Below the pieces are notes generated by a model, which saw only the letters and a program-made list of their open reading frames with translations, was not told where the DNA came from and searched no databases. 64,000 bases of DNA from the IMG/VR virus record IMGVR_UViG_3300045988_165032, one strand, 5' to 3'. The DNA is from a virus. A program made the translations under genes and the position numbers. Below are positions 1 through 64,000 of the stretch, in pieces. How positions within the stretch are numbered: the stretch's first letter is position 1; each line of letters starts with the position of its first letter.

Positions 1-958
1 GAAATTGCGGGGATAGAATATAATCAATAAAGACTAAGTTATAATAGCGATATTATAATGGCAAGTAGTAATGTGCTTGGTATAGTAAAACGTTTATTGT
101 AGTTCCAATCCGCAGCCAAGTGTCTCACGGAGACAAAGGTTCAACGACTAGGTTTTATAACCGTAGATTTTATAATCGAAATACCCGTAGGTATTTAGGA
201 GGAATAATTATGGAAAAACAAGAAATTTGGAAAAAAATTTTAATTAACGGTCAAGAAACTTTTTATAGTGTATCTAATTATGGTAATGTGCGTAATGATT
301 CAACTAAAACCTTATTAGGAGGATCAGTTACTAATAATGGTTATCGTATAGTGCATTTACGTTATCGAATAGATAAGAATTGCTCAGTTCATAGATTGGT
401 TATGAAAGCATTTAAACCTTGTGAAGAGATGGATGAATTGCAAGTTAATCATATAGATGGAAATAAATTAAATAATAATATAGATAATTTAGAGTGGTCA
501 ACAGCATTAGAGAATATGCGTCATAGTTACACTAGTAATTTACAACAACATGAAATGAAAGAATGTCATCAATATGATTTAAGTGGCAATTACATTCAGT
601 CTTTTGTAAATGGTTATGAAGCTGCACAAAAGCTTAATTTGGATTACACTAGTATATGGAGATGTATAACAGAACAACAGCAGCATTATAAACAATATCA
701 GTTTAAATCGTATAAAAAAGATAAGATCAACTGTTGGAGTAATTCAAACAAGAAAATAGTTTATGTATATGATAATAATGGTAATTTTATTGACTCTTAT
801 AATTCACAGAAAGAGTGTGCTAAAGCTTTTGGAGTTGCACCTTCATCTATTTGCCGATATTTAAAAGGTATTCGTAAATTAAAAGGTTTTGTTTTTTCTG
901 ATATTCCTTTATAAATATTTGAAGATATAGTCTGATGTATTATATTATATAATATATG
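1..958 (+). mobile_element. Group I self-splicing intron, 5' end cut by the window, carrying an HNH homing endonuclease in the P8 loop
   Basis: Conserved core elements are present. P: AATTGCGGGGA at 2-14. Q: AATCCGCAGCCAAG at 107-120. R: GGTTCAACGACTAGG at 138-152. S: GAAGATATAGTCTGA at 921-935. R and S give the P7 pairing ACUA/UAGU. A terminal G lies at 958, immediately before an exon that starts KTTIATKF. Confidence 0.6.
210..914 (+). CDS. HNH homing endonuclease (HNH_3 plus NUMOD/IENR1 DNA-binding repeats), intron-encoded
   Basis: ATG at 210 is preceded by an AGGAGG RBS at 197-202. HNH motif HRLVMKAF...NHIDGNKLNNNIDNLEW. C-terminal NUMOD-like helix-turn-helix. The ORF-track start at 120 is a GTG that overlaps the intron R element. 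Confidence 0.8.
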   Translation: MEKQEIWKKILINGQETFYSVSNYGNVRNDSTKTLLGGSVTNNGYRIVHLRYRIDKNCSVHRLVMKAFKPCEEMDELQVNHIDGNKLNNNIDNLEWSTALENMRHSYTSNLQQHEMKECHQYDLSGNYIQSFVNGYEAAQKLNLDYTSIWRCITEQQQHYKQYQFKSYKKDKINCWSNSNKKIVYVYDNNGNFIDSYNSQKECAKAFGVAPSSICRYLKGIRKLKGFVFSDIPL

Positions 959-1897
959 AAAACGACAATCGCAACCAAATTTCCACGCCACTTGTTGCTG
1001 GCTTTTGAGAAAGGATACAACGCGATTCCTGGAGCAATGGCTCAGCCAATTAATACTTGGGCGGAATTTAGAAAAGTGCTGAGACAATTAAAAGATGAAA
1101 AAGTAAAAGAACAGTTTGAAACGATTATTCTGGATACAGCAGATATCGCATATGACTTGTGTGAAAAGTATATTTGTGCCAATGCAAAAAGACCAGATGG
1201 CGGCTTTGGGGTGGATTCTGTTAGTGATATTCCTTTTGGGAAAGGGTATACTCTAGTCGCCAAAGAATATGATGAATGTTTACGTTCTATTATTCAAATG
1301 GATTACGGTTTAGTTTTAATTAGTCACTCAGTAGATAAAACTTTTAAAGATGAGCAAGGTCAAGAGTATAATCAGATCGTTCCTACCTTAGGAAATAAAC
1401 CTAGAGCGATTGTATCTCGAATGTGCGATATTATAGGCTACTCTCGTAGTATTCAAGATAAAGAAGGTAAAACTTCAACTAAATTATTTATGCGTGGAAC
1501 GCCAAGATATATTGCAGGCTCTCGTTTTAAATATACTCCAGATTACATTGATTTTAATTATCAAAGCTTAGTTGATGCTATTGGCATGGCTATTGATAAA
1601 CAAATGGAAGAAGATGGAAGTGAGTATTTTACAGACGAAAGATCAAACTTATATAAAGACACAAGAGCGGAATTAGATTTTGATGAATTATTGAATAGTT
1701 TCAATACTATTGTAAATGATTTAATCATGCAAAAATCTAATGAGGAATTTAAAGAATATTGGCAGCCTAGAATCGTTCAAATTACAGATAGATATTTAGG
1801 AAAAGGTATGAAAGTTAGTCAATGTTCAAGAGATCAAGTTGAGGCTTTAGATTTAATTGTTACTGACTTGAAAGAATTAGTAAAAAGTGTGGATTAG
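959..1897 (+). CDS. AAA_24/Sak4-like ATPase, 3' exon only (5' exon lies upstream of the window)
   Basis: The exon begins KTTIATKFP, the second half of a Walker A GxxGxGKT(T) motif. Downstream AAA_24-like blocks: TIILDTADIAYDL, GLVLISHSVDK, VPTLGNKPRAIVSRMCDIIGY. Confidence 0.55.
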   Translation, partial: KTTIATKFPRHLLLAFEKGYNAIPGAMAQPINTWAEFRKVLRQLKDEKVKEQFETIILDTADIAYDLCEKYICANAKRPDGGFGVDSVSDIPFGKGYTLVAKEYDECLRSIIQMDYGLVLISHSVDKTFKDEQGQEYNQIVPTLGNKPRAIVSRMCDIIGYSRSIQDKEGKTSTKLFMRGTPRYIAGSRFKYTPDYIDFNYQSLVDAIGMAIDKQMEEDGSEYFTDERSNLYKDTRAELDFDELLNSFNTIVNDLIMQKSNEEFKEYWQPRIVQITDRYLGKGMKVSQCSRDQVEALDLIVTDLKELVKSVD

Positions 1898-1910
1898 TCC
1901 ACACTTTTTT
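1887..1910 (+). terminator. Rho-independent terminator (GTGTGGA-TTAG-TCCACAC followed by a T run)
   Basis: 7-bp stem plus T6 directly after the stop codon of the ATPase exon. Confidence 0.5.
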
Positions 1911-1937
1911 GATATTTATTAAAAAATATGTTATAAT
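1909..1937 (+). promoter_or_regulatory. Sigma-A-type promoter: TTGATA, 17-nt spacer, TGTTATAAT (extended -10)
   Basis: -35 at 1909-1914, spacer 17 nt, -10 TATAAT at 1932-1937 with an upstream TG. The same architecture recurs at 8750-8778 and 20053-20081. Confidence 0.45.
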
Positions 1938-1963
1938 ATAATAAAAGAATTAAGGAGTTTTAA

Positions 1964-2479
1964 ATGGCTCATTTAGTAACGTGCGTTTATTGTAAAAAAC
2001 GTTTTGATAGAGACAAAATAGACACAACTCAAATTTCCGCAAGGAGATATGCACATAAAGAATGTGCGGAAAAGAATCAAAAAGAAAAAAGCCAGGAAGA
2101 GCAAGACTTAGAAAAATTAGAGCAATATATTATGAAACTATTTGATGAACCTTATATTAATGCTAGAATTAAAAAACAAATTAAAGATTATAAAGCTATG
2201 TATAATTATACTTATAGTGGAATGTTAAAATCTTTGATTTGGTTTTATGAAATTAAAGGAAATTCAATAGAAAAAGCGAATGGCGGAATTGGTATTATCC
2301 CTTTTATATACAAGGATGCTTTACAATATTATTATAGCTTGTATTTAGCGAAATTATCAAATGAAAATAAGAATATTGAAGAATATAAACCTAAAATAAA
2401 ATATATAGAAATCACCCCCCCTTCTGCGATTCGAAAAATGAAAAGGCTATTTAATTTAGACAGTAAGGAGGAAGAATGA
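1964..2479 (+). CDS. Hypothetical zinc-finger protein (CxxC...HxxC), possible helicase-associated factor
   Basis: ORF with an AAGGAG RBS. N-terminal CVYCKK...HKEC. Sits immediately upstream of the dnaB-like gene. Confidence 0.45.
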   Translation: MAHLVTCVYCKKRFDRDKIDTTQISARRYAHKECAEKNQKEKSQEEQDLEKLEQYIMKLFDEPYINARIKKQIKDYKAMYNYTYSGMLKSLIWFYEIKGNSIEKANGGIGIIPFIYKDALQYYYSLYLAKLSNENKNIEEYKPKIKYIEITPPSAIRKMKRLFNLDSKEEE

Positions 2480-2480
2480 A

Positions 2481-3511
2481 GTGGGAAAATATGTAGACAT
2501 TCCATCTATTATTCAAGTTATTGGAGGGATTTATTTAAACCCTAATTTACTAGATGAAGATGGAAAATATTTTTTTAATGAAGAGGATTTTACAGAAGAA
2601 TTTCATAAAATTCTTTTTGGGTCTATATATAATTTACATGAATTAGGTGCTAAAGAAATTTCTATCAATGCGATAGAAGATTATTTAGAGCAAAGACCAA
2701 AAAGTTATGCAGTTTATAAAGCTAATAAGGGACAAGAATATCTTCAAAAATTAAGTAAATCAGTACAATTAGCTGCTTTTGATTTTTATTATAGCAGGAT
2801 GAAAAAGATGACTTTGCTAAGAATGTATCAAAATATAGGAATGGATTTATCATGGTTATATGATATAGACAATATCATGGATGTTAAGAAGAAGCAGGCT
2901 CAAGAGGATTGGTTAGATAATTCATCTATTGAAGATATTGCAGAGATCATTGACAAAAAAATTACTGATATAAGATTAAAGTATGTAGATGATGCTTCTA
3001 ATGGTGCGGAGCTGGCAGGTAATGGAGCATTAGAGCTACTCGAACGCTTAAAAGAGACACCTGAAGCAGGATATCCTCTATTCGGACCCTTGATAAATAC
3101 TGTAACTAGAGGGGCTAGATTAAAGAAATTTTATTTGCGATCAGCCGCAACAGGAGTAGGAAAAACACGAGCGATGATTGCGGATGCATGTTCTATTGCG
3201 TGCGATGAAATTTATGATTCTAAAGAAGGAAAATGGATTCCAAATGGAACTAAAGAACCAACAATCTTTATTTCAACAGAGCAAGAAAAAGATGAAATTC
3301 AAACTATGATAATTGCTTTTTTATCTGACGTAGATGAAGAGCATATTATTTCTGGAGAGTATTATGCTGGAGAATGGGAGCGTGTTATTTACGCAGCAAA
3401 TCTTTTAAAACAATGCCCTCTATATATAGAACAATTACCAGATTTTTCGCTAAAGGATATCGAGAATACTATTAAGCGTGGAGTTAGAGAGTATAATATT
3501 AGGTATGTGTT
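2481..3511 (+). CDS. dnaB: Replicative DnaB-like helicase, 5' exon (3' boundary approximate)
   Basis: GTG start with an AGGAGG RBS. DnaB N-terminal domain. Walker A SAATGVGKT. The exon ends near ...NIRYVF just before the DYxxx (Walker B/H2) motif. The listed ORF to 3578 reads through into the intron. Confidence 0.6.
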
Positions 3512-4526
3512 CAACCCTTTTGTGGGTTTAAAGGACTGTGTAAAACTTTTCCAGCTTACCACTGGGGTTATCGTTTAAGATAGCTAACGGGGAACCCTAA
3601 GTAGAAATATATGGGAATCCCGTGGGAAACTTTGGACAGAAATAATCAAATTTATTTTGACTACTTTCATACACAAATAGAAAATTGTGTGGAAGGAGTT
3701 AAAAATGGCAATAGTTTACTGTTATACTAATCAAATCAATAATAAAAAATATATAGGACAAACAATTAACCCAGAGCAAAGAAAAAATCAGCATCGAAGT
3801 TCTGCTTTCAATCCTTCTGATAAAGATTATGAATCATTAATTCATAGAGCTTTTAGAAAATATGGTTATGAAAATTTTACTTATGAAGTATTAGCTGAAA
3901 TTTATGACAATGATTTTGACTTACTTAATAAGCTAGAACAATATTATATTTTAAAATTTAACTCAAAAGTTCCTAATGGCTATAATGTTTTAGAAGGTGG
4001 AAAGAATTGTGCGAGACCGCATAAGGAAGAGACTAAAGAAAAAATGAGATGGTCTCATGCAGCTCTTACGAAAGAAGAAGTTATCTCTTTGCGAATTGCT
4101 TATAAAGAACAAAAAAGTCCAACTAAAATATTTAAAGAAAAATACGAAGGAAGAATAGAATGGCAATCTTTTTTAAATATCTGGACTGGAAAAAGGTATG
4201 CTACTGTAATGCCAGAAGTTTTTAAAACAAATGATGGTACGGGAAGAAAAACCAAACTTACTGTTGAAATTGTAAAAGCAATTAGGGAAGAAAGAGAAAA
4301 AACAGGGAAAAGCTATGATAAAATAGCAAAACAATATGGAATCTCAAAAGCAACTGTTGCAGATTTGATTAAAAGAAGAACTTGGAAAAATGTCTAAAGA
4401 ACCTGTATCGACTATCCTCGGATCGGAGGAGTAGGACTACTATTGGTACGTAGTTCGAAATGGTTTCCTATGACTTTTGTCGTAGTAAGAGATAGTCAAC
4501 GCCTCTTGAAAGAGAGGACTTACGTG
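3509..4526 (+). mobile_element. Group I intron (td-like IA2) carrying a GIY-YIG homing endonuclease in the P6 loop; boundaries within about 5 nt
   Basis: 5' core CTAACGGGGAACCCTAAGTAGA...GGGAATCCCGTGGGAAAC resembles the T4 td intron P3-P4-P5 region. 3' core TGTATCGACTATCC...GTAAGAGATAGTCAACGCCTCTTGAAAGAGAGGAC gives R/S and the P9 hairpin. It separates two halves of one DnaB reading frame. Confidence 0.55.
3705..4397 (+). CDS. GIY-YIG homing endonuclease (I-TevI-like) with C-terminal NUMOD/IENR1 domain
   Basis: IVYCYTN...KYIGQT...R...E...N motifs. GGAAGGAG RBS before the ATG at 3705. Embedded in the intron. Confidence 0.8.
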   Translation: MAIVYCYTNQINNKKYIGQTINPEQRKNQHRSSAFNPSDKDYESLIHRAFRKYGYENFTYEVLAEIYDNDFDLLNKLEQYYILKFNSKVPNGYNVLEGGKNCARPHKEETKEKMRWSHAALTKEEVISLRIAYKEQKSPTKIFKEKYEGRIEWQSFLNIWTGKRYATVMPEVFKTNDGTGRKTKLTVEIVKAIREEREKTGKSYDKIAKQYGISKATVADLIKRRTWKNV

Positions 4527-5046
4527 CTTCGATTACATCCATACAAGTATGAAAATTTTAAGTGAAGTCTCATCTAAGACTGGAGTAAGAGGATTAAGAG
4601 AAGATAATATCCTTTTTATGATTTCAATTCGCTTAAAAGATATGTGTAACCAGTATGGTATTTTTATTATGACAGCAACTCAGTTAAATAGTAGTTATAT
4701 AACAGCTCAACAATATGATCAGAATCTGTTAAGAGGAGCTAAATCTATTGCGGATAAAATTGATTGTGGTATGATTATGCTTGAAGTTGATAATGATGAT
4801 CGTAACGCTTTAGAAAATGTTTTAGCTCAAGGAGGATTTGAGACGCCTCAAATTAAAATATCTATTTATAAAAATCGTAGAGGTAGATATAAAGGAATTT
4901 TATTGTGGTGTAAGGCGAATAGAGGTACTTGTAAAATTATTCCTATGTTTGCAACTAATTACCAGTATGAGTTGATTCCTATTGAAGATTTAAAAATCAC
5001 TGTTAAGCCAAAAGAAGAAAAAAAGACTGATGTTAGTGCTTTTTAA
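4527..5046 (+). CDS. dnaB: DnaB-like helicase, 3' exon (5' boundary approximate)
   Basis: The in-frame sequence upstream of the listed ATG (from about 4527) encodes FDYIHTSMKIL, the DYLQL-type motif. ISIRLKDMCNQYGIFIMTATQLN matches DnaB ISRSLKxLAKELNVPVIALSQLNR. Confidence 0.6.
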
Positions 5047-5075
5047 TTTAAAAAGAAAGAAAGGAATAAAGAGTC

Positions 5076-6212
5076 TTGTATAAGTATGATAAAGACGAAT
5101 TAAAATTAAATCTTTCAATAGAGCAAGTTTTTGATCTGGTCGCGGAATTGGGTGGAGAGCCACGAATGGAAAGTGGTTTTTTTATTTCTAAAACAATATG
5201 TCATAATCATGCTGGAGAAGGCTCTTATAAATTATATTATTATGACAATACTAAATTATTTAGATGCTATACTGATTGTGGGACTAGCTTTGATATATAT
5301 GAACTTGTAAGAAAGATAAAAAATAATAGTAAGGACTTAAAAAGTTATTATAACAAAGAAGGAAAAGTTTGTTATAGAGAATGGGAACTTTTTGATGCTG
5401 TTGAATTTGTTGCAATATATTATGGATATTCACCAAAAACATTTGATTTTCAAAAGACTCAAGAGAAATTAAAAGATTGGGAAGTTCTTAATAATTATGA
5501 GCAAATAAACAAAGATGAACAAGAGCAAAGAGTAGAATTAAGAATTTTTGATAATAAAATTTTACAGTATTTACCTCGTCCGCGAATAATAACTTGGGAA
5601 CAAGAGGGAATAAAAAAGGAGGTAATGGATCATAGGGGCATCGCCTATGATCCTAAAAACCAAGGTATAGTAATTCCGCATTATGATATAAATAATCAAT
5701 TAGTTGGAATAAGAGAAAGAACTTTAATTAAAGAAGAAGAAAATTTTGGAAAATATCGACCAGCTATTCTAAATGGAGTTATGTATAACCACCCTCTAGG
5801 CTTTAACCTATATAATCTTAATAATAGTAAAGATAATATAAAAATAATTAAAAAAGTTATTGTTTATGAAGGAGAAAAATCTTGTCTTTTATATGCTAGC
5901 TATTTTGGAGAAGAAAATGACATTAGTGTAGCTTGTTGCGGAAGTTCATTAATTACTTATCAAGTTAAATTATTATTATCTTTAGGGGTAAAAGAAATTA
6001 TTGTTGCTTTTGATAAACAGTTTATTACTATTGGTGATGATGAATGGAAGCGTTGGACAAAGAAATTAACAGATATTCATAATAAGTATGGTGCTTATAC
6101 TCAAATATCTTTTATGTTTGATAGATGGGACCTATTGCAATATAAATCAAGCCCAATAGATGAAGGAAAAGATACTTTTATGGAACTATTTAAAAGGAGA
6201 ATTATATTATGA
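5076..6212 (+). CDS. dnaG: DnaG-like DNA primase (CHC2 zinc finger plus TOPRIM)
   Basis: CHNHAGEGSYKLYYYDNTKLFRCYTDCGTSFDIYELV zinc-binding region. VIVYEGEKS TOPRIM acidic motif. Apparent TTG start. Confidence 0.7.
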   Translation: MYKYDKDELKLNLSIEQVFDLVAELGGEPRMESGFFISKTICHNHAGEGSYKLYYYDNTKLFRCYTDCGTSFDIYELVRKIKNNSKDLKSYYNKEGKVCYREWELFDAVEFVAIYYGYSPKTFDFQKTQEKLKDWEVLNNYEQINKDEQEQRVELRIFDNKILQYLPRPRIITWEQEGIKKEVMDHRGIAYDPKNQGIVIPHYDINNQLVGIRERTLIKEEENFGKYRPAILNGVMYNHPLGFNLYNLNNSKDNIKIIKKVIVYEGEKSCLLYASYFGEENDISVACCGSSLITYQVKLLLSLGVKEIIVAFDKQFITIGDDEWKRWTKKLTDIHNKYGAYTQISFMFDRWDLLQYKSSPIDEGKDTFMELFKRRIIL

Positions 6213-6640
6213 GATATAAAGAACAAAAAAGAGACTTGTTTAGCACGGATAGTGATTATTACTTAGCACATTGCATTTCTGCGGATTTTGGGATGGGTAA
6301 GGGAATAGTTGTTGAATTTAATAAAAGGTTTGATATGAAAAATAAATTGAAACAATTATATCCTAATTATCTTCAAACTTGGACAAATGGAGATTGTCTT
6401 AAAGAAGGAAAAGTATTTAATCTTATTACTAAAGAAAGATACTATAGTAAACCAACTTTAGCAACTCTTAAAAATGCGTTAATTAAAATGAAAGAAATTT
6501 GTTTAAAAGAAAATATTACAAAAATTGCAATGCCTAAAATCGGATGTGGATTAGACCAATTAAATTGGAATGATGTTAAACGGTTATTATTTGAAACATT
6601 TGAAAATACAGATATTGAAATTTTTGTTTGTTATTTATAA
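6209..6640 (+). CDS. Small macro-domain (ADP-ribose-binding/hydrolase-like) protein
   Basis: YLAHCISADFGMGKGIVVEF resembles the macro-domain N-x-A-N...GGG ADP-ribose pocket. IAMPKIGCGLDQLNW resembles the IAFPxISTGxyGyP motif. Start overlaps the primase stop (ATGA). Confidence 0.5.
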   Translation: MRYKEQKRDLFSTDSDYYLAHCISADFGMGKGIVVEFNKRFDMKNKLKQLYPNYLQTWTNGDCLKEGKVFNLITKERYYSKPTLATLKNALIKMKEICLKENITKIAMPKIGCGLDQLNWNDVKRLLFETFENTDIEIFVCYL

Positions 6641-6650
6641 GGAGAGTATT

Positions 6651-6881
6651 ATGATTAAAATAATAAGAAAAGGAACAAGAAAAGTTCAAGAATGTAAGGA
6701 ATGTGGATGTTTATTTAGTTATGAAGAAGAAGATGTAAAAACAAAATCAGACTGTTTGGGCATCATGCCAGTTTATTATGAAAAATATATTAATTGTCCT
6801 CAATGTAAAAAAAATATTACTTTGGAGGAAATTAAATCTCCTCAATGTAAAAAAAATATTACTTTGGAGGAAATTAAATGA
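6651..6881 (+). CDS. Small double zinc-ribbon protein with a duplicated C-terminal 14-aa segment
   Basis: AGGAGAG RBS then ATG at 6651. CKEC...CPQC...PQC. The C-terminus CPQCKKNITLEEIKSPQCKKNITLEEIK comes from a 42-nt tandem duplication. Confidence 0.45.
   Translation: MIKIIRKGTRKVQECKECGCLFSYEEEDVKTKSDCLGIMPVYYEKYINCPQCKKNITLEEIKSPQCKKNITLEEIK
6797..6880 (+). repeat. Perfect tandem duplication, 2 x 42 nt, covering the end of one gene and the RBS/start of the next
   Basis: TCCTCAATGTAAAAAAAATATTACTTTGGAGGAAATTAAAT(C/G) occurs twice back to back. Only the second copy ends in ATG, the start of the DHH gene. Confidence 0.9.
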
Positions 6882-8677
6882 AATACCAGTTAATTAAACC
6901 TGTTAATTTAAAATATTCCGCGATAGAGCAAATTTTAACAAATCGTGGAATCAAACATGAAGATATTAAACATTATTTGAATACTACTGATAATGACATT
7001 TATTCGCCTTTAGAGTTAGGAGAAAAGGTATTAAAAGAAGGCGTTGCTGTACTTTTAAAAGCAATTTATAATAATACAAAAACTTTAATCATAGTAGATT
7101 CTGACTGTGATGGTTTTACCAGCAGTGCTGTTTTAATTAACTTTTTATATGACCATTTTCCGCGATATATTCTTTCAAAAGTAGAATGGTTAGTTCATAG
7201 CGGAAAACAACATGGATTAAAGGATTGTAAAGATATAATTCTTGAAAAAGACTATTCTTTAGTTATTTGCCCAGATTCTTCAAGTAACAATTTTGAAGAA
7301 CATAAAATGTTAAACGAGAAAGGAATAGATGTTTTAGTTCTAGATCATCATAAAGCTGATCATATAAGTGAAAATGCTATTGTTATAAATAATCAATTAA
7401 GTGACTATCCAAATAAACAGCTATCTGGTGTTGGTATTGTATGGCAGTTTTGCAGATATATAGATTTAATTATGAAAACCAATTATGCCGAAGATTATGT
7501 AGATTTAGTTGCATTAGGTCTAATGGCAGATATGATGAGTATGACTTCTTTTGAGACTAGGCATTTAATTACAAAGGGATTTAAAAATGAAAATATCCAG
7601 AATCCTTTTATCGTATATATAGCAGATAGAAATAGTTATTCATTAGGAAAAAATATCACTCCTATGGGAGCAGCGTTTTACATTGCACCTTTTGTTAATG
7701 CTATTGCTAGAAGCGGTACTTTAGAAGAAAAACATATTGTTTTTAAATCAATGCTTAAATTTGAAGCTTCAAAAAAAATACCTTCTACAAAAAGGGGACA
7801 TAAAGAAGGAGAAGAAGAGCCATTAGTGCTTCAAGCAATTAGAACTGCAATCAATGTTAAAAATCGACAGACAAAAGCTCAAGATGTAGGAATGACACTC
7901 TTAGAAGATAAAATTGAAAAGAAGCATTTATTAGATCACAAAGTGCTATTGTTTTTACTTAAACCAGGGGAGATTAATTCTAATATAGCTGGATTAATCG
8001 CGAATAAGTTTATGTCAAAGTATCAAAGACCTTGTTGCATTTTAACTCAAGTTGAAGATGAAAATAAGATTTTTTATCAAGGTTCTGCGAGAGGATATGA
8101 GAAAGGTGGAGTTGCTAATTTTAAAAATTTGTGTGAATCCGCACCAGGGGTAGAGTTTGCAGAAGGACATCCAAACGCCTTTGGTTTGAGTTTATATCTA
8201 GGTCAAAAAGGCTATGATGAAGAAGTTTGGGGTGAATCTATACTTTTGTTTTTAGATTATACAGATGAAGTTCTTAAATTCATGTCGTCTGAACCAATTT
8301 ATTTAGTAGATTATATTTATGAAGGAAATCAAGTTAAAGCAGAAAATATTCTTGATATAGCTTCATTAGATGATCTTTGGGGAAAAGATATGGAAGAACC
8401 TTTAGTTGCGGTTAAAGGTTTAACAATTACAAAAGACATGATAACTTTAATGTCACCAGATAAAAAACCTACTTTAAAAATAACTTTACCAAATAATATT
8501 TCTTTAATTAAATTCAATTCTTCTCAAGAGGAATACGAAAAATTATTTTCAGAGGATGGATATGTAGCTATTGATTTGGTAGGTAAATGTAATAAGAATG
8601 AATGGCAAGGATATGTAAATCCTCAAATTTTTATTGAAGATTATGAAATTGTTGATTCTAGTCAATATTACTTTTAA
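6878..8677 (+). CDS. DHH/DHHA1 family phosphoesterase, RecJ-like ssDNA exonuclease
   Basis: Motifs IVDSDCDGFTS, VLVLDHHKADH and GHPNAFG (DHHA1). Confidence 0.65.
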   Translation: MKYQLIKPVNLKYSAIEQILTNRGIKHEDIKHYLNTTDNDIYSPLELGEKVLKEGVAVLLKAIYNNTKTLIIVDSDCDGFTSSAVLINFLYDHFPRYILSKVEWLVHSGKQHGLKDCKDIILEKDYSLVICPDSSSNNFEEHKMLNEKGIDVLVLDHHKADHISENAIVINNQLSDYPNKQLSGVGIVWQFCRYIDLIMKTNYAEDYVDLVALGLMADMMSMTSFETRHLITKGFKNENIQNPFIVYIADRNSYSLGKNITPMGAAFYIAPFVNAIARSGTLEEKHIVFKSMLKFEASKKIPSTKRGHKEGEEEPLVLQAIRTAINVKNRQTKAQDVGMTLLEDKIEKKHLLDHKVLLFLLKPGEINSNIAGLIANKFMSKYQRPCCILTQVEDENKIFYQGSARGYEKGGVANFKNLCESAPGVEFAEGHPNAFGLSLYLGQKGYDEEVWGESILLFLDYTDEVLKFMSSEPIYLVDYIYEGNQVKAENILDIASLDDLWGKDMEEPLVAVKGLTITKDMITLMSPDKKPTLKITLPNNISLIKFNSSQEEYEKLFSEDGYVAIDLVGKCNKNEWQGYVNPQIFIEDYEIVDSSQYYF

Positions 8678-8749
8678 CTACCGGGCAGTCTACGCCCGAT
8701 TCTGAGAACTGAAAGTGGTTTTGGATTTTTTCAGACCAAAAATTATTTT

Positions 8750-8778
8750 TTGATTTTTCTTTAAAAAAATGTTATAAT
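8750..8778 (+). promoter_or_regulatory. Promoter: TTGATT, 17-nt spacer, TGTTATAAT
   Basis: Consensus-like -35/-10 with extended TG, 40 nt upstream of the helicase gene. Confidence 0.4.
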
Positions 8779-8820
8779 ATAAGTAAAAGTATATATTTAT
8801 AAGATAAGGAAAGGTAAAAT

Positions 8821-10005
8821 ATGATTTTAACAAAGAAACAAGAAGAAGGATTACATATTGCAATAGAAAGATATAAGAATAAGGAAAAGTACACTGTCAT
8901 TGGAGGTTACGCGGGAGTAGGCAAGAGTAGTTTAGTAAAATTTATAATTGAAGCTTTAGATATTGATATAAATAAAGTGTGTTATACTGCTTTTACTGGG
9001 AAAGCCGCAGAGGTTTTAAAGAAAAAAGGAAATCATAACGTTTGTACTTTACATAAACTTTTATATGACCATTTTCCAAAGCCAGAAGGCGGTTTCTTTA
9101 GAAAACCAAAAAAAGATATTCCATATTCAGTTGTAGTGGTTGATGAAATTTCCATGGCACCTAAGTCATTGATGGAATTACTAGCATCTCATAAATGTCA
9201 TATTATTTGCTTAGGAGATCCGTTTCAGCTCCCACCAATTAACAAAGATGAAGATAATCATTTATTAGACCATCCGCATATATTCTTAGATGAAATTATG
9301 CGGCAGGCGGAAGATTCTGAAATTATTCAACTGTCTATGAAAATTAGAAAAAGAGAACCAATTTCTTTATTTAATGGAAATAATGTTAAGGTCTTATCAA
9401 AAGAAACTTTAAATACAGGGATGCTTACTTGGGCGGATCAAATTTTGGTAGGAACAAATGCGACTCGTCAAAATATCAATAACCAGATGAGAGCTTTATT
9501 GGGGCGGGGATCACTCCCAGAAGATGGAGATAAAGTTATCTGTTTAAGAAATTATTGGGATGATATTAATGAAAATGGAGATTCATTAGTAAATGGAACT
9601 ATTGGCTACTTAAAGAATCCTTTTGAAACTTTTTATACAGTTCCGCGATTTATAAAAACAGATAAACGTAAATTAGAGATGATTAGCTCAGATTTTATTA
9701 TTGATAAAAATACTTCATTTAATTATGTTCTTGTAGATAAACAACTAATTTTAAATGGAGAAAGATGCTGTGATTGGAAAGTAGCTTATCAATTAGGGAA
9801 ATTAAAAGATAAAATCGGAGATGTAGTTCCTAAAGAATTCGCATACGCGTACGCTATTACGGGACATAAGTCACAAGGAAGTGAATGGGATAAAGTCTTA
9901 GTTATTGAGGAAGCTTTTCCTTTTGACAAGACAGAACATGCACGTTGGCTATATACTACAGTTACACGGGCAAGTGAAAAATTAGTTTTAATAAGGAATG
10001 AGTAA
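8821..10005 (+). CDS. RecD/Dda/Pif1-like superfamily 1 DNA helicase
   Basis: Walker A GGYAGVGKSS. Walker B VVVDEISM. C-terminal ITGHKSQGSEWDKVLVI (UvrD_C_2-like). Confidence 0.7.
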   Translation: MILTKKQEEGLHIAIERYKNKEKYTVIGGYAGVGKSSLVKFIIEALDIDINKVCYTAFTGKAAEVLKKKGNHNVCTLHKLLYDHFPKPEGGFFRKPKKDIPYSVVVVDEISMAPKSLMELLASHKCHIICLGDPFQLPPINKDEDNHLLDHPHIFLDEIMRQAEDSEIIQLSMKIRKREPISLFNGNNVKVLSKETLNTGMLTWADQILVGTNATRQNINNQMRALLGRGSLPEDGDKVICLRNYWDDINENGDSLVNGTIGYLKNPFETFYTVPRFIKTDKRKLEMISSDFIIDKNTSFNYVLVDKQLILNGERCCDWKVAYQLGKLKDKIGDVVPKEFAYAYAITGHKSQGSEWDKVLVIEEAFPFDKTEHARWLYTTVTRASEKLVLIRNE

Positions 10006-10008
10006 AAT

Positions 10009-10176
10009 ATGACAATAACTTATTATGATAGATATGCAGTTACTCCAAAAAGATGTAATAAATGTAATAGGCTTTTTCTTTTTGAAGGATATAATCTTTT
10101 CTATAGAGAGCTTGGTAGGGACTCTATAGAAATAATTAAATGTAAAAAATGCATTGACAACAATAAAAAAATATAA
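10009..10176 (+). CDS. Small zinc-ribbon protein, not in the ORF track
   Basis: 55-aa ORF MTITYYDRYAVTPKRCNKCNRLFLFEGY...KCKKCIDNNKKI with two CxxC pairs, in the gap between the helicase and dnaE. Confidence 0.3.
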   Translation: MTITYYDRYAVTPKRCNKCNRLFLFEGYNLFYRELGRDSIEIIKCKKCIDNNKKI

Positions 10177-10237
10177 TATAATAATTTTATAAATATTATA
10201 AAGAGCAAGTAGAATAAGTAAATGAAAGGAAAATAAA

Positions 10238-12759
10238 ATGAGTAATCGTTTTGAAACTCATTCTCATACTGAGTATAGTAATCTTCGTTTATTAGATTGT
10301 ATTAATAGACCAAAAGATTTAATTCAAAGAGCGATTGATTTAGGCTTATCTGGAATTGCTATTACAGACCATGATTGTCTATCTTCTCATATGGAAATAA
10401 ATATATATGCTCAGGAATTAAAAGAGAAAAATCCTAACTTTAAAATTGCATTAGGGAATGAAATTTATTTATGTCCATCAAGAGATAAAGGACAAAAATA
10501 TTTTCATTTTATTTTAATTGCTAAAAATAAAATTGGATATAGAGCATTAAAAGAATTATCTTCAAGAGCTTGGATGAATTCTTTTTTTGATAGAGGCATG
10601 GAAAGAGTAGTTACTTTATATGACGACTTAGCGGAAATTGTAAAAAAATATCCAAATAGTTTAATTGCAACAACAGCATGCTTGGGTGGAGAATTGAGCA
10701 CTCTAACTAAACAATTAATTTTAGCAGAACAAACAAAAGATGCTGAATCCGTGGAAGATGCTCATAACAGAATAGTTAATTTTATTTTATGGAATAAGTC
10801 TTTATTTGGACAAGATTTCTATATTGAGTGTGCTCCAGGACAAAGTAAAGATCAAGTAATGGTAAATAAGAGACTTTTATCTATTGCTAGATGTTTTAAT
10901 ATAAAAATGGTACTTGGCACAGATGCTCATTATTTAAAAAAAGAAGATAGATTTGTTCATAAATCTTACTTAAATTCTAAGGGTGGAGAACGAGAAGTTG
11001 ATGAGTTTTATGAATATAGTTACTTGCAATCAGAAGAAGAAATAATTGAAAATTTAAAGCCTTCTGAGTTAAATTATGAAGAATTATGTAATAATTCTTT
11101 AGAAATTTATTCTAAAATTGAAAATTATAATTTAAAACATAAACAAACAATTCCAAAAGTTAAAGTTAGAGATTACCCTAAAGATAACTCTTTAAAGGAA
11201 TATCCTACTTTACATAAATTATTATTAAGTGATGATATTCAAGACAGATATTGGGTTAATACTTGTTTGCAAAAACTCCAAGAAATAAATAAATATAACA
11301 ATACTTATTTATCTCGATTAGAAGAAGAAGCTGATATTAAAGATACTATTAGTAAAAAACTTGAAACTAATATGTTTAGTTATCCTAATACTTTACAACA
11401 TTATGTTGATTTATTTTGGGATTGCGGAAGTATGGTAGGTGCAGGAAGAGGAAGTTCTTGCTCTGGATTAAATCATTACTTAATGGGAATTACTCAACTA
11501 GATCCGATTGAATGGGAGCTTCCTTTCTGGAGATATTTAAATAAAGAGCGTATAGAGCTTGGAGATATAGATTTAGATTTAAGTCCAAGTAAAAGACCTT
11601 TAATTTTAAAGAAAATAAAGGAAGAACGCGGAAAAAATTTTAAAAAAGATATTGATGTTTTATCTCGAAAAAATTTAGGATGTACGTTGATAGCCACTTT
11701 TGGAACTGAAGGTACTCGATCAACTATTTTAACCGCTTGTCGCGGATATAGAAGTGAAGAGTATCCAGACGGAATTGATGTTGACACTGCTCAATTTTTA
11801 TCTTCTTTAATTCCAAGTGAAAGAGGTTTTTTATGGTCTTTATCAGATGCCATTAATGGTAACCCAGATAAAGATAGAAAGCCTATTAAGATGTTTACTA
11901 ATGAGGTAGAAAAATATCCTGGCTTATTAGATATTATGATTGCTATTGAAGGGTTAGTAAACAAAAGGAGTTCTCATGCTTCTGGAGTAATTCTTTTTGA
12001 TGAAGACCCATATGAATTTGGATGTTTTATGCGGACTCCTAAAGGAGAAATTATTACGCAATGGGATCTTCATATGTGCGAAGCAGCAGGTATGACAAAA
12101 TATGACTTCTTAGTAACTGAAGTCCAGGATAAATTAGCAGAAACAATTAAATTACTACAGGCTAATAATGAAATTGAATCAGATTTATCTTTAAAAGAAG
12201 TGTATGAAAAATATTTTCATCCAAGTGTTTTACCTATCGAAGATAAAAAATGTTGGAAAGCACTGCAAAACAACTCAGTTTTAAATATTTTTCAATTTGA
12301 TAGCGATGTAGGCAGTCAGGCTGCAAAAAAAATTAAGCCAGCCTCAATAATTGAAATGTCAGATGCTAATGGATTAATGAGACTTATGACTAGTGAAAAA
12401 GGTCAAGAAACGCCAATGGAAAAATATGTAAGATATAAAAAAAATATTGATCTTTGGTATCAAGAAATGAGAAGAGAGGGGTTATCTCCTCAAGAGATGA
12501 AAACATTAGAACCTTATTTCTTAAAGTCTTATGGTGTTCCGCCAAGTCAAGAACAATTAATGAGTATGTTAATGGATAAGGATATTTGCGGTTTTAAGTT
12601 ATCTGAAGCCAACACCGCGAGAAAAATTGTTGGTAAAAAACAAATGAGTAAAATTCCAGAATTGAAAAAGAAGGTTATTGAACAAGCTAAAAGAAAAGAA
12701 CTCGGAGACTATGTATGGAAATATGGCATAGGTCCGCAGATGGGATATAGCTTTAGCAT
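10238..12759 (+). CDS. dnaE: DNA polymerase III alpha (DnaE-type), 5' exon
   Basis: N-terminal PHP domain HSHTEYSNLRLLDCI...IAITDHDCL. Polymerase core. Exon ends ...GYSFSI. Last exon nucleotide is U12759. Confidence 0.7.
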
Positions 12760-13985
12760 TGTGTGAATGGTGCTTACACACTTAACCACTTATCAGTGGG
12801 GTAATTAAAACATTTACATATTTGGCAAATATGGTTTTAATTGCTAACGAGGGTTAAATCTCGTGACAAATTTCTTTAATAGAGGTATAGTATTTTTCAG
12901 TTATACATGAGAATAGTAAAACAATGTATAAGGAGAATATTATGTACTATATTTATAAATTTACAAATAAAACAAATGGTAAAATTTATATCGGACAAAC
13001 TAATAATGTTCAAAAAAGAAAAAATGGACATAAAAGTGAGTCTTTTAATGAAAAAGCTTCTGGCTATAATTTGCCATTTCACGCAGCCATAAGAAAATAT
13101 GGTTGGGATAATTTTAATTTTGATATTCTTGAAGAGATTGCTGATGGAGAATCTCAAGAATATATTGACGAAAGAGAAATTTATTTTATTCAATATTATC
13201 ATTCTTTAAAAGATGAAAATGGATATAATATTACTTTAGGCGGACAAGGATATAAAAGAAAACCTTTAACGTATGAAGAAAAATTAAACCGATCTAAACT
13301 CTTTAAAAAAGAAGAAATTATTGATATTCAAAATCGTCTAATGAATGATGAAGAATATGATGATATTGAAAAAATTTATTTTCCTAAGTTAAAAAGAACG
13401 TTTTTAGTTAATATAAATACTGGAACAAATTATTTTAATGAAGAGTTTGATTATCCTTTAAAGAAAAATTCTAAAAGCCGCTTTTCTCAAAAAGAAATTA
13501 GAGAAATAAAAGATAGAATTAAAAGCGGAGAAAAATATAAAACAATTCAAGAAGATTTTGGAATTAAATCAGCTGGATTTTTATCTATGATAAATACAGG
13601 AAAATATTTTTATAGTGATAAGGATAACTACCCTCTTTGTGATAAAGGTGGTAATAAAGCTAAAAATGAAATCTGGATTCAAGGTATTATAAAAGATATT
13701 TTAGAAACAGATTTATCTTTAAAAGATATCGCAAAAAAATGGAATAAAAGCTATGCAACAATTAAAAATATTAACGCAGGACGTTCTCATAAAAAAGAAA
13801 AATATAAATACCCTCTTAGAGATAATAAATAAATCTATTAAAAGAAAAATGTTGTATCGACTATCCCTGGTTAGACGGGGAGTACTGAAACTATTGATAC
13901 GTTTTGGGAAATAGTGTGCAGACAAGAGAAAAGCCAAAATCTCACTACAACGTCTGTAAAAAATAGTCAGTAATTTTAAATTATG
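12760..13985 (+). mobile_element. Group I intron (paralogous to the dnaB intron) carrying a GIY-YIG homing endonuclease
   Basis: P1: exon AGCAU (12755-12759) pairs with GUGCU (12770-12774), with a U.G pair at the splice site. 3' core TGTATCGACTATCCCTGG matches the dnaB intron. Terminal G at 13985. Excision joins GYSFSI to IHALAYSFIGFQT, restoring the DnaE F-N-K-S-H-A-x-A-Y block length. Confidence 0.65.
12942..13832 (+). CDS. GIY-YIG homing endonuclease (I-TevI-like) with NUMOD/IENR1 repeats
   Basis: YYIYKFTNKTNGKIYIGQT...R...E...N. AGGAG RBS. Related to the dnaB-intron endonuclease. Confidence 0.8.
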   Translation: MYYIYKFTNKTNGKIYIGQTNNVQKRKNGHKSESFNEKASGYNLPFHAAIRKYGWDNFNFDILEEIADGESQEYIDEREIYFIQYYHSLKDENGYNITLGGQGYKRKPLTYEEKLNRSKLFKKEEIIDIQNRLMNDEEYDDIEKIYFPKLKRTFLVNINTGTNYFNEEFDYPLKKNSKSRFSQKEIREIKDRIKSGEKYKTIQEDFGIKSAGFLSMINTGKYFYSDKDNYPLCDKGGNKAKNEIWIQGIIKDILETDLSLKDIAKKWNKSYATIKNINAGRSHKKEKYKYPLRDNK

Positions 13986-15387
13986 CATACATGCCCTGGC
14001 TTACTCTTTCATAGGATTTCAAACTATATACATAGCCACAAGATGGAATCCTATCTATTGGAATACCGCGTGTTTAATTGTAAATAGTGGAGCCTTAGAA
14101 GAAGATAATATTGAAAATGAAGAAGAAACAGAAGAAAGTAAAAAGAAAGAAAAATCTACGGATTATAGTAAAATAGCTAAGGCTATTGGAGATATTTTAT
14201 CAAGAGGAATAAAAATTTCTTTAGTTGATATAAATAAATCTGACTATAGCTTTAAGCCAGATGCTGAAAACAACGAAATTCTTTTTGGAATGAAAGCATT
14301 GAGTAATGTAGGTGCACCAATTATTGAGCAGATTTTTTCTGGTAGACCATATAAAAGCATTAAAGACTTTATGATAAGATGTCCTTTAAATAAATCTGCA
14401 ATGATTTCCTTAATAAAGAGCGGAGCTTTTGATAAACTGGAATTAGAATGGGCAAAAGAATTAAATGTTGAACCAAGAGTGCTTGTAATGATATATTATC
14501 TGTCTGTTGTTAGTGAACCAAAAAAGAAATTAACGCTACAAAACTTTAATGGTTTAATTCAAAAAGACTTAATTCCACCTTCTTTAGATAGTATGAAAAG
14601 ATTATTTTTCTTTAATAAGTATCTAAAAACTGAGAAAAAAGTTGGAAAATATTATGTCTTTGATGATGCTTGTGAAAAATTCTACAATCAAAGATACGAT
14701 ATGGAAGACCTTGAAGTGATAAACGGATGCGTTTGTATTTTACAAAACAAATGGGATAAAAAGTATCAAAAAGGCATGGATAGAGCTAGAGATTGGCTTA
14801 AAGAGAATCAACAGACAGTATTAAAAGAATTTAATGAGGCTTTATTTCTTGACTCTTGGAATAAATATGCTAAAGGAAATATTTCCGCGTGGGAAATGGA
14901 AAGCTTATGTTTTTATTATCATCCACATGAATTAATAAATATTGATACTTTAAAGTATGGAATTTCAGATTTTTCTAAATTACCCGAAGAGCCTGTTGTA
15001 GATTATTTTTTCAAAAGAAATGGAAAAGAAATCCCTATTTATAAGACTTATAAAATCATTGGCACTGTAATCAGTAAAAATGATGCTCGTTCTTCAATAT
15101 CATTATTAACAACTTCTGGAGTTGTTAATGTAAAATTTACAAAAGATTACTTTGCTATGTTTGGGAGACAAATTTCTGAAAAGCAAGAAGATGGAACTAA
15201 AAAAGTTATGGAAAAAGGCTGGTTTCAAAGAGGAACAAAAGTAATGTGTACTGGGTTTAGGCGTGGAGATACATTTCAGACTAAATCGTATAAACATACC
15301 CCTACCCATCAGCTCTACAAGATTATTGACGTCAATGGTTCAGATATGAAACTAGAGCATGTTAGATATGGTATGGAAGGAGAATAA
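13986..15387 (+). CDS. dnaE: DNA polymerase III alpha (DnaE-type), 3' exon
   Basis: Upstream in-frame extension HALAYSFIGFQTIYIATRWNPIYW matches the DnaE HAxAYxLxxYQTAYLKAHYP block. HhH region ALSNVGAPIIEQIF. C-terminal OB-like region. Confidence 0.7.
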
Positions 15388-15388
15388 A

Positions 15389-15949
15389 ATGTCAAAATAT
15401 AAAGTTCTTGCACTGTTCGGAAAGAGCGGTGCAGGAAAAGATACTATAAAAAAACGAATGTGTTACAATCATTCAGAAATAAAAGAAATTATTAGTTGTA
15501 CTACTAGATCACCAAGAGCATACGAAAGAGATGGCATAGATTATTATTTTCTATATCGTGATGATTTTGAAAGACGAGTTCGCAGTAAAGATATAATAGA
15601 TGCGGTTTACTTTAAAAAATGGCTATATGGCACTTCTATTCAAGAGTTAGATAAAGATAAAATAAATATTGGTGTTTTTAGTATCTCAGGGATTAGGCAA
15701 TTATTGAAAGATGAAAGAATAGAGGTACTACCAGTTTTAATAGAAGCACCAGGAAAAGAAAGATTAAAAAGAGCTTTAAGAAGAGAACATAACCCAGATT
15801 GCAGAGAAATTTGTCGAAGATTTCTTGCTGACGAAAGAGATTTTTCAGACATTAATTTTGAATATGTAACTTTTTATAATGAATCTGATTATGCCCCTAG
15901 TACGTTTGACTCTTTTGAGCCTATTGCAGATTTTATGCATGGACAATAA
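15389..15949 (+). CDS. Guanylate-kinase-like nucleoside monophosphate kinase
   Basis: P-loop LFGKSGAGKDT. CTTRSPRAYERDGIDYYF matches guanylate kinase S-TTR-PR-GE-dG-dY-F. RBS GGAAGGAG. Confidence 0.6.
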   Translation: MSKYKVLALFGKSGAGKDTIKKRMCYNHSEIKEIISCTTRSPRAYERDGIDYYFLYRDDFERRVRSKDIIDAVYFKKWLYGTSIQELDKDKINIGVFSISGIRQLLKDERIEVLPVLIEAPGKERLKRALRREHNPDCREICRRFLADERDFSDINFEYVTFYNESDYAPSTFDSFEPIADFMHGQ

Positions 15950-16029
15950 CTAATAATAATCAATAAGTAAAATTTAATATATATTATAAGCCTTAAAATA
16001 ATAATATAATTAGGAGGATAATATTAATT

Positions 16030-18153
16030 ATGGTAATTAAAAGAGATAATAGAACAGTAAAATTTGATAAGATGAAAATTGTAGACGCGGTTCTTGCTGC
16101 TTTTAAGCAAATTGATAATGATATATCTGATTATGCTTTAATTAAAGCTGGTAATATTGCAGATTATATTTCAGATATAGCAAAAACAAAAGACTTAACA
16201 GTAGAAGAAATTCAAGATTTAGTTGAAAAAGGACTAATGTCTACTAAGAGAAAAGATGTTGCAAAAGCTTTTATTGTGTATAGAGATGAAAGAACTCATC
16301 TTAGAGAAATGAAAGGAACATTAAAATTTAAGAATGAAAAAATTCTTAATCTAATTGATGGGACAGATAAAGAATCTAAAACCGAAAACTCTAATAAAGA
16401 TACTAGAATTATTCCAACTATGAGAGATTATATTGCTGGATTTACCTGCAAAGAATTAGCGGAATTTCATATTGATAGAGACATTTTAGATGCTCACAAT
16501 AAAGGATGGATTCATTTTCACGATATGGACTATAGTCCTGCTATGCCAATGACTAACTGTTGTTTAGTTAATCTTGAAGATATGTTACAAAATGGTACTG
16601 TTATAAGCGGTTCTAAAATAGATCCTCCAAATAGCTTTAGAACAGGTTGTACTGTTGCAACTCAAATTGCTGCTCAAGTTGCAAGCTCTCAGTATGGAGG
16701 ACAAACTATCAATATAGCTCACTTAGCCCCTCTTGTTCAAAAATCAAGAGAAAGGTATTTAAGAAAATTTCCTTTTTTGAGTGATCCTGAAATTGAAAGG
16801 TTAATAAGAGATGAAATCTCAGATGGCGTTCAGACAATTCAGTATCAATTAATTACAATGTCTAGTACGAATGGTCAGTCTCCATTTGCAAGTTTATTTC
16901 TTTATTTAAAAGATGCTAAAAATAAACAAGAGGAAAAAGACTTAGCTCTAATAATAGAAGAAATTTTAAAACAAAGAATTAAAGGAATTAAGAATGAACA
17001 GGGTGTTTACGTAACTGTAGCTTTTCCAAAGTTACTTTATGTTTTAGATAAAAATAACATTACAGAAGATAGCGAATATTGGTATTTAACAGAATTAGCC
17101 GCGGAGTGTAGTGCAAAAAGATTAGTTCCAGATTATATCTCTGCAAAGAAGATGAAAGAGTTAAAAGGCGACGTCTACGGATGTATGGGATGTAGATCTT
17201 TTCTCGCAGGAGATCCAATCGAACATAGATATTGGGGGAAATTTAATCAGGGCGTAGTCACTATAAATCTGGCGGCAGCCGCATTAGAAGCTATCAATAG
17301 TAAGGAAGATTTCTGGAGTGTGCTAGACGAAAGACTAGAATTATGCTATAGAGCATTAATGATTAGGCATAATAGATTGCTAGGAACAAAGTCTGATGTA
17401 GCCCCGATATTATGGCAACATGGTGCTTGTGCAAGATTAAAACCTGGAGAAGTAATTGATCCTTTATTATACGGATTAAATTCATCTATCTCTCTTGGCT
17501 ATGCAGGACTGTGGGAAACAGTATTAGCTTTAACAAATAAAAGCTTAACTACTTCAGAAGGAAAAGAAATGGCTCTGTCTATTATGAAGCACCTTAATGA
17601 AAAATGTAAAGAATGGAAAAATAAAACAAATATAGGTTTTTCTTTATATGGGACTCCTATTGAAAATACTACAACTAAATTTGCAAAAGCGTTGAAAGAA
17701 TATCCTATCATAAAAGGTGTTAATGATAAATTATATATTACTAATTCTTATCATATAAATCCTGCATTTTCAATAGATGCTTTTGAGAAATTAACTATTG
17801 AAAGTGATTTCGCTAAATATAGCGAAGGAGGTCAAATTACATATTGTGAAACACCAAATATGGAAAATAATATTCCTGCACTATTGGAAATTATTAAACA
17901 TATTTATGAAACTAATATGTATGCAGAAATTAATACTACTACATCTTACTGTCAAGTTTGCGGAAGTACAGATATTAAAATGGATAAAAATAAATTAAAA
18001 TTCGTTTGTCCTTGTTGCGGAAATGATGACTTTGATAAAATGAATGTTGCAGTTCGTATATGTGGGTATATAAGTACTAATCCTTTTAGCGAAGGTAGAG
18101 CAGCAGATATAGCCGCAAGAGTTTATCACATTGATCCAGAAGAGGAAGAATAA
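16030..18153 (+). CDS. nrdD: Anaerobic ribonucleoside-triphosphate reductase NrdD (class III) with N-terminal ATP-cone
   Basis: Glycyl-radical motif VRICGYIS near the C-terminus. Zn-ribbon CQVCG...CPCCG. ATP-cone N-terminus. Confidence 0.85.
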   Translation: MVIKRDNRTVKFDKMKIVDAVLAAFKQIDNDISDYALIKAGNIADYISDIAKTKDLTVEEIQDLVEKGLMSTKRKDVAKAFIVYRDERTHLREMKGTLKFKNEKILNLIDGTDKESKTENSNKDTRIIPTMRDYIAGFTCKELAEFHIDRDILDAHNKGWIHFHDMDYSPAMPMTNCCLVNLEDMLQNGTVISGSKIDPPNSFRTGCTVATQIAAQVASSQYGGQTINIAHLAPLVQKSRERYLRKFPFLSDPEIERLIRDEISDGVQTIQYQLITMSSTNGQSPFASLFLYLKDAKNKQEEKDLALIIEEILKQRIKGIKNEQGVYVTVAFPKLLYVLDKNNITEDSEYWYLTELAAECSAKRLVPDYISAKKMKELKGDVYGCMGCRSFLAGDPIEHRYWGKFNQGVVTINLAAAALEAINSKEDFWSVLDERLELCYRALMIRHNRLLGTKSDVAPILWQHGACARLKPGEVIDPLLYGLNSSISLGYAGLWETVLALTNKSLTTSEGKEMALSIMKHLNEKCKEWKNKTNIGFSLYGTPIENTTTKFAKALKEYPIIKGVNDKLYITNSYHINPAFSIDAFEKLTIESDFAKYSEGGQITYCETPNMENNIPALLEIIKHIYETNMYAEINTTTSYCQVCGSTDIKMDKNKLKFVCPCCGNDDFDKMNVAVRICGYISTNPFSEGRAADIAARVYHIDPEEEE

Positions 18154-18154
18154 T

Positions 18155-18616
18155 ATGGCTAATATAGCAAAGATTAAAAAATATTGCATATCAAATGGAG
18201 AAGGGTTAAGAACCGCTATCTTTTTTTCTGGATGTGATTTCCATTGTAAAGGATGTTTTAATTATAAATTACAGAATCCTAATTATGGAGAAGAGTATAC
18301 TGAAACAAAAGAACAAGAAATTTTTAATTCTATTAACGAACATATCAGTGGAATATCAATTTTGGGCGGGGAACCTTTAAGTCAATATAATCTAAATACT
18401 GTTACTAAATTATGTGTTAATTTTAAAGAAAATTTTCCAAATAAAACAATATGGCTTTGGACTGGTTATACTTTGGAAGATATAAAAGAATTGTCAATAC
18501 TAAAATATATAGATGTTTTAATAGATGGACAATTTAAGCAAGATGAATACGAATATGGGCTGCCTTGGAGGGGCAGCCGCAATCAACGAATATTAAAAAA
18601 AGGAATTGACTTTTAA
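18155..18616 (+). CDS. nrdG: NrdG anaerobic RNR activating protein (radical SAM)
   Basis: CDFHCKGCFN (CxxxCxxC). RBS GAGGAAG. Adjacent to nrdD. Confidence 0.8.
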   Translation: MANIAKIKKYCISNGEGLRTAIFFSGCDFHCKGCFNYKLQNPNYGEEYTETKEQEIFNSINEHISGISILGGEPLSQYNLNTVTKLCVNFKENFPNKTIWLWTGYTLEDIKELSILKYIDVLIDGQFKQDEYEYGLPWRGSRNQRILKKGIDF

Positions 18617-18634
18617 ATAAAAATATATTATAAT
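18606..18634 (+). promoter_or_regulatory. Candidate promoter: TTGACT, 17-nt spacer, TATAAT
   Basis: Overlaps the end of nrdG, upstream of a cluster of small ORFs. Confidence 0.3.
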
Positions 18635-18651
18635 AAATAAGGAGTAAAAAA

Positions 18652-19020
18652 ATGGGAGAAGTTAGTTTAGGAACTTTATACGATATTAACAAAAACCTTA
18701 TGAAAAAAGAAAAAAAACTTTCTTATCCTGCTTTAACTAATAAATTAAAACAGGTAACTAAATTTTTTAAAAATAATAAAATGTATTTTATGCTACTTTG
18801 CAATGAAGCAAAGGATTACACTATTTTTAAAATAAACAATCATGCTTCCGCGGAAAAGGCAACAGAAGAATTAAAAGAGTGTTTACTCAATAGAGGGGAA
18901 GTTTTAGACATTAGTAAAGTAGACGAAATACAAGAAGCTTTTGAAATTTGGATTAAAACGAATAATGATGCATACTGCTATTATTTATTTCCATATGATG
19001 AAGCTATTATAGAGGTGTAA
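18652..19020 (+). CDS. Hypothetical protein (122 aa)
   Basis: ORF with AAGGAG RBS. No recognisable motif. Confidence 0.4.
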   Translation: MGEVSLGTLYDINKNLMKKEKKLSYPALTNKLKQVTKFFKNNKMYFMLLCNEAKDYTIFKINNHASAEKATEELKECLLNRGEVLDISKVDEIQEAFEIWIKTNNDAYCYYLFPYDEAIIEV

Positions 19021-19021
19021 T

Positions 19022-19279
19022 ATGAAAATAGTTGGAATATTAAGACCTTTTGATTTGGAACAAAGCTTTTACGTTTATGAAAATGGTAATAAAATTGATA
19101 TGGCTTATCCTACAATAGATGAAGTAAACGATACCATCTTTACTTTTGTAGAAAAGTATAATATTACTCAGGTAGACTTGACTGGACCTAAGCAATATAC
19201 AAAAGGCATTAGTAAAAAAATTAAAGAAGCAGAATTTTCTAAATATAATAAAAACTCAATTCAAATTAATTTAATTTAG
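19022..19279 (+). CDS. Hypothetical protein (85 aa)
   Basis: Tightly packed ORF (start overlaps previous stop). Confidence 0.4.
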   Translation: MKIVGILRPFDLEQSFYVYENGNKIDMAYPTIDEVNDTIFTFVEKYNITQVDLTGPKQYTKGISKKIKEAEFSKYNKNSIQINLI

Positions 19280-19290
19280 GGAGAATTATA

Positions 19291-19542
19291 ATGAGATATT
19301 TAACAAAAGTAGTAGAAACATATAGATTAAGTAATGAAAGAGAAGTAGAAGATTTTCTTAAAGAATTAAAAGCTGATCCGCATTTTACGGTAGCTAAATA
19401 TAGTAGTACCAAAAAAGAAAAAAAATCAAAAGGCGAAATCATTGATGAATGGATTCGTTTTGAAGTTGTAAAACTTTTTAATAATGAACAAGAGCCAGAT
19501 AGTGAGATTGACATTGAATATACTAAAAAAGGAGCTTTTTAA
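19291..19542 (+). CDS. Hypothetical protein (83 aa)
   Basis: ORF with GGAGAA RBS. Coupled to dut (ATGG overlap). Confidence 0.4.
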   Translation: MRYLTKVVETYRLSNEREVEDFLKELKADPHFTVAKYSSTKKEKKSKGEIIDEWIRFEVVKLFNNEQEPDSEIDIEYTKKGAF

Positions 19543-19985
19543 TGGCAAATAAAATAAAAATAAAGCGTTTAAATGATTTAGCGAAAATTCCTACTCGCGG
19601 AAGTGAGTATGCCGCAGGCTATGATTTATACGCGGCGACCGCATATGATATAGAAATTCCTCCTCACAAAACTGTAAAAATAGGTACGGGACTTGCTATT
19701 GAATTAGAGGAAAATACTTTTGGAGCCATTTTCGCGAGAAGCGGATTGGCTACGAAAAAAGGATTACGTCCAGCTAACTGTGTAGGTGCTTGTGACCCAG
19801 ACTATCGGGGCGAATATATTGTAGCCGTTCATAATGATTCTGATGAAACAATGGCAGTAGAGGCTGGAGAAAGAATAGCACAACTGATTATTATGCCTTT
19901 TATTCCAGCTACTTTTGAAGAGACCGACTTTCTCACGGATACCGACAGAGGGGCAGGGGGCTTTGGTTCTACCGGTTCCAAATAA
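19542..19985 (+). CDS. dut: dUTP diphosphatase
   Basis: dUTPase motifs AAGYDLYA, ARSGLA, RGAGGFGSTG. Confidence 0.8.
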   Translation: MANKIKIKRLNDLAKIPTRGSEYAAGYDLYAATAYDIEIPPHKTVKIGTGLAIELEENTFGAIFARSGLATKKGLRPANCVGACDPDYRGEYIVAVHNDSDETMAVEAGERIAQLIIMPFIPATFEETDFLTDTDRGAGGFGSTGSK

Positions 19986-19990
19986 ATATT

Positions 19991-20040
19991 AAGTAGAGTA
20001 TATAATAATATATATATTATTATATACTCTACTTTTTTTG
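19991..20040 (+). terminator. Strong rho-independent terminator (about 21-bp AT-rich perfect palindrome plus T7)
   Basis: AAGTAGAGTATATAATAATATAT / ATATTATTATATACTCTACTT followed by TTTTTTT. Confidence 0.6.
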
Positions 20041-20052
20041 TTTAAATAAAAT

Positions 20053-20081
20053 TTGACAGAGTTAGAATAATATGTTATAAT
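20053..20081 (+). promoter_or_regulatory. Consensus promoter: TTGACA, 17-nt spacer, TGTTATAAT
   Basis: Perfect -35 and -10 hexamers with extended TG, 28 nt upstream of the ruvC-like gene. Confidence 0.55.
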
Positions 20082-20109
20082 TTAGATAGAAAAATAAAGG
20101 AGATTAAAT

Positions 20110-20604
20110 ATGAACATATTATCAATAGATGCAAGTTCTAAAAGTAGCGGATTTGCTATTTTTGAAAATAATAAACTAACTTATCATACTTGTATTACGG
20201 CTTCTTCAAAAGATGTTATCGCAAGAATAAAAAAAATGATAGAAGGACTAATTGAAATTTTAAAGAAATATTCTATAGATAAAATTATTTTGGAGGAAGT
20301 TAGACCAGAAAATGGATTGCAAAATATTCAAACTCATCGTGTTTTGATGTGGCTTCAAGCAGCGATAGCTTTTACTGTACATGATAATTTTCCACAAATA
20401 AAAATTGAATATTTATACCCAAGTGAATGGCGTTCTGCATGTGGAATCCGCACAGGAAAAGGAATCAAAAGAGAAGAATTAAAGCTTGAAGATATTCGAT
20501 TTGTAGAAGAAAAATTTAATATTAAAGTAAATGATGATGAAGCAGATGCTATAGGAATAGGTTATGCATATATTCTTTTAAATAATAAGATTATTTGGGA
20601 ATAA
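20110..20604 (+). CDS. ruvC: RuvC-like Holliday junction resolvase
   Basis: Catalytic pattern N-terminal D (LSIDAS), E (ILEEV), C-terminal DEADAIGIG. Confidence 0.65.
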   Translation: MNILSIDASSKSSGFAIFENNKLTYHTCITASSKDVIARIKKMIEGLIEILKKYSIDKIILEEVRPENGLQNIQTHRVLMWLQAAIAFTVHDNFPQIKIEYLYPSEWRSACGIRTGKGIKREELKLEDIRFVEEKFNIKVNDDEADAIGIGYAYILLNNKIIWE

Positions 20605-20609
20605 AAAAA

Positions 20610-20633
20610 TATGGGAGCTAAATAGCTCCCATT
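20610..20633. terminator. Bidirectional terminator between the convergent modules (GGGAGCTA-AA-TAGCTCCC)
   Basis: 8-bp GC-containing stem flanked by an A run on one side and a T-rich tract on the other. Confidence 0.55.
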
Positions 20634-21177
20634 ATTTATATCTACGACTAAGGTAATCAGAGATTTCACAGATACATTGATAATTATAATCATGTTCTTC
20701 TAAGATGTCCATTAATGTTTCTATATGCTTTATCTCTTGCATGACATCTTCTATCATTTTATGCACGATCTTTCTATCTTCTACATTTCTTTTCCATTGT
20801 AATAGATGTTCTAAAACTTCGCTTTCCCAATCAGCGTATTGTTTCATAGATTCTTTCACTAAAGAAATAATTTTTTCTTCAGATAAATCTTTATATAAAT
20901 CCTCATTTTCTTCCCAACGGTCAATACTTTTTGTTTTTAAGATTGGAAATTTTTTATATTTCTCAATATATTTATGTTTTAAAAGTTCAAGAGTTTCAGT
21001 CTCTTCTTGTGATTGGTGATGATGTAAAGCCTTAAATCCAGGTAATTTTAATAAATCATATAAGTCTGTTTCAAATAAATGAAACATTACTCCTTCTAAA
21101 TTTTGCTCCATCATCTTAATCATTATATCTTCGCTCGTATTTTCCACTATTGTTTTTGGAGATACTATTTCTGCCAT
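20632..21177 (-). CDS. Hypothetical acidic His-rich protein (181 aa)
   Basis: ORF with GGAGG RBS. Last gene of the minus-strand terminal operon. Confidence 0.45.
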   Translation of the reverse strand: MAEIVSPKTIVENTSEDIMIKMMEQNLEGVMFHLFETDLYDLLKLPGFKALHHHQSQEETETLELLKHKYIEKYKKFPILKTKSIDRWEENEDLYKDLSEEKIISLVKESMKQYADWESEVLEHLLQWKRNVEDRKIVHKMIEDVMQEIKHIETLMDILEEHDYNYQCICEISDYLSRRYK

Positions 21178-21192
21178 AATATAGCCTCCTTA

Positions 21193-21642
21193 TTAGCATA
21201 ATTTAACTACAGTTATATTAGTATTAGAATAAATAGCTCCTACGCCAGTATTTAATACAGTCAAAGTAGTAGTATTATCAATAGAAGCACAAGAAGGTAA
21301 AACTTTGACAATAGTCGAAAAAGACATTCCATTAAAGTCTGTTACTGCCGCGGAATTAGAGCTACTTTTTGCCCCTTCTACATTAACTCCATTCTTCTGT
21401 AATTGCATAGTAACAGTTCCCGCGGTTCCAGATTCTGCGGCGGTAGCATCTACACTGATTAAATAGACTCCTGGTTTCTTTAGTTGAATTGAAGAGGAAC
21501 CAGCAACATAATTGATAGAGCATCCATTTAAAATATTGATATTAGTAAATGGTAAAAGTTGTCCTGTTGTTAAGGTTTCAGTCGCAGTAGATACAGCATT
21601 TAATACGCTTTTTTGATATGCTTTGTTTATTGTATATCCCAT
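21193..21642 (-). CDS. C1q/TNF-like jelly-roll domain protein (BclA C-terminal-domain-like)
   Basis: KPGVYLISVDATA...TVTMQLQKNGVNV...FSTIVKV...TLTVLN matches the C1q/BclA-CTD hydrophobic pattern. No collagen-like repeats. Confidence 0.4.
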   Translation of the reverse strand: MGYTINKAYQKSVLNAVSTATETLTTGQLLPFTNINILNGCSINYVAGSSSIQLKKPGVYLISVDATAAESGTAGTVTMQLQKNGVNVEGAKSSSNSAAVTDFNGMSFSTIVKVLPSCASIDNTTTLTVLNTGVGAIYSNTNITVVKLC

Positions 21643-21659
21643 ATTTTATATTTCCTTTC

Positions 21660-21678
21660 TTGGGCGGAGAATCTCCGC
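21660..21678. other. GC-rich hairpin GGGCGGAG-AAT-CTCCGCCC between two minus-strand genes
   Basis: 8-bp perfect stem, unusual in this AT-rich genome. No T run follows on the minus strand. Confidence 0.4.
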
Positions 21679-21694
21679 CCGTATTCTATTAAGA

Positions 21695-22011
21695 TTAATT
21701 ACAGCCGCATCCATTATAAATTCTGTTTCCTAATAAGGAAGCTTCATATGGAGAGCAAGTAATATAAGCTGGTTGTGGATAAGGTCTTAATGTTCCAATT
21801 AAGCTAGCACTTTGAGCTTGCTGACTTAGTTGGAAGTTTGCAGTCATAAGATCTCTATCTCTATCCGCTAATTTATCTCTTAAATCCTGCATTGTATTAG
21901 CATTGATTAACGCTCTTGTAGTATTTCCATCTTCACGAATTGCGTTTACAATATCGCAAGTATTACGAGAGTTTTCATAGCGAACCGCGTCTATGTTGCG
22001 ATTCGTTTCAC
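21695..22011 (-). CDS. 3' exon of an intron-split late gene (Cys-rich C-terminus ...NGCGCN)
   Basis: The listed 65-aa ORF extends 39 codons upstream without a stop, as far as the predicted 3' splice site at 22012. Confidence 0.45.
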
Positions 22012-23078
22012 CATTTTGTTATCATAAAGGCTCTTTATCCTCTATTTCTTATAGTTTCCTATAAGTTCAGACTATATCTTCATCCTATTTATATAGGAGT
22101 TCGGCACTCGTGTTGGTATTATTGTTTGTTGTAACTCAACCATTAGTCGTTGAACCTTCTAATTACTTTTATCAACTTTCATTAGCTTGGCTGCTGATTA
22201 ACATATTTACAAATATGACCTTTATAAGGTCTATTGGCTTTTAAAGCTTTGCATAAAGGAGATGTATCCTTTACTCCTAAAGCATTAGCAGCTTCTCTCA
22301 AAGAAGAATATTCAATTCCATCTATTAAAACTGCTTTTGAACTTGTTTTATGTATAGTATATTTTTTTTGTTCTTCATCTATATATTTACATGGATTCCC
22401 TTTAGTATCATATCCTCTTTTACACCAATTTGATATAGTATTTTCCCATACTCCAATTTCTTTAGCTGCATCTATTACTCCGTCATATCTAATTCCATTA
22501 ATAAGAACAGGACGTTTTTTCTTGTCAGCAACTTTTTGAGCTATTTTAGAATCTTTCATGGGATTTTTTTCTGACATTCTTTTTCTTTGAAAATCAGTTT
22601 TCATTGGGTTATACTCTGACATATATTGTCTCATTTCTTCTGTCCATTCTTTAGAGTATCCTCCATATCCACCATTAATTAAATTACATTTGCAAAATCC
22701 TTGTTGTCGATATTGTTTAGTTAATTCTGCTTCATATTTAAAAGCTTCTTCCTCTGTTTCAAAAAATTTAACTATTCTTACATCAACTTTATTTTTTGAA
22801 ATATAATCTTTAAAATACTTATTCCTATCTGAAATATTTTTATATCTATTATTACATCCTTTTCCGACATAAAATATTTCATTAGTTTCTACATTATACC
22901 ATTCATATACATAAAATTTATTCATTTTAATTCTCCTTATTTTCTTGATATTAAATATTAAAATAAAGGAGAATAATCTATCTTTCTTTGACCAATTTTT
23001 CTATTTGCAAACTTAGTATCCCAGCAATTCACCGAATATTTTACTAATAGTTACCTATTAGGCTGCCATGATATGTTT
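22012..23078 (-). mobile_element. Group I intron on the minus strand (same core family as intron 1) with a GIY-YIG endonuclease in the P6 region
   Basis: On the minus strand: P1 exon GCUGCU|, then loop AAACAUAUCAU, then IGS GGCAGC (U.G at the splice site). P: GAATTGCTGGGA (rc 23017-23031). Q: AATCAGCAGCCAAG (rc 22186-22200). R: GGTTCAACGACTA (rc 22143-22157). S: GAAGATATAGTCTGA (rc 22066-22080). P9 hairpin CTTATAG-GAAA-CTATAAG. Terminal G at 22012. P10 is UCAU paired with GUGA. Confidence 0.6.
22182..22925 (-). CDS. GIY-YIG family homing endonuclease (variant VYEW...YVGKG) with two NUMOD/IENR1-like helix-turn-helix repeats
   Basis: FYVYEWYNVETNEIFYVGKG...R...E(EAFKYEAEL)...N(LINGG). C-terminal IRYDGVIDAAKEIGV and IEYSSLREAANALGV repeats. 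AAGGAG RBS. The 3' end overlaps the intron Q element. Confidence 0.75.
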   Translation of the reverse strand: MNKFYVYEWYNVETNEIFYVGKGCNNRYKNISDRNKYFKDYISKNKVDVRIVKFFETEEEAFKYEAELTKQYRQQGFCKCNLINGGYGGYSKEWTEEMRQYMSEYNPMKTDFQRKRMSEKNPMKDSKIAQKVADKKKRPVLINGIRYDGVIDAAKEIGVWENTISNWCKRGYDTKGNPCKYIDEEQKKYTIHKTSSKAVLIDGIEYSSLREAANALGVKDTSPLCKALKANRPYKGHICKYVNQQPS

Positions 23079-23511
23079 AGCAGCATTGCTGATCCGCAAA
23101 TTTGGCATCATTAATTGCAGATTGGATTCCTGCAAATCCTAAGCTCATATTACTATTAACTCCACCAAATCCTTGACAAAGTTCTCTACCAACAGTATTA
23201 AAACCGTTTAACATAGTTGTGTTTTGAGCGTAGAATCCATCACAAAGTCCATTAGATAATCCTTGTAATTGTCTTTGAACGTCGCTGTTGTTAAATCCTT
23301 CAAATAAATCTGCTCTTGTTAAAGCTCCTTGAACTGCGGCACTATCTACTCCACTTCTATTACCAAAGAAGCCATTTCCGCCCCAAGCTAACAAGAAAAA
23401 TAAGAAAAATACCCAAATCCAAGTACCATTTCCGCCGAATCCAGTGCAATCTCCATCTTTTGCTAAAGCCATAGCATCAGCGATACTTAATCCATCATTC
23501 ATCATTCCCAT
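23079..23511 (-). CDS. 5' exon of the intron-split late gene: Gly-rich single-TM protein (ORF ends QQCC then the T of TAA)
   Basis: RBS GGAGAT. TM segment WIWVFFLFFLLAW flanked by Gly-rich tracts. The stop codon TAA begins exactly at the predicted 5' splice site, so it is removed by splicing. Confidence 0.5.
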
Positions 23512-23565
23512 AATAAATCTCCTTTTTTATAATTTATAATTTGTTTTCCATAAAAGCCTTGTACG

Positions 23566-23763
23566 CTAAAATCTAAATTGTTGTTGAAACATTTTCCATG
23601 CTTCATCAAAATTAATTCCTCTTTGCTGGCATAAATTTTTCGCAATTTGTTCTATCTCTTCTGACGTTTTTCCAGATACCATTTGTTCTGCTCTATTAAA
23701 AAGAGGATGGTTTGCAAACTGCTTTTTTAGTTGTTCCAGATTGTTGCTGTTTAATTGAGTCAT
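23566..23763 (-). CDS. Small ORF (65 aa) overlapping the upstream gene by 68 nt in the -1 frame
   Basis: Own RBS AAAGGAA 9 nt upstream of the ATG, inside the preceding gene. Confidence 0.3.
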   Translation of the reverse strand: MTQLNSNNLEQLKKQFANHPLFNRAEQMVSGKTSEEIEQIAKNLCQQRGINFDEAWKMFQQQFRF

Positions 23764-24205
23764 TATCTACATTCCTTTCTAATGTTTCCTTTTTAACCAT
23801 TTCTTCCCTAATTGATGAGATGGCTTTTTCAAATTCAGTTTTAGTGACATAACTTTCTATTGGTGCTACATTTTCTACAAGAGAGTAAGTGTTCAAAGTA
23901 GCAGTTCCATCAAGATTTATCTGTTTAGTATAAATCTTCTTATTTCCTATGTCAGTAAAAATAAACAACGAACCATCTAAATCAATCTGTGCGGCACGGG
24001 CTTCCTCCATGGATACTACTGGTCTACCTTTTAAAAAACTTTGATTTTGAGAAACCATAGTATTATATGGAGTATTCATCTGTTGTTGTTGTTCTAATTG
24101 TGCCAGGCGTTGATATTGTTGATTATAAGGGTATTGGTAATAAGGACTGTTTTGCAGTTGTTGTAAATTTTGATACATTTTACTTTTCACTCCTTTCCCT
24201 TGCAA
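23696..24205 (-). CDS. Hypothetical protein with Q/Y/P-rich low-complexity N-terminus (169 aa)
   Basis: First gene after the internal terminator. N-terminus NSPYYQYPYNQQYQRLAQLEQQQQ. Confidence 0.45.
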   Translation of the reverse strand: MQGKGVKSKMYQNLQQLQNSPYYQYPYNQQYQRLAQLEQQQQMNTPYNTMVSQNQSFLKGRPVVSMEEARAAQIDLDGSLFIFTDIGNKKIYTKQINLDGTATLNTYSLVENVAPIESYVTKTEFEKAISSIREEMVKKETLERNVDNDSIKQQQSGTTKKAVCKPSSF

Positions 24206-24330
24206 TGGTATATGAAAAATGACTAGTAATAAATTTACACTTTGCCCGAAATTTTCATTAAAATTTATTTAAAAAGTAAATTTGGCTCCTAAAGTAAATA
24301 AAAAGTACGTATATAAAATTCTGTATAAAA

Positions 24331-24372
24331 CAAAAAAATAGCCAAGAATAACAATAAATATTATTCTTGGCT
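24331..24372 (-). terminator. Rho-independent terminator on the minus strand (12-bp stem AGCCAAGAATAA/TTATTCTTGGCT plus T7)
   Basis: Lies downstream of the 24382..24945 gene on the minus strand. Separates the structural operon from the terminal accessory operon. Confidence 0.5.
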
Positions 24373-24381
24373 AGCATTTTA

Positions 24382-24945
24382 CTATCTTGAAAGGCATAAT
24401 TGTCTTAATCTATAAGCTTTATTATTTTTTCCTTCTACCACTTGAAAATCTAAATTTTTGCTACCATCGGATTCTATAATTACTTTTAATTCTGCTGTAC
24501 GAACATCAGAAACTGTTAAAGTATTTTTATCATTTTCCCAAGTTAGATTATATTGAAAAATAGTCATAGCATGGGTAATGGGATCTACAATGGTATAGGA
24601 TAATTGAATTATCTTATTTTCATAATCTACCATATTTACAGGAATCTGTTTTACTTCCATAGGATGACCATTATACTCAGAAAAAATATAAAGACAATTT
24701 GCTAATTTTTTCGCGGCTGGGGTAATAGTCAATCTAATGACAGTACCATCTGAGATCTCATAATTAAGATTTCCGCTACTTGTCCATTCTTTTTCAGCCT
24801 TTAAAAAATCTTCTAAATTATCCAATCCTTGAGTACCTTGATACTGGTCGGATAACTTTACATTTATTGTATCTACTTTAAATTTAAAATCTTTAAAAGT
24901 GCCATCTTTTTGTTTAACTTTAAATGAACTGCTTGTTTCCGCCAT
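24382..24945 (-). CDS. Hypothetical structural protein (187 aa)
   Basis: ORF in the late operon. Confidence 0.4.
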   Translation of the reverse strand: MAETSSSFKVKQKDGTFKDFKFKVDTINVKLSDQYQGTQGLDNLEDFLKAEKEWTSSGNLNYEISDGTVIRLTITPAAKKLANCLYIFSEYNGHPMEVKQIPVNMVDYENKIIQLSYTIVDPITHAMTIFQYNLTWENDKNTLTVSDVRTAELKVIIESDGSKNLDFQVVEGKNNKAYRLRQLCLSR

Positions 24946-24959
24946 CTAACACACTCCTT

Positions 24960-25250
24960 TCATTTATTACAAATAAAATCTACAATAGTATATTCATCAA
25001 CATCCTGCTTAAATTTTAAAGAAGTAATTTTATTATCATAATCGCTCTCCAAAATACCAGTTTTGCCTATTTCAAAGATATGACCATTTATTTCTATCTC
25101 GTTTCTTACATCTGTTTGAATACCTACTTTTTTTAAATAACTTAAATTTCTATAGTTAGTCACAGTTCTAATCAATTCTATAATTTCTTGGTCTTTGGTA
25201 AAAGGTCCTCGTATCTGACCAAAGAATTTATTAACACTTGTATCACTCAT
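24960..25250 (-). CDS. Hypothetical protein (96 aa)
   Basis: ORF in the late operon. Confidence 0.4.
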   Translation of the reverse strand: MSDTSVNKFFGQIRGPFTKDQEIIELIRTVTNYRNLSYLKKVGIQTDVRNEIEINGHIFEIGKTGILESDYDNKITSLKFKQDVDEYTIVDFICNK

Positions 25251-25262
25251 ATTTTAACTCCT

Positions 25263-26855
25263 TTAGTCTATTACAAACCAGATACCGCCTTCAGGTAAAT
25301 CATTTATCTTTGATTCTATATCTGCATCATTTTCTTTACCTACTACAATAGGAATATTAATTAAAGCAGAACCTGCGATGTAATACCATTCATTACTATC
25401 ATAATCGAATCCATAATAGTCTTTTATTGTTTCATCAAACTCTATAACTGCAACTTTTCCTTTATCTGCATCTGAAAAACCATTTGGATATAAACGTTTT
25501 AAAGCCGCAGCAATCTGTTGTGTAGTTGCACTACTTGTCAATCCTAAGTCTGAGATTTTTATACGCGGACCTACTAATAATCCACCCTTATCTTTTACTG
25601 AACCTAAATCTAACCATCCTTGAATTCCATTATAAGTAACTGCTTGTCCAGATGAAATTAAACTTTGTCTACGTGCGGGATCACTATAAAGAATTAACAA
25701 ATGATAATTTTCTTCATTTACCGCCATTCTCATAATATAATTTAATGGATTTCCAATTTCACTAGAAGTTCCATCATTATAAGTTACAGCGATTTTCTGA
25801 GTGCCATTTCCCTCTTGAGTTCCAGTGTTTACCGTTACATTAGAAATCCATTTTAATTTAGTAGATAAAACTACATCTGAAGCACCGCCTGTATAGCTAA
25901 GAGTGACAGTTCCATTTTCCGCTATTGAAATTCCATTAACAAATTGTAAAAATTTACCATAGTCATCATCATGTGTATAATTAATAGTAATCTTGCCTGT
26001 TACTCCATCTATATAGATATCTTCAATCATATTATAATCTCCTAAGTAAATAGGAGTTAATTCACCATTCGCATTAGCATCATAATTATAATAATCATAT
26101 ACTAGTACTTTTCTACTATTAGCAATATCATCTGCTTTTTTACTTAAGTTTTCATATTGAACTGAATCATCAGCAACCATTACTCTTAAGTTCTTTAAAG
26201 AGTCTCCTTTTATTCCTTTTGGAATTTTAATATCCCATTCTTCATAAAAAGGATGAGACTTATCATCAGCTCTTTCAACTAAATTATTATTAGTAAAATT
26301 AGCTGTGTCATTACTTCTATTATAATATGGACTAACTGAATTAGCTTTAAAGTCAACTACTAAATAAGGAAATTTAAAACCAATATATGCAGTAGTATCT
26401 TCTCCATTTGCATTTCTAACAGAGCAGTATCCCCATTGAATTTCATCATTATACTGGTCTTCTCCATCTACCTTACCTGGTAATAAATCTTTTCCGCTTA
26501 AGGCATAAGAGCCTTCACCTTTTCTATATTCAAAACCTTCTTCATTTTGTTTATCTTTTATTATATCTAAAGTAGTAACTTCTAGCATCGGAGCTCTTCC
26601 CGCGGGACCAACAACAGTACCTACATAAATAGCTCCCGCAGTTTTCGTATCAGTATAATTTAATCCTCTTCTAAAAATCTTTCCATTATCAGGATCATTT
26701 TTGTTCTCAGTGTTAATTAAAACATATTCCCCAAAAGTAACTTCACTAAAAAGCGGACCTTGTCTAAAATCATTTTTCATTGCCTCGATAGACAAATAAC
26801 TCTTTACAATGATAAAAGAAACTCCTGGTTTACCTCCATAAAAACTTCCTAACAT
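25263..26855 (-). CDS. Putative baseplate/tail-fibre-associated structural protein (530 aa)
   Basis: Large beta-rich ORF in the tail morphogenesis region. Confidence 0.4.
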   Translation of the reverse strand: MLGSFYGGKPGVSFIIVKSYLSIEAMKNDFRQGPLFSEVTFGEYVLINTENKNDPDNGKIFRRGLNYTDTKTAGAIYVGTVVGPAGRAPMLEVTTLDIIKDKQNEEGFEYRKGEGSYALSGKDLLPGKVDGEDQYNDEIQWGYCSVRNANGEDTTAYIGFKFPYLVVDFKANSVSPYYNRSNDTANFTNNNLVERADDKSHPFYEEWDIKIPKGIKGDSLKNLRVMVADDSVQYENLSKKADDIANSRKVLVYDYYNYDANANGELTPIYLGDYNMIEDIYIDGVTGKITINYTHDDDYGKFLQFVNGISIAENGTVTLSYTGGASDVVLSTKLKWISNVTVNTGTQEGNGTQKIAVTYNDGTSSEIGNPLNYIMRMAVNEENYHLLILYSDPARRQSLISSGQAVTYNGIQGWLDLGSVKDKGGLLVGPRIKISDLGLTSSATTQQIAAALKRLYPNGFSDADKGKVAVIEFDETIKDYYGFDYDSNEWYYIAGSALINIPIVVGKENDADIESKINDLPEGGIWFVID

Positions 26856-26865
26856 TTTAACCTCC

Positions 26866-27606
26866 TTAATACTGGAAATCCATTATGAAATAATCAGTTC
26901 CATCTAAATAAAAATCAGATTTTTTTAAAACAAAACCAATAGATTGAATCTTCATCCCATTATTTAATTCATATATTCCAGTTCTACCTATTCTAATCTG
27001 TTCCCTGTTGATACACATAATCAATCCAGGCGGTCCTTGTACGCCGATTTTAGCTAGCTCTTCTAAATCAGAATAATTAAGATTAGAAGATAAATCTTCA
27101 ATTATGTTATGAATAGCATAAAAATCATTAACTTCAATATTCATAACTCTTCCAACTACATCCTCTTTCTCTTGATTAGCTTCTTTTAAATCTATTGAAG
27201 TTCTATCTAAATCGAAAACAATTTGATTATATGTTGAATTAGGAGAAATAATTACTTCGAAAGTTACTTTATTATTTTTTTCTCCCTCTACTAACTTCGC
27301 CGCAACAAAAGACTCTATAGTCTGAGTTTCTTTGTTTGAAACATCACTATTCTTTAAAATTAAGTCAAAACTTTGTTCTCCAGAAGTTTTCTTATAAACA
27401 GTAAACTTTAAATAATAACTAGTTTGATTATCTAAAACATTACTACCTTCTAATAAAAGTCCTTTATTTTCAAAAACAAAAGAGTCATCTTCTTCACCAT
27501 TACTGCTTTTGAAGGTACTTTTTACGCTTACAATTTCACCTTGTTTGGTAATTTTATATCTATCTATAGGTAATTGAGTTCTACGAAATTGACCTATTTG
27601 ATACAT
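26866..27606 (-). CDS. Hypothetical tail-associated protein (246 aa)
   Basis: ORF position. Confidence 0.35.
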   Translation of the reverse strand: MYQIGQFRRTQLPIDRYKITKQGEIVSVKSTFKSSNGEEDDSFVFENKGLLLEGSNVLDNQTSYYLKFTVYKKTSGEQSFDLILKNSDVSNKETQTIESFVAAKLVEGEKNNKVTFEVIISPNSTYNQIVFDLDRTSIDLKEANQEKEDVVGRVMNIEVNDFYAIHNIIEDLSSNLNYSDLEELAKIGVQGPPGLIMCINREQIRIGRTGIYELNNGMKIQSIGFVLKKSDFYLDGTDYFIMDFQY

Positions 27607-27627
27607 AAGTTTTCTCCTTTCTTATTA

Positions 27628-29655
27628 TTAAAATCTTTCTAAAGCTCTTGTACAAGATATCGACATTGTACTAGATATGTCTAATGGAAGAGAAATACTT
27701 TTTATCATATAGTCTCCGTAGATTCCACTTAGACTATCTCTTACTGTAATTCTAACATTAGGCTCTAAATAATAAATTGGTAATGCATCTATTGTAATAC
27801 TTTCATTATAACTAGTATATTGATATAGAAGTTCTCGAACCATATTATACGCGGAATTAGATTTTCCTCCTGCAACAATCATATTAAAAATTCTATCTTC
27901 CAGTTGTACATAATCTTGTCCTTTGTTATCACATTCTGTCCTTAGCTCTTCGACATTCTTATCCGCTAAATTTAACAATACTAAGTCTGGAATCTCTGGC
28001 TCAAAAATACAGTTTATCTTATCATCGTTAATAACTTTAGTTCTTCTTCCTATATTAGATATACTAAGCTCAGAAATTGACGCTGAAGAGTCTATAAAAT
28101 CTAAAAAATAATCTATATCACTTGGTGTCTTTAAATTTTCATCATAAAATTTCCCGTTCTCAATATCATAGAGCTTGGGCCACTCATTCAATAGCTCAGT
28201 ATAATAATAATTAGAATCTGAACCTAAAGGCTCTCCGTTAACACCAGATAGATATAACTCAGTCCGCCAATCAGAAGTAATAATGGAAGTTAATTGATTC
28301 TCTATAGCAATATATTTTTCATCTCCATTTTCTGAAGTAACCCATTTATATATTATACCTGAATCTTTAGCCATGTAAAAAACATCTGCTTTACCTTCCT
28401 TTGGAAAGTCAGAAAAAGTAGGAAAAGTAATAGGGCATTTAGCCTTTTTAATTTTATCATCTGGATCTTCATAGAAAAAACATTTATAAGTATTTCCAAC
28501 TTTAGGCTTAGAATCAATAGCTAAATGATAACGAATAGGCATTGTGTTTCCATTCTCATTTTCTTTCATACCCCATACTATAAAATCATTTTTTATCATT
28601 CCATATTGCGGGCTATTTGAATAAGAAGTAACCAAACAACTATCATCAAAAGTATAAACTGACTTGCCTTTACTCATATCAATTAAATAATTGTCATTTG
28701 TCATATTATTTAATTCAACTTTTGTTTGAGAATTGTTTAAATAATTTTTAATTTCTTGAAAAATAAAATTTCCTTCTACATCATAAAAATATTCATAATT
28801 CCCTAAAGTGTCTTTAATAGAGTCTAAAATATCACATACAGTGCTTCCAGCATCTCCAATTAATTCTCCTGGATAGACGAAGTCTGTGTATACATATCCT
28901 ATATCTTCTCCATATTCATATATTTTATACTCTTGAACATCTTCTTTTGTAAGTTCATCTGCGTTAGTAGTAGGCAAATATTGAATAGTATTATTTTTCA
29001 TTTTTTTTATCAAGTAGAAAGGAGAACTTCCTGTCCATTTCATAACCTTCTTAATGCGGAGATCAATATCACTAATAATAATTTTACTTAGCTGTTCTCC
29101 GCCAAAATGATTAACTACCTCTTGAATAATCTGATAAATTGTTGGATTACTTATTACTGTATTACCATTTTCATCAGTTGTCTCATATTCGTGAAAAGTT
29201 GTAGAAGCAGGAATAATGCCTCCGCACTCTCCATTAAGTAAACACATTTTATCTTTCATCTGTAATGATATAGTTACGTCACTAGTAGAATGTGAAATAG
29301 ATGAGTTAATATTAACAAAAATACCTTGCGGAAACCAGATTATTTTATACTCTTGATATTTTTTTGTAGTATTTAAAATTCCTATTTCTAATTGAATCTT
29401 TTTATTTATAGAAATAAGATTATTTATATTAGTTAGATCATTTTCAAAAGGACTTGCAACCATAGTTAAATTGCAAGTCCTTCTAATATTTGATTCCCCT
29501 TCTAAATTTAAGCTACCACTTATAGCTTTTCCCTGTATTTCTCTTATTGGGTTCTCATAAAAATCTAATAATATAATCTTTACAAATTGCTCCTTTATTT
29601 TTAATTTATCAATTTCTTTTAAAAAAGAAGAGTCTTTTAAATAAGGATATCTCAT
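27628..29655 (-). CDS. Putative baseplate/tail protein (675 aa)
   Basis: Large ORF overlapping the upstream gene stop. Tail module context. Confidence 0.4.
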   Translation of the reverse strand: MRYPYLKDSSFLKEIDKLKIKEQFVKIILLDFYENPIREIQGKAISGSLNLEGESNIRRTCNLTMVASPFENDLTNINNLISINKKIQLEIGILNTTKKYQEYKIIWFPQGIFVNINSSISHSTSDVTISLQMKDKMCLLNGECGGIIPASTTFHEYETTDENGNTVISNPTIYQIIQEVVNHFGGEQLSKIIISDIDLRIKKVMKWTGSSPFYLIKKMKNNTIQYLPTTNADELTKEDVQEYKIYEYGEDIGYVYTDFVYPGELIGDAGSTVCDILDSIKDTLGNYEYFYDVEGNFIFQEIKNYLNNSQTKVELNNMTNDNYLIDMSKGKSVYTFDDSCLVTSYSNSPQYGMIKNDFIVWGMKENENGNTMPIRYHLAIDSKPKVGNTYKCFFYEDPDDKIKKAKCPITFPTFSDFPKEGKADVFYMAKDSGIIYKWVTSENGDEKYIAIENQLTSIITSDWRTELYLSGVNGEPLGSDSNYYYTELLNEWPKLYDIENGKFYDENLKTPSDIDYFLDFIDSSASISELSISNIGRRTKVINDDKINCIFEPEIPDLVLLNLADKNVEELRTECDNKGQDYVQLEDRIFNMIVAGGKSNSAYNMVRELLYQYTSYNESITIDALPIYYLEPNVRITVRDSLSGIYGDYMIKSISLPLDISSTMSISCTRALERF

Positions 29656-32372
29656 GTTGCTGAATACTCTCCTTTCTCTATTTCACAAAAATAATCTATT
29701 AATGCATCTATTGGACAAAGAACATCTCCATTATCATTAAATACATACCATTTGTCTCTAAAATAAATGAATCTATTATTGATTAACTGTCTCAATAGCA
29801 ATATATACTTTTGAGTTACTGAATCTTTAACTATTCCTTTATTTGATGACAAAAATAACATCGGATTTTCATATCTATCACTATGTATACTATAATCTCT
29901 TATTTTGTAAACTCCATTCGGAATAGGATTTTTTATCTTATTAAAATCATTCGCTTCAATGCCAGTTTCTATATATTGACTATCCAAGTTCATAACTTCT
30001 AAATTCTCTCCAGTAAATTCAGTTAGGTGAAATCCGCCAAAATAAAAACCTTGAATAACTGCGTCATCACTATATAGCTGTAAAACTCCAGTTTCTCCAA
30101 TTACGTGTCTAAATAAACTTTCATCTTCTGAATCTTGTACATAAATAACAACTCCTGGATTAGCTTCTACATTAATTCCATTTATAGAAACTAATTTTTG
30201 ATAATACGTTTTAGTATCTTCAAAATATTTTGAGTAAACTTTATTTATTAAAAGATCTTTTATATCAAAAGTACCAAATAATTGACCAACCTTTTGAGTA
30301 TAATAAACTCTATCAACTTTTCTGCGAGTATCTTCTTCTTTTGTATAAACATAAACATAATCAATAGTAACATTACAGTCAACAGGGAAAACTAGTGAAG
30401 TTATGTTAATACCTTCATCTCTTAGTTCATAAAAACCGCGTTCTTTTACTATAACATTTTTTCCATTAATCGTCATTATATATCCTTGAACTAAGTTATT
30501 TGATTTTTCATTTGGTAACGCAGGGCGGGGATTACTTCCATCTACAATTAAATAAGGCTTTGAATTAAATTCAACTTTCAAATAGCTTAAATATTGAGGA
30601 ACATTTATTACACCTGTTTTACTAGATTCTACATATTTTTCTGAAATTATAGAAAAAATATTGGTATTCTTTCTAAATTCTCCATATAGTTGACCAATTT
30701 TAGAAAAAGTACCTTCTATATATGATACTGTTTCTCCACTTAATTGAATATTATATTTATTATAATTGACCAAATTACTTTCATCTATTTCATATGCGTT
30801 CGCGGAAAATGAATATAACATTCTACCTAACGTTTGATTAGGGGTTAAAGTAATATCCATTAACTTAACTAATATATTTCCTTCTGTTGTTGACCTAAAA
30901 AGTTTAACAGAATCTTCATATAAAAAATCCAATACCTTATCTCGAAACTTCTTCTCATATATAAAATCTCTATAATCAGAAATATTCTGTTCACTGTTAT
31001 ATTCTTTATAAAGATTTTTACTTTCACCATAAATCTCATCTTTGCTAGTAAATAATTCTTGTTCATCGCAAAAGCTAGTTATCAATCCAGTGATAGGAAA
31101 CTGACGATAATTCATATTGCCATTTCTTCTAATATATGGAAATTGAGAGCCTATGGTGTCCGTCTTAGTTTCTGAAATAGTATGTTGGAAAGAAGAAATC
31201 TGATTATCAAATTTTAATTTTAAGTGTTTTCCATTCGCACTTAAATAACTATCTTCAAGATTTAGCATGATTGGACTATCAATTTGAATTATCGGACCTC
31301 GGTCTCCACGCTCATTTGTTTTCTGGGCACAATACTTATACCAAACGCCGCTCTCAACGGTATAGTCGTACCAAGTCAAATCCAGTTTTTCACTCGCAAC
31401 AATACTAATTGTATATATATCTTCCCAAACTTGAAAATTACTGTTACTGGAGGTTCTTCTGATTGTAACGTTTCCAAAAAAAGTTTCATCTTTTGTACTT
31501 AATATATGAATTTTAACTCGCCCTTCATCAAGATCATCTAATGCGGTTATAGTGGCATTTAACCTATCTATTCCATAACTAATAATAATGAAATTATACG
31601 ATTGTGTAGAAGTATAATAATTATTTGTAGTATAGGTAATATCTACTCTATACTGAGTTCCTTCTTCTAATTGATAATTTAAAGTATAATTAATTTCATT
31701 AGGACTATATGGATTAGAATATAAAATCCCACTATCTATAACAGGCTTTGCTTCCTCTGTCTCACTATTATAAATTTGAATCTGATAGGTTTTTAAAAAT
31801 TCTTTTTCAAGAGTAGAATTAGCAGAATAATACATTGAACCTACTATTGATGTAACTTGATTTGTAAAAATAATTTCTTGGTCTAGTCCATTCTCGAATC
31901 CTACAATAGATAATTGTGGCTTCTCTATGCCTTTAATAACACAAACCGTAGACCATTCAGAAAAATAACTTTCATTACTTGATAACCAACTAGCTATTTT
32001 ATTGGTATCGCTTGGAAAACTAGTAGCATTTGTACTAGTAAAACGAATTTGAACTTTATAAAATTGATTAACTCCAAACCCCCTATTTCCTGCTAAATCT
32101 GAGGGATTTATTTCTACATAATATTTATCATCAGTAATTCTTTCTGAATCAATCAAAATATTAGATACTTTTATGCCCACGGGGTAAGCGACGGAATCTA
32201 GTACAGATGCGTTAGTACTTTGATTACTTACGATAATCTGTGCGTTCATTATTTCTTTTATATCATTATATCTTGACAATGAAAAATAAACTCTACAAGT
32301 TTGAGTTCGTGCAAAGGCTGGCATAAATGTATCTATAATTGGGGGATATAAATTATTTCCTATGCTTGCCAT
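29652..32372 (-). CDS. Putative tail-associated/receptor-binding protein (906 aa)
   Basis: Large ORF downstream of the fibre gene. Asn/Ser/Tyr-rich beta-type composition. Confidence 0.4.
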   Translation of the reverse strand: MASIGNNLYPPIIDTFMPAFARTQTCRVYFSLSRYNDIKEIMNAQIIVSNQSTNASVLDSVAYPVGIKVSNILIDSERITDDKYYVEINPSDLAGNRGFGVNQFYKVQIRFTSTNATSFPSDTNKIASWLSSNESYFSEWSTVCVIKGIEKPQLSIVGFENGLDQEIIFTNQVTSIVGSMYYSANSTLEKEFLKTYQIQIYNSETEEAKPVIDSGILYSNPYSPNEINYTLNYQLEEGTQYRVDITYTTNNYYTSTQSYNFIIISYGIDRLNATITALDDLDEGRVKIHILSTKDETFFGNVTIRRTSSNSNFQVWEDIYTISIVASEKLDLTWYDYTVESGVWYKYCAQKTNERGDRGPIIQIDSPIMLNLEDSYLSANGKHLKLKFDNQISSFQHTISETKTDTIGSQFPYIRRNGNMNYRQFPITGLITSFCDEQELFTSKDEIYGESKNLYKEYNSEQNISDYRDFIYEKKFRDKVLDFLYEDSVKLFRSTTEGNILVKLMDITLTPNQTLGRMLYSFSANAYEIDESNLVNYNKYNIQLSGETVSYIEGTFSKIGQLYGEFRKNTNIFSIISEKYVESSKTGVINVPQYLSYLKVEFNSKPYLIVDGSNPRPALPNEKSNNLVQGYIMTINGKNVIVKERGFYELRDEGINITSLVFPVDCNVTIDYVYVYTKEEDTRRKVDRVYYTQKVGQLFGTFDIKDLLINKVYSKYFEDTKTYYQKLVSINGINVEANPGVVIYVQDSEDESLFRHVIGETGVLQLYSDDAVIQGFYFGGFHLTEFTGENLEVMNLDSQYIETGIEANDFNKIKNPIPNGVYKIRDYSIHSDRYENPMLFLSSNKGIVKDSVTQKYILLLRQLINNRFIYFRDKWYVFNDNGDVLCPIDALIDYFCEIEKGEYSAT

Positions 32373-32404
32373 ATTATTTTCTCCTTTTTTCTCTTTAATT
32401 CAAT

Positions 32405-32887
32405 TCAACTATCTAAACCAGAAGGCGGCTGGTTTGGTAAATCTTTAACTTCATCCATCAATTTTTCAATAAAAGAATTGCCGCCTTCTTCTACATATCT
32501 TTCAAATCTTCTTTGCATACAATCTAAACTATAATCATCTATCCACTTTTTTTTATAACAAAAATAATGATGATCTTTAGTTAAATCAGCTTTTATATCA
32601 TCTTTATCAGAAGAAATTAACATTTCTAGTTGTTTATGAATTGCCTTTAATTGTTCATTAGTTTGTTTCTGTTGTTTATCTAAAGCCCGCATTTTATCAG
32701 CTCCATAAACTAATCTTTCTTCTAATACCTCTTTTTCTTTATCTCTTTGAGTTTCTTTACTAAAAGCTTTTTTTAATCGTTCAGTTGCCCAATCATAAAA
32801 AGAAATAACTCCTTTTATAGCCAAAGCAAAAGTAACTAAAAAAGCAACAATTTCTGATAAAGAATATTTTGCTAATAGCTCTATCAC
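32405..32887 (-). CDS. Membrane-anchored coiled-coil protein (160 aa), possible BhlA/UviB-type holin-like protein
   Basis: One N-terminal TM segment followed by a charged coiled-coil region. Confidence 0.3.
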   Translation of the reverse strand: MIELLAKYSLSEIVAFLVTFALAIKGVISFYDWATERLKKAFSKETQRDKEKEVLEERLVYGADKMRALDKQQKQTNEQLKAIHKQLEMLISSDKDDIKADLTKDHHYFCYKKKWIDDYSLDCMQRRFERYVEEGGNSFIEKLMDEVKDLPNQPPSGLDS

Positions 32888-32985
32888 AAAACTTACCCTC
32901 CTATTTTATCTTTCTTCACAATATTTTAAAAAAAGAAAAAAGTAATTAAATAGTTTTACCCATATAGAGCTACTAAAAACCTATA

Positions 32986-34386
32986 TTAGCCACCTATCGC
33001 AAAAACAGGTCTAACGCCATAAGTGCTAGTAGCATCATCTCTACTCGCATCTCCATATTGAGAAATTAAACAAAACCTAGTTTCGCTTGATACATCTCTC
33101 AACCAATAATCGCTATTGATATTTAGTAAACCTGAATTGAAACGAAATAAATTTAATTGCCTATTGTCAGAGGTTTGTTTATTATTGTTACGGGTATAAA
33201 TATAGCAACCGTATGCCATCACTTCATTCATCAAATCTAATGTAGCGACAGTCCAAGTCCCTTCAGCCATAATTCTACGAGATAGTATTCTTGATTTAAA
33301 AGTATCTGGTAAATTTGATGTAACGGTATTTAATATATTCGTTTTCATTCCAGAACCTATATATCCACCATTGGTAGTAAGGGAAGAATTCATCTGCCCA
33401 GTAGCTAAATAACTGTCTGGAACAATAACAAGATGATGAACTTTTGTTTTATCAACTTCTGGAAAGCCTTTGTTTATCCAATAATCAAAATCTGCTATCC
33501 TATAATTAACTCCATTAACAGTCCAATAATCGCCTAAATATAAATCTCTAAAAGTTCCATCACTAATTGCAGAAGCTTGTTCTGAAGTAATAGTATCTCC
33601 TAAAAATTTTCCTCTGTATATAGAATTATGAGCTGCGGCTCCAGGTTGAAGAAAATTCATTATAGAAGAGAGAAATATTTGTTCATTTCCAACAGTTATG
33701 ATTACATCTCCTGAATATACTGCATTACCTTGCCAATCAAGAGTATAAATATTTTTTCTTTGATTTTCAGAGCTACCTGTACCACCACCTACAATATGGG
33801 CATATTTATTTTCAACATCTTCTATATTATACTTTCCTTGTACATGTTGATATGAAGCGTGAGAAATAGTTCCAAGCCCTTCTACATGAGAGGCGGTACC
33901 TTTTGCTTCTCCACCGAATCCTTCACAATGAGACATATCCGCTCTAGCTATTGTATTATATCCCTGTGCATGAGAGTACATACCTAAAGCTTGAGTATTA
34001 CCGCCTTCAGCATGTGCTGCATAAGTTGTTTTACCAGTAGCAGTATTTTTGAAACCCGCAGTAGTACCATTACCTTCAGCATGACAAAAATTACCTACTG
34101 CATAAGTTGCTTTTCCTTCTGCAAAAGAATCTTCTCCAACTGCCCTATTGTTTGATCCAATGGTCAAGCTTCTCGCTCCAACAGGAACTTCTCCTTGATA
34201 ATTACGTAATCTGGCGGATTTTAAACTTGCTTTAAGTTCATTTGCAATTTTCATATCTTCTAAATATTCACCTAAGTTAGTTCCATCTGGTAGGTCTACA
34301 TTAGAAGCTTCTGCCCCAATAGGAATTTCTTCACTATAACTAGCACCATCATCTAAAGATATTTTTGCTGATTTAATTTTATCCAT
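32986..34386 (-). CDS. Tail fibre protein with repeated xHAEG/SHxxG beta-helix motifs
   Basis: Repeats CHAEGNG, AAHAEGG, YSHAQGY, SHCEGFG, ASHVEGLG. C-terminal beta-rich domain. Confidence 0.5.
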   Translation of the reverse strand: MDKIKSAKISLDDGASYSEEIPIGAEASNVDLPDGTNLGEYLEDMKIANELKASLKSARLRNYQGEVPVGARSLTIGSNNRAVGEDSFAEGKATYAVGNFCHAEGNGTTAGFKNTATGKTTYAAHAEGGNTQALGMYSHAQGYNTIARADMSHCEGFGGEAKGTASHVEGLGTISHASYQHVQGKYNIEDVENKYAHIVGGGTGSSENQRKNIYTLDWQGNAVYSGDVIITVGNEQIFLSSIMNFLQPGAAAHNSIYRGKFLGDTITSEQASAISDGTFRDLYLGDYWTVNGVNYRIADFDYWINKGFPEVDKTKVHHLVIVPDSYLATGQMNSSLTTNGGYIGSGMKTNILNTVTSNLPDTFKSRILSRRIMAEGTWTVATLDLMNEVMAYGCYIYTRNNNKQTSDNRQLNLFRFNSGLLNINSDYWLRDVSSETRFCLISQYGDASRDDATSTYGVRPVFAIGG

Positions 34387-34424
34387 ACTAAAAATAGGCG
34401 GGATGAACCCGCCTCTCTCCTTTC

Positions 34425-34808
34425 TTATTTATTTTTCTTTATTAAACTTTCTATTACTGTAGTAACATAAGTATCTAAGTTACCGTAACTAGCTTCAATC
34501 GCGGATTGGACATCAGTATTCATTAATTCAATAGCACGTTGTTTCGCACTTTGAAGAGCTTTAGACTGAGCTTCCGCGGTAAACTTATCTTCTTTCTTTA
34601 AATTATCTACGTATGTCTGTTGAACATAATTAACTGAATCTAAAATAATATTTAGTCCTTTCTTTAGAGCATCCGCAGTTTCATTTTGAACATTTTTGTT
34701 AATTAGTTCTTCAAGATAAGTTTTTAATAAGAATGTTAAAACTGATGTTGCTACTGGAACAACAACCATAATAACTAATTTTAAAAATACCATTAATACA
34801 TCTACCAT
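34425..34808 (-). CDS. Small membrane protein (127 aa; N-terminal TM)
   Basis: MVDVLMVFLKLVIMVVVPVATSVLTFLL hydrophobic N-terminus. Confidence 0.35.
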   Translation of the reverse strand: MVDVLMVFLKLVIMVVVPVATSVLTFLLKTYLEELINKNVQNETADALKKGLNIILDSVNYVQQTYVDNLKKEDKFTAEAQSKALQSAKQRAIELMNTDVQSAIEASYGNLDTYVTTVIESLIKKNK

Positions 34809-34809
34809 A

Positions 34810-35076
34810 TTAATTCTCCTTTTCTTCTAAATCTTCTTTATTATCTTGATTATCTTCTTCATTAATACTTAAAGGCACAGAAACTTTTTCTATAGATTCT
34901 GAAGATAGCATTGATAAATAATTATTTTTTGTTTTTTCAACTTGTTGACAAGTATCTTTTAAAATTAAATAAGCTACGGTAATAGGCAAACCGCTATTGC
35001 TTATTAATGTTATTAAATCTTGTGAAAATTTATAACATTGAATATTTAGATCTATATTATTGTTATTATTACTCAT
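34810..35076 (-). CDS. Hypothetical acidic protein (88 aa)
   Basis: ORF. Translationally coupled to its neighbours. Confidence 0.35.
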   Translation of the reverse strand: MSNNNNNIDLNIQCYKFSQDLITLISNSGLPITVAYLILKDTCQQVEKTKNNYLSMLSSESIEKVSVPLSINEEDNQDNKEDLEEKEN

Positions 35077-38000
35077 TTATTTTTCTCCTATATAATCAAA
35101 AGCTAATCCATGGGCATCACTGCTTGACACTGATCCTTTACTTAAAAAAGGCATCCGTTTATACCATAATGATGCAGTTTTATTTTTTACATCAAGAGAT
35201 ATTTTGTCTATTTGTACAATTCCTAAAAACCAACCTACCTCATATTGATCTGATTCTGAAGCTCTATTTTTTACATAATCATTATTACCTAAATTAGATG
35301 ACAAAGCTCCCCCAGATTGACTTCCTATATACTTAGGCAAATCTGATTGTTTTGAAACATTTCCATTACTATCATATTCCGTGCCAATTTGAGTACCTGC
35401 TGATATAATTGACTTTCCATTTATTAATACATTAGTAAAGCTAGCTGTGCCATCTCCTTGTATGCTCCAAGATGCTCCTCCTTTAGTAGAGCCAGAGATG
35501 CCACTACCTGTTATAGTACAGCCTCCAATCTCTCCGCTTTTTGCAGTTAAGTATCCATTTTGATTAACTGTAAAAAGATCATTAAAATTTATGCCTGTTG
35601 CTGGATTTAAAGTTATTTTCTTTTCTTCCTTATCTTTTTTCTTCTCTGTTCCTACTAAACTAGAGTCACTAATTTCCCAGCCTCCAATTTTTCCGCTCTT
35701 TGCAGTTAAATATCCAGCAGCATTAACTGTAAAATTCTTCGCACCTAATCCAATTCCATTCGACCCTAAATAAACTCCTTCGTTATTATCATTATAGGTT
35801 GTTTTACCTTTACACAAACCATTACTTGTTATTTCTAAAGGATCCTTTCCAAAACCAATACATCCTGAAGCGGCATAAAAATTTCCTTCATCATCTACTT
35901 GAAATTTGCTTACTATTTTACTTTTTACTTTTTCGGTCGTTCCAAGCCCAATTCCATTTGTTCCTAAGTAAAAGCCTTTTTCCTTTACTTGTAATCCATT
36001 TTTATCCCCACTATAAATAGCACTGTATGCTTTTGTTTGATTCATACCCACAGTAATTTTGGCTGTTCCACTACCTATGGTTGCTTGTTGAGCTACTAAA
36101 AATCCATTATAATCTACACTAAAAACATTTCCCACTTTAAAAGCTTTGTTAGTTTGTTCAGAATTGTCTGAACTTAAAATTACACTACCTTTAGATAGAG
36201 TATTTTTACCAATATTCCATCCAGCAATACTTCCTCCACCTTTTGCTGTTAAATAGCCACTACTATTAACACTAAAATAGCCTGTCCCAAATTTAATTTC
36301 TGGCGTAGTTAAATCAATTAACATGCCACCTACTCCATCTTTATAATTTCCAGACTTTATTTCAGCTTTTCCATCAGAAGGATCTAAAATAATTTGTCCG
36401 CCATTATTAACACCAAAAATAGCTTTACCCGTTTCCGCGTCTAAGAATATATTTCTTTGACCTTTATTATATCCGAATAATCCTACCTCAATATTATTCT
36501 GATTAGCTTCTTGTACTTTTCCCATAACAATACCTGTAAAAGCATTACTATTATCTTTTATTCCTGCTCCAACTTGCGGGGATAGGATAAATCCGCCATT
36601 GCTATTTACATTAACACTATTACCATCCCAATCATTTATAGCCGCATTATTAAATCTATTCAAATATAAATGTACTGGTATATAGATATCTGCAACTTTT
36701 TTATTGTTATTATTTTCATCTTTTATGGTACACACTATACCATTATTTACACATTGTCCATCATAATTATCAATAGGTTTATAACTATGCTGATTTATTG
36801 AAATGTTTTCTGGACTAATATCTATTAAATGTAGAGAAGATTTTTCTTCCCAACAAGTTGAATCATTAGTTCCAGAACTCTGGTGATATTCTAAAATGCT
36901 TCCTTTTCTATCCCATGTATAATTAGTTTTTGAATTGGTGCTAATATCCACATAGCCATTAGCTTCTTGCATACGTTTCTTAACTTCTAAAGTAAAAGGA
37001 GTAGCATTATCATATTTAGGTTTCCTTCCATCCGCATTATAAATAACATACCTAAAACCAGTATAATCCTTTAAATTAACTTTATAGTTGTAATCATAAA
37101 TTTCCGCAACTATGATTGGCATAGTAACATAATAAGTTACTCCATCATATTTTACTGTAGCTTTTATAATATTAGCAACTCCTAGGCGACCCCAAGCCAA
37201 AGGCTCTTTTGGCTCTTTTCCAGTAACCGCTTCAGTAACATTTCCATTTTGAGCATTAATTTGTATAAAAGAATAATCTGTACCGCTAGAATTCCCATAA
37301 TCAAGTCCATATTTATTTTTTAATACGCTCCAAACTACTGTCGTATTACCTGACGTAGTACTTCCGCTAAAAACTATTTCTCCATCTTTCCATATTTCAA
37401 TTTTAAAATTTGATTCTGCATTTTTTTTCTTCTCAAAATTAAAACTATAAGTAGCACCACTTTTAGTAAGAATTGGATATACTGGAATAGGTTTTCCATC
37501 TTCAACATTTGGAACTATTTTACATACAATGTCAGTCCCATTTGTTCCAGACTCTCCTTCTTTAACAAAAGTAAAGTTAGTTTCCGCAATTAAATTCATC
37601 TCTTTATATTCTACTGCTAATTGAATATTATTTCTAACTTTATTAACAGAATACTTATCTTCAATACCATATGTCAAAGTTGTAATATTATTATATGTTG
37701 TTGTATTATTGATTAAATCTTCATCTTTTTTAACATTATTATAATCTGATGAAATCTTTAACATAGTATTTTTAGAAGGAACAATCCATTTAATTTTACA
37801 GTGCTTAGCCACTTCATCATCAATAGGCTGACCTAAATTATTATAAATAGTAAAAGTTAAAGCTTGTAAAATGATAGGCTTTTCCAATGACTTAGAAGCT
37901 GGGCTAATTCCATTTTCATTATATTTAAAAGTTTGTATACCATTGTTAATAACTAAAGTATATGAACCTTCTGTGCCTAAGGAGTTAGTTAAAGTGATTG

Positions 38001-39690
38001 ATGCTGAACCTAAGAAGGTTTTATTTCCATTTCTAATATAATATACCGCACATTTATAAGTTTTATTTCGTGTAATAGAGCGTACATCTATATGAATAAT
38101 CTTATCTTTTTCTACTCTTGTTATTGTATTATATTTCTCTATAACAGCATTATATCTGTCTAATTCATCCTTTACAACTTCGTAATACTTTGTACCATCA
38201 CTAATAGCTTTTTCTAAATTTTTTTTATTCTTAACTGCCTTATTATATTCTTCATTTTCCGCGGTCGTCTCTTCAAGATTACTAAAACCGCCTATGCTAT
38301 CAACAGTAATCCAAGAGAATTCATAATTACCCGTATCTTTTATTTGTTCTCCATTCATTAAACAAGTTAAAGTAGGATAACCAACATCATAATAAAACTG
38401 CTCTCCTAAATCAGATACTAATGAAAATTGATAATTAGAATTATAATTTTTAATCACAATCTGTTTTTCTAAAGCACTCTCATCATAAATAACAACGCAT
38501 TTATATTTAGTCTCTTTCGCAATTACATCTTCAAAATAGACCTTGTACTCAGAATCAAGAGCTACATATTCTACTATTGCGGCTTCTCCATTTTCTTCAT
38601 TCGCGTCTTGAATAATATTATACTTATTTAAACATCTCCAGCCCTGACCGCCATACTTATGATAACCTAAACTTTTCGATGTAATATTAATATCTTCTAC
38701 AAACCAATAGAAAGGAAGTTTTTGAGAATTATTATCTATAACTTTTCCTTTGACTCTAACTTGAGCCTGTAACTTTTTATAATCATTTTTATTCGCATTT
38801 TTATTGAAAAAATTACCTTGCGGAGTTATGATACTTAAACTACAACCATTAATATCCTCCTCGCTAAGTTTTGCAACTCCATAAAATTGCAAATCTTCTA
38901 TAAAAATATCATCAATATAATTTTCCTTGCTATTCGGGAAATTATAACAGAATAATTTAATTTCTTTTATAGATTTGAAATTTATTCCATCTATATCAAA
39001 AATACCATATTGTTTAGTTGAATAAACTAGTTTATAAGGGTTACCTGTCATTTTATCCACATCTATAACATAATTTCTTGTTATAGTTTTATTAGTAGCA
39101 TTATCTAAAAAATCTAATGCAAAAATAATACCATAATTACCCCTACTTTGTTGCTCTGGCGGTAAAGATGTTCTTACTTTCATGCTACAAATTAAATTTG
39201 CAGATTGTTTTATATACTCTTCCGCAGATGCACTGTCTACTTTTATTAAATTCTTATTTGGAAAATCTCTGCTATATAAGATTTTCTCTTGTCCAACTTT
39301 TGAATATGAACTTAATCCAAAAGTAATAGATGAAGAAATACAGTTATTTCCAATAGGTTCATAACTCTCTTCTCCTTCTGAAGTAGCTATATAGTTAATA
39401 CCTAGTTTTTTCGTTGTACCTAAAATAGTCTTATCTTTTTTCATATCGTTACCAGGAATTAGTATATAGACATTAGAACCATCTGTATAAGTGGTATCAG
39501 AGTTTCCTGAGTACGCATAAAAAGTGCTATCTTGATACTTTACTTTGTATTTACCAATAGTAGCATCTACACATGAAAGAATTGTTGCTTGAATTGTTTT
39601 ATCATAGCTAGCTTGATTTACCGCTTTCTTTACAATAATATCAATAGCTTTGCAAATATTGCTTTCTATGTTATTACTCAACTTATACAC
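35077..39690 (-). CDS. Large tail protein (1537 aa) with C-terminal Gly-rich repeat module
   Basis: Follows the tape measure gene. Three copies of the motif N-x-x-G-Y-L-T-A-K-[SG]-G-x-I-G-G-W. Confidence 0.5.
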   Translation of the reverse strand: MYKLSNNIESNICKAIDIIVKKAVNQASYDKTIQATILSCVDATIGKYKVKYQDSTFYAYSGNSDTTYTDGSNVYILIPGNDMKKDKTILGTTKKLGINYIATSEGEESYEPIGNNCISSSITFGLSSYSKVGQEKILYSRDFPNKNLIKVDSASAEEYIKQSANLICSMKVRTSLPPEQQSRGNYGIIFALDFLDNATNKTITRNYVIDVDKMTGNPYKLVYSTKQYGIFDIDGINFKSIKEIKLFCYNFPNSKENYIDDIFIEDLQFYGVAKLSEEDINGCSLSIITPQGNFFNKNANKNDYKKLQAQVRVKGKVIDNNSQKLPFYWFVEDINITSKSLGYHKYGGQGWRCLNKYNIIQDANEENGEAAIVEYVALDSEYKVYFEDVIAKETKYKCVVIYDESALEKQIVIKNYNSNYQFSLVSDLGEQFYYDVGYPTLTCLMNGEQIKDTGNYEFSWITVDSIGGFSNLEETTAENEEYNKAVKNKKNLEKAISDGTKYYEVVKDELDRYNAVIEKYNTITRVEKDKIIHIDVRSITRNKTYKCAVYYIRNGNKTFLGSASITLTNSLGTEGSYTLVINNGIQTFKYNENGISPASKSLEKPIILQALTFTIYNNLGQPIDDEVAKHCKIKWIVPSKNTMLKISSDYNNVKKDEDLINNTTTYNNITTLTYGIEDKYSVNKVRNNIQLAVEYKEMNLIAETNFTFVKEGESGTNGTDIVCKIVPNVEDGKPIPVYPILTKSGATYSFNFEKKKNAESNFKIEIWKDGEIVFSGSTTSGNTTVVWSVLKNKYGLDYGNSSGTDYSFIQINAQNGNVTEAVTGKEPKEPLAWGRLGVANIIKATVKYDGVTYYVTMPIIVAEIYDYNYKVNLKDYTGFRYVIYNADGRKPKYDNATPFTLEVKKRMQEANGYVDISTNSKTNYTWDRKGSILEYHQSSGTNDSTCWEEKSSLHLIDISPENISINQHSYKPIDNYDGQCVNNGIVCTIKDENNNNKKVADIYIPVHLYLNRFNNAAINDWDGNSVNVNSNGGFILSPQVGAGIKDNSNAFTGIVMGKVQEANQNNIEVGLFGYNKGQRNIFLDAETGKAIFGVNNGGQIILDPSDGKAEIKSGNYKDGVGGMLIDLTTPEIKFGTGYFSVNSSGYLTAKGGGSIAGWNIGKNTLSKGSVILSSDNSEQTNKAFKVGNVFSVDYNGFLVAQQATIGSGTAKITVGMNQTKAYSAIYSGDKNGLQVKEKGFYLGTNGIGLGTTEKVKSKIVSKFQVDDEGNFYAASGCIGFGKDPLEITSNGLCKGKTTYNDNNEGVYLGSNGIGLGAKNFTVNAAGYLTAKSGKIGGWEISDSSLVGTEKKKDKEEKKITLNPATGINFNDLFTVNQNGYLTAKSGEIGGCTITGSGISGSTKGGASWSIQGDGTASFTNVLINGKSIISAGTQIGTEYDSNGNVSKQSDLPKYIGSQSGGALSSNLGNNDYVKNRASESDQYEVGWFLGIVQIDKISLDVKNKTASLWYKRMPFLSKGSVSSSDAHGLAFDYIGEK
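35525..36282 (-). repeat. Three degenerate copies of a ~57-nt repeat in-frame inside the 1537-aa tail gene (at about 35525-35585, 35688-35748 and 36222-36282)
   Basis: DNA copies encode SSGYLTAKGGGSIAGW, AAGYLTAKSGKIGGW and QNGYLTAKSGEIGGC. Confidence 0.6.
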
Positions 39691-39784
39691 TCCTTTTCTC
39701 TCTTTATATAAAATATAATTTTTTATTAAAGATTTTTAAATAAAAATGTCCAAAAAAAATAAGAGAGGTATAAACCTCTCTTAT

Positions 39785-42700
39785 CTAACGTTTAGTGTCA
39801 TATGCATGTTGACTTGCATAATTTACTAAATTTTTAAATGCCTCTTCAATTTCTCCAGAGTTTTGAACATTTGGGAAAGAAGCTTCTATTTGAACTTTCT
39901 GGTCAACAGTTAAATCCTGAGACGCGGAAATTCCGCTCAAAGAAGTAGTAGTCTTAGTTAACAATCCAACTAATCTATTCATCATAGATGCATTAATTGT
40001 ATCTAAAACACTATCTAAACTTCTAACAACATTCATAGCAGATAAGAAATTTTTAGTATCTTCTTTATTTAAGACTAACTCTTTCTGATGAAGAATACCA
40101 ACTTTTCCTTCATTTCCACTCCATGCTCCAGTATATCCACCAGTATCAAATTTCTTGATATCATCTTTTGTAAGCCATCCAAACGGACCATCGTTACTCT
40201 GAACATGAATAGGCTTTTTAGCTCCCTTTTCAATCTGAGTAATCGTACCAGGTTTATTCTGTCCAGCTCCTCTATTTCCTGAAGGTTCAGCTCCTTCAGA
40301 CGTATAATAATATCTTTTTCCTTTTAGTAATTTAACCTTATCTCCAACTTTAAATTTCTTACTACCTTCGTCCATGTCAACTGCACTTGCTGGAGTATCA
40401 GAAGGATCCGCTTTGACATCAACGATTGTATTCTTTCCTCCACCTTTATTACTTTTGTTATTCTTTTTATTATCTCCGCTTTTGCCATTTCCAGCAGCAT
40501 CTTTATCTGCTTCTTCTCTCGCTTCCTTATCCTTCTGTTGCTTTAATTTATTAGCTTCTGTAACCGCAGAAATAGCAGCTGCCGCAACACCTCTATAAGC
40601 TTCTTCTAGCTGTTTCACTTCTTGAAGTACATCTTGAACAGCTTCTAATTGAGCCTTGTATTTTTCAAGTAACTTATCATTTTCCTCAAGAAGTTCTTTA
40701 GCTTTTTGGATATTCATATCATATCCTTCAGCAATCTTGTTAAAATCTACCCCTGAACGCTCGCTTGTCTCACTCAAGTTATTTCTATAAGTAAGTAAAG
40801 CTTCATCTAGCTGTTTAAAGGCATTTTCACAAGTTGGAATAAAACCGCCTTCTCCCGCAAATTTATCAGCCATTTGCTGAACGCCTGAATTCCATTGCGG
40901 AATCATACTCTCCATTAAGATTCTCTTTTCCTCATCTGACATTCCTTGGAAGTTAGCTACATCGGTATTATATTTTTTAGCCAATTCTTGGAAAGTTGTA
41001 TCCTGGAGATTCTGCTTAACTTGCTCATTTTGTTCAACTAAGTTATTTATTATTTCGCCATATTGTTCTGCTAATAACTTTTTCTTTTCTTCTCTTTCTT
41101 CATCTGCAAGAGTGGTATCTGAATACAGTTCTAATAATTTCTGTTGGAACTCAGAATAAGTGCTATAGATTTCATCTAAATTACTCTTATACTTGTCTTT
41201 ATCCAAATTATAGAGAGAATTTTGAGCTTCTAATAGCTCTTGCTGTGCTTGAGCTATACTATCTTCATCAGAAACATATTGATAACTATAATTTCCTTGA
41301 GAATCACGTCTCAATCTCATTTTTGACTTATTTTTTTGAGCATCTTGTAAAGCAATTTCTTTTAAGGCTATTTCATATAACGCATTAGCACGATCTACAT
41401 CATATTGAGTTAACTTTTCTTTAGCTTTAAGCATTTCAATCTGCTCATTCATCAAGTTATTTAATTTCTTTTGAGCAGATAAGCTACTTGTATTATCAAT
41501 AGAATCTAAATACTTATTTTGAAGTTTTTGAATTTCAAAAGAAGAATTAATACTATCCAAATACATATCTGCATTTTTGTTAATTAAATCCCATTGATCT
41601 TTAACATAATCTAATCCGCTTCCGTTAGTTAATCTCTTGTTAATGTCTTCAAAGATTTTATTTATAGTATTTTTATATTCTTCAATAACTTCTTCAATAG
41701 AACTCTTAACTTTTGAGTTTAAATCAGTAACCGCTTTTTCATAATTAGCTTTATATTCTTTCCAAGCTTTGGAATCTTTTTCTTCGTTATCCATTCTCTG
41801 TTTCCAGAATTCTACTTGTTTTCTTGCAAAGTCTAAATTGTCATTATTATTTTTTCTTTGCATCTCATAATATTTAGCTAATTGAGAATAAGCTTTATCG
41901 CCATAGATTAAACCAATTACATCTTTATCATGGTCAATCAAATCAGATATAAATTCATATTGCTCTGATTGCTCATCTAGTTTTTCTTGAGCTTTATCTA
42001 TTGCACTTAGGTAAGTCTCTTCAATATCCTTTGATATTTGTGCATAGTTTTCTAACGCGGTCTCCGCATTTTTTTCATATTTCTCTAAGTCTTCATAAGC
42101 TTTAGCAAGATTATCTCCATAAATAGTTGATTTTCCACCAGCTTTCATAATTTCAATTTCACTCTTAGTTTTATTAAGCTGATCTGTTAAAGCTTGAATC
42201 TCACCTGTACCATCTGGCTTTACATATGAACTAAAATTAGATAGTAAAGCATTAACTTGACCCGAAAAATCGTCATCTTTTATACCATCAATAACTTTCT
42301 TTTTAAAAGCATTAAAATCTCTCTCTGCTTGAGCCGTATCAAGAGCTAAGTCAACTTTTAAGGTAAACTTCTTAATCCTTACTTCTGTAGCCTTATCTTC
42401 TGCCTCTTGCTGTTGCTTTTTTATTTCTTTTTCATCTGCTTTTAAGTCTTCATATTTGCTAAGAATCTTTTTAAAATTCTCATAATCCTTTTTAGCATCT
42501 TCAACCGTTTGCTTATATTTCTTTTGCTCTGCTTTGGACATGCCATTATATTTAGTAATCATTTTATTGACATTATCCAGCTTGGTTTTCATAATATTAA
42601 AATAATTGGTTATATTTCCATCTGCATCAAAAGTAACCCCTTCTTGTTTTAATGCAGATTTATATGCTCCTGACTGAATTTCGGCTACTTCTATCTTTTC

Positions 42701-45700
42701 ACCATAAGCTTTCTTTTGTTTTTCCAATAAGTCTAACTGCTCTTGAAGATTTTTAATTAATTCTTTACCTGTAAGCTTTTCTTGTTTTTTCTGTAAAGCA
42801 TCTAAATCTCTTGTGATATTTTTAATTTCAAGATCTATGTCGTGATATACTTCAGATTCATCTTGCAATAAATCTATTTTGTCAGCTTGTGCATCTGATG
42901 AAGAACCACCTTTTCCTCCGCTACCTTTTCCGCCTTTACTGCTCTTATCTTTCTCAAAAGGCGTTGAACCACCAGTCCCTGCTTTTGCACTTTCAAGAGC
43001 TAAATTAGAATTAGCTTCATTCTCACGAAGTCTTGACGCTAAAGCCTCCATTTCAGATATTGCTTTTGTATACTTATTTATTCTTATTTTAGCTTCATTA
43101 ATTTTATCTGCCGCAAACTCTTTTGTTGTTGTGGTTATATTGTTTTCAGCACCTTTAAACTTTGCGTCCAGAGTTTTTCCGGTAAAATTCTGTGACCAAC
43201 CTCCGCCAGAGAGACTATCTGGAGAAATGTATTCTCCTGCTACCTTTCCATTCATAGACGCGGATGCAGCTTTTCCCGCTTCTTGAGCAGCTCTCATAAC
43301 AGCCATAAAGTTAGTAACGACAGCACCTAAATTAGTCTTTGAGTTATTGGCTGCATCTTGAATACCCTGACTAAGGTTTTGATCCATATTGATAGAAGCA
43401 TCTTTTGCTATTCGAGCTAACTCATCGTAGTTTCCCGCCATAGCTTCTTTAACTGCTTTATCTGCATCAGATTCTTTAACACCTAAATCAACCAAATACT
43501 CAGTAAAAGATTTCTGTCCTCCCGCCATAGCTTCCAAAGCCTGAGAGTCCATATCTACTTTTCCTTGATATACAGATTGCCATAATTCTAACTCTGCCTC
43601 AGCCGCTTCTTTTTGTGCAGTTAAAATTTTAACCTGACTATCTATTCTAGATAAAGCGGTTGTTACATCTCCATGAAGAATAGATTGCTGTCCAGTTAAA
43701 GTTTCTTCAACTACACCTTGATTTAATTGAATTTGTCCATCTGCTAACACTTCCGCATTTTCCATAATTTCTGGAAAAACTTCTGCTAACTGTTTAGCAT
43801 CCTCAGACGCAACAACATATCCTTCACCAATCATCATTGCCGCTTCTCTAATCTTATCAGATTCACTTAAAATAGAATCACCGATACTTAAAATTTCTTC
43901 CGCACCAGCTAAATCAATTTTTAATTCCCAATCGGTATCCTCTATTTCTTTCTTTGTATCTGAAACAGCGTTTTGATATTCATTATATTTTTCTGTAACT
44001 GCTTCCAATTCAACTTGAGCATTACTAAGTTCATCTAGTTGTTCTTTACTAAGAGAACCTTCTTTCTCTCTTATATCCTCTAGCTGATTGATATGCATAG
44101 TTAATTCAGTTTTTCTATGTGCATATCCTTCTAATATTTTTTTATTAGAATCTAATTCCGCTTCTAATTTTTGTTTTTCTAACTCGATAACTTCAGTATA
44201 ATAATTAGAATCTGCTTCTCTTAAATCTTCTAAATATTCTATTTGTCCAAGAACGCCTCTAGCAGCAGCTTCTTCAAACTCTTGAGCCGCACTTACATTT
44301 TTATTATAAATGCCTGCGGTTTCCTCTAGCATCTGATTAAAAGTCTCTAAAGTAGCCTTTCCTTCTTTACTTTTACTTAATTTATCTAAGCTACCTTCGC
44401 TAGCTAATTGAGTAGAAATTTCACTAATTACAGATTTTTTATCTAATTCCTCTTGATACTGTTCTTGTTTTTTTGTTAATTCTTCAATTTCTTTTTTCTC
44501 TGTATTAGCCGCAATAGATGCCCCATCTTTAATATCATCATATTTAGCATCAATCTCATCAAGACTCTTTAATAAAATTTCTAAAGAAAGTCCTGTTTGA
44601 GTAGAGTATTCTTTTAAAGATTCAAAAGCATTACTACCTATAACATTTCGTAGCTTTTTACCATCATCCGCTAATAATACATCAATTCCGCCTTCTTTTT
44701 CTATCTCTGCTTTCATTTTATCAAAAGCTTCTTTATTTTCACTTAAAGCTTCACCGAAAGCTTGCTTAGTAGCAAAACCTAATGTATCTGTTTTTCTATA
44801 ATATTGTTCAACAATATTATAATAGTAGTCAACATATTTTGAACCAGCTTCTTCTAACAGAGGAATCTGTTTTAAAGCGTTATTATACGCGTCTGTTAAA
44901 CTTTTAGAAACTTCACCAGAAGAATTTTCCCATTTTTTATTTACTGAAGACAGAGTGAATTCTAAATTACTTACATAAGCCTTTAAAGCTTCTCTCTGGT
45001 CATAATTAATTCCAGTATTCTCTTTCGCTAATAGATCTCTAATTTCGGAAATAGAATATTCTGCTTGAGCTTTATATTCCTCATAAGCTTTCTCATCGCC
45101 TAGTTGAAACTTAGCAACAGAATCATCAAGAAGTATATCTTGAACTTTCCTTCCATTTCCAATATTTATTCCAGATACTTCTGCTAATTGGCTCCTATCT
45201 ACTGACGCGTCTACCGATGCTGTCTCAAGTTCTTTACCATATGCGTCTTTTTTTGCGGCTTGTTCTGCGGCTTCTACTGTTTTCTTTTCCTCAGCTTTTG
45301 CAACTTTCTTTCTTAGCTCAAGCTGTGTTGTCAACGCCGCATTTTGGGCTTCTAAGGTTTTTAGTTCCTCTTTTTGTGCAAGAGTAAGCTCATCTGGAGA
45401 AATTTGATATAATTCTTTTAATCTTTCTTGTGTTGTTTCTAACTTAGAATTTAATTCATCTACTTCCTGTTGAGCTTTTTCATACTCTTCAAATTGACTC
45501 TCTAAAGCTTCTTTTGCCTCTTTTGCACTTACCGTAAAATGATCTATAGCGAATACTACTAGTGCAATCGCACCTACTGCCGCCGCAGCCCAACCAATCC
45601 AAGAGGCTGAAAATAATGCTAAAAATGCTTCTCCTGCAGTCAAAGAAGAACTAGCTAAAGCTGGAATTGCATTTTGAGCCAAAGTTATAAGACCTGCTTG

Positions 45701-48316
45701 AAGTCCTTGAATCCCATTTATAAGAAGTGGTAAAGTAGAAAGCAAAACAGTAAATGATTGTCCTAATTTTTCTGTTATAGATAAAGAATCATCTGAAAAA
45801 ACATCCCATATTCCTTTTAAACTAACTATAGAAGAACCTATTTCTCCAATGGAGCCAGCAATATCTAAAGCTGATTGAATGACCGCGGTATTTCTTATGT
45901 CGTCTATAAAGCTTTTCCATGCAGAACGAGACTCTTCTAACTTTTCTTTTACTTGCTCTCCCGTTCCCGCAGCGACATCTTGAACGGTTTTCATAACCTT
46001 TTGTGCATCATTTACCGCCTGACTAGCATAGTCTTTACTTGCTTCTGTTACTTCTTTAAAAGCCTTACTTAATTCTGGATAAGTCGCAATTAATTCTCCT
46101 ACCGATTTTTCAGCATTTCCTGTGAGTTCACTATACTCTTTTAATTTCTTATTAAAATTTTCATAAGCACTTGCGACTTCTGGACTCGAAGAAATTATCT
46201 TTTTTACTTCATCACTATATTTTTTTACAGCGGTAGTTAAAGCTTCGTAAGAATTAGTTGCCTCTTCTTGATTTGAATTATTCTCAGAAACTTGTCTTTG
46301 ATTGAATACTGCTATAGTTAAAGCCCCAGTGTAATCAGCAACTTCTTTATTCAATCTTTTATACTGCTTCTGGGACTCATCTATTTGCTTCTGAATTTCT
46401 TTATATGTATCTGTACCTTTTGCTGTATCTTTCTTTCCTCTAAGACTATCTAAATCTAATTCTTTATTAGTTAAAGCTTTGTAAAGATTTTTCGCAGCTT
46501 CTTCATTTTCCTCTAACTGCTTTTTTTGGTTTTGTAAAGCATTTATTTGCTCAATAAAACCATTAGCAACATTCTGTTGTTCAATGGTAGCAATAGATCC
46601 TAAATCTATAATCTCTTGCTTCATATTTACCAATTCTTTAGTATCTTCGTCTAACGCAGATAACCCTTTATATCGTTGTAGAATATCTAACTGAGCACTA
46701 AATTGTTCAGCATTAGATTTTACATTCTTAAAATTGGCTATAGTTGTAGAAATACCACCTGCAATTTGTTTGCTAAATACTCTTACACCTAAAGATCCTA
46801 ATTCAGCAAGAACAGTCTTACCACCACCGATATTGTCAACTAATGTTGCAATTTTATCTACAACAAAAGTAATTCCGTCGACAACTTCATTAATGGCTTC
46901 TGGCTTTAATAAAGAATCATATAAATCTTCAAAAGTAGTTCTCATTCTTTGGATATGAGCTTCTGTTCTTTCAGAATAGATGTCCTGTTGTTCTTCAAGA
47001 GTTCCCAATGCATTTTTAGAAGTATCTAAAGCATCAGTATACATATCCCAGTTATCAAATAAAGCAATTAAGTTATTATACTGTCTCTTACCTGCGATTG
47101 CAACTGCTGCCGCTTGTCTTTGTTCGTCTGTCCAAGTACTCCACTTACCTGCTACTTCTTCAATAACATTTCCCATCTCTTTTAGATGACCATTCTCATC
47201 TAAGATGTCAATGCCCATTGTTTTCATCTTTCCAGAAACTTCACCAAGAGAAACTCCAAATTCATCAACACCATCAACAGCTAGATCACCCATACGAGCA
47301 TAAATTGTCTTTAGGGCTGTACCTACTGATTCTGGTGCTTGGCGGGTAACAGAAATAATAGTCGCAATCTGAGCATTTAATTGGTCAAAATCAACGCCCA
47401 TAGAACTTGCTGCGGAAGCTACTTTAGAAATAGCCATAGAAGATTCAGCTAAGTCTGACGCAGTTGTAGCTGCTACAGCCGCTAACTTGTCTACATATTT
47501 TTCATAAACGTCCATTCCTTCAGCCGCAGCTTCATTAGCTACTTTATAACCATTCCAAACCGCAGTTAAATATTCCGCAGCCTGTTCTGAGCTAATCTGA
47601 GATACATTCGCGGTTTTCTGAGTAATCTCAGCTTTAGCAAGAGCATCTTCATCTGTATCACCCTGTTGATAATAAATTAAAGCTCCTTCAGTTATGTCTC
47701 TTGTACTCGCGGATAGCTCTTGAGCGGTTTGACTCGCAGATTCCGCGAAATCACGCATTTCTTCCGCAGATTTGCCAGTTACAATTCTAATATTATTTAA
47801 TGAAGTATCTAATTTTTCAACATAATTAACTGCTTGTTGAACGTTATTAGTTAATGCATTCATGGCTCCAGATGCAATATTCCATTTAATAGTATTGGAT
47901 AGAGTTGTAGCCATATTCTCTAAGAAGCTATGAGTTTGTTTTAACTGCATATTAGTAGTTAAAATCTGAGTTGTCATATTTTTAAAAGCGGTTTGTCCTG
48001 CCGAACCCGCACTATTAAAATCATTGTAAATTTTATTTATATCTAAATTTTTTAATTCATTGTTAAATTTAGATACATTTAATGTTCCTAAATCCGCGTT
48101 AAAAGCTTTTTCTAACGCTTTTTGAACTTGGCTAGCAGATTCTTTTATTTGAGATAATCTGCTATTGGCTTCACTTAAATCCATTCCTTTATTTAAGCTC
48201 ATCAAATCACCAGAAGTCATTTTTTGAATTTCTTCTAATGCCTTCTTAATACTTGATAAACCGCTTTGATCTGTATTAAAGCCAACTGTAAAATCAATAC
48301 GATTTGTAGCCGCCAT
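39785..48316 (-). CDS. Tail tape measure protein (2843 aa)
   Basis: Very large alpha-helical coiled-coil-rich ORF with central hydrophobic segments. Lies between chaperone-like genes and distal tail genes. Lys-rich beta-type C-terminal domain. Confidence 0.75.
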   Translation of the reverse strand: MAATNRIDFTVGFNTDQSGLSSIKKALEEIQKMTSGDLMSLNKGMDLSEANSRLSQIKESASQVQKALEKAFNADLGTLNVSKFNNELKNLDINKIYNDFNSAGSAGQTAFKNMTTQILTTNMQLKQTHSFLENMATTLSNTIKWNIASGAMNALTNNVQQAVNYVEKLDTSLNNIRIVTGKSAEEMRDFAESASQTAQELSASTRDITEGALIYYQQGDTDEDALAKAEITQKTANVSQISSEQAAEYLTAVWNGYKVANEAAAEGMDVYEKYVDKLAAVAATTASDLAESSMAISKVASAASSMGVDFDQLNAQIATIISVTRQAPESVGTALKTIYARMGDLAVDGVDEFGVSLGEVSGKMKTMGIDILDENGHLKEMGNVIEEVAGKWSTWTDEQRQAAAVAIAGKRQYNNLIALFDNWDMYTDALDTSKNALGTLEEQQDIYSERTEAHIQRMRTTFEDLYDSLLKPEAINEVVDGITFVVDKIATLVDNIGGGKTVLAELGSLGVRVFSKQIAGGISTTIANFKNVKSNAEQFSAQLDILQRYKGLSALDEDTKELVNMKQEIIDLGSIATIEQQNVANGFIEQINALQNQKKQLEENEEAAKNLYKALTNKELDLDSLRGKKDTAKGTDTYKEIQKQIDESQKQYKRLNKEVADYTGALTIAVFNQRQVSENNSNQEEATNSYEALTTAVKKYSDEVKKIISSSPEVASAYENFNKKLKEYSELTGNAEKSVGELIATYPELSKAFKEVTEASKDYASQAVNDAQKVMKTVQDVAAGTGEQVKEKLEESRSAWKSFIDDIRNTAVIQSALDIAGSIGEIGSSIVSLKGIWDVFSDDSLSITEKLGQSFTVLLSTLPLLINGIQGLQAGLITLAQNAIPALASSSLTAGEAFLALFSASWIGWAAAAVGAIALVVFAIDHFTVSAKEAKEALESQFEEYEKAQQEVDELNSKLETTQERLKELYQISPDELTLAQKEELKTLEAQNAALTTQLELRKKVAKAEEKKTVEAAEQAAKKDAYGKELETASVDASVDRSQLAEVSGINIGNGRKVQDILLDDSVAKFQLGDEKAYEEYKAQAEYSISEIRDLLAKENTGINYDQREALKAYVSNLEFTLSSVNKKWENSSGEVSKSLTDAYNNALKQIPLLEEAGSKYVDYYYNIVEQYYRKTDTLGFATKQAFGEALSENKEAFDKMKAEIEKEGGIDVLLADDGKKLRNVIGSNAFESLKEYSTQTGLSLEILLKSLDEIDAKYDDIKDGASIAANTEKKEIEELTKKQEQYQEELDKKSVISEISTQLASEGSLDKLSKSKEGKATLETFNQMLEETAGIYNKNVSAAQEFEEAAARGVLGQIEYLEDLREADSNYYTEVIELEKQKLEAELDSNKKILEGYAHRKTELTMHINQLEDIREKEGSLSKEQLDELSNAQVELEAVTEKYNEYQNAVSDTKKEIEDTDWELKIDLAGAEEILSIGDSILSESDKIREAAMMIGEGYVVASEDAKQLAEVFPEIMENAEVLADGQIQLNQGVVEETLTGQQSILHGDVTTALSRIDSQVKILTAQKEAAEAELELWQSVYQGKVDMDSQALEAMAGGQKSFTEYLVDLGVKESDADKAVKEAMAGNYDELARIAKDASINMDQNLSQGIQDAANNSKTNLGAVVTNFMAVMRAAQEAGKAASASMNGKVAGEYISPDSLSGGGWSQNFTGKTLDAKFKGAENNITTTTKEFAADKINEAKIRINKYTKAISEMEALASRLRENEANSNLALESAKAGTGGSTPFEKDKSSKGGKGSGGKGGSSSDAQADKIDLLQDESEVYHDIDLEIKNITRDLDALQKKQEKLTGKELIKNLQEQLDLLEKQKKAYGEKIEVAEIQSGAYKSALKQEGVTFDADGNITNYFNIMKTKLDNVNKMITKYNGMSKAEQKKYKQTVEDAKKDYENFKKILSKYEDLKADEKEIKKQQQEAEDKATEVRIKKFTLKVDLALDTAQAERDFNAFKKKVIDGIKDDDFSGQVNALLSNFSSYVKPDGTGEIQALTDQLNKTKSEIEIMKAGGKSTIYGDNLAKAYEDLEKYEKNAETALENYAQISKDIEETYLSAIDKAQEKLDEQSEQYEFISDLIDHDKDVIGLIYGDKAYSQLAKYYEMQRKNNNDNLDFARKQVEFWKQRMDNEEKDSKAWKEYKANYEKAVTDLNSKVKSSIEEVIEEYKNTINKIFEDINKRLTNGSGLDYVKDQWDLINKNADMYLDSINSSFEIQKLQNKYLDSIDNTSSLSAQKKLNNLMNEQIEMLKAKEKLTQYDVDRANALYEIALKEIALQDAQKNKSKMRLRRDSQGNYSYQYVSDEDSIAQAQQELLEAQNSLYNLDKDKYKSNLDEIYSTYSEFQQKLLELYSDTTLADEEREEKKKLLAEQYGEIINNLVEQNEQVKQNLQDTTFQELAKKYNTDVANFQGMSDEEKRILMESMIPQWNSGVQQMADKFAGEGGFIPTCENAFKQLDEALLTYRNNLSETSERSGVDFNKIAEGYDMNIQKAKELLEENDKLLEKYKAQLEAVQDVLQEVKQLEEAYRGVAAAAISAVTEANKLKQQKDKEAREEADKDAAGNGKSGDNKKNNKSNKGGGKNTIVDVKADPSDTPASAVDMDEGSKKFKVGDKVKLLKGKRYYYTSEGAEPSGNRGAGQNKPGTITQIEKGAKKPIHVQSNDGPFGWLTKDDIKKFDTGGYTGAWSGNEGKVGILHQKELVLNKEDTKNFLSAMNVVRSLDSVLDTINASMMNRLVGLLTKTTTSLSGISASQDLTVDQKVQIEASFPNVQNSGEIEEAFKNLVNYASQHAYDTKR

Positions 48317-48399
48317 ATCCTTTTACCTCCTAAAATTACGCATAAAAAAATACCTTTACTACCATAATATGATAATAAAGGCATTTTTATTAATTTATT

Positions 48400-48933
48400 C
48401 TACCCAATCGGACGATTTCCATTAGCCGCTTTCGCAAATTCAATTACCTCTTGATATTTTTCTTTATCAAAAGAATCAACTATATCTTTAGCAATCTTTG
48501 CGTTTTTAGGTAAATCATTTATAATACTTTGAATAACAGCTCCCGCAGTATTGGTATAATTTAAAGTATTAAGCATTATTTCATCCATAAAAGTAAATAA
48601 AGCATTATATTCTTCTTCAGGAATAATTTCAATCATTTTATCAATAAAACCATTACTCTCTAAAGTATCATAAATTTTCATTTCATTTTCTTTTTGTTTC
48701 TCTGTAAAACTTAAATTGGTATACATATAAACTAAATGTAGATGAAAATACATATCTAATTTTAAAGCATTATAAATACCATTTTCTTCTGCTTTTTGTA
48801 AAGTAATCATAACTAAATCATATTTATCTTCAATAGGTAAATATTGTTTAACTTCTATTTCTGTATTATTAAAATTAAAAGTTTTAATTTCATCTTTAGT
48901 TTTTAATTTTAAATTTGCATAACTTACTTTCAT
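48400..48933 (-). CDS. Putative tail assembly chaperone (177 aa)
   Basis: Small acidic protein directly upstream of the tape measure gene. Confidence 0.35.
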   Translation of the reverse strand: MKVSYANLKLKTKDEIKTFNFNNTEIEVKQYLPIEDKYDLVMITLQKAEENGIYNALKLDMYFHLHLVYMYTNLSFTEKQKENEMKIYDTLESNGFIDKMIEIIPEEEYNALFTFMDEIMLNTLNYTNTAGAVIQSIINDLPKNAKIAKDIVDSFDKEKYQEVIEFAKAANGNRPIG

Positions 48934-48995
48934 TTTATTTATTTCTCCTTTTGTCTCATCTTATAAGAATATTATACTATAAAATTTTTCTTTTG

Positions 48996-50177
48996 TCAAG
49001 TTAATTTTTTTGCTCTGTTTAAAGCTCTTTTTCCGCCCATCTGGTACGCATCTATTATTGCTTCTTTTATACTCTTATCAACTTGATCTTCTAATGATTC
49101 TAAAAGTTTATTTCTTGTCTGTTTGTTCTCTTTAAATTCTTTTTTCTTCTTTAATAATTCTTCTTCGCTATAATTTTCATCTTCTACAATACTTTTGGCT
49201 AAATCTGCTAATTGTTGCAACCCTAATGCTGAAGCACCAGCAGATTTAATTCCATATTCAATTTCTCCCATCTCTAAATCTCCTTCTAATGCCCCAGGTA
49301 AACTATCTACTTTTAAAACTTCGTCAATAAAGTCCTTTACAAAAAGTTCTAATTGTAACAGAATATTGCTTTCGGTTATTTCAAAGCTAGGCTCTTGTCT
49401 ATTCGCCAAAACAATAGAAGCATAAGCTTCATTAATATCACCTTCTGAAGATATAAAAGCCTGATGCCAAGTCTTTAATGGATTTTGCCATAGTATAATA
49501 TAATGACCACCTGTTACTTTTTTACTTTTTCTAAATCTAAACATAACTTCATCATATGTTTGATTTAAGTTATTAAGATTGAAATTAAAATCATTCCCTG
49601 TTTCTAACTGCTGAATAGCCTTACTTTCTAACATATTTTCTATTTGTTTTTGAGTTGCCTTATATCTAGCTGTAAATCCAGACTTTGAAGCATCTCCAAA
49701 TTTTAATATATCTTCATTCAATATTTCATATAAAACAGGTGCTTGATTTTTATATCTATATACATAAACCATTGTTACTTTTTGACCTAAAAATTCATTC
49801 AAAGCTTTTTGAAACTTAAAACTACTTTCATAAAGTTGTTTAGGAATATCTCCAGCTAAAAGTCTATTCTTTTCTGTTCTTGCATGCACATACTCATCCA
49901 TTAATTCATATTCTGACACTGCTTTTTTTCTACCTGGAACTTTTACTTTATTAGAATATTGATGTCTAAATTCTTTTAACTTTTTAATCCTATCTTCTAT
50001 ATCTTCAATATCTTTTTTTAGTTCTTTTAATTTATTTAAATAAGCTAGAGCTTCCTCTCTCATTTTTTTTAAATTGCCTTTAACAACTTCTTTAACAGGT
50101 TCGTCCATAGCATCTAAAACAGTATCTTCCATTTTATCAATATCTTTCTCATTAACATCCATTTTAGTTTTTGCCAT
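48996..50177 (-). CDS. Hypothetical coiled-coil protein (393 aa), possible tail-assembly associated
   Basis: Lies between the major tail and chaperone genes. Confidence 0.3.
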   Translation of the reverse strand: MAKTKMDVNEKDIDKMEDTVLDAMDEPVKEVVKGNLKKMREEALAYLNKLKELKKDIEDIEDRIKKLKEFRHQYSNKVKVPGRKKAVSEYELMDEYVHARTEKNRLLAGDIPKQLYESSFKFQKALNEFLGQKVTMVYVYRYKNQAPVLYEILNEDILKFGDASKSGFTARYKATQKQIENMLESKAIQQLETGNDFNFNLNNLNQTYDEVMFRFRKSKKVTGGHYIILWQNPLKTWHQAFISSEGDINEAYASIVLANRQEPSFEITESNILLQLELFVKDFIDEVLKVDSLPGALEGDLEMGEIEYGIKSAGASALGLQQLADLAKSIVEDENYSEEELLKKKKEFKENKQTRNKLLESLEDQVDKSIKEAIIDAYQMGGKRALNRAKKLT

Positions 50178-50237
50178 ATTACACTTCCTCCATAAATAAA
50201 AAAAATAGGAGAGTTATTAAACTCTCCTATTTAATTA

Positions 50238-51182
50238 TCAACCTTTTTGATGGTTTGTATGACCTGTATCTTCAACACCATCTACTGCGTCAGTGCCAAT
50301 AATTTGAATTGCACAAAGGACTTTCTTTGTTCTATCAAACATTGTATATCCTGGGAAGGCATCCATCGTAAAAGTAAATGTAGATGGATCTCCGGTAGCA
50401 GCCATAGTGAATGTAAAGTTAGACTGAATTTTTACATTCGGAATAACTAATTCAGCAGGCATATCTACTCCAGTATCCTGACGTCTAAATAATGTACTAG
50501 CTTCTACATAGTAGTAACCAGCAAAGTTTTCAGCATCAATAGTAATGGTCTGAGCACCTGCAGATTTAATGATGTAATAATCAATTCTTACTACCTGACC
50601 TTCAACCGCACCTGTAAATTTAATCTGACAAGTTTTTCCGTTTGATACTTCAATAGCTTTTTCTATAGTAGTAGATTTTACATTTACCGTTGCGGTTGCT
50701 GCTTCAAATGTACCTGCTCCTAAGAATTTAATGCCTGAGCCAGAACCATCTAAAACAGTACCAAATACAGGAACATCTGTTGTATTACAGATTGTTGTTG
50801 TTTCATCATCAAAAGCTTCATAAGTGATTTCACAAACACCTTCTGCTCCCGCGATTACATCAGTTGTCATATGAACATGGACTAAATTCTTACTATCAGC
50901 TTTAACTAAGCCTGCTCCAGAAAGTACAGCAAAACCAATAGGTGATAATAGAGCATCTTCAACTGTAAAAGTTAAAGTCTTTTCACCTTCCCATGCGATC
51001 AGTCTAGTGTTTCCTTTTCCACCCTGTGCATAGACTGTGGTTGCAGCACCTTCTAAGGTAGAAGTTTTTGCTGTATCTATATAAAGTACAGGCTGACCTT
51101 TGACGAATTTAGTATTACCAATAGTGACATTTGCTTTCGCTTTAAACACTACATCACAAATCTCTCTAACGCCAAACTTCAT
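50238..51182 (-). CDS. Major tail (tube) protein with C-terminal Ig-like domain
   Basis: Position upstream of the chaperone and tape measure genes. Beta-rich with Thr/Val. C-terminal Ig-like segment. Confidence 0.5.
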   Translation of the reverse strand: MKFGVREICDVVFKAKANVTIGNTKFVKGQPVLYIDTAKTSTLEGAATTVYAQGGKGNTRLIAWEGEKTLTFTVEDALLSPIGFAVLSGAGLVKADSKNLVHVHMTTDVIAGAEGVCEITYEAFDDETTTICNTTDVPVFGTVLDGSGSGIKFLGAGTFEAATATVNVKSTTIEKAIEVSNGKTCQIKFTGAVEGQVVRIDYYIIKSAGAQTITIDAENFAGYYYVEASTLFRRQDTGVDMPAELVIPNVKIQSNFTFTMAATGDPSTFTFTMDAFPGYTMFDRTKKVLCAIQIIGTDAVDGVEDTGHTNHQKG

Positions 51183-51265
51183 AACGCATTATCCTCCTTA
51201 TATAAAATTCTTAATTTATCTTTTAAAAATAACTTTTTTAAGTTATCTTTATACATAAAGTAATA

Positions 51266-52009
51266 TTATGGATGGATATTTTTCATCCAATTTTCTACTT
51301 CATCCAAATCTTTAGCTCCAGCTAATTTAGCTTTAAAATATATATCATAGCTTTGTTTTAATTCAAACCGCTGAAACTCGTCAAATAATTGATAAACAGT
51401 ATATTGCATTAAAGAATTTATATCTTTATTTTCTCCAACAGCTAAGATAGAAATATATCTTTCTAAAATAGAAATTTTTTGAGAATCACCTTTTAAAGAT
51501 GCAACTTTAGCTCGACCTTTTTTCAGCTTTTCCGCGATTTTTCTAGCTGCATCATTACCAGGATTATATGAAGATACATCATCTTTGTTTTTATCTAAAC
51601 AAAAGACAGAAATTAGAATACTTTTAAATGCTTCATAATTTTTATTATTGATAAAATATTCTTTCCCATCTTTTTTTAGAACAATTTGTTCCATAAACAT
51701 ATCTAATGATAAACTATATTCTGGGAATAATAACATTAGCACTAATAAAGCACAGTTTTTATTCTGTTGGGCAATAACATTTTTGCTTTTCATTATTGAC
51801 ATTAATATTTCAAAATTAGTTTTATTTCTTAAATTAACTTTGTCCTCTTTACTTAAATTATCTTTTGAAAAATTTAGAAATTCGCATCCCATAAAAAAAG
51901 TTTCTTCTCCAATATAAGCAATTTCTTTAATAATAGGTTGATGTACAGTGAGTTGAGCTTCTGTAAAAGCAATATCATTACCAGACAATAAAAGTAAATC
52001 ATTATTCAT
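51266..52009 (-). CDS. Head-tail joining/tail completion protein candidate (247 aa)
   Basis: Position between the capsid and tail genes. Confidence 0.3.
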   Translation of the reverse strand: MNNDLLLLSGNDIAFTEAQLTVHQPIIKEIAYIGEETFFMGCEFLNFSKDNLSKEDKVNLRNKTNFEILMSIMKSKNVIAQQNKNCALLVLMLLFPEYSLSLDMFMEQIVLKKDGKEYFINNKNYEAFKSILISVFCLDKNKDDVSSYNPGNDAARKIAEKLKKGRAKVASLKGDSQKISILERYISILAVGENKDINSLMQYTVYQLFDEFQRFELKQSYDIYFKAKLAGAKDLDEVENWMKNIHP

Positions 52010-52617
52010 TATTCTTCCTCAGAAGGAATCTTATCATCACTGCCATGAATTGCTTTATAAGTTAAACTATATCCGCTTAAGTCTTCATCTAAAAGTAATT
52101 CATTACATCTTGCCAACTGCAATTCTCCAATTCCTGTTAATTTTGTATTATTCAAAAGCCCATCTATATAACCACAAATTTTAAGCGGTCTCACTCTATA
52201 GTTTCCTATATCCCAATAATCAGTATGACATAATACGTCAAAATTAATCGCACAATCTCTAAATTCTGGATTTGTTCTATTGGGTGTAAAATTATCATAA
52301 GAAACAATTATATAAGATTTAATTTCTTCATGTTCAGGAAGTCTAAGCTTAGGTTTTAATTTAACATAACCCTGCTCAATCATTTTTCCAAGAGTCATTT
52401 CAGTTAATTTTTTTTTATACTGTTCATCTTCTTTATTATCTAAACAGTCTTTAGTATTTATTACCAAAAGTCTTTTTAGATCGTCACTATAAGGTTTACT
52501 TTCAACAAAAAGTTTTTTTAATATTCTTTCAGTATCTTTTTCACAAGAGAGAAAAGATGATTGAATATTCGTTACGGCTAAATTTCTTTTCATATTACTC
52601 CTTTTATCTCTATTCAC
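52009..52617 (-). CDS. Head-tail connector candidate (202 aa)
   Basis: Position. Start overlaps the neighbour's stop. Confidence 0.3.
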   Translation of the reverse strand: MNRDKRSNMKRNLAVTNIQSSFLSCEKDTERILKKLFVESKPYSDDLKRLLVINTKDCLDNKEDEQYKKKLTEMTLGKMIEQGYVKLKPKLRLPEHEEIKSYIIVSYDNFTPNRTNPEFRDCAINFDVLCHTDYWDIGNYRVRPLKICGYIDGLLNNTKLTGIGELQLARCNELLLDEDLSGYSLTYKAIHGSDDKIPSEEE

Positions 52618-52620
52618 ATC

Positions 52621-53580
52621 TTACAAAGAATTGATTTTTACTTTTAAAGTTAAAACCTTTCCTTGATCTTTTTCACTGTAAGTTAAAATAAATTCTCCAC
52701 TTTTTCCAGTTACTACCTCTACAATAGCAGAATTATTTTTTATTTCTATAATTTTCGCTTTATTATTATTTATGCTCCAAGTACCTTCTTTAAAATCTCC
52801 TTTTAAAGAATATTCTTTTATATCATATGGATATACTTCAACATCTCCTACTATATCAGATTCTGTTGTTGAATCTTCTTTTTTTTCTTTTTCTCTTTCT
52901 TCATAATAATCTTGAAGCGGATTCTCATAATATTCTTTTACAGTAACTTTAATAATACCTTCCCCATAAAATATATTCGTGTCTTGGACTTCCCAAGTTT
53001 GTCCTTCTATTTTCAATAACTTAAATCTATGAAAAAAATCTAAAGTTTCCTCATTCTTAGTAATATAAAAAACTAAGGTGTTATTTAAGTCATTCCAAAC
53101 TGTATTATTCTTTTTATTCCATTGAATAGTAGTTTCTACCGGACCTCTAATATAAATCCAATATTTCTTCCCGTTTAATTCAGCTTGAGCCTCGCACTTT
53201 CTAATCTCCGCTCTAAAATAAGCAACTTCTTCTAAAAAAGGTAAATAAATAATCCATTTAGTATTAGTCTCTTTCCAAGAGATAATGTCGCCAGACTTTA
53301 TCCCCAACTCCTCTTCTGCTTCAGAAGTTTTTCCTAATCTGTCTTTATTTAAACATACATCTTTATAAGGTATAGAAAGTATTTTATTATCGTAATCTGG
53401 ATTTAACTTATTTGGGTTAATTAAGCATTTAAACTCTCGTCCGTCTTCAAGAATCGCGGTTTGACCTTGATAAGAATACATAGCTTTTTTTAATGATCTA
53501 AGTTTATCATTAATAAGCCTTCGTTCCTTACTTCCGCCATAATAATTAAGTCTAGTTTTTAAATTATCTAATCCACTCAT
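52621..53580 (-). CDS. Hypothetical structural protein (319 aa)
   Basis: Position in the connector region. Confidence 0.3.
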   Translation of the reverse strand: MSGLDNLKTRLNYYGGSKERRLINDKLRSLKKAMYSYQGQTAILEDGREFKCLINPNKLNPDYDNKILSIPYKDVCLNKDRLGKTSEAEEELGIKSGDIISWKETNTKWIIYLPFLEEVAYFRAEIRKCEAQAELNGKKYWIYIRGPVETTIQWNKKNNTVWNDLNNTLVFYITKNEETLDFFHRFKLLKIEGQTWEVQDTNIFYGEGIIKVTVKEYYENPLQDYYEEREKEKKEDSTTESDIVGDVEVYPYDIKEYSLKGDFKEGTWSINNNKAKIIEIKNNSAIVEVVTGKSGEFILTYSEKDQGKVLTLKVKINSL

Positions 53581-53882
53581 ATCTTTATATTATTTATCAA
53601 TCCTAAACATTCGAAGATAGTCCTTCTATAAAGAAAAAAATCTTTATCTTCTGATAGCAGGAATAATCCTTCTAATTTACACAAGAGCGGAAACAGAACT
53701 TCATGCTGGTCAAATAACAGTCTATCCATTCCCGCAAGCTCTTCAATAATAGTAGTTAATGGCTTTTGCCAATCTGTTTTTTCTTCTCTACTTGGCAATA
53801 ACTTATAGATTTGATTTGTAATTCTATTTAAGTTTTTATCAATAGCGGATTTATCTATTTCCGCACCATATTTAAGTATCAT
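53577..53882 (-). CDS. Head-tail adaptor candidate (101 aa)
   Basis: Small ORF. Coupled to its neighbours. Confidence 0.3.
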   Translation of the reverse strand: MILKYGAEIDKSAIDKNLNRITNQIYKLLPSREEKTDWQKPLTTIIEELAGMDRLLFDQHEVLFPLLCKLEGLFLLSEDKDFFLYRRTIFECLGLINNIKI

Positions 53883-54441
53883 AACGCTCCTCCTCTATTG
53901 GTTCCATAATAATATTGAAGGTTGAACGCACAATACCTTTTTTATCAGCTTTTCTTCTTTTATACAATCTCTGTAAATGAAATCCTTCTCTTTCATAATC
54001 TTTCTTAATTGCTAATAATTTATGCATATGATTTGCCTGAGAAGTAAATTTAAAATCTGAACCGCTATATTTAAGTCTAGTATTCTCAATCGAAGCTAAC
54101 TGATATCCTATCCACTCTACAACCATGTAAACCGCGAGAATATTGATTTCCTCTTGAGTTAAAAAACTATTAAAAAAACCACCCGAATAAATAAAAGCTT
54201 TAACTTCTATATTATTACTTTCAACTCCTTTATAAATAGATTCGTCTACAAAAGAATCTTCTTCATAATCGTAAAGATTAACTCGCGGAAATTCAAACTT
54301 ATGCATTGCGGAAAGCAAGAGGTCTTGCAACATACGAAACGTCTCTAATTCAGTTAATTCTAAGTACATATCGTCTGTTACCTTAGTTGATAAAAAACAA
54401 TCATAAACTTTAGAAAAAGGAGTTTTATTAATATTATTCAT
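53872..54441 (-). CDS. Head completion/connector candidate (189 aa)
   Basis: Position. Confidence 0.3.
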   Translation of the reverse strand: MNNINKTPFSKVYDCFLSTKVTDDMYLELTELETFRMLQDLLLSAMHKFEFPRVNLYDYEEDSFVDESIYKGVESNNIEVKAFIYSGGFFNSFLTQEEINILAVYMVVEWIGYQLASIENTRLKYSGSDFKFTSQANHMHKLLAIKKDYEREGFHLQRLYKRRKADKKGIVRSTFNIIMEPIEEERYDT

Positions 54442-54460
54442 AATTGCCTCCCTTTATGTT

Positions 54461-55030
54461 TTATTTTGTAACTGTTACTTTGTATTTTGGCGGAGCTGTT
54501 CTTCTTCCTGTCGAAGTTGATGTTGAAGAAACTGGAGTAGCTCTTCTAATTTTTTCTTTAGGAATTTCATTTTCGTCTGTCTCTTTATTGATTTCAATAG
54601 CCTTGCTTACATTAAAACCAGTCTTCTCAAAAATAGCTTCTCTCTTACTAATGTCATTAATTTTTAATTTAACTGCTAACTCTTTGACTAAATCAATAAC
54701 ACCAATAGGAGCAAAGTCTAAGCAATCCATAAGCTGATCTAATGAACCTGTTAAAAGTAATTTTTTAATATCTTCTTCTGAATAAAAATATTCTGGCTCG
54801 ACTTCTGGAAGTAATTCTTCTAAAGCCTCTTTGTTTTTAATGATTAAACAGTCTTTTAAAATAACTATTCCGCCTGGTAAATAAGATAGCTTTCTCAACT
54901 CGTCCATAGTAACTTCTTTTTCTTCTCTTGGCTGAAAATTACGATGTAAATTTCCTAAGTCAGGAATTGTATAACCAACAGTTCCATTATCTCTATTTAT
55001 AACTTTGATTAAAGTATCTTTCTCTAACAT
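54461..55030 (-). CDS. Hypothetical protein downstream of the capsid gene (189 aa; basic Ser/Thr-rich C-terminus)
   Basis: Position. Confidence 0.3.
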   Translation of the reverse strand: MLEKDTLIKVINRDNGTVGYTIPDLGNLHRNFQPREEKEVTMDELRKLSYLPGGIVILKDCLIIKNKEALEELLPEVEPEYFYSEEDIKKLLLTGSLDQLMDCLDFAPIGVIDLVKELAVKLKINDISKREAIFEKTGFNVSKAIEINKETDENEIPKEKIRRATPVSSTSTSTGRRTAPPKYKVTVTK

Positions 55031-55097
55031 ATTTTCTCCTTTTATCTCTAAATATATATAAAAATATTGGGGAAGATAATATCTTCCCCATATTAAA

Positions 55098-56126
55098 TTA
55101 TTGAGTCAAACCAGTGTTTCTATATACGCAAATATTATTAGTAATAATTGCAGCAACACCCATTTTCTTGTAAACCTGAATTTCTCTTGACATATCAGCA
55201 TTTTCAATTTCTCTAACGATAGTCTGTCCTTCAAGAGCAATTTTTACAGGTTTATCATTTCCGCCAGTAGGAATAATCCATGCATAAGATGGGTCGATAA
55301 CTTTTTTACTATTAGTTTCATCTTCATAAGACTGAGGTAAAACAATTACTCTATGTCCTTTATAATTTGCTAAATAACCATTATTCCATTTCTGGTCTTT
55401 CATAGCGTCTGAAACCCAACCTTCAGCAGGTACCATGGTAGCTGCGAATTCATACGTACAATAAATAGTAGCTTGTCCATAAGAATCTGCTACAGCTAAC
55501 AATTTATCCATTTCAGCTTCTATAAAAGAACCTTGGGTGGTTTTATTATTAGCTTGTAAATTAGTTACAGCACCTTTCAAAGCTCTTTCAATTTCAAGAT
55601 AAACGCTTTCGTCTAATCCTTCCATAACAATGTCAAGAACATCTGCGAAATCTATACGTCCATCTAAGAACTCTTCAAATCCAATCTGAGCAGCTCCACC
55701 AAAAGCACTTGTAGGAACTTCATAAGATTTACCATCCAGTTTGAATACTTCATAAATACCTGCTAATCCAACTTTTGTAATAAATTGTTTTGCACGTCTC
55801 TTTGAAGCAACCGTAATTCTCTGAGTGAATACAGGTTTGTCTCCCTGGCTAAATGTCTTAATTTCAGCAAATTGACCATACTGCTCTAATACTTTTTTTG
55901 GAAGAATATCGTCAATAGTCTCTTCCATAAGAGCAAAAATTGTATTCTTATTTTCGCGATAAAGTGCGTATGTTCCCGCGATTTCTCTTAATTCGTTTCT
56001 CAATGTATCGTTTAAATCTGAATAGCTAAATTTTTCATTACCGAAAGAATAAGCAACCTGAGAAGAAGGATTAGCTTTTGCTACGGTTTTAGCTAATGTA
56101 AATAAATCTTTTCTACTTAAAGCCAT
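55098..56126 (-). CDS. Major capsid protein (HK97-fold type)
   Basis: 342 aa. Position after the protease-scaffold and decoration-like genes. Composition typical of a major capsid protein. Confidence 0.6.
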   Translation of the reverse strand: MALSRKDLFTLAKTVAKANPSSQVAYSFGNEKFSYSDLNDTLRNELREIAGTYALYRENKNTIFALMEETIDDILPKKVLEQYGQFAEIKTFSQGDKPVFTQRITVASKRRAKQFITKVGLAGIYEVFKLDGKSYEVPTSAFGGAAQIGFEEFLDGRIDFADVLDIVMEGLDESVYLEIERALKGAVTNLQANNKTTQGSFIEAEMDKLLAVADSYGQATIYCTYEFAATMVPAEGWVSDAMKDQKWNNGYLANYKGHRVIVLPQSYEDETNSKKVIDPSYAWIIPTGGNDKPVKIALEGQTIVREIENADMSREIQVYKKMGVAAIITNNICVYRNTGLTQ

Positions 56127-56141
56127 CTCTTATAATCCTCC

Positions 56142-56726
56142 TTATTTAACTCTCATTACCTTAACAGCTGGTTGTCCATCTGCCATAGTATAAATTTTTA
56201 CTACTTGCCATAACATACTTTCTGTTGAAGCTTCTGCTGTTTCATCTTTTACTAAGAAGCCTGTTGTGTCAACTTTTAAAAAGTCTCCTACTTCAAGAGC
56301 AATACCAGCATATTCTGCTTTTCCGCTTGTATTCGCAGCACCAACAGCATTAGTAGTATAAATATCTCCAACATTTGTTTTAATTACACGCGGAACCATC
56401 TGACCTTTAAGTGGACCTAAGCCACCATGAGTAATATCATCGCTTCCCGCTGTATAATTATCTTTAATCATAGCAAAGTCTTTATAAGACTCTCTCCACT
56501 TATCATCGTATAATTTTACTTCGTTGAACACCATCATCCATTCGCCTTTGCCAGTAAAATTAACTTCTCCATTAGCATAGTCATATTTTACATACTGACC
56601 ATTTTCAAGAATACTAATATCAGATTTTGCTGGTAACTGTGCATAAATCTGAGAAGTTCTTTGAGCTGACAAATGATTAGGTTCAACTTGACCAAAACCA
56701 ACTCTTTTAATTGTTGTAGCAGCCAT
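56142..56726 (-). CDS. Capsid-associated/decoration protein candidate (194 aa)
   Basis: Lies between the scaffold-protease and major capsid genes. Confidence 0.35.
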   Translation of the reverse strand: MAATTIKRVGFGQVEPNHLSAQRTSQIYAQLPAKSDISILENGQYVKYDYANGEVNFTGKGEWMMVFNEVKLYDDKWRESYKDFAMIKDNYTAGSDDITHGGLGPLKGQMVPRVIKTNVGDIYTTNAVGAANTSGKAEYAGIALEVGDFLKVDTTGFLVKDETAEASTESMLWQVVKIYTMADGQPAVKVMRVK

Positions 56727-56739
56727 CTATATATCCTCC

Positions 56740-58167
56740 TTAATCATTTCTACTGTTTCGAGTATTTTTTAAAGCATTTATCCACGCTGGGATAGAGCTA
56801 TCCTGTTCTTCTAAACTAAAAGTTGTAACAGGATTATCTTTTTCATTTTTTGAGGTATTTTCTAAATCAAAATTAACTTTCTTTCTAACACAAATTACAG
56901 ATAACTTTGCTTCAATATCATCTAAAGAATATTTAGCTTTATTTGTAATTACATCTTTCTTATCCTCATCTGAAAGCATGTAAAAACTGTTAATTAAAGC
57001 ATCTTTTTTCTCATTTTCAATTTGATTTTTAAAAGCTACTAATGATTGAAAATCCTCTTCTAATGCAGAGTATTTACTTTGTAAATTTTGATATTGAGTT
57101 TCTAATAAAGTATATTTATCATTCTTCTTCTTTTCTTCTTCTTCGTCATCAGAAGATGCTTTATTATCATCTTTTTTATCTTCCTTTGAAGTAGAATCTT
57201 CTGTATTAGTTTTTTCTTCTTTAACAGTTTCATCTTCTTCTTTTTTTACAAAGTTTTTCTTTTTATCTTCATCATTTTTTTCTGTCTTTGTGGTTTCATC
57301 ATTTTTAGGCTGATCTTCTTTATCTTCCTCTTTTTTCTTTTTATCTTTATCAGAAGCTACAAAATCAGTTTGATTTAATCCCTCTGTAGAATTTTGATTT
57401 TCTGCGGAAAAGTTTTGTTCTTTTTTGTCCTTTTCATCAGAAACTTTTTTATTATCTTTTTCTAAAGCCATTTGTCCTCCTTCTAATGCATCTTTTAATT
57501 CATGCATCATAGTATATAAAGTCTTTTTAAAATTATCATCTACTTTAGTAAACGATGTACTTATACATGGAGCTGTTACACTTGAACCTTCAAAACAAGG
57601 TTCAACATTATCTCCTAAAATACATAATTTTGAAAATATTGCGTCATTTATAATAAAAAACTCTATACCTGTTTTATAATTTTTTGACCATTCTCCTTCT
57701 AAGGAATCTTCATCTAATTCCATAGAATGTGGTTTTCCCTGCTCAACAACAGCTTGAGCCTCTTCAAACTGCCCTGTCCACAAAAATCCAGTAGTCATTA
57801 AATATTCTCTAATAATAGAATTTCCAAAATCGTCTATATCCTCAAATTTTTGAAACCAAATTTTAGCATTAGGAGCTACAAATCCATAAGGTTTTGTAAG
57901 ACAATTAAAATGTATTCCATCTTCATCAATTACTACTTGATCCCCATGATCGCCAAAATCTTTTACATCTTGTTTAAAATAACCTACAATAGGACATCCA
58001 GGTAACGAATTAGCCATCTCTGTAGCTACTTCTTTACTTATATAGCTATGATTTCTATTTTCTCCAAGATACAAAACTTTAATTTCACATTCTGAAATTA
58101 AAGGATTATATGGAGAAACGTTTATAAATTCTGGACTATCTATCGTAGCTATACTCATTCTTGACAT
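56740..58167 (-). CDS. Prohead protease fused to a scaffolding domain
   Basis: N-terminal HK97-family prohead protease-like region. Long K/E/D low-complexity linker. C-terminal coiled-coil scaffold-like domain. Confidence 0.55.
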   Translation of the reverse strand: MSRMSIATIDSPEFINVSPYNPLISECEIKVLYLGENRNHSYISKEVATEMANSLPGCPIVGYFKQDVKDFGDHGDQVVIDEDGIHFNCLTKPYGFVAPNAKIWFQKFEDIDDFGNSIIREYLMTTGFLWTGQFEEAQAVVEQGKPHSMELDEDSLEGEWSKNYKTGIEFFIINDAIFSKLCILGDNVEPCFEGSSVTAPCISTSFTKVDDNFKKTLYTMMHELKDALEGGQMALEKDNKKVSDEKDKKEQNFSAENQNSTEGLNQTDFVASDKDKKKKEEDKEDQPKNDETTKTEKNDEDKKKNFVKKEEDETVKEEKTNTEDSTSKEDKKDDNKASSDDEEEEKKKNDKYTLLETQYQNLQSKYSALEEDFQSLVAFKNQIENEKKDALINSFYMLSDEDKKDVITNKAKYSLDDIEAKLSVICVRKKVNFDLENTSKNEKDNPVTTFSLEEQDSSIPAWINALKNTRNSRND

Positions 58168-58186
58168 TTAGCTACCTCCAATTTAA

Positions 58187-59779
58187 TCAACCTTGAGATT
58201 CTATATTTTTCATAGTTTTTTCACTTTTCTCATCATCAGCTTTTTCTTTTCTGCCCGCTTTCTTTTCTTCTCCATCTTCCGCAGTTTTTGCTTGGCTTAA
58301 TGCTTCCACGTTCATAGTGCTAGACATTAAAGGCGGAATAAATAGATTTACTAAATCTAAAACGTCATTTTCAAAATAAGCATTAGCTAAAATTGAACTT
58401 TGAGATTGACCTAGAGCTATTTGCGGTAACATCTTAGAATAACCTAATTGAGTCTGTTCTTTATACAATTTAGCCATCTCTTTATAATTATAAATTGTTG
58501 TAGTTAAAATCTGTGCTTTATAGTATACTTTTTTTGGATTCTTATTAAAAGGTTTTAATAATGTATTTAAAAACCCTTCAAATTGAATTAATAAATTATA
58601 CATGGAAGCTTCGTCATTCAAAATAGATTTTTCTAAGGCAATATTTCCATCTGTGTTAAATTGCATCTGAGAAACTCCAGCTTCATTATAAACTGCACGC
58701 TCAACCTTTTCCAATTCATCAACAGTAGTGGTGGAACTCTTATCAGCCATATCCGCAACTTCAACATCAGCAAAAGTAGTTAAAACATCTATCCCAATCG
58801 CTTTTCCTAACATTTTCACAGCGTTATTATGTAACTGTTGAGCTTCTTCTACATCAAAAATCAAATCTCCATTTTTATCAACAGGCATTTTCTGAATGAT
58901 AATTTTTAATAGTTTTTGTTGCATTTTCTTTCTATCTAGCTCTTGTGCAGCATCTAGATCTATAATTGCGGGAATGACTGAAATAAAAGCCGGAAAGTCA
59001 TCTCCATTCAAGTTAAATTTTATTACGTTATCAATGTTTAATAGATACCACCCAGATGTATCTCCAGCAAAATCAGCTTTTAATTTTCCTTCTTTGTAAA
59101 GAATATAAGCTTTCTTAAATTCCGCGGGAAACAGATTTAGCATTTTCATCTTTTGAGTTGTATCTCTAAATGCTTCATCAAAAAATCTCATATTAAACTC
59201 TACCGCAGGACGTCCATTAACACTAAATCTTGAACGGCAATATTTAGGCGGCAATTCTTGTATTACCATTCGATCTTTTTGGGGGATCAAATATCCATAA
59301 TAACAGCCATTCTTAATAACTTTTAATGCAACTTCCCCAAAAAAACGTTTAGCCTCAAAGTTATCTAAATACATTAAAGCTTTATTAAATCCATCTAATA
59401 CTTTTTCTGGCTTTAAATTATCTGAATTAATATAAGGAGTAATTAACCAATCATATCTATATAAATATGCCATATATCTACAAAGTCTATTATAAATACC
59501 ACTAGTTTTATAAAAGAAATTAGATATATCTCTCATTGTTTCATAGTCTCCATTATTAATAGCTCGTAAAACTTCTTTTTTATCAGCTAACCTAGGATTG
59601 ATTTTTTTTAGTTCTCCTAAGTTTACAATAGCGTCATCTAAAGTTTTTATCCCGACCTTGATTTTAGAAAAGTCTACTGCATTAAAAGATTGAGCATATA
59701 TATCTTCTGTGGAGTCATTAATACTCATTTGGAACCCCTTCTTCTTTATTTCTGCTACTCTATTTATCAAGATATACAC
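58187..59779 (-). CDS. Portal protein (start is either a GTG at 59779 or an ATG at 59728 with a GAAGGGG RBS)
   Basis: About 515-530 aa ORF between the nuclease and protease genes. Acidic C-terminus. Confidence 0.55.
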   Translation of the reverse strand: MYILINRVAEIKKKGFQMSINDSTEDIYAQSFNAVDFSKIKVGIKTLDDAIVNLGELKKINPRLADKKEVLRAINNGDYETMRDISNFFYKTSGIYNRLCRYMAYLYRYDWLITPYINSDNLKPEKVLDGFNKALMYLDNFEAKRFFGEVALKVIKNGCYYGYLIPQKDRMVIQELPPKYCRSRFSVNGRPAVEFNMRFFDEAFRDTTQKMKMLNLFPAEFKKAYILYKEGKLKADFAGDTSGWYLLNIDNVIKFNLNGDDFPAFISVIPAIIDLDAAQELDRKKMQQKLLKIIIQKMPVDKNGDLIFDVEEAQQLHNNAVKMLGKAIGIDVLTTFADVEVADMADKSSTTTVDELEKVERAVYNEAGVSQMQFNTDGNIALEKSILNDEASMYNLLIQFEGFLNTLLKPFNKNPKKVYYKAQILTTTIYNYKEMAKLYKEQTQLGYSKMLPQIALGQSQSSILANAYFENDVLDLVNLFIPPLMSSTMNVEALSQAKTAEDGEEKKAGRKEKADDEKSEKTMKNIESQG

Positions 59780-59844
59780 CTTAACCTTTCTAAGTATAGT
59801 ATAACATAAAATACAATTTTATCTAATTTATTAAAATAAAAATT

Positions 59845-60201
59845 TTAATATCCTGCGGCAGTCATAATATAATCATAATCAAGTCTACCTTCATCCCAAT
59901 AAGGAATGATTACAAGAGGAATATTGTGCTTAGCACAATATTCTCTCTTCTTCATATCATTATATTGTTGCTTCCGCAATCCAGAGATTCCACCAAATTT
60001 GCTCTTTGGTTCATAATGTTGAATACCCTGGAACTCTATTAAAAAATCTAATTCATTATTATCATCTAAAATCGCAAAATCAAATCTGAGGGGTCGACCG
60101 CTAGAACTTACAAGGTCAGAAAAAATATACTCTTCTTTAAAATTCAAACCTGATTCTTGAAGAATTTCTTCAATTTTTATTTCACCTCTACTTGCTCGCA
60201 T
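59845..60201 (-). CDS. Small putative PD-(D/E)xK-type nuclease (DUF559/Vsr-like pattern), possible free-standing homing endonuclease
   Basis: RFDFAILDDNNELDFLIEFQGIQH resembles the D...(D/E)-x-K/Q core. Sits at the terminase-portal junction. Confidence 0.35.
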   Translation of the reverse strand: MRASRGEIKIEEILQESGLNFKEEYIFSDLVSSSGRPLRFDFAILDDNNELDFLIEFQGIQHYEPKSKFGGISGLRKQQYNDMKKREYCAKHNIPLVIIPYWDEGRLDYDYIMTAAGY

Positions 60202-60274
60202 AGCATTTCTCCCTTCTTTTTCATAATACTTTAAAAATACTTCCTCTTTTTTATAAACATTTGTCCATTTTGTT

Positions 60275-62017
60275 TTAGCTAAAGAACATAAAATCTGATA
60301 TATTTCTACTTCGTCTCTTTTTCTTATGGTCTTCTTCCTGTTTTATATAGTACAGTCCATATATAAAAGCAGAAAACTTATCCTTTTTTATACCTCTTGA
60401 AGATTGTTTTAAAATAATATTAACTCCTTCATTTTCTTCAACTAGATTTAGCATTTGTTCTCTTAAAATCGTTGTTAAAACAAAAGGTTTTAAATATTCA
60501 TTTCTTTTATCTGCATCCATATTCTGACCAACTTTTGATGACATTAGCTTAGCTTTAGCTTCAGACTCATCTTTCAAAAATTTAATTTTTCCGCTAGACA
60601 TTTGAGTCTGAGTATATGAATAAGCTTCAGTATTAATTGGTGCATTTGCTTTAATTAAATATAAAGCATTATCTTCCACATCTCCGCCCTTAATTTTTCT
60701 ATAAGGAGCAATAGCATCCTCTGATGTTCCTCCTTCAACTCCAAACGGCGGAAGGGTATCCCCTGTTTCAGGGTCAATCTGTGCCCTTGTCATGAAGTCG
60801 ATGAGTCCAATACCCAAGCCATTTGCATCAATCGAAATAATTTTAGCTTTGTACTTATAATATAATTTCTTTAAATTGATTGCCTGAGTTTCAAAATGCT
60901 CTGCTTCATAAGTATAGATATTAACCAAACTCTTTAAAGCTGCTCCTTGCGGTTGAGGGGTAACTTTGAATATACAAGCTTCAGTTGTACAGCCTATACG
61001 TCCGACGTCCACCCCTATAACATAATAAGCTGATTTACTACTTCTTCCGCTATATTCGTATTCTGGTTGGGATAACACTCTATACCTATCAAACTTTTCA
61101 GAAGAATAAAATGCATTTTCTGCATCTCCGCTCCATTTAGAACGATATTCCCTATCAAAAGAATCTTCTTTAAATGTACCTTGTAATTTGAGTTGCTCTA
61201 CAAAGTCTTCATCCAAAAGACCTTCTGCAACAGGTGTTTCATAAGTTCCACCCATAATCATAACTTTATCAGGTTCAATCATTGACTGAACCAAAAGCTC
61301 CATCAGTTTATCATATGCAAATGAATTCTTCCACCCAGCTGTTGTAATATATATTTGACTTTTATTAATTATTTCTTCTTTATGTCTAGTTCCATCTGGT
61401 AATAATCTATCAACATTTGTCGTAGGAATTATTATTTCATTTAATATATCTCCGTCTATAAGAACACATTCTTCCATTAAACCACCTGTCCTACGCTGGC
61501 CTCTAGAAGATTGTTTCGCAGCTAATATATTAATAGAAGAATCATTTTTAAAGATATAATTAACATCGTCTTTTGATTTCTTAGAAGCTCCTCTTGACCA
61601 ATCTAATTCATTATTAAGTGCGGGAATGAGCTTACATATTTCTTCAATCTTTGCTATGGTAATACTAGCAGCTTGTTCTTTACCGCCAGTAGTAACAAAT
61701 AAATGTGAGTTAGGATAGAGAATACATCTTAACATAAGAATCATCATAGATAAGAATGATTTACTATACGCACGTGGAAAAGTGGCATACACATATCTAT
61801 GCCGCATTGTAATTCTTAAGAATATTCTCTGGTAAAAAAAGAATTTAAAAGTACTCTCAGGACCTTTCATAAAGTCTACTAAAAGATCTGGATATTCTCT
61901 ATAATAAGCGATTAGTTTTCTTAAATGAGGAAGTTGAGCTTTCAGTCTTTCTTCTGACATGCCCTGCTTCTTAAGGGTTCTAGATTCAGATAAATCTAAT
62001 AAACCTTTTAAACTCAT
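60275..62017 (-). CDS. terL: Terminase large subunit
   Basis: 580 aa. N-terminal ATPase region then a C-terminal RNaseH-like nuclease region (IGVDVGR...D). Immediately upstream of the portal gene. Confidence 0.7.
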   Translation of the reverse strand: MSLKGLLDLSESRTLKKQGMSEERLKAQLPHLRKLIAYYREYPDLLVDFMKGPESTFKFFFYQRIFLRITMRHRYVYATFPRAYSKSFLSMMILMLRCILYPNSHLFVTTGGKEQAASITIAKIEEICKLIPALNNELDWSRGASKKSKDDVNYIFKNDSSINILAAKQSSRGQRRTGGLMEECVLIDGDILNEIIIPTTNVDRLLPDGTRHKEEIINKSQIYITTAGWKNSFAYDKLMELLVQSMIEPDKVMIMGGTYETPVAEGLLDEDFVEQLKLQGTFKEDSFDREYRSKWSGDAENAFYSSEKFDRYRVLSQPEYEYSGRSSKSAYYVIGVDVGRIGCTTEACIFKVTPQPQGAALKSLVNIYTYEAEHFETQAINLKKLYYKYKAKIISIDANGLGIGLIDFMTRAQIDPETGDTLPPFGVEGGTSEDAIAPYRKIKGGDVEDNALYLIKANAPINTEAYSYTQTQMSSGKIKFLKDESEAKAKLMSSKVGQNMDADKRNEYLKPFVLTTILREQMLNLVEENEGVNIILKQSSRGIKKDKFSAFIYGLYYIKQEEDHKKKRRSRNISDFMFFS

Positions 62018-63213
62018 ATAAAGTCTTCATCCTCTCCTATATAAATTTTTTCATCATTTTCTTTTTCTTTTGCAATATTGTCAAAATAAGTTTGATAATC
62101 TCTATCTTTTAATTCTATTTGATTATAGCCTTTTTCTTTAGCTTCTTCTCTATCTTTCTTCATCGCATCCGCATTTTCTCTCTGCTTAATATAATTTTCT
62201 ATCTGTTGAGCAAGGGATTTATCATCATAAATCAATGATCTCGTATACTCTTTTAAATCCATGATAACCTTATCTACTATATCATTTGGAGCCTCTATCT
62301 TCATTCTTGGAATCTGACCGCCATTTTTTTCACAATAGGCAACCATCTCTCCAATACAGTCTACAAAATCACTTTTTACTTCTTTATTTTGTGCGGCTGT
62401 AAATTTTGCGGATTTACGCAATGAATCGTATACTCTGGATAATTTCTGGTATCCATCCATGTCACCGCAATCGATCGCCTGATTCATCTTTAAATAGGTT
62501 TTACAAATAAGAATTAAAGTTCCTGTAGTATCTGAATCTTGAATATCAAAAGAACTAGTCATCTCTTCATATTTTTTCTCTAATTCAACCCACTCATTTG
62601 GTTTGTATAAACGTCCCCATTTCATAGCTAAGTAAATCTTATCTTCTTGAGTTAATTCCGCGGCGGGATCAATTAATTCATCCTCGCTTATAAAATTATT
62701 TTCATCATAAAAATTGTCAGTTCCAATCTCATTCTTAGGAGCTTTTACCGCCAATTCCGCGTTCTGAGTAGGGGTAGAAACCATTGTTTTGTATTCAGCT
62801 TCAGAAATTTCCCCTTTTTCAAGCTGTTGCTTCATACTCTCTTCAAATTTTTTCTGTTGTTCGAGATCCTCTTGAGTCTTTTTTTCTTTTTCTTGAGCAA
62901 TCTTTTCTGTATCTGCCCAACTATAATTTTTCCACTGTTTTAGCCGCATTTTAGAAAGATATTTTCCAAATACTGACATCCCATTCATTTTATAAGGATC
63001 TTTTGCATAGGCTTTATCCCTTAAAATATTCCATTCTTCTGGAACATATGGAACATCCATCTTTTCTAATGCCCATAGGAAAGTATTAGGTTCAAAATTA
63101 TTTATATGCATAGTTAAACATTTTTTACATAATTCTGTTTTTTTACCATTTTTATATGTATAAAAATTTATTTCATCCATTGATTTTCCGCATTTGTTGC
63201 AAGTATAATTCAT
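62014..63213 (-). CDS. Zinc-ribbon/coiled-coil protein upstream of terL; terminase small subunit candidate
   Basis: N-terminal CNKCGK...CKKC. Overlaps the terL start (ATGA). Confidence 0.3.
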   Translation of the reverse strand: MNYTCNKCGKSMDEINFYTYKNGKKTELCKKCLTMHINNFEPNTFLWALEKMDVPYVPEEWNILRDKAYAKDPYKMNGMSVFGKYLSKMRLKQWKNYSWADTEKIAQEKEKKTQEDLEQQKKFEESMKQQLEKGEISEAEYKTMVSTPTQNAELAVKAPKNEIGTDNFYDENNFISEDELIDPAAELTQEDKIYLAMKWGRLYKPNEWVELEKKYEEMTSSFDIQDSDTTGTLILICKTYLKMNQAIDCGDMDGYQKLSRVYDSLRKSAKFTAAQNKEVKSDFVDCIGEMVAYCEKNGGQIPRMKIEAPNDIVDKVIMDLKEYTRSLIYDDKSLAQQIENYIKQRENADAMKKDREEAKEKGYNQIELKDRDYQTYFDNIAKEKENDEKIYIGEDEDFI

Positions 63214-63225
63214 TATTAGCCTCCT

Positions 63226-64000
63226 TTACTTATTTTTCTTATTTCGACAACATTTACATATACTGTAAAAATGATCTTTGCTTGTCTTATTCTTTGAAAA
63301 AAATTTATTATGAGCTAATTTGATTTCCCCACAGCGGGAACATTTTTTCCATTTTCCCTTCTTCTGAGTCGTATAATACCAAATTAAGTAGTCTTCCTGA
63401 GCTTGCTCTGACAATAGCTTAGGTATCTTATTCCGCCACAAAGATGATATATATTCCACTGAATGTTTTACATTATGCTTTTGATTCAATAGGCTTTGAA
63501 TTTCAAGATTTTGTTTTCCATCTATTTTATAAATCAAGAGGTCATAATACATTGGATAGCTGTCTCTTAAAGTCTTTTCTATTAATGTATCTAAATCTTC
63601 CATTAAAAAGTATGAATCACTATAGAATTTTCCCCATGCATCTTCTTTTAGGCGGGAATAGTTACATAATAACGCAGATACGTGCTTAGGATTAAAAAAA
63701 GAAACTAAGCTATTATCTTCAATTTCATCATCTCCGCTAATAGAAACATTTTCATCAAAATCAATTTTGCTAAAACTTTTAATTGCGTTCATACAATAAA
63801 TTGGCGGCTTATATGCACTTCTAATTACATATTGATCTTGTCTCATAGCAATAAGTTGCTTTTTTAATAAAAATTTCTTTTTACCAACTGCTTTTTTCTC
63901 AGCTTTTTCAACTTCCGCAATCGCGTCTACAAGTTGCTTTAACTCGGGGATTTCCGCAATATCTTGTTGAGTTATTTGAAATTTAGGTGTAAAGATAATA
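63226..64000 (-). CDS. Partial CDS running off the window edge (C-terminal zinc ribbon CSRCGE...CKCC)
   Basis: The reading frame upstream of the listed Met at 63846 stays open to position 64000 (...EIPELKQLVDAIAEVEKAEKKAVGKKKFLLKKQLIAMRQDQ...). Confidence 0.4.
   Translation of the reverse strand, partial: IIFTPKFQITQQDIAEIPELKQLVDAIAEVEKAEKKAVGKKKFLLKKQLIAMRQDQYVIRSAYKPPIYCMNAIKSFSKIDFDENVSISGDDEIEDNSLVSFFNPKHVSALLCNYSRLKEDAWGKFYSDSYFLMEDLDTLIEKTLRDSYPMYYDLLIYKIDGKQNLEIQSLLNQKHNVKHSVEYISSLWRNKIPKLLSEQAQEDYLIWYYTTQKKGKWKKCSRCGEIKLAHNKFFSKNKTSKDHFYSICKCCRNKKNK

What the first reader, a model, noticed from the sequence alone, without database searches (positions are those of the whole stretch)
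20632..24372. Terminal accessory operon of unknown function behind its own terminator
After a strong minus-strand terminator (24331-24372), a separate unit encodes the following: a Q/Y/P-rich protein; an out-of-frame overlapping 65-aa ORF with its own RBS; the intron-split Gly-rich membrane protein; a standalone C1q/TNF-like (BclA-CTD-like) jelly-roll protein without collagen repeats; and an acidic His-rich protein. None is a recognisable virion or lysis component, and no endolysin is evident anywhere in the window. Possibilities are host-interaction/moron genes (the BclA-like fold points toward spore or exosporium surface biology in a clostridial host) or an unconventional lysis or defence cassette.
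Basis: inference. Interest (0 to 1): 0.7.

Follow-up and report, generated by a model that had tools for sequence, protein, structure and literature searches.

The report
Conserved phage membrane-protein accessory operon

Summary
These are a strong terminator, gene A (Q/Y/N-rich), an overlapping 65-aa gene B, gene C, gene D and gene E. C encodes a Gly-rich single-pass membrane protein and is split by a 1067-nt group I intron carrying a GIY-YIG endonuclease. D is a stand-alone BclA/C1q-fold protein. E is acidic and His-rich, and I identify it as ferritin-like.

The main new result is that A-B-C-D(-E) is a collinear module conserved in very different phages and prophages. In many of them hairpins bracket A-B-C and repeat-rich regulatory DNA lies upstream. 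C alone extends to crAss-like phages, a cultured Bacteroides phage and viruses assigned to Methanomassiliicoccales archaea. It forms 2445 clusters at 50% identity.

A, B and C match no Pfam, NCBIfam or PADLOC family, and only PHROGs of unknown function. The probable host is Megamonas funiformis (Negativicutes), so the spore/exosporium reading is not supported. A holin gene lies 10 kb away.

Function is unproven. My best guess, at low confidence, is a self-contained, tightly regulated membrane effector (C) with cytoplasmic partners (A, B). It would control membrane integrity, either for lysis timing or for excluding other phages.

The parts
24331..24373 (-). Intrinsic terminator that closes the upstream tail-gene transcript and insulates the module
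   Evidence: 15-bp stem plus U-tract. Folds at -20 kcal/mol, z = -7.2, with 0 of 200 shuffles as stable. Equivalent terminator-like hairpins lie upstream of gene A in 34 of 60 other loci, against 10.6% of control windows.
24179..24330 (-). Conserved non-coding regulatory region, presumed to hold the promoter and operator. It includes the perfect palindrome AAATTTT-AATG-AAAATTT at 24249-24266.
   Evidence: Blocks of invariant bases are shared with relatives L088 and L089, whose proteins are only about 57-72% identical. In L089 the upstream gene is divergent, so the promoter must lie here. No good sigma-70 match was found. Other loci carry direct repeats in the same place.
23696..24178 (-). Gene A, 160 aa. 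It has a Q/Y/N/P-rich disordered N-terminus, a conserved beta-rich core of about 55 aa and a C-terminal coiled coil. It has no export signal.
   Evidence: ORF and ribosome-binding site. Matches phrog_21718, function unknown. The family alignments are A6 and A13, and 3311 homologues were found, none with a Pfam domain. Only coiled-coil-type weak hits appeared.
23566..23763 (-). Gene B, 65 aa. It is a small helical protein rich in Met, Gln and Asn and overlaps the tail of A out of frame.
   Evidence: A conserved family occupies the same position. Weak recurrent hits go to chaperone-type helical domains: SurA_N in 7 members, Trigger_C in 4 and STI1 DP in 2.
23079..23511 (-). Gene C, exon 1 (codons 1-144 plus the first base of codon 145). 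It encodes an acidic Gly-rich N-terminus, a single transmembrane helix (WIWVFFLFFLLAW) and an amphipathic helical region.
   Evidence: The junction was fixed by alignment to intron-less homologues. The spliced product is 246/249 identical to P0001. There is one TM segment and a hydrophobic periodicity of 3.65 over residues 75-118.
22012..23078 (-). Group I intron, 1067 nt, inserted within the third Cys codon of the invariant QQCCC motif
   Evidence: Rfam RF00028 at 44.8 bits, E 7e-10. P1 pairs GCUGCU with GGCAGC, with a U.G wobble at the splice site. P10 (GUGA/UCAU) and the terminal G were read directly from the sequence. Homologous introns sit at the same site in L041 (ORF-less, 100.7 bits), L036 and phage CPQ4.
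22182..22925 (-). Intron-encoded GIY-YIG homing endonuclease, 247 aa, with NUMOD/I-TevI-type DNA-binding motifs
   Evidence: Pfam GIY-YIG at 22 bits (cut-off 22.6), plus NUMOD1 and I-TevI_DNA-bd. phrog_314, homing endonuclease, at 2e-19. 72% DNA identity to the equivalent ORF of C. perfringens phage CPQ4.
21695..22011 (-). Gene C, exon 2 (last two bases of codon 145, then codons 146-249). It encodes a Cys-containing helical region and the C-terminal tail ending in GCGCN.
   Evidence: Matches phrog_9288.
21661..21681 (-). GC-rich hairpin between C and D with no U-tract. It may be an attenuator or an mRNA-stabilising structure.
   Evidence: Folds at -16.3 kcal/mol, z = -4.0. A hairpin lies within 120 nt after C in 66 of 84 loci, against 18.8% of controls. 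The stem is identical in L089.
21193..21642 (-). Gene D, 149 aa. It is a stand-alone BclA C-terminal/C1q/TNF-type jelly roll with no collagen repeats and no export signal.
   Evidence: AF2 pLDDT 88.9, pTM 0.82. Foldseek against PDB finds BclA 3tyj at E 7e-9, then F-BclA 9h38, BxpB/ExsFA and C1q/TNF proteins. Pfam BclA_C hits 4 of 17 homologues. The family profile hits BclA chains. BFVD holds stand-alone orthologues in gut phage MAGs.
20632..21177 (-). Gene E, 181 aa, acidic (pI 5.1). It is a divergent ferritin-like four-helix-bundle protein.
   Evidence: The family profile hits ferritins (5ls9 at E 8e-5, with about 25 further ferritin chains). Family alignment A4. The canonical ferroxidase ligands are only partly kept, as read from the alignment.
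20611..20632 (.). Bidirectional terminator at the convergence of the module with the plus-strand replication genes
   Evidence: Folds at -15 kcal/mol, z = -4.4.

Best explanation
The region is an autonomous, horizontally mobile accessory operon with moron-like architecture. It is not part of the virion or of the canonical lysis cassette.

Shown:
- An insulated unit runs terminator, conserved regulatory DNA, A-B-C, hairpin, D-E, terminator.
- The gene order is conserved in very different phages.
- C is a single-pass membrane protein with about 10 Cys and a long helical domain.
- A, B, D and E have no export signal.
- D has a BclA/C1q jelly-roll fold and E is ferritin-like.
- The most conserved codons of C are a recurrent homing site for a group I intron.

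Inferred:
- C inserts into the cytoplasmic membrane of the infected or lysogenic cell and oligomerises there as the effector.
- A and B, translated from the same insulated transcript, are its cytoplasmic partners. They would act as chaperones or inhibitors that keep C inactive until needed.
- D and E are accessory proteins made by read-through past the hairpin. Their slots hold different families in other phages.
- The module acts on the membrane itself rather than on a host-specific wall structure. That would explain how C can serve viruses of monoderm and diderm bacteria and of archaea.
- Its purpose is control of membrane integrity or permeability. This could be an auxiliary, tightly timed lysis or lysis-control function resembling the class III holin T with its antiholins. 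It could equally be exclusion of other phages at the membrane.
For: - Insulation and own regulation.
- Conserved synteny: among 86 loci with C, A was found in 63, B in 58, D in 42 and E in 11. Divergent A, B and D-slot families fill many of the gaps. In a second set of 86 loci the counts were A 82, B 67, D 77 and E 24.
- Position: the module follows the holin and endolysin at the prophage end. It often lies 0.1-1.5 kb from the end of a viral contig.
- Regulator: a small sigma-70 region 4/LuxR-type regulator gene, followed by a terminator, precedes A in several loci.
- Properties of C: a single TM segment, 5% Cys and 1.6% Lys, and an amphipathic helix.
- Partners: weak chaperone-type hits for B and prefoldin-type coiled-coil hits for A.
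- Breadth of C: 2445 clusters at 50% identity. It occurs in crAss-like phages, a Bacteroides phage and Methanomassiliicoccales viruses with the same hallmarks.
- No structural-protein PHROG or Pfam family matched any product.
Against: - There is no experimental or homology evidence for any activity.
- C matches no holin, spanin, superinfection-exclusion or defence family.
- Carriers of the module already have canonical holins.
- The AF2 model of C is unreliable, with pLDDT 48, and its topology is ambiguous.
- In Bacteroides phage C3_41T2LP, C lies at the end of a replication block. In C. perfringens phages it lies just upstream of recombination genes. Expression timing is therefore unknown.
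- D's fold is also used at phage fibre tips, and database annotators have called crAss-type C proteins fibre or spike.
- The roles of D, E and the many cysteines are not explained.
Confidence: 0.35

Rival explanations
1. The module is a virion accessory. C would be a trimeric helical fibre or spike, D its C1q-like tip, and A and B assembly chaperones. The cysteines would cross-link after release from the reducing cytoplasm.
For: - D's fold occurs at fibre tips and in tail complexes.
- C is rich in N, Q, G and A and poor in Lys, like fibre proteins.
- None of A, B, D or E has an export signal, so they assemble in the cytoplasm.
- In the window the module follows the tail-fibre region.
- crAss-type homologues carry the labels 'outer capsid protein/viral fiber' and 'spike protein'.
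Against: - The module is insulated by a terminator and separately regulated.
- It lies after the lysis genes or inside replication or recombination blocks in other phages.
- The same cassette occurs in siphovirus, crAss-like podovirus and archaeal-virus genomes with no shared docking protein.
- C has a very hydrophobic TM segment.
- No match to any PHROG structural family.
- The database labels are unvalidated annotations.
Confidence: 0.2
2. The module is a superinfection-exclusion or anti-phage defence moron expressed from the prophage. C would be a membrane protein that blocks DNA entry, or an abortive-infection effector held in check by A and B.
For: - Moron-like architecture and a prophage-end position next to the integrase.
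- Patchy, accessory distribution.
- Variable downstream slots: ferritin-like, DUF7841 or a small Cys-His-Asp protein.
- By analogy (my own knowledge), HK97 gp15 is a single-TM moron within the tail genes.
Against: - No PADLOC match.
- Found in only one record of PLSDB, and there inside a prophage.
- C is conserved at 30-60% identity across viruses of different phyla and of archaea, and occurs in crAss-like phages. That is unusual for exclusion proteins, which target specific incoming phages.
Confidence: 0.2
3. The module provides metal or redox handling specific to strict anaerobes. C would be a membrane-anchored protein binding Fe-S or Zn through its CCC, C-x-C and C-terminal GCGC motifs, and the ferritin-like E would be its partner.
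For: - C has about 10 Cys, including an invariant CCC and a C-terminal GCGC motif.
- E is ferritin-like.
- Nearly all assigned hosts are gut anaerobes.
Against: - E is present in only a minority of modules.
- E's canonical ferroxidase ligands are partly replaced in the window copy (alignment).
- No Fe-S or metal-binding family matched.
- It is unclear what a phage would gain from this.
Confidence: 0.08
4. One reading: the BclA-like protein and its neighbours act on spore or exosporium surfaces of a clostridial host.
For: D's closest solved structures are exosporium proteins: BclA, F-BclA and BxpB/ExsFA. Cys-rich and Tyr-rich partners are reminiscent of coat proteins (my own knowledge).
Against: - The probable host is Megamonas funiformis, a Negativicute, which is non-sporulating (my own knowledge).
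- The module lies in Phascolarctobacterium chromosomal contigs.
- C occurs in Bacteroides and crAss phages and in archaeal viruses.
- D lacks the collagen region and the N-terminal exosporium-targeting part of BclA.
Confidence: 0.03

Closest known systems
Phage morons such as HK97 gp15 (a superinfection-exclusion moron within the tail genes); lambda lom/bor are further examples
   Same: It is an autonomous unit flanked by a terminator and its own regulatory region. It is inserted at the edge of the late genes and encodes a single-pass membrane protein.
   Different: It has five genes in conserved order rather than one. There is no sequence similarity. It is conserved across phyla, and neither expression from the prophage nor an exclusion phenotype has been tested.
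T4 class III holin T with antiholins RI and RIII
   Same: C is about 220-250 aa with a short N-terminal segment, one TM helix and a large Cys-containing C-terminal domain. It is accompanied by small proteins without export signals and is encoded away from any endolysin. The comparison with T4 rests on my own knowledge.
   Different: No Pfam holin family, including T-holin, was hit. The C-terminal domain is rich in N, Q and G and helical. Carrier phages also have ordinary holins. Lysis activity is untested.
BclA C-terminal domain and BxpB/ExsFA (Bacillus exosporium), within the C1q/TNF superfamily
   Same: D has the same jelly-roll fold, with TM-score 0.69-0.78 and Foldseek E 7e-9. Pfam BclA_C hits some D homologues. 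D is stand-alone, like BxpB/ExsFA.
   Different: D has no collagen-like region and no exosporium context. The host is not a spore former. The window's own D is below the Pfam threshold. Trimer formation has not been tested.
Prokaryotic ferritins (for example PDB 5ls9 and the Thermotoga maritima ferritin 1vlg/1z4a)
   Same: The E family profile aligns over helices A-C with ferritins at E 8e-5 to 3e-3.
   Different: The ferroxidase Glu of helix A and the His of helix B are replaced in the window copy. Other residues are invariant instead: H33, H52, D116-W117-E118 and E148. Cage formation and iron binding are untested.
Phage group I introns carrying GIY-YIG homing endonucleases (T4 td/I-TevI type)
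   Same: It has the catalytic core, P1 with a U.G pair, the terminal G, an endonuclease ORF in a peripheral loop, insertion in the most conserved codons of the host gene, and intron-plus and intron-minus alleles in the population.
   Different: The host gene is an uncharacterised membrane protein rather than a nucleotide-metabolism, polymerase or structural gene. The window copy scores below the Rfam gathering threshold because the ORF splits the core.

Membership tests
Group I intron (Rfam RF00028) | Conserved catalytic core (P3-P9) recognised by the covariance model | tested here: met
   44.8 bits, E 7e-10 when 1.25 kb is searched. This is below the gathering score of 50, and the intron is missed in a whole-window scan. 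The homologous ORF-less intron at the same site in L041 scores 100.7 bits, and the 3' halves are 73% identical.
Group I intron (Rfam RF00028) | The 5' exon ends in U paired with G in P1, the intron ends in G, and P10 pairs with the 3' exon | tested here: met
   P1 pairs GCUGCU(A) with (U)GGCAGC, including the U.G pair, and is predicted by folding. The terminal G and the GUGA/UCAU P10 pairing were read.
Group I intron (Rfam RF00028) | Removal restores an intact, conserved reading frame | tested here: met
   The spliced product is 249 aa and 246/249 identical to the intron-less allele P0001.
Group I intron (Rfam RF00028) | Self-splicing activity | not testable with these tools
   Needs RT-PCR across the junction or in vitro splicing with GTP.
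BclA_C / C1q-TNF jelly roll | Ten-strand jelly-roll fold superimposable on BclA-CTD or gC1q | tested here: met
   AF2 pLDDT 88.9. Foldseek finds 3tyj, 3twi, 9h38, 1wck, 8d02 and C1q/TNF proteins at E 7e-9 to 1e-5, with TM-scores of about 0.7.
BclA_C / C1q-TNF jelly roll | Match to Pfam PF18573 above threshold | tested here: inconclusive
   The window's D has no BclA_C hit at E <= 0.1. Four of 17 close homologues do, the best at 5e-7. The family profile hits BclA chains at E of about 2e-3.
BclA (exosporium glycoprotein) | Collagen-like GXX repeats and an N-terminal exosporium-targeting region, in a sporulating host | tested here: not met
   D is 149 aa and consists almost entirely of the jelly roll. 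The host assignment is Megamonas funiformis.
Ferritin | Four-helix bundle with sequence similarity to ferritins | tested here: met
   The profile of A4 hits about 25 ferritin chains, the best at E 8e-5. The single sequence finds none.
Ferritin | Complete ferroxidase centre (helix A Glu, helix B Glu-x-x-His, helix C Glu, helix D Glu/Gln) | tested here: not met
   In the alignment the helix A Glu aligns with Asn and the helix B His with Thr in the window protein. Only the acidic positions in helices B, C and D are kept.
Holins and canonical lysis cassette | Match to a holin family, or adjacency to an endolysin | tested here: not met
   No holin family matched A-E. The window's Holin_LLH is at 34808-34425, 10 kb away.
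Spanins | An i-spanin paired with an outer-membrane lipoprotein o-spanin (lipobox) | tested here: not met
   No signal peptide or lipobox is present in A, B, D or E (sequence). The module also occurs in phages of monoderm hosts.
Known anti-phage defence systems (PADLOC-DB 2.0) | HMM match to a component of a described system | tested here: not met
   No hits for A, C, D or E. B has only a spurious 12-bit Cas3b hit.
Moron (autonomous transcription unit in a phage genome) | Flanked by its own terminator or terminators | tested here: met
   Upstream terminator, terminal terminator and internal hairpin. The pattern is enriched 5- to 15-fold over controls across loci.
Moron (autonomous transcription unit in a phage genome) | Own promoter | tested here: inconclusive
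   There is no good sigma-70 match. There is a conserved non-coding block with a palindrome, and relative L089 has a divergent upstream gene. No transcript data are available.
Moron (autonomous transcription unit in a phage genome) | Expression from the prophage, or a benefit to the lysogen | not testable with these tools
   Needs RNA-seq of a lysogen.

The most novel reading that the evidence does not exclude
C and its partners A and B define a previously undescribed class of virus-encoded membrane effector. The class is shared by viruses of gut-anaerobic Bacillota, Bacteroidota and Methanomassiliicoccales archaea. It would be a host-independent mechanism for gating or disrupting the cell membrane, serving as a new lysis or exclusion principle, with a redox- or metal-sensitive Cys-rich domain. 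Its importance would explain why its CCC codons are a recurrent intron homing site.
Probability: 0.3. Interest if true: 0.85.

Novelty: categorically new. Interest (0 to 1): 0.66.

Why it matters
A five-gene cassette with three families that have no Pfam or NCBIfam match and only function-unknown PHROGs is conserved in order across a large share of the gut virome. C alone forms 2445 clusters at 50% identity and was found on at least 567 IMG/VR contigs. It crosses the bacteria/archaea boundary, yet nobody has assigned it a function.

It occurs in at least three kinds of cultured phage: C. perfringens siphoviruses, Bacteroides phage C3_41T2LP, and the Megamonas element itself in an isolate assembly. 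The question is therefore directly testable by deletion, inducible expression and virion proteomics.

If C is a self-sufficient membrane effector, it would add a new mechanism of lysis control or exclusion. It might also explain lysis in viruses of wall-less hosts.

There is a practical point too. Public annotations currently split the intron-interrupted gene into fragments and label homologues 'spike' or 'fibre' without evidence.

Tried and rejected
1. Spore/exosporium reading. Rejected on host range.
2. Known defence system. No PADLOC hit.
3. Named families. There were no NCBIfam or Pfam hits for A, B or C. Scanning every family member at a lenient E-value gave only compositional or coiled-coil hits for C and A.
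4. Structure of C. The AF2 model was too poor for a fold search, with pLDDT 48.
5. A as an AbrB/MazE-type swapped-hairpin DNA binder, an idea from reading the motif GRxVxSxEEA...DGS...F.D...KIY.K. No Pfam or PDB support.
6. B fused to the N-terminus of the crAss/Bacteroides C proteins, a possible Rosetta-stone fusion. hhalign finds the expected segment but is not significant, at E 0.04-0.06.
7. crAss neighbours as D or A homologues. Not significant.
8. The alternative D-slot family (A11) as a diverged BclA_C. No profile-profile similarity and no PDB hit.
9. The small Cys-His-Asp family (A10). No PDB hit.
10. A shared late-promoter motif, AGAATTTTATATA. It has two exact intergenic copies but is not enriched overall.
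11. An endolysin in the window. None was found in the ORFs scanned, including the 466-aa ORF next to the holin.
12. Further introns around the plus-strand endonuclease genes. Rfam found nothing.
13. Literature. I found no paper describing the module. The virion-proteomics paper on phiCP39-O/phiCP26F is not held.
14. The afdb50 fold library was unavailable.

Full report
**Setting**

The window is part of a large siphovirus with about 30% GC. Replication genes lie on the plus strand (1-20604). Structural genes lie on the minus strand (20632-64000) and include a 2843-aa tape-measure protein. An almost identical intron-less relative sits on a 136.5-kb contig. The capsid protein is 52% identical to that of the gut phage phAss-1.

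Proteins identical to gene A, gene D and the two exon fragments of gene C are RefSeq entries of Megamonas funiformis, with consecutive accessions WP_440972057-61. M. funiformis is a Negativicute. The likely host is therefore Megamonas and not a clostridium.

**Observation**

- The upstream terminator (24339-24373) has a 15-bp stem and a U-tract. It folds at -20 kcal/mol, z = -7.2.
- Gene A (24178-23696) is 160 aa with a Q/Y/N/P-rich N-terminus.
- Gene B (23763-23566) is 65 aa and overlaps the end of A by 68 nt in another frame, with its own ribosome-binding site.
- Gene C is interrupted. Alignment with uninterrupted homologues fixes the junction at ...QQCC|C|ETNRNID. Exon 1 ends at 23079, the intron is 23078-22012 (1067 nt), and exon 2 starts at 22011. 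The spliced protein is 249 aa and 246/249 identical to the intron-less allele.
- The intron is group I. Rfam gives 44.8 bits, E 7e-10. P1 contains the U.G pair at the splice site, and P10 and the terminal G are visible in the sequence. A GIY-YIG/NUMOD endonuclease ORF lies inside it.
- Gene D (149 aa) folds with high confidence (pLDDT 88.9). Its best structural matches are the BclA C-terminal domain, F-BclA, BxpB/ExsFA and C1q/TNF proteins. Pfam BclA_C hits four of its 17 close homologues.
- Gene E (181 aa, pI 5.1, 9 His) is ferritin-like at profile level, with E 8e-5 against solved ferritins. In the window copy the helix A glutamate and the helix B histidine of the ferroxidase centre are replaced.
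- A GC-rich hairpin separates C from D, and a bidirectional terminator ends the unit.

**The module is conserved**

Neighbourhoods of C homologues showed the same genes in the same order in unrelated elements. These include prophages with a holin and endolysin just upstream, C. perfringens phages XP41-N3 and CPQ4, and a prophage in the cultured Vescimonas fastidiosa.

I built HMMs for the five families and searched two sets of loci.

| Set | Loci with C | A | B | D | E |
|---|---|---|---|---|---|
| L001-L087 and the window (80 from GTDB genomes) | 86 | 63 | 58 | 42 | 11 |
| L007 and L088-L172 (80 from IMG/VR) | 86 | 82 | 67 | 77 | 24 |

The genes are always collinear. Clustering the remaining neighbours showed diverged A and B families in the same slots. 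It also showed two further small Cys-containing beta-rich families in the D slot. The E slot holds DUF7841 or other helical proteins in many loci, and a small Cys-His-Asp protein recurs in 24 loci.

The overlapping ORF B is therefore a genuine conserved gene. A-B-C is the core, and the D and E positions are exchangeable.

**Insulation and regulation**

- A terminator-like hairpin with a T-tract lies within 260 nt upstream of A in 34 of 60 loci, against 10.6% of control windows.
- A hairpin lies within 120 nt downstream of C in 66 of 84 loci, against 18.8% of controls. In 40 of these 84 it has a T-tract, against 3.3% (examples).
- Upstream of A the window shares long invariant non-coding blocks with relatives L088 and L089. 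These include the perfect palindrome AAATTTT-AATG-AAAATTT at 24249-24266.
- In L089 an integrase and an 893-aa gene on the opposite strand lie directly upstream, so the promoter must be local.
- Other loci carry direct repeats at helical spacing in the same place, for example three copies of TAGGGAA. They also often carry a small sigma-70 region 4/LuxR-type gene just upstream.
- No convincing sigma-70 promoter is present in the window copy. This differs from the early plus-strand promoters with an extended -10 element.

**Breadth**

- C has 6755 hits among 90% clusters and 2445 clusters at 50% identity.
- It is on at least 567 IMG/VR contigs, many with the gene 0.1-1.5 kb from a contig end.
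- Host assignments include Clostridia, Negativicutes on large chromosomal contigs (Phascolarctobacterium), Erysipelotrichales/Bacilli and Bacteroidota.
- Using a crAss-type homologue as the query reveals C in many Crassvirales, where it is labelled 'spike protein/glycoprotein' or 'outer capsid protein/viral fiber'.
- The same search finds C in the cultured Bacteroides phage C3_41T2LP, where it closes a replication/recombination block. It also finds C in viruses assigned to Methanomassiliicoccales.
- All of these keep the hallmark features: a TM helix flanked by Gly-rich segments, the CCC motif and the Q/N-rich helical part. With my HMMs only C is detectable there.
- In PLSDB the family occurs only once, inside a prophage.

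**The intron**

The same site in C is occupied by homologous group I introns in three other elements:

- an ORF-less copy in L041 (263 nt, 100.7 bits);
- a copy in L036;
- a copy in C. perfringens phage CPQ4.

A short, highly similar intron-core segment is also present in the phiCP39-O-type phages. Intron-plus and intron-minus alleles of the window phage coexist in metagenomes. Public annotations split the gene into fragments.

**What the proteins look like**

- C has one very hydrophobic TM segment at about residues 30-45 with weakly charged flanks. It has a median of 10 Cys, 11% Asn, 9% Gln and 10% Gly, but only 1.6% Lys and 0.3% His.
- AF2 predicts long helices in C at low confidence. Residues 75-118 show a 3.65-residue hydrophobic periodicity.
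- A, B, D and E have no signal peptide or lipobox.
- B gives weak, recurrent hits to chaperone-type helical domains: SurA_N, Trigger_C and STI1 DP.
- A gives only coiled-coil or prefoldin-type hits.
- Nothing matches NCBIfam or PADLOC.

**Interpretation**

The architecture-level conclusion is well supported. This is an autonomous, mobile accessory operon and not part of the virion genes or of the canonical lysis cassette. It is also not connected with spores.

The biochemical function is unknown. I commit, at about 0.35, to a membrane-effector model. C inserts into the cytoplasmic membrane and oligomerises. A and B are cytoplasmic chaperones or inhibitors made from the same insulated message. 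D and E are exchangeable accessories made by read-through.

The reasons are as follows:

- The tight insulation and dedicated regulation are typical of toxic membrane proteins.
- The module frequently sits just after the lysis genes.
- Its overall architecture resembles the class III holin T with its small antiholins.
- C is portable between viruses of monoderm, diderm and archaeal hosts. That argues for a target present in all of them, which is the lipid membrane itself.

Whether the outcome is lysis control or exclusion of other phages cannot be decided here.

The main rival is a virion fibre. Supporting it are D's fold at fibre tips, C's fibre-like composition and the lack of export signals. 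Against it are the insulation, the positions in early or recombination blocks, the TM segment and the absence of any shared docking protein.

A metal or redox role remains possible, given the many cysteines, the ferritin-like E and hosts that are nearly all strict anaerobes.

**Novelty**

D, E and the intron are new members of known kinds. The cassette as a whole, and families A, B and C, match no described system that I could test. I found no paper on it.

It occurs in cultured phages, so it is experimentally tractable.

Noticed in passing
window 34425-34808 (-) and 32986-34386 (-): A Holin_LLH-family holin gene is followed by a 466-aa ORF with no recognisable lysin domain (only a weak DUF6273 hit). 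No endolysin domain was found in any window ORF I scanned, so the endolysin is either novel or lies outside the window.
   Followed up: partly
window 120-914, 3579-4548, 12767-14289 (+): An HNH/NUMOD endonuclease, an unassigned ORF (3687-4397) and a GIY-YIG endonuclease (12924-13832) sit among the replication genes. The latter two are flanked by long, structured-looking non-coding stretches. These are candidate further introns, but Rfam detected none, even in narrow searches.
   Followed up: partly
L041 5334-5595; L036 about 3918-5000; L006 (phage CPQ4) about 3995-5000: Homologous group I introns occupy exactly the same CCC codon site of the C gene in unrelated phages, including an ORF-less 263-nt copy scoring 100.7 bits. 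GenBank (CPQ4) and RefSeq (Megamonas funiformis) annotate the split gene as separate fragments, or leave exon 2 unannotated.
   Followed up: yes
L007 (cr116_1), L172 (Bacteroides phage C3_41T2LP), L171 (Methanomassiliicoccales virus vir215): Full-length C homologues occur in many Crassvirales, a cultured Bacteroides phage and archaeal viruses. They are labelled 'spike protein/glycoprotein' or 'outer capsid protein/viral fiber' without experimental basis. Their pre-TM N-terminal parts are longer (55-85 aa) and contain a B-like segment (LLQQKGIDPN), but that similarity is not statistically significant.
   Followed up: partly
L089 237-4058: In a close relative of the window phage, a tyrosine integrase and an 893-aa gene on the opposite strand are inserted directly upstream of the module. 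This hints that phages of this 136-kb type can be temperate.
   Followed up: no
window 1898-1963, 8678-8820, 10006-10237, 19986-20109 (+): Plus-strand intergenic regions carry near-consensus extended -10 promoters (TGTTATAAT). The 20053-20081 site matches 12 of 12 positions. The minus-strand late regions, including the module's upstream region, do not. This suggests host sigma-70 drives early genes and a different factor drives late genes.
   Followed up: partly
window 24310-24322 and 51199-51211 (-): The exact 13-mer AGAATTTTATATA occurs in two minus-strand intergenic regions. One copy lies just after the module's upstream terminator. The motif is not enriched overall in this AT-rich sequence.
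   Followed up: partly
24 of the fetched loci, e.g. L052 6576-6953: A roughly 125-aa protein family with invariant Asn, Asp-Cys, Arg, His and Asp residues, a putative Cys-His-Asp triad, recurs three genes before or after C. It has no Pfam or PDB match.
   Followed up: partly
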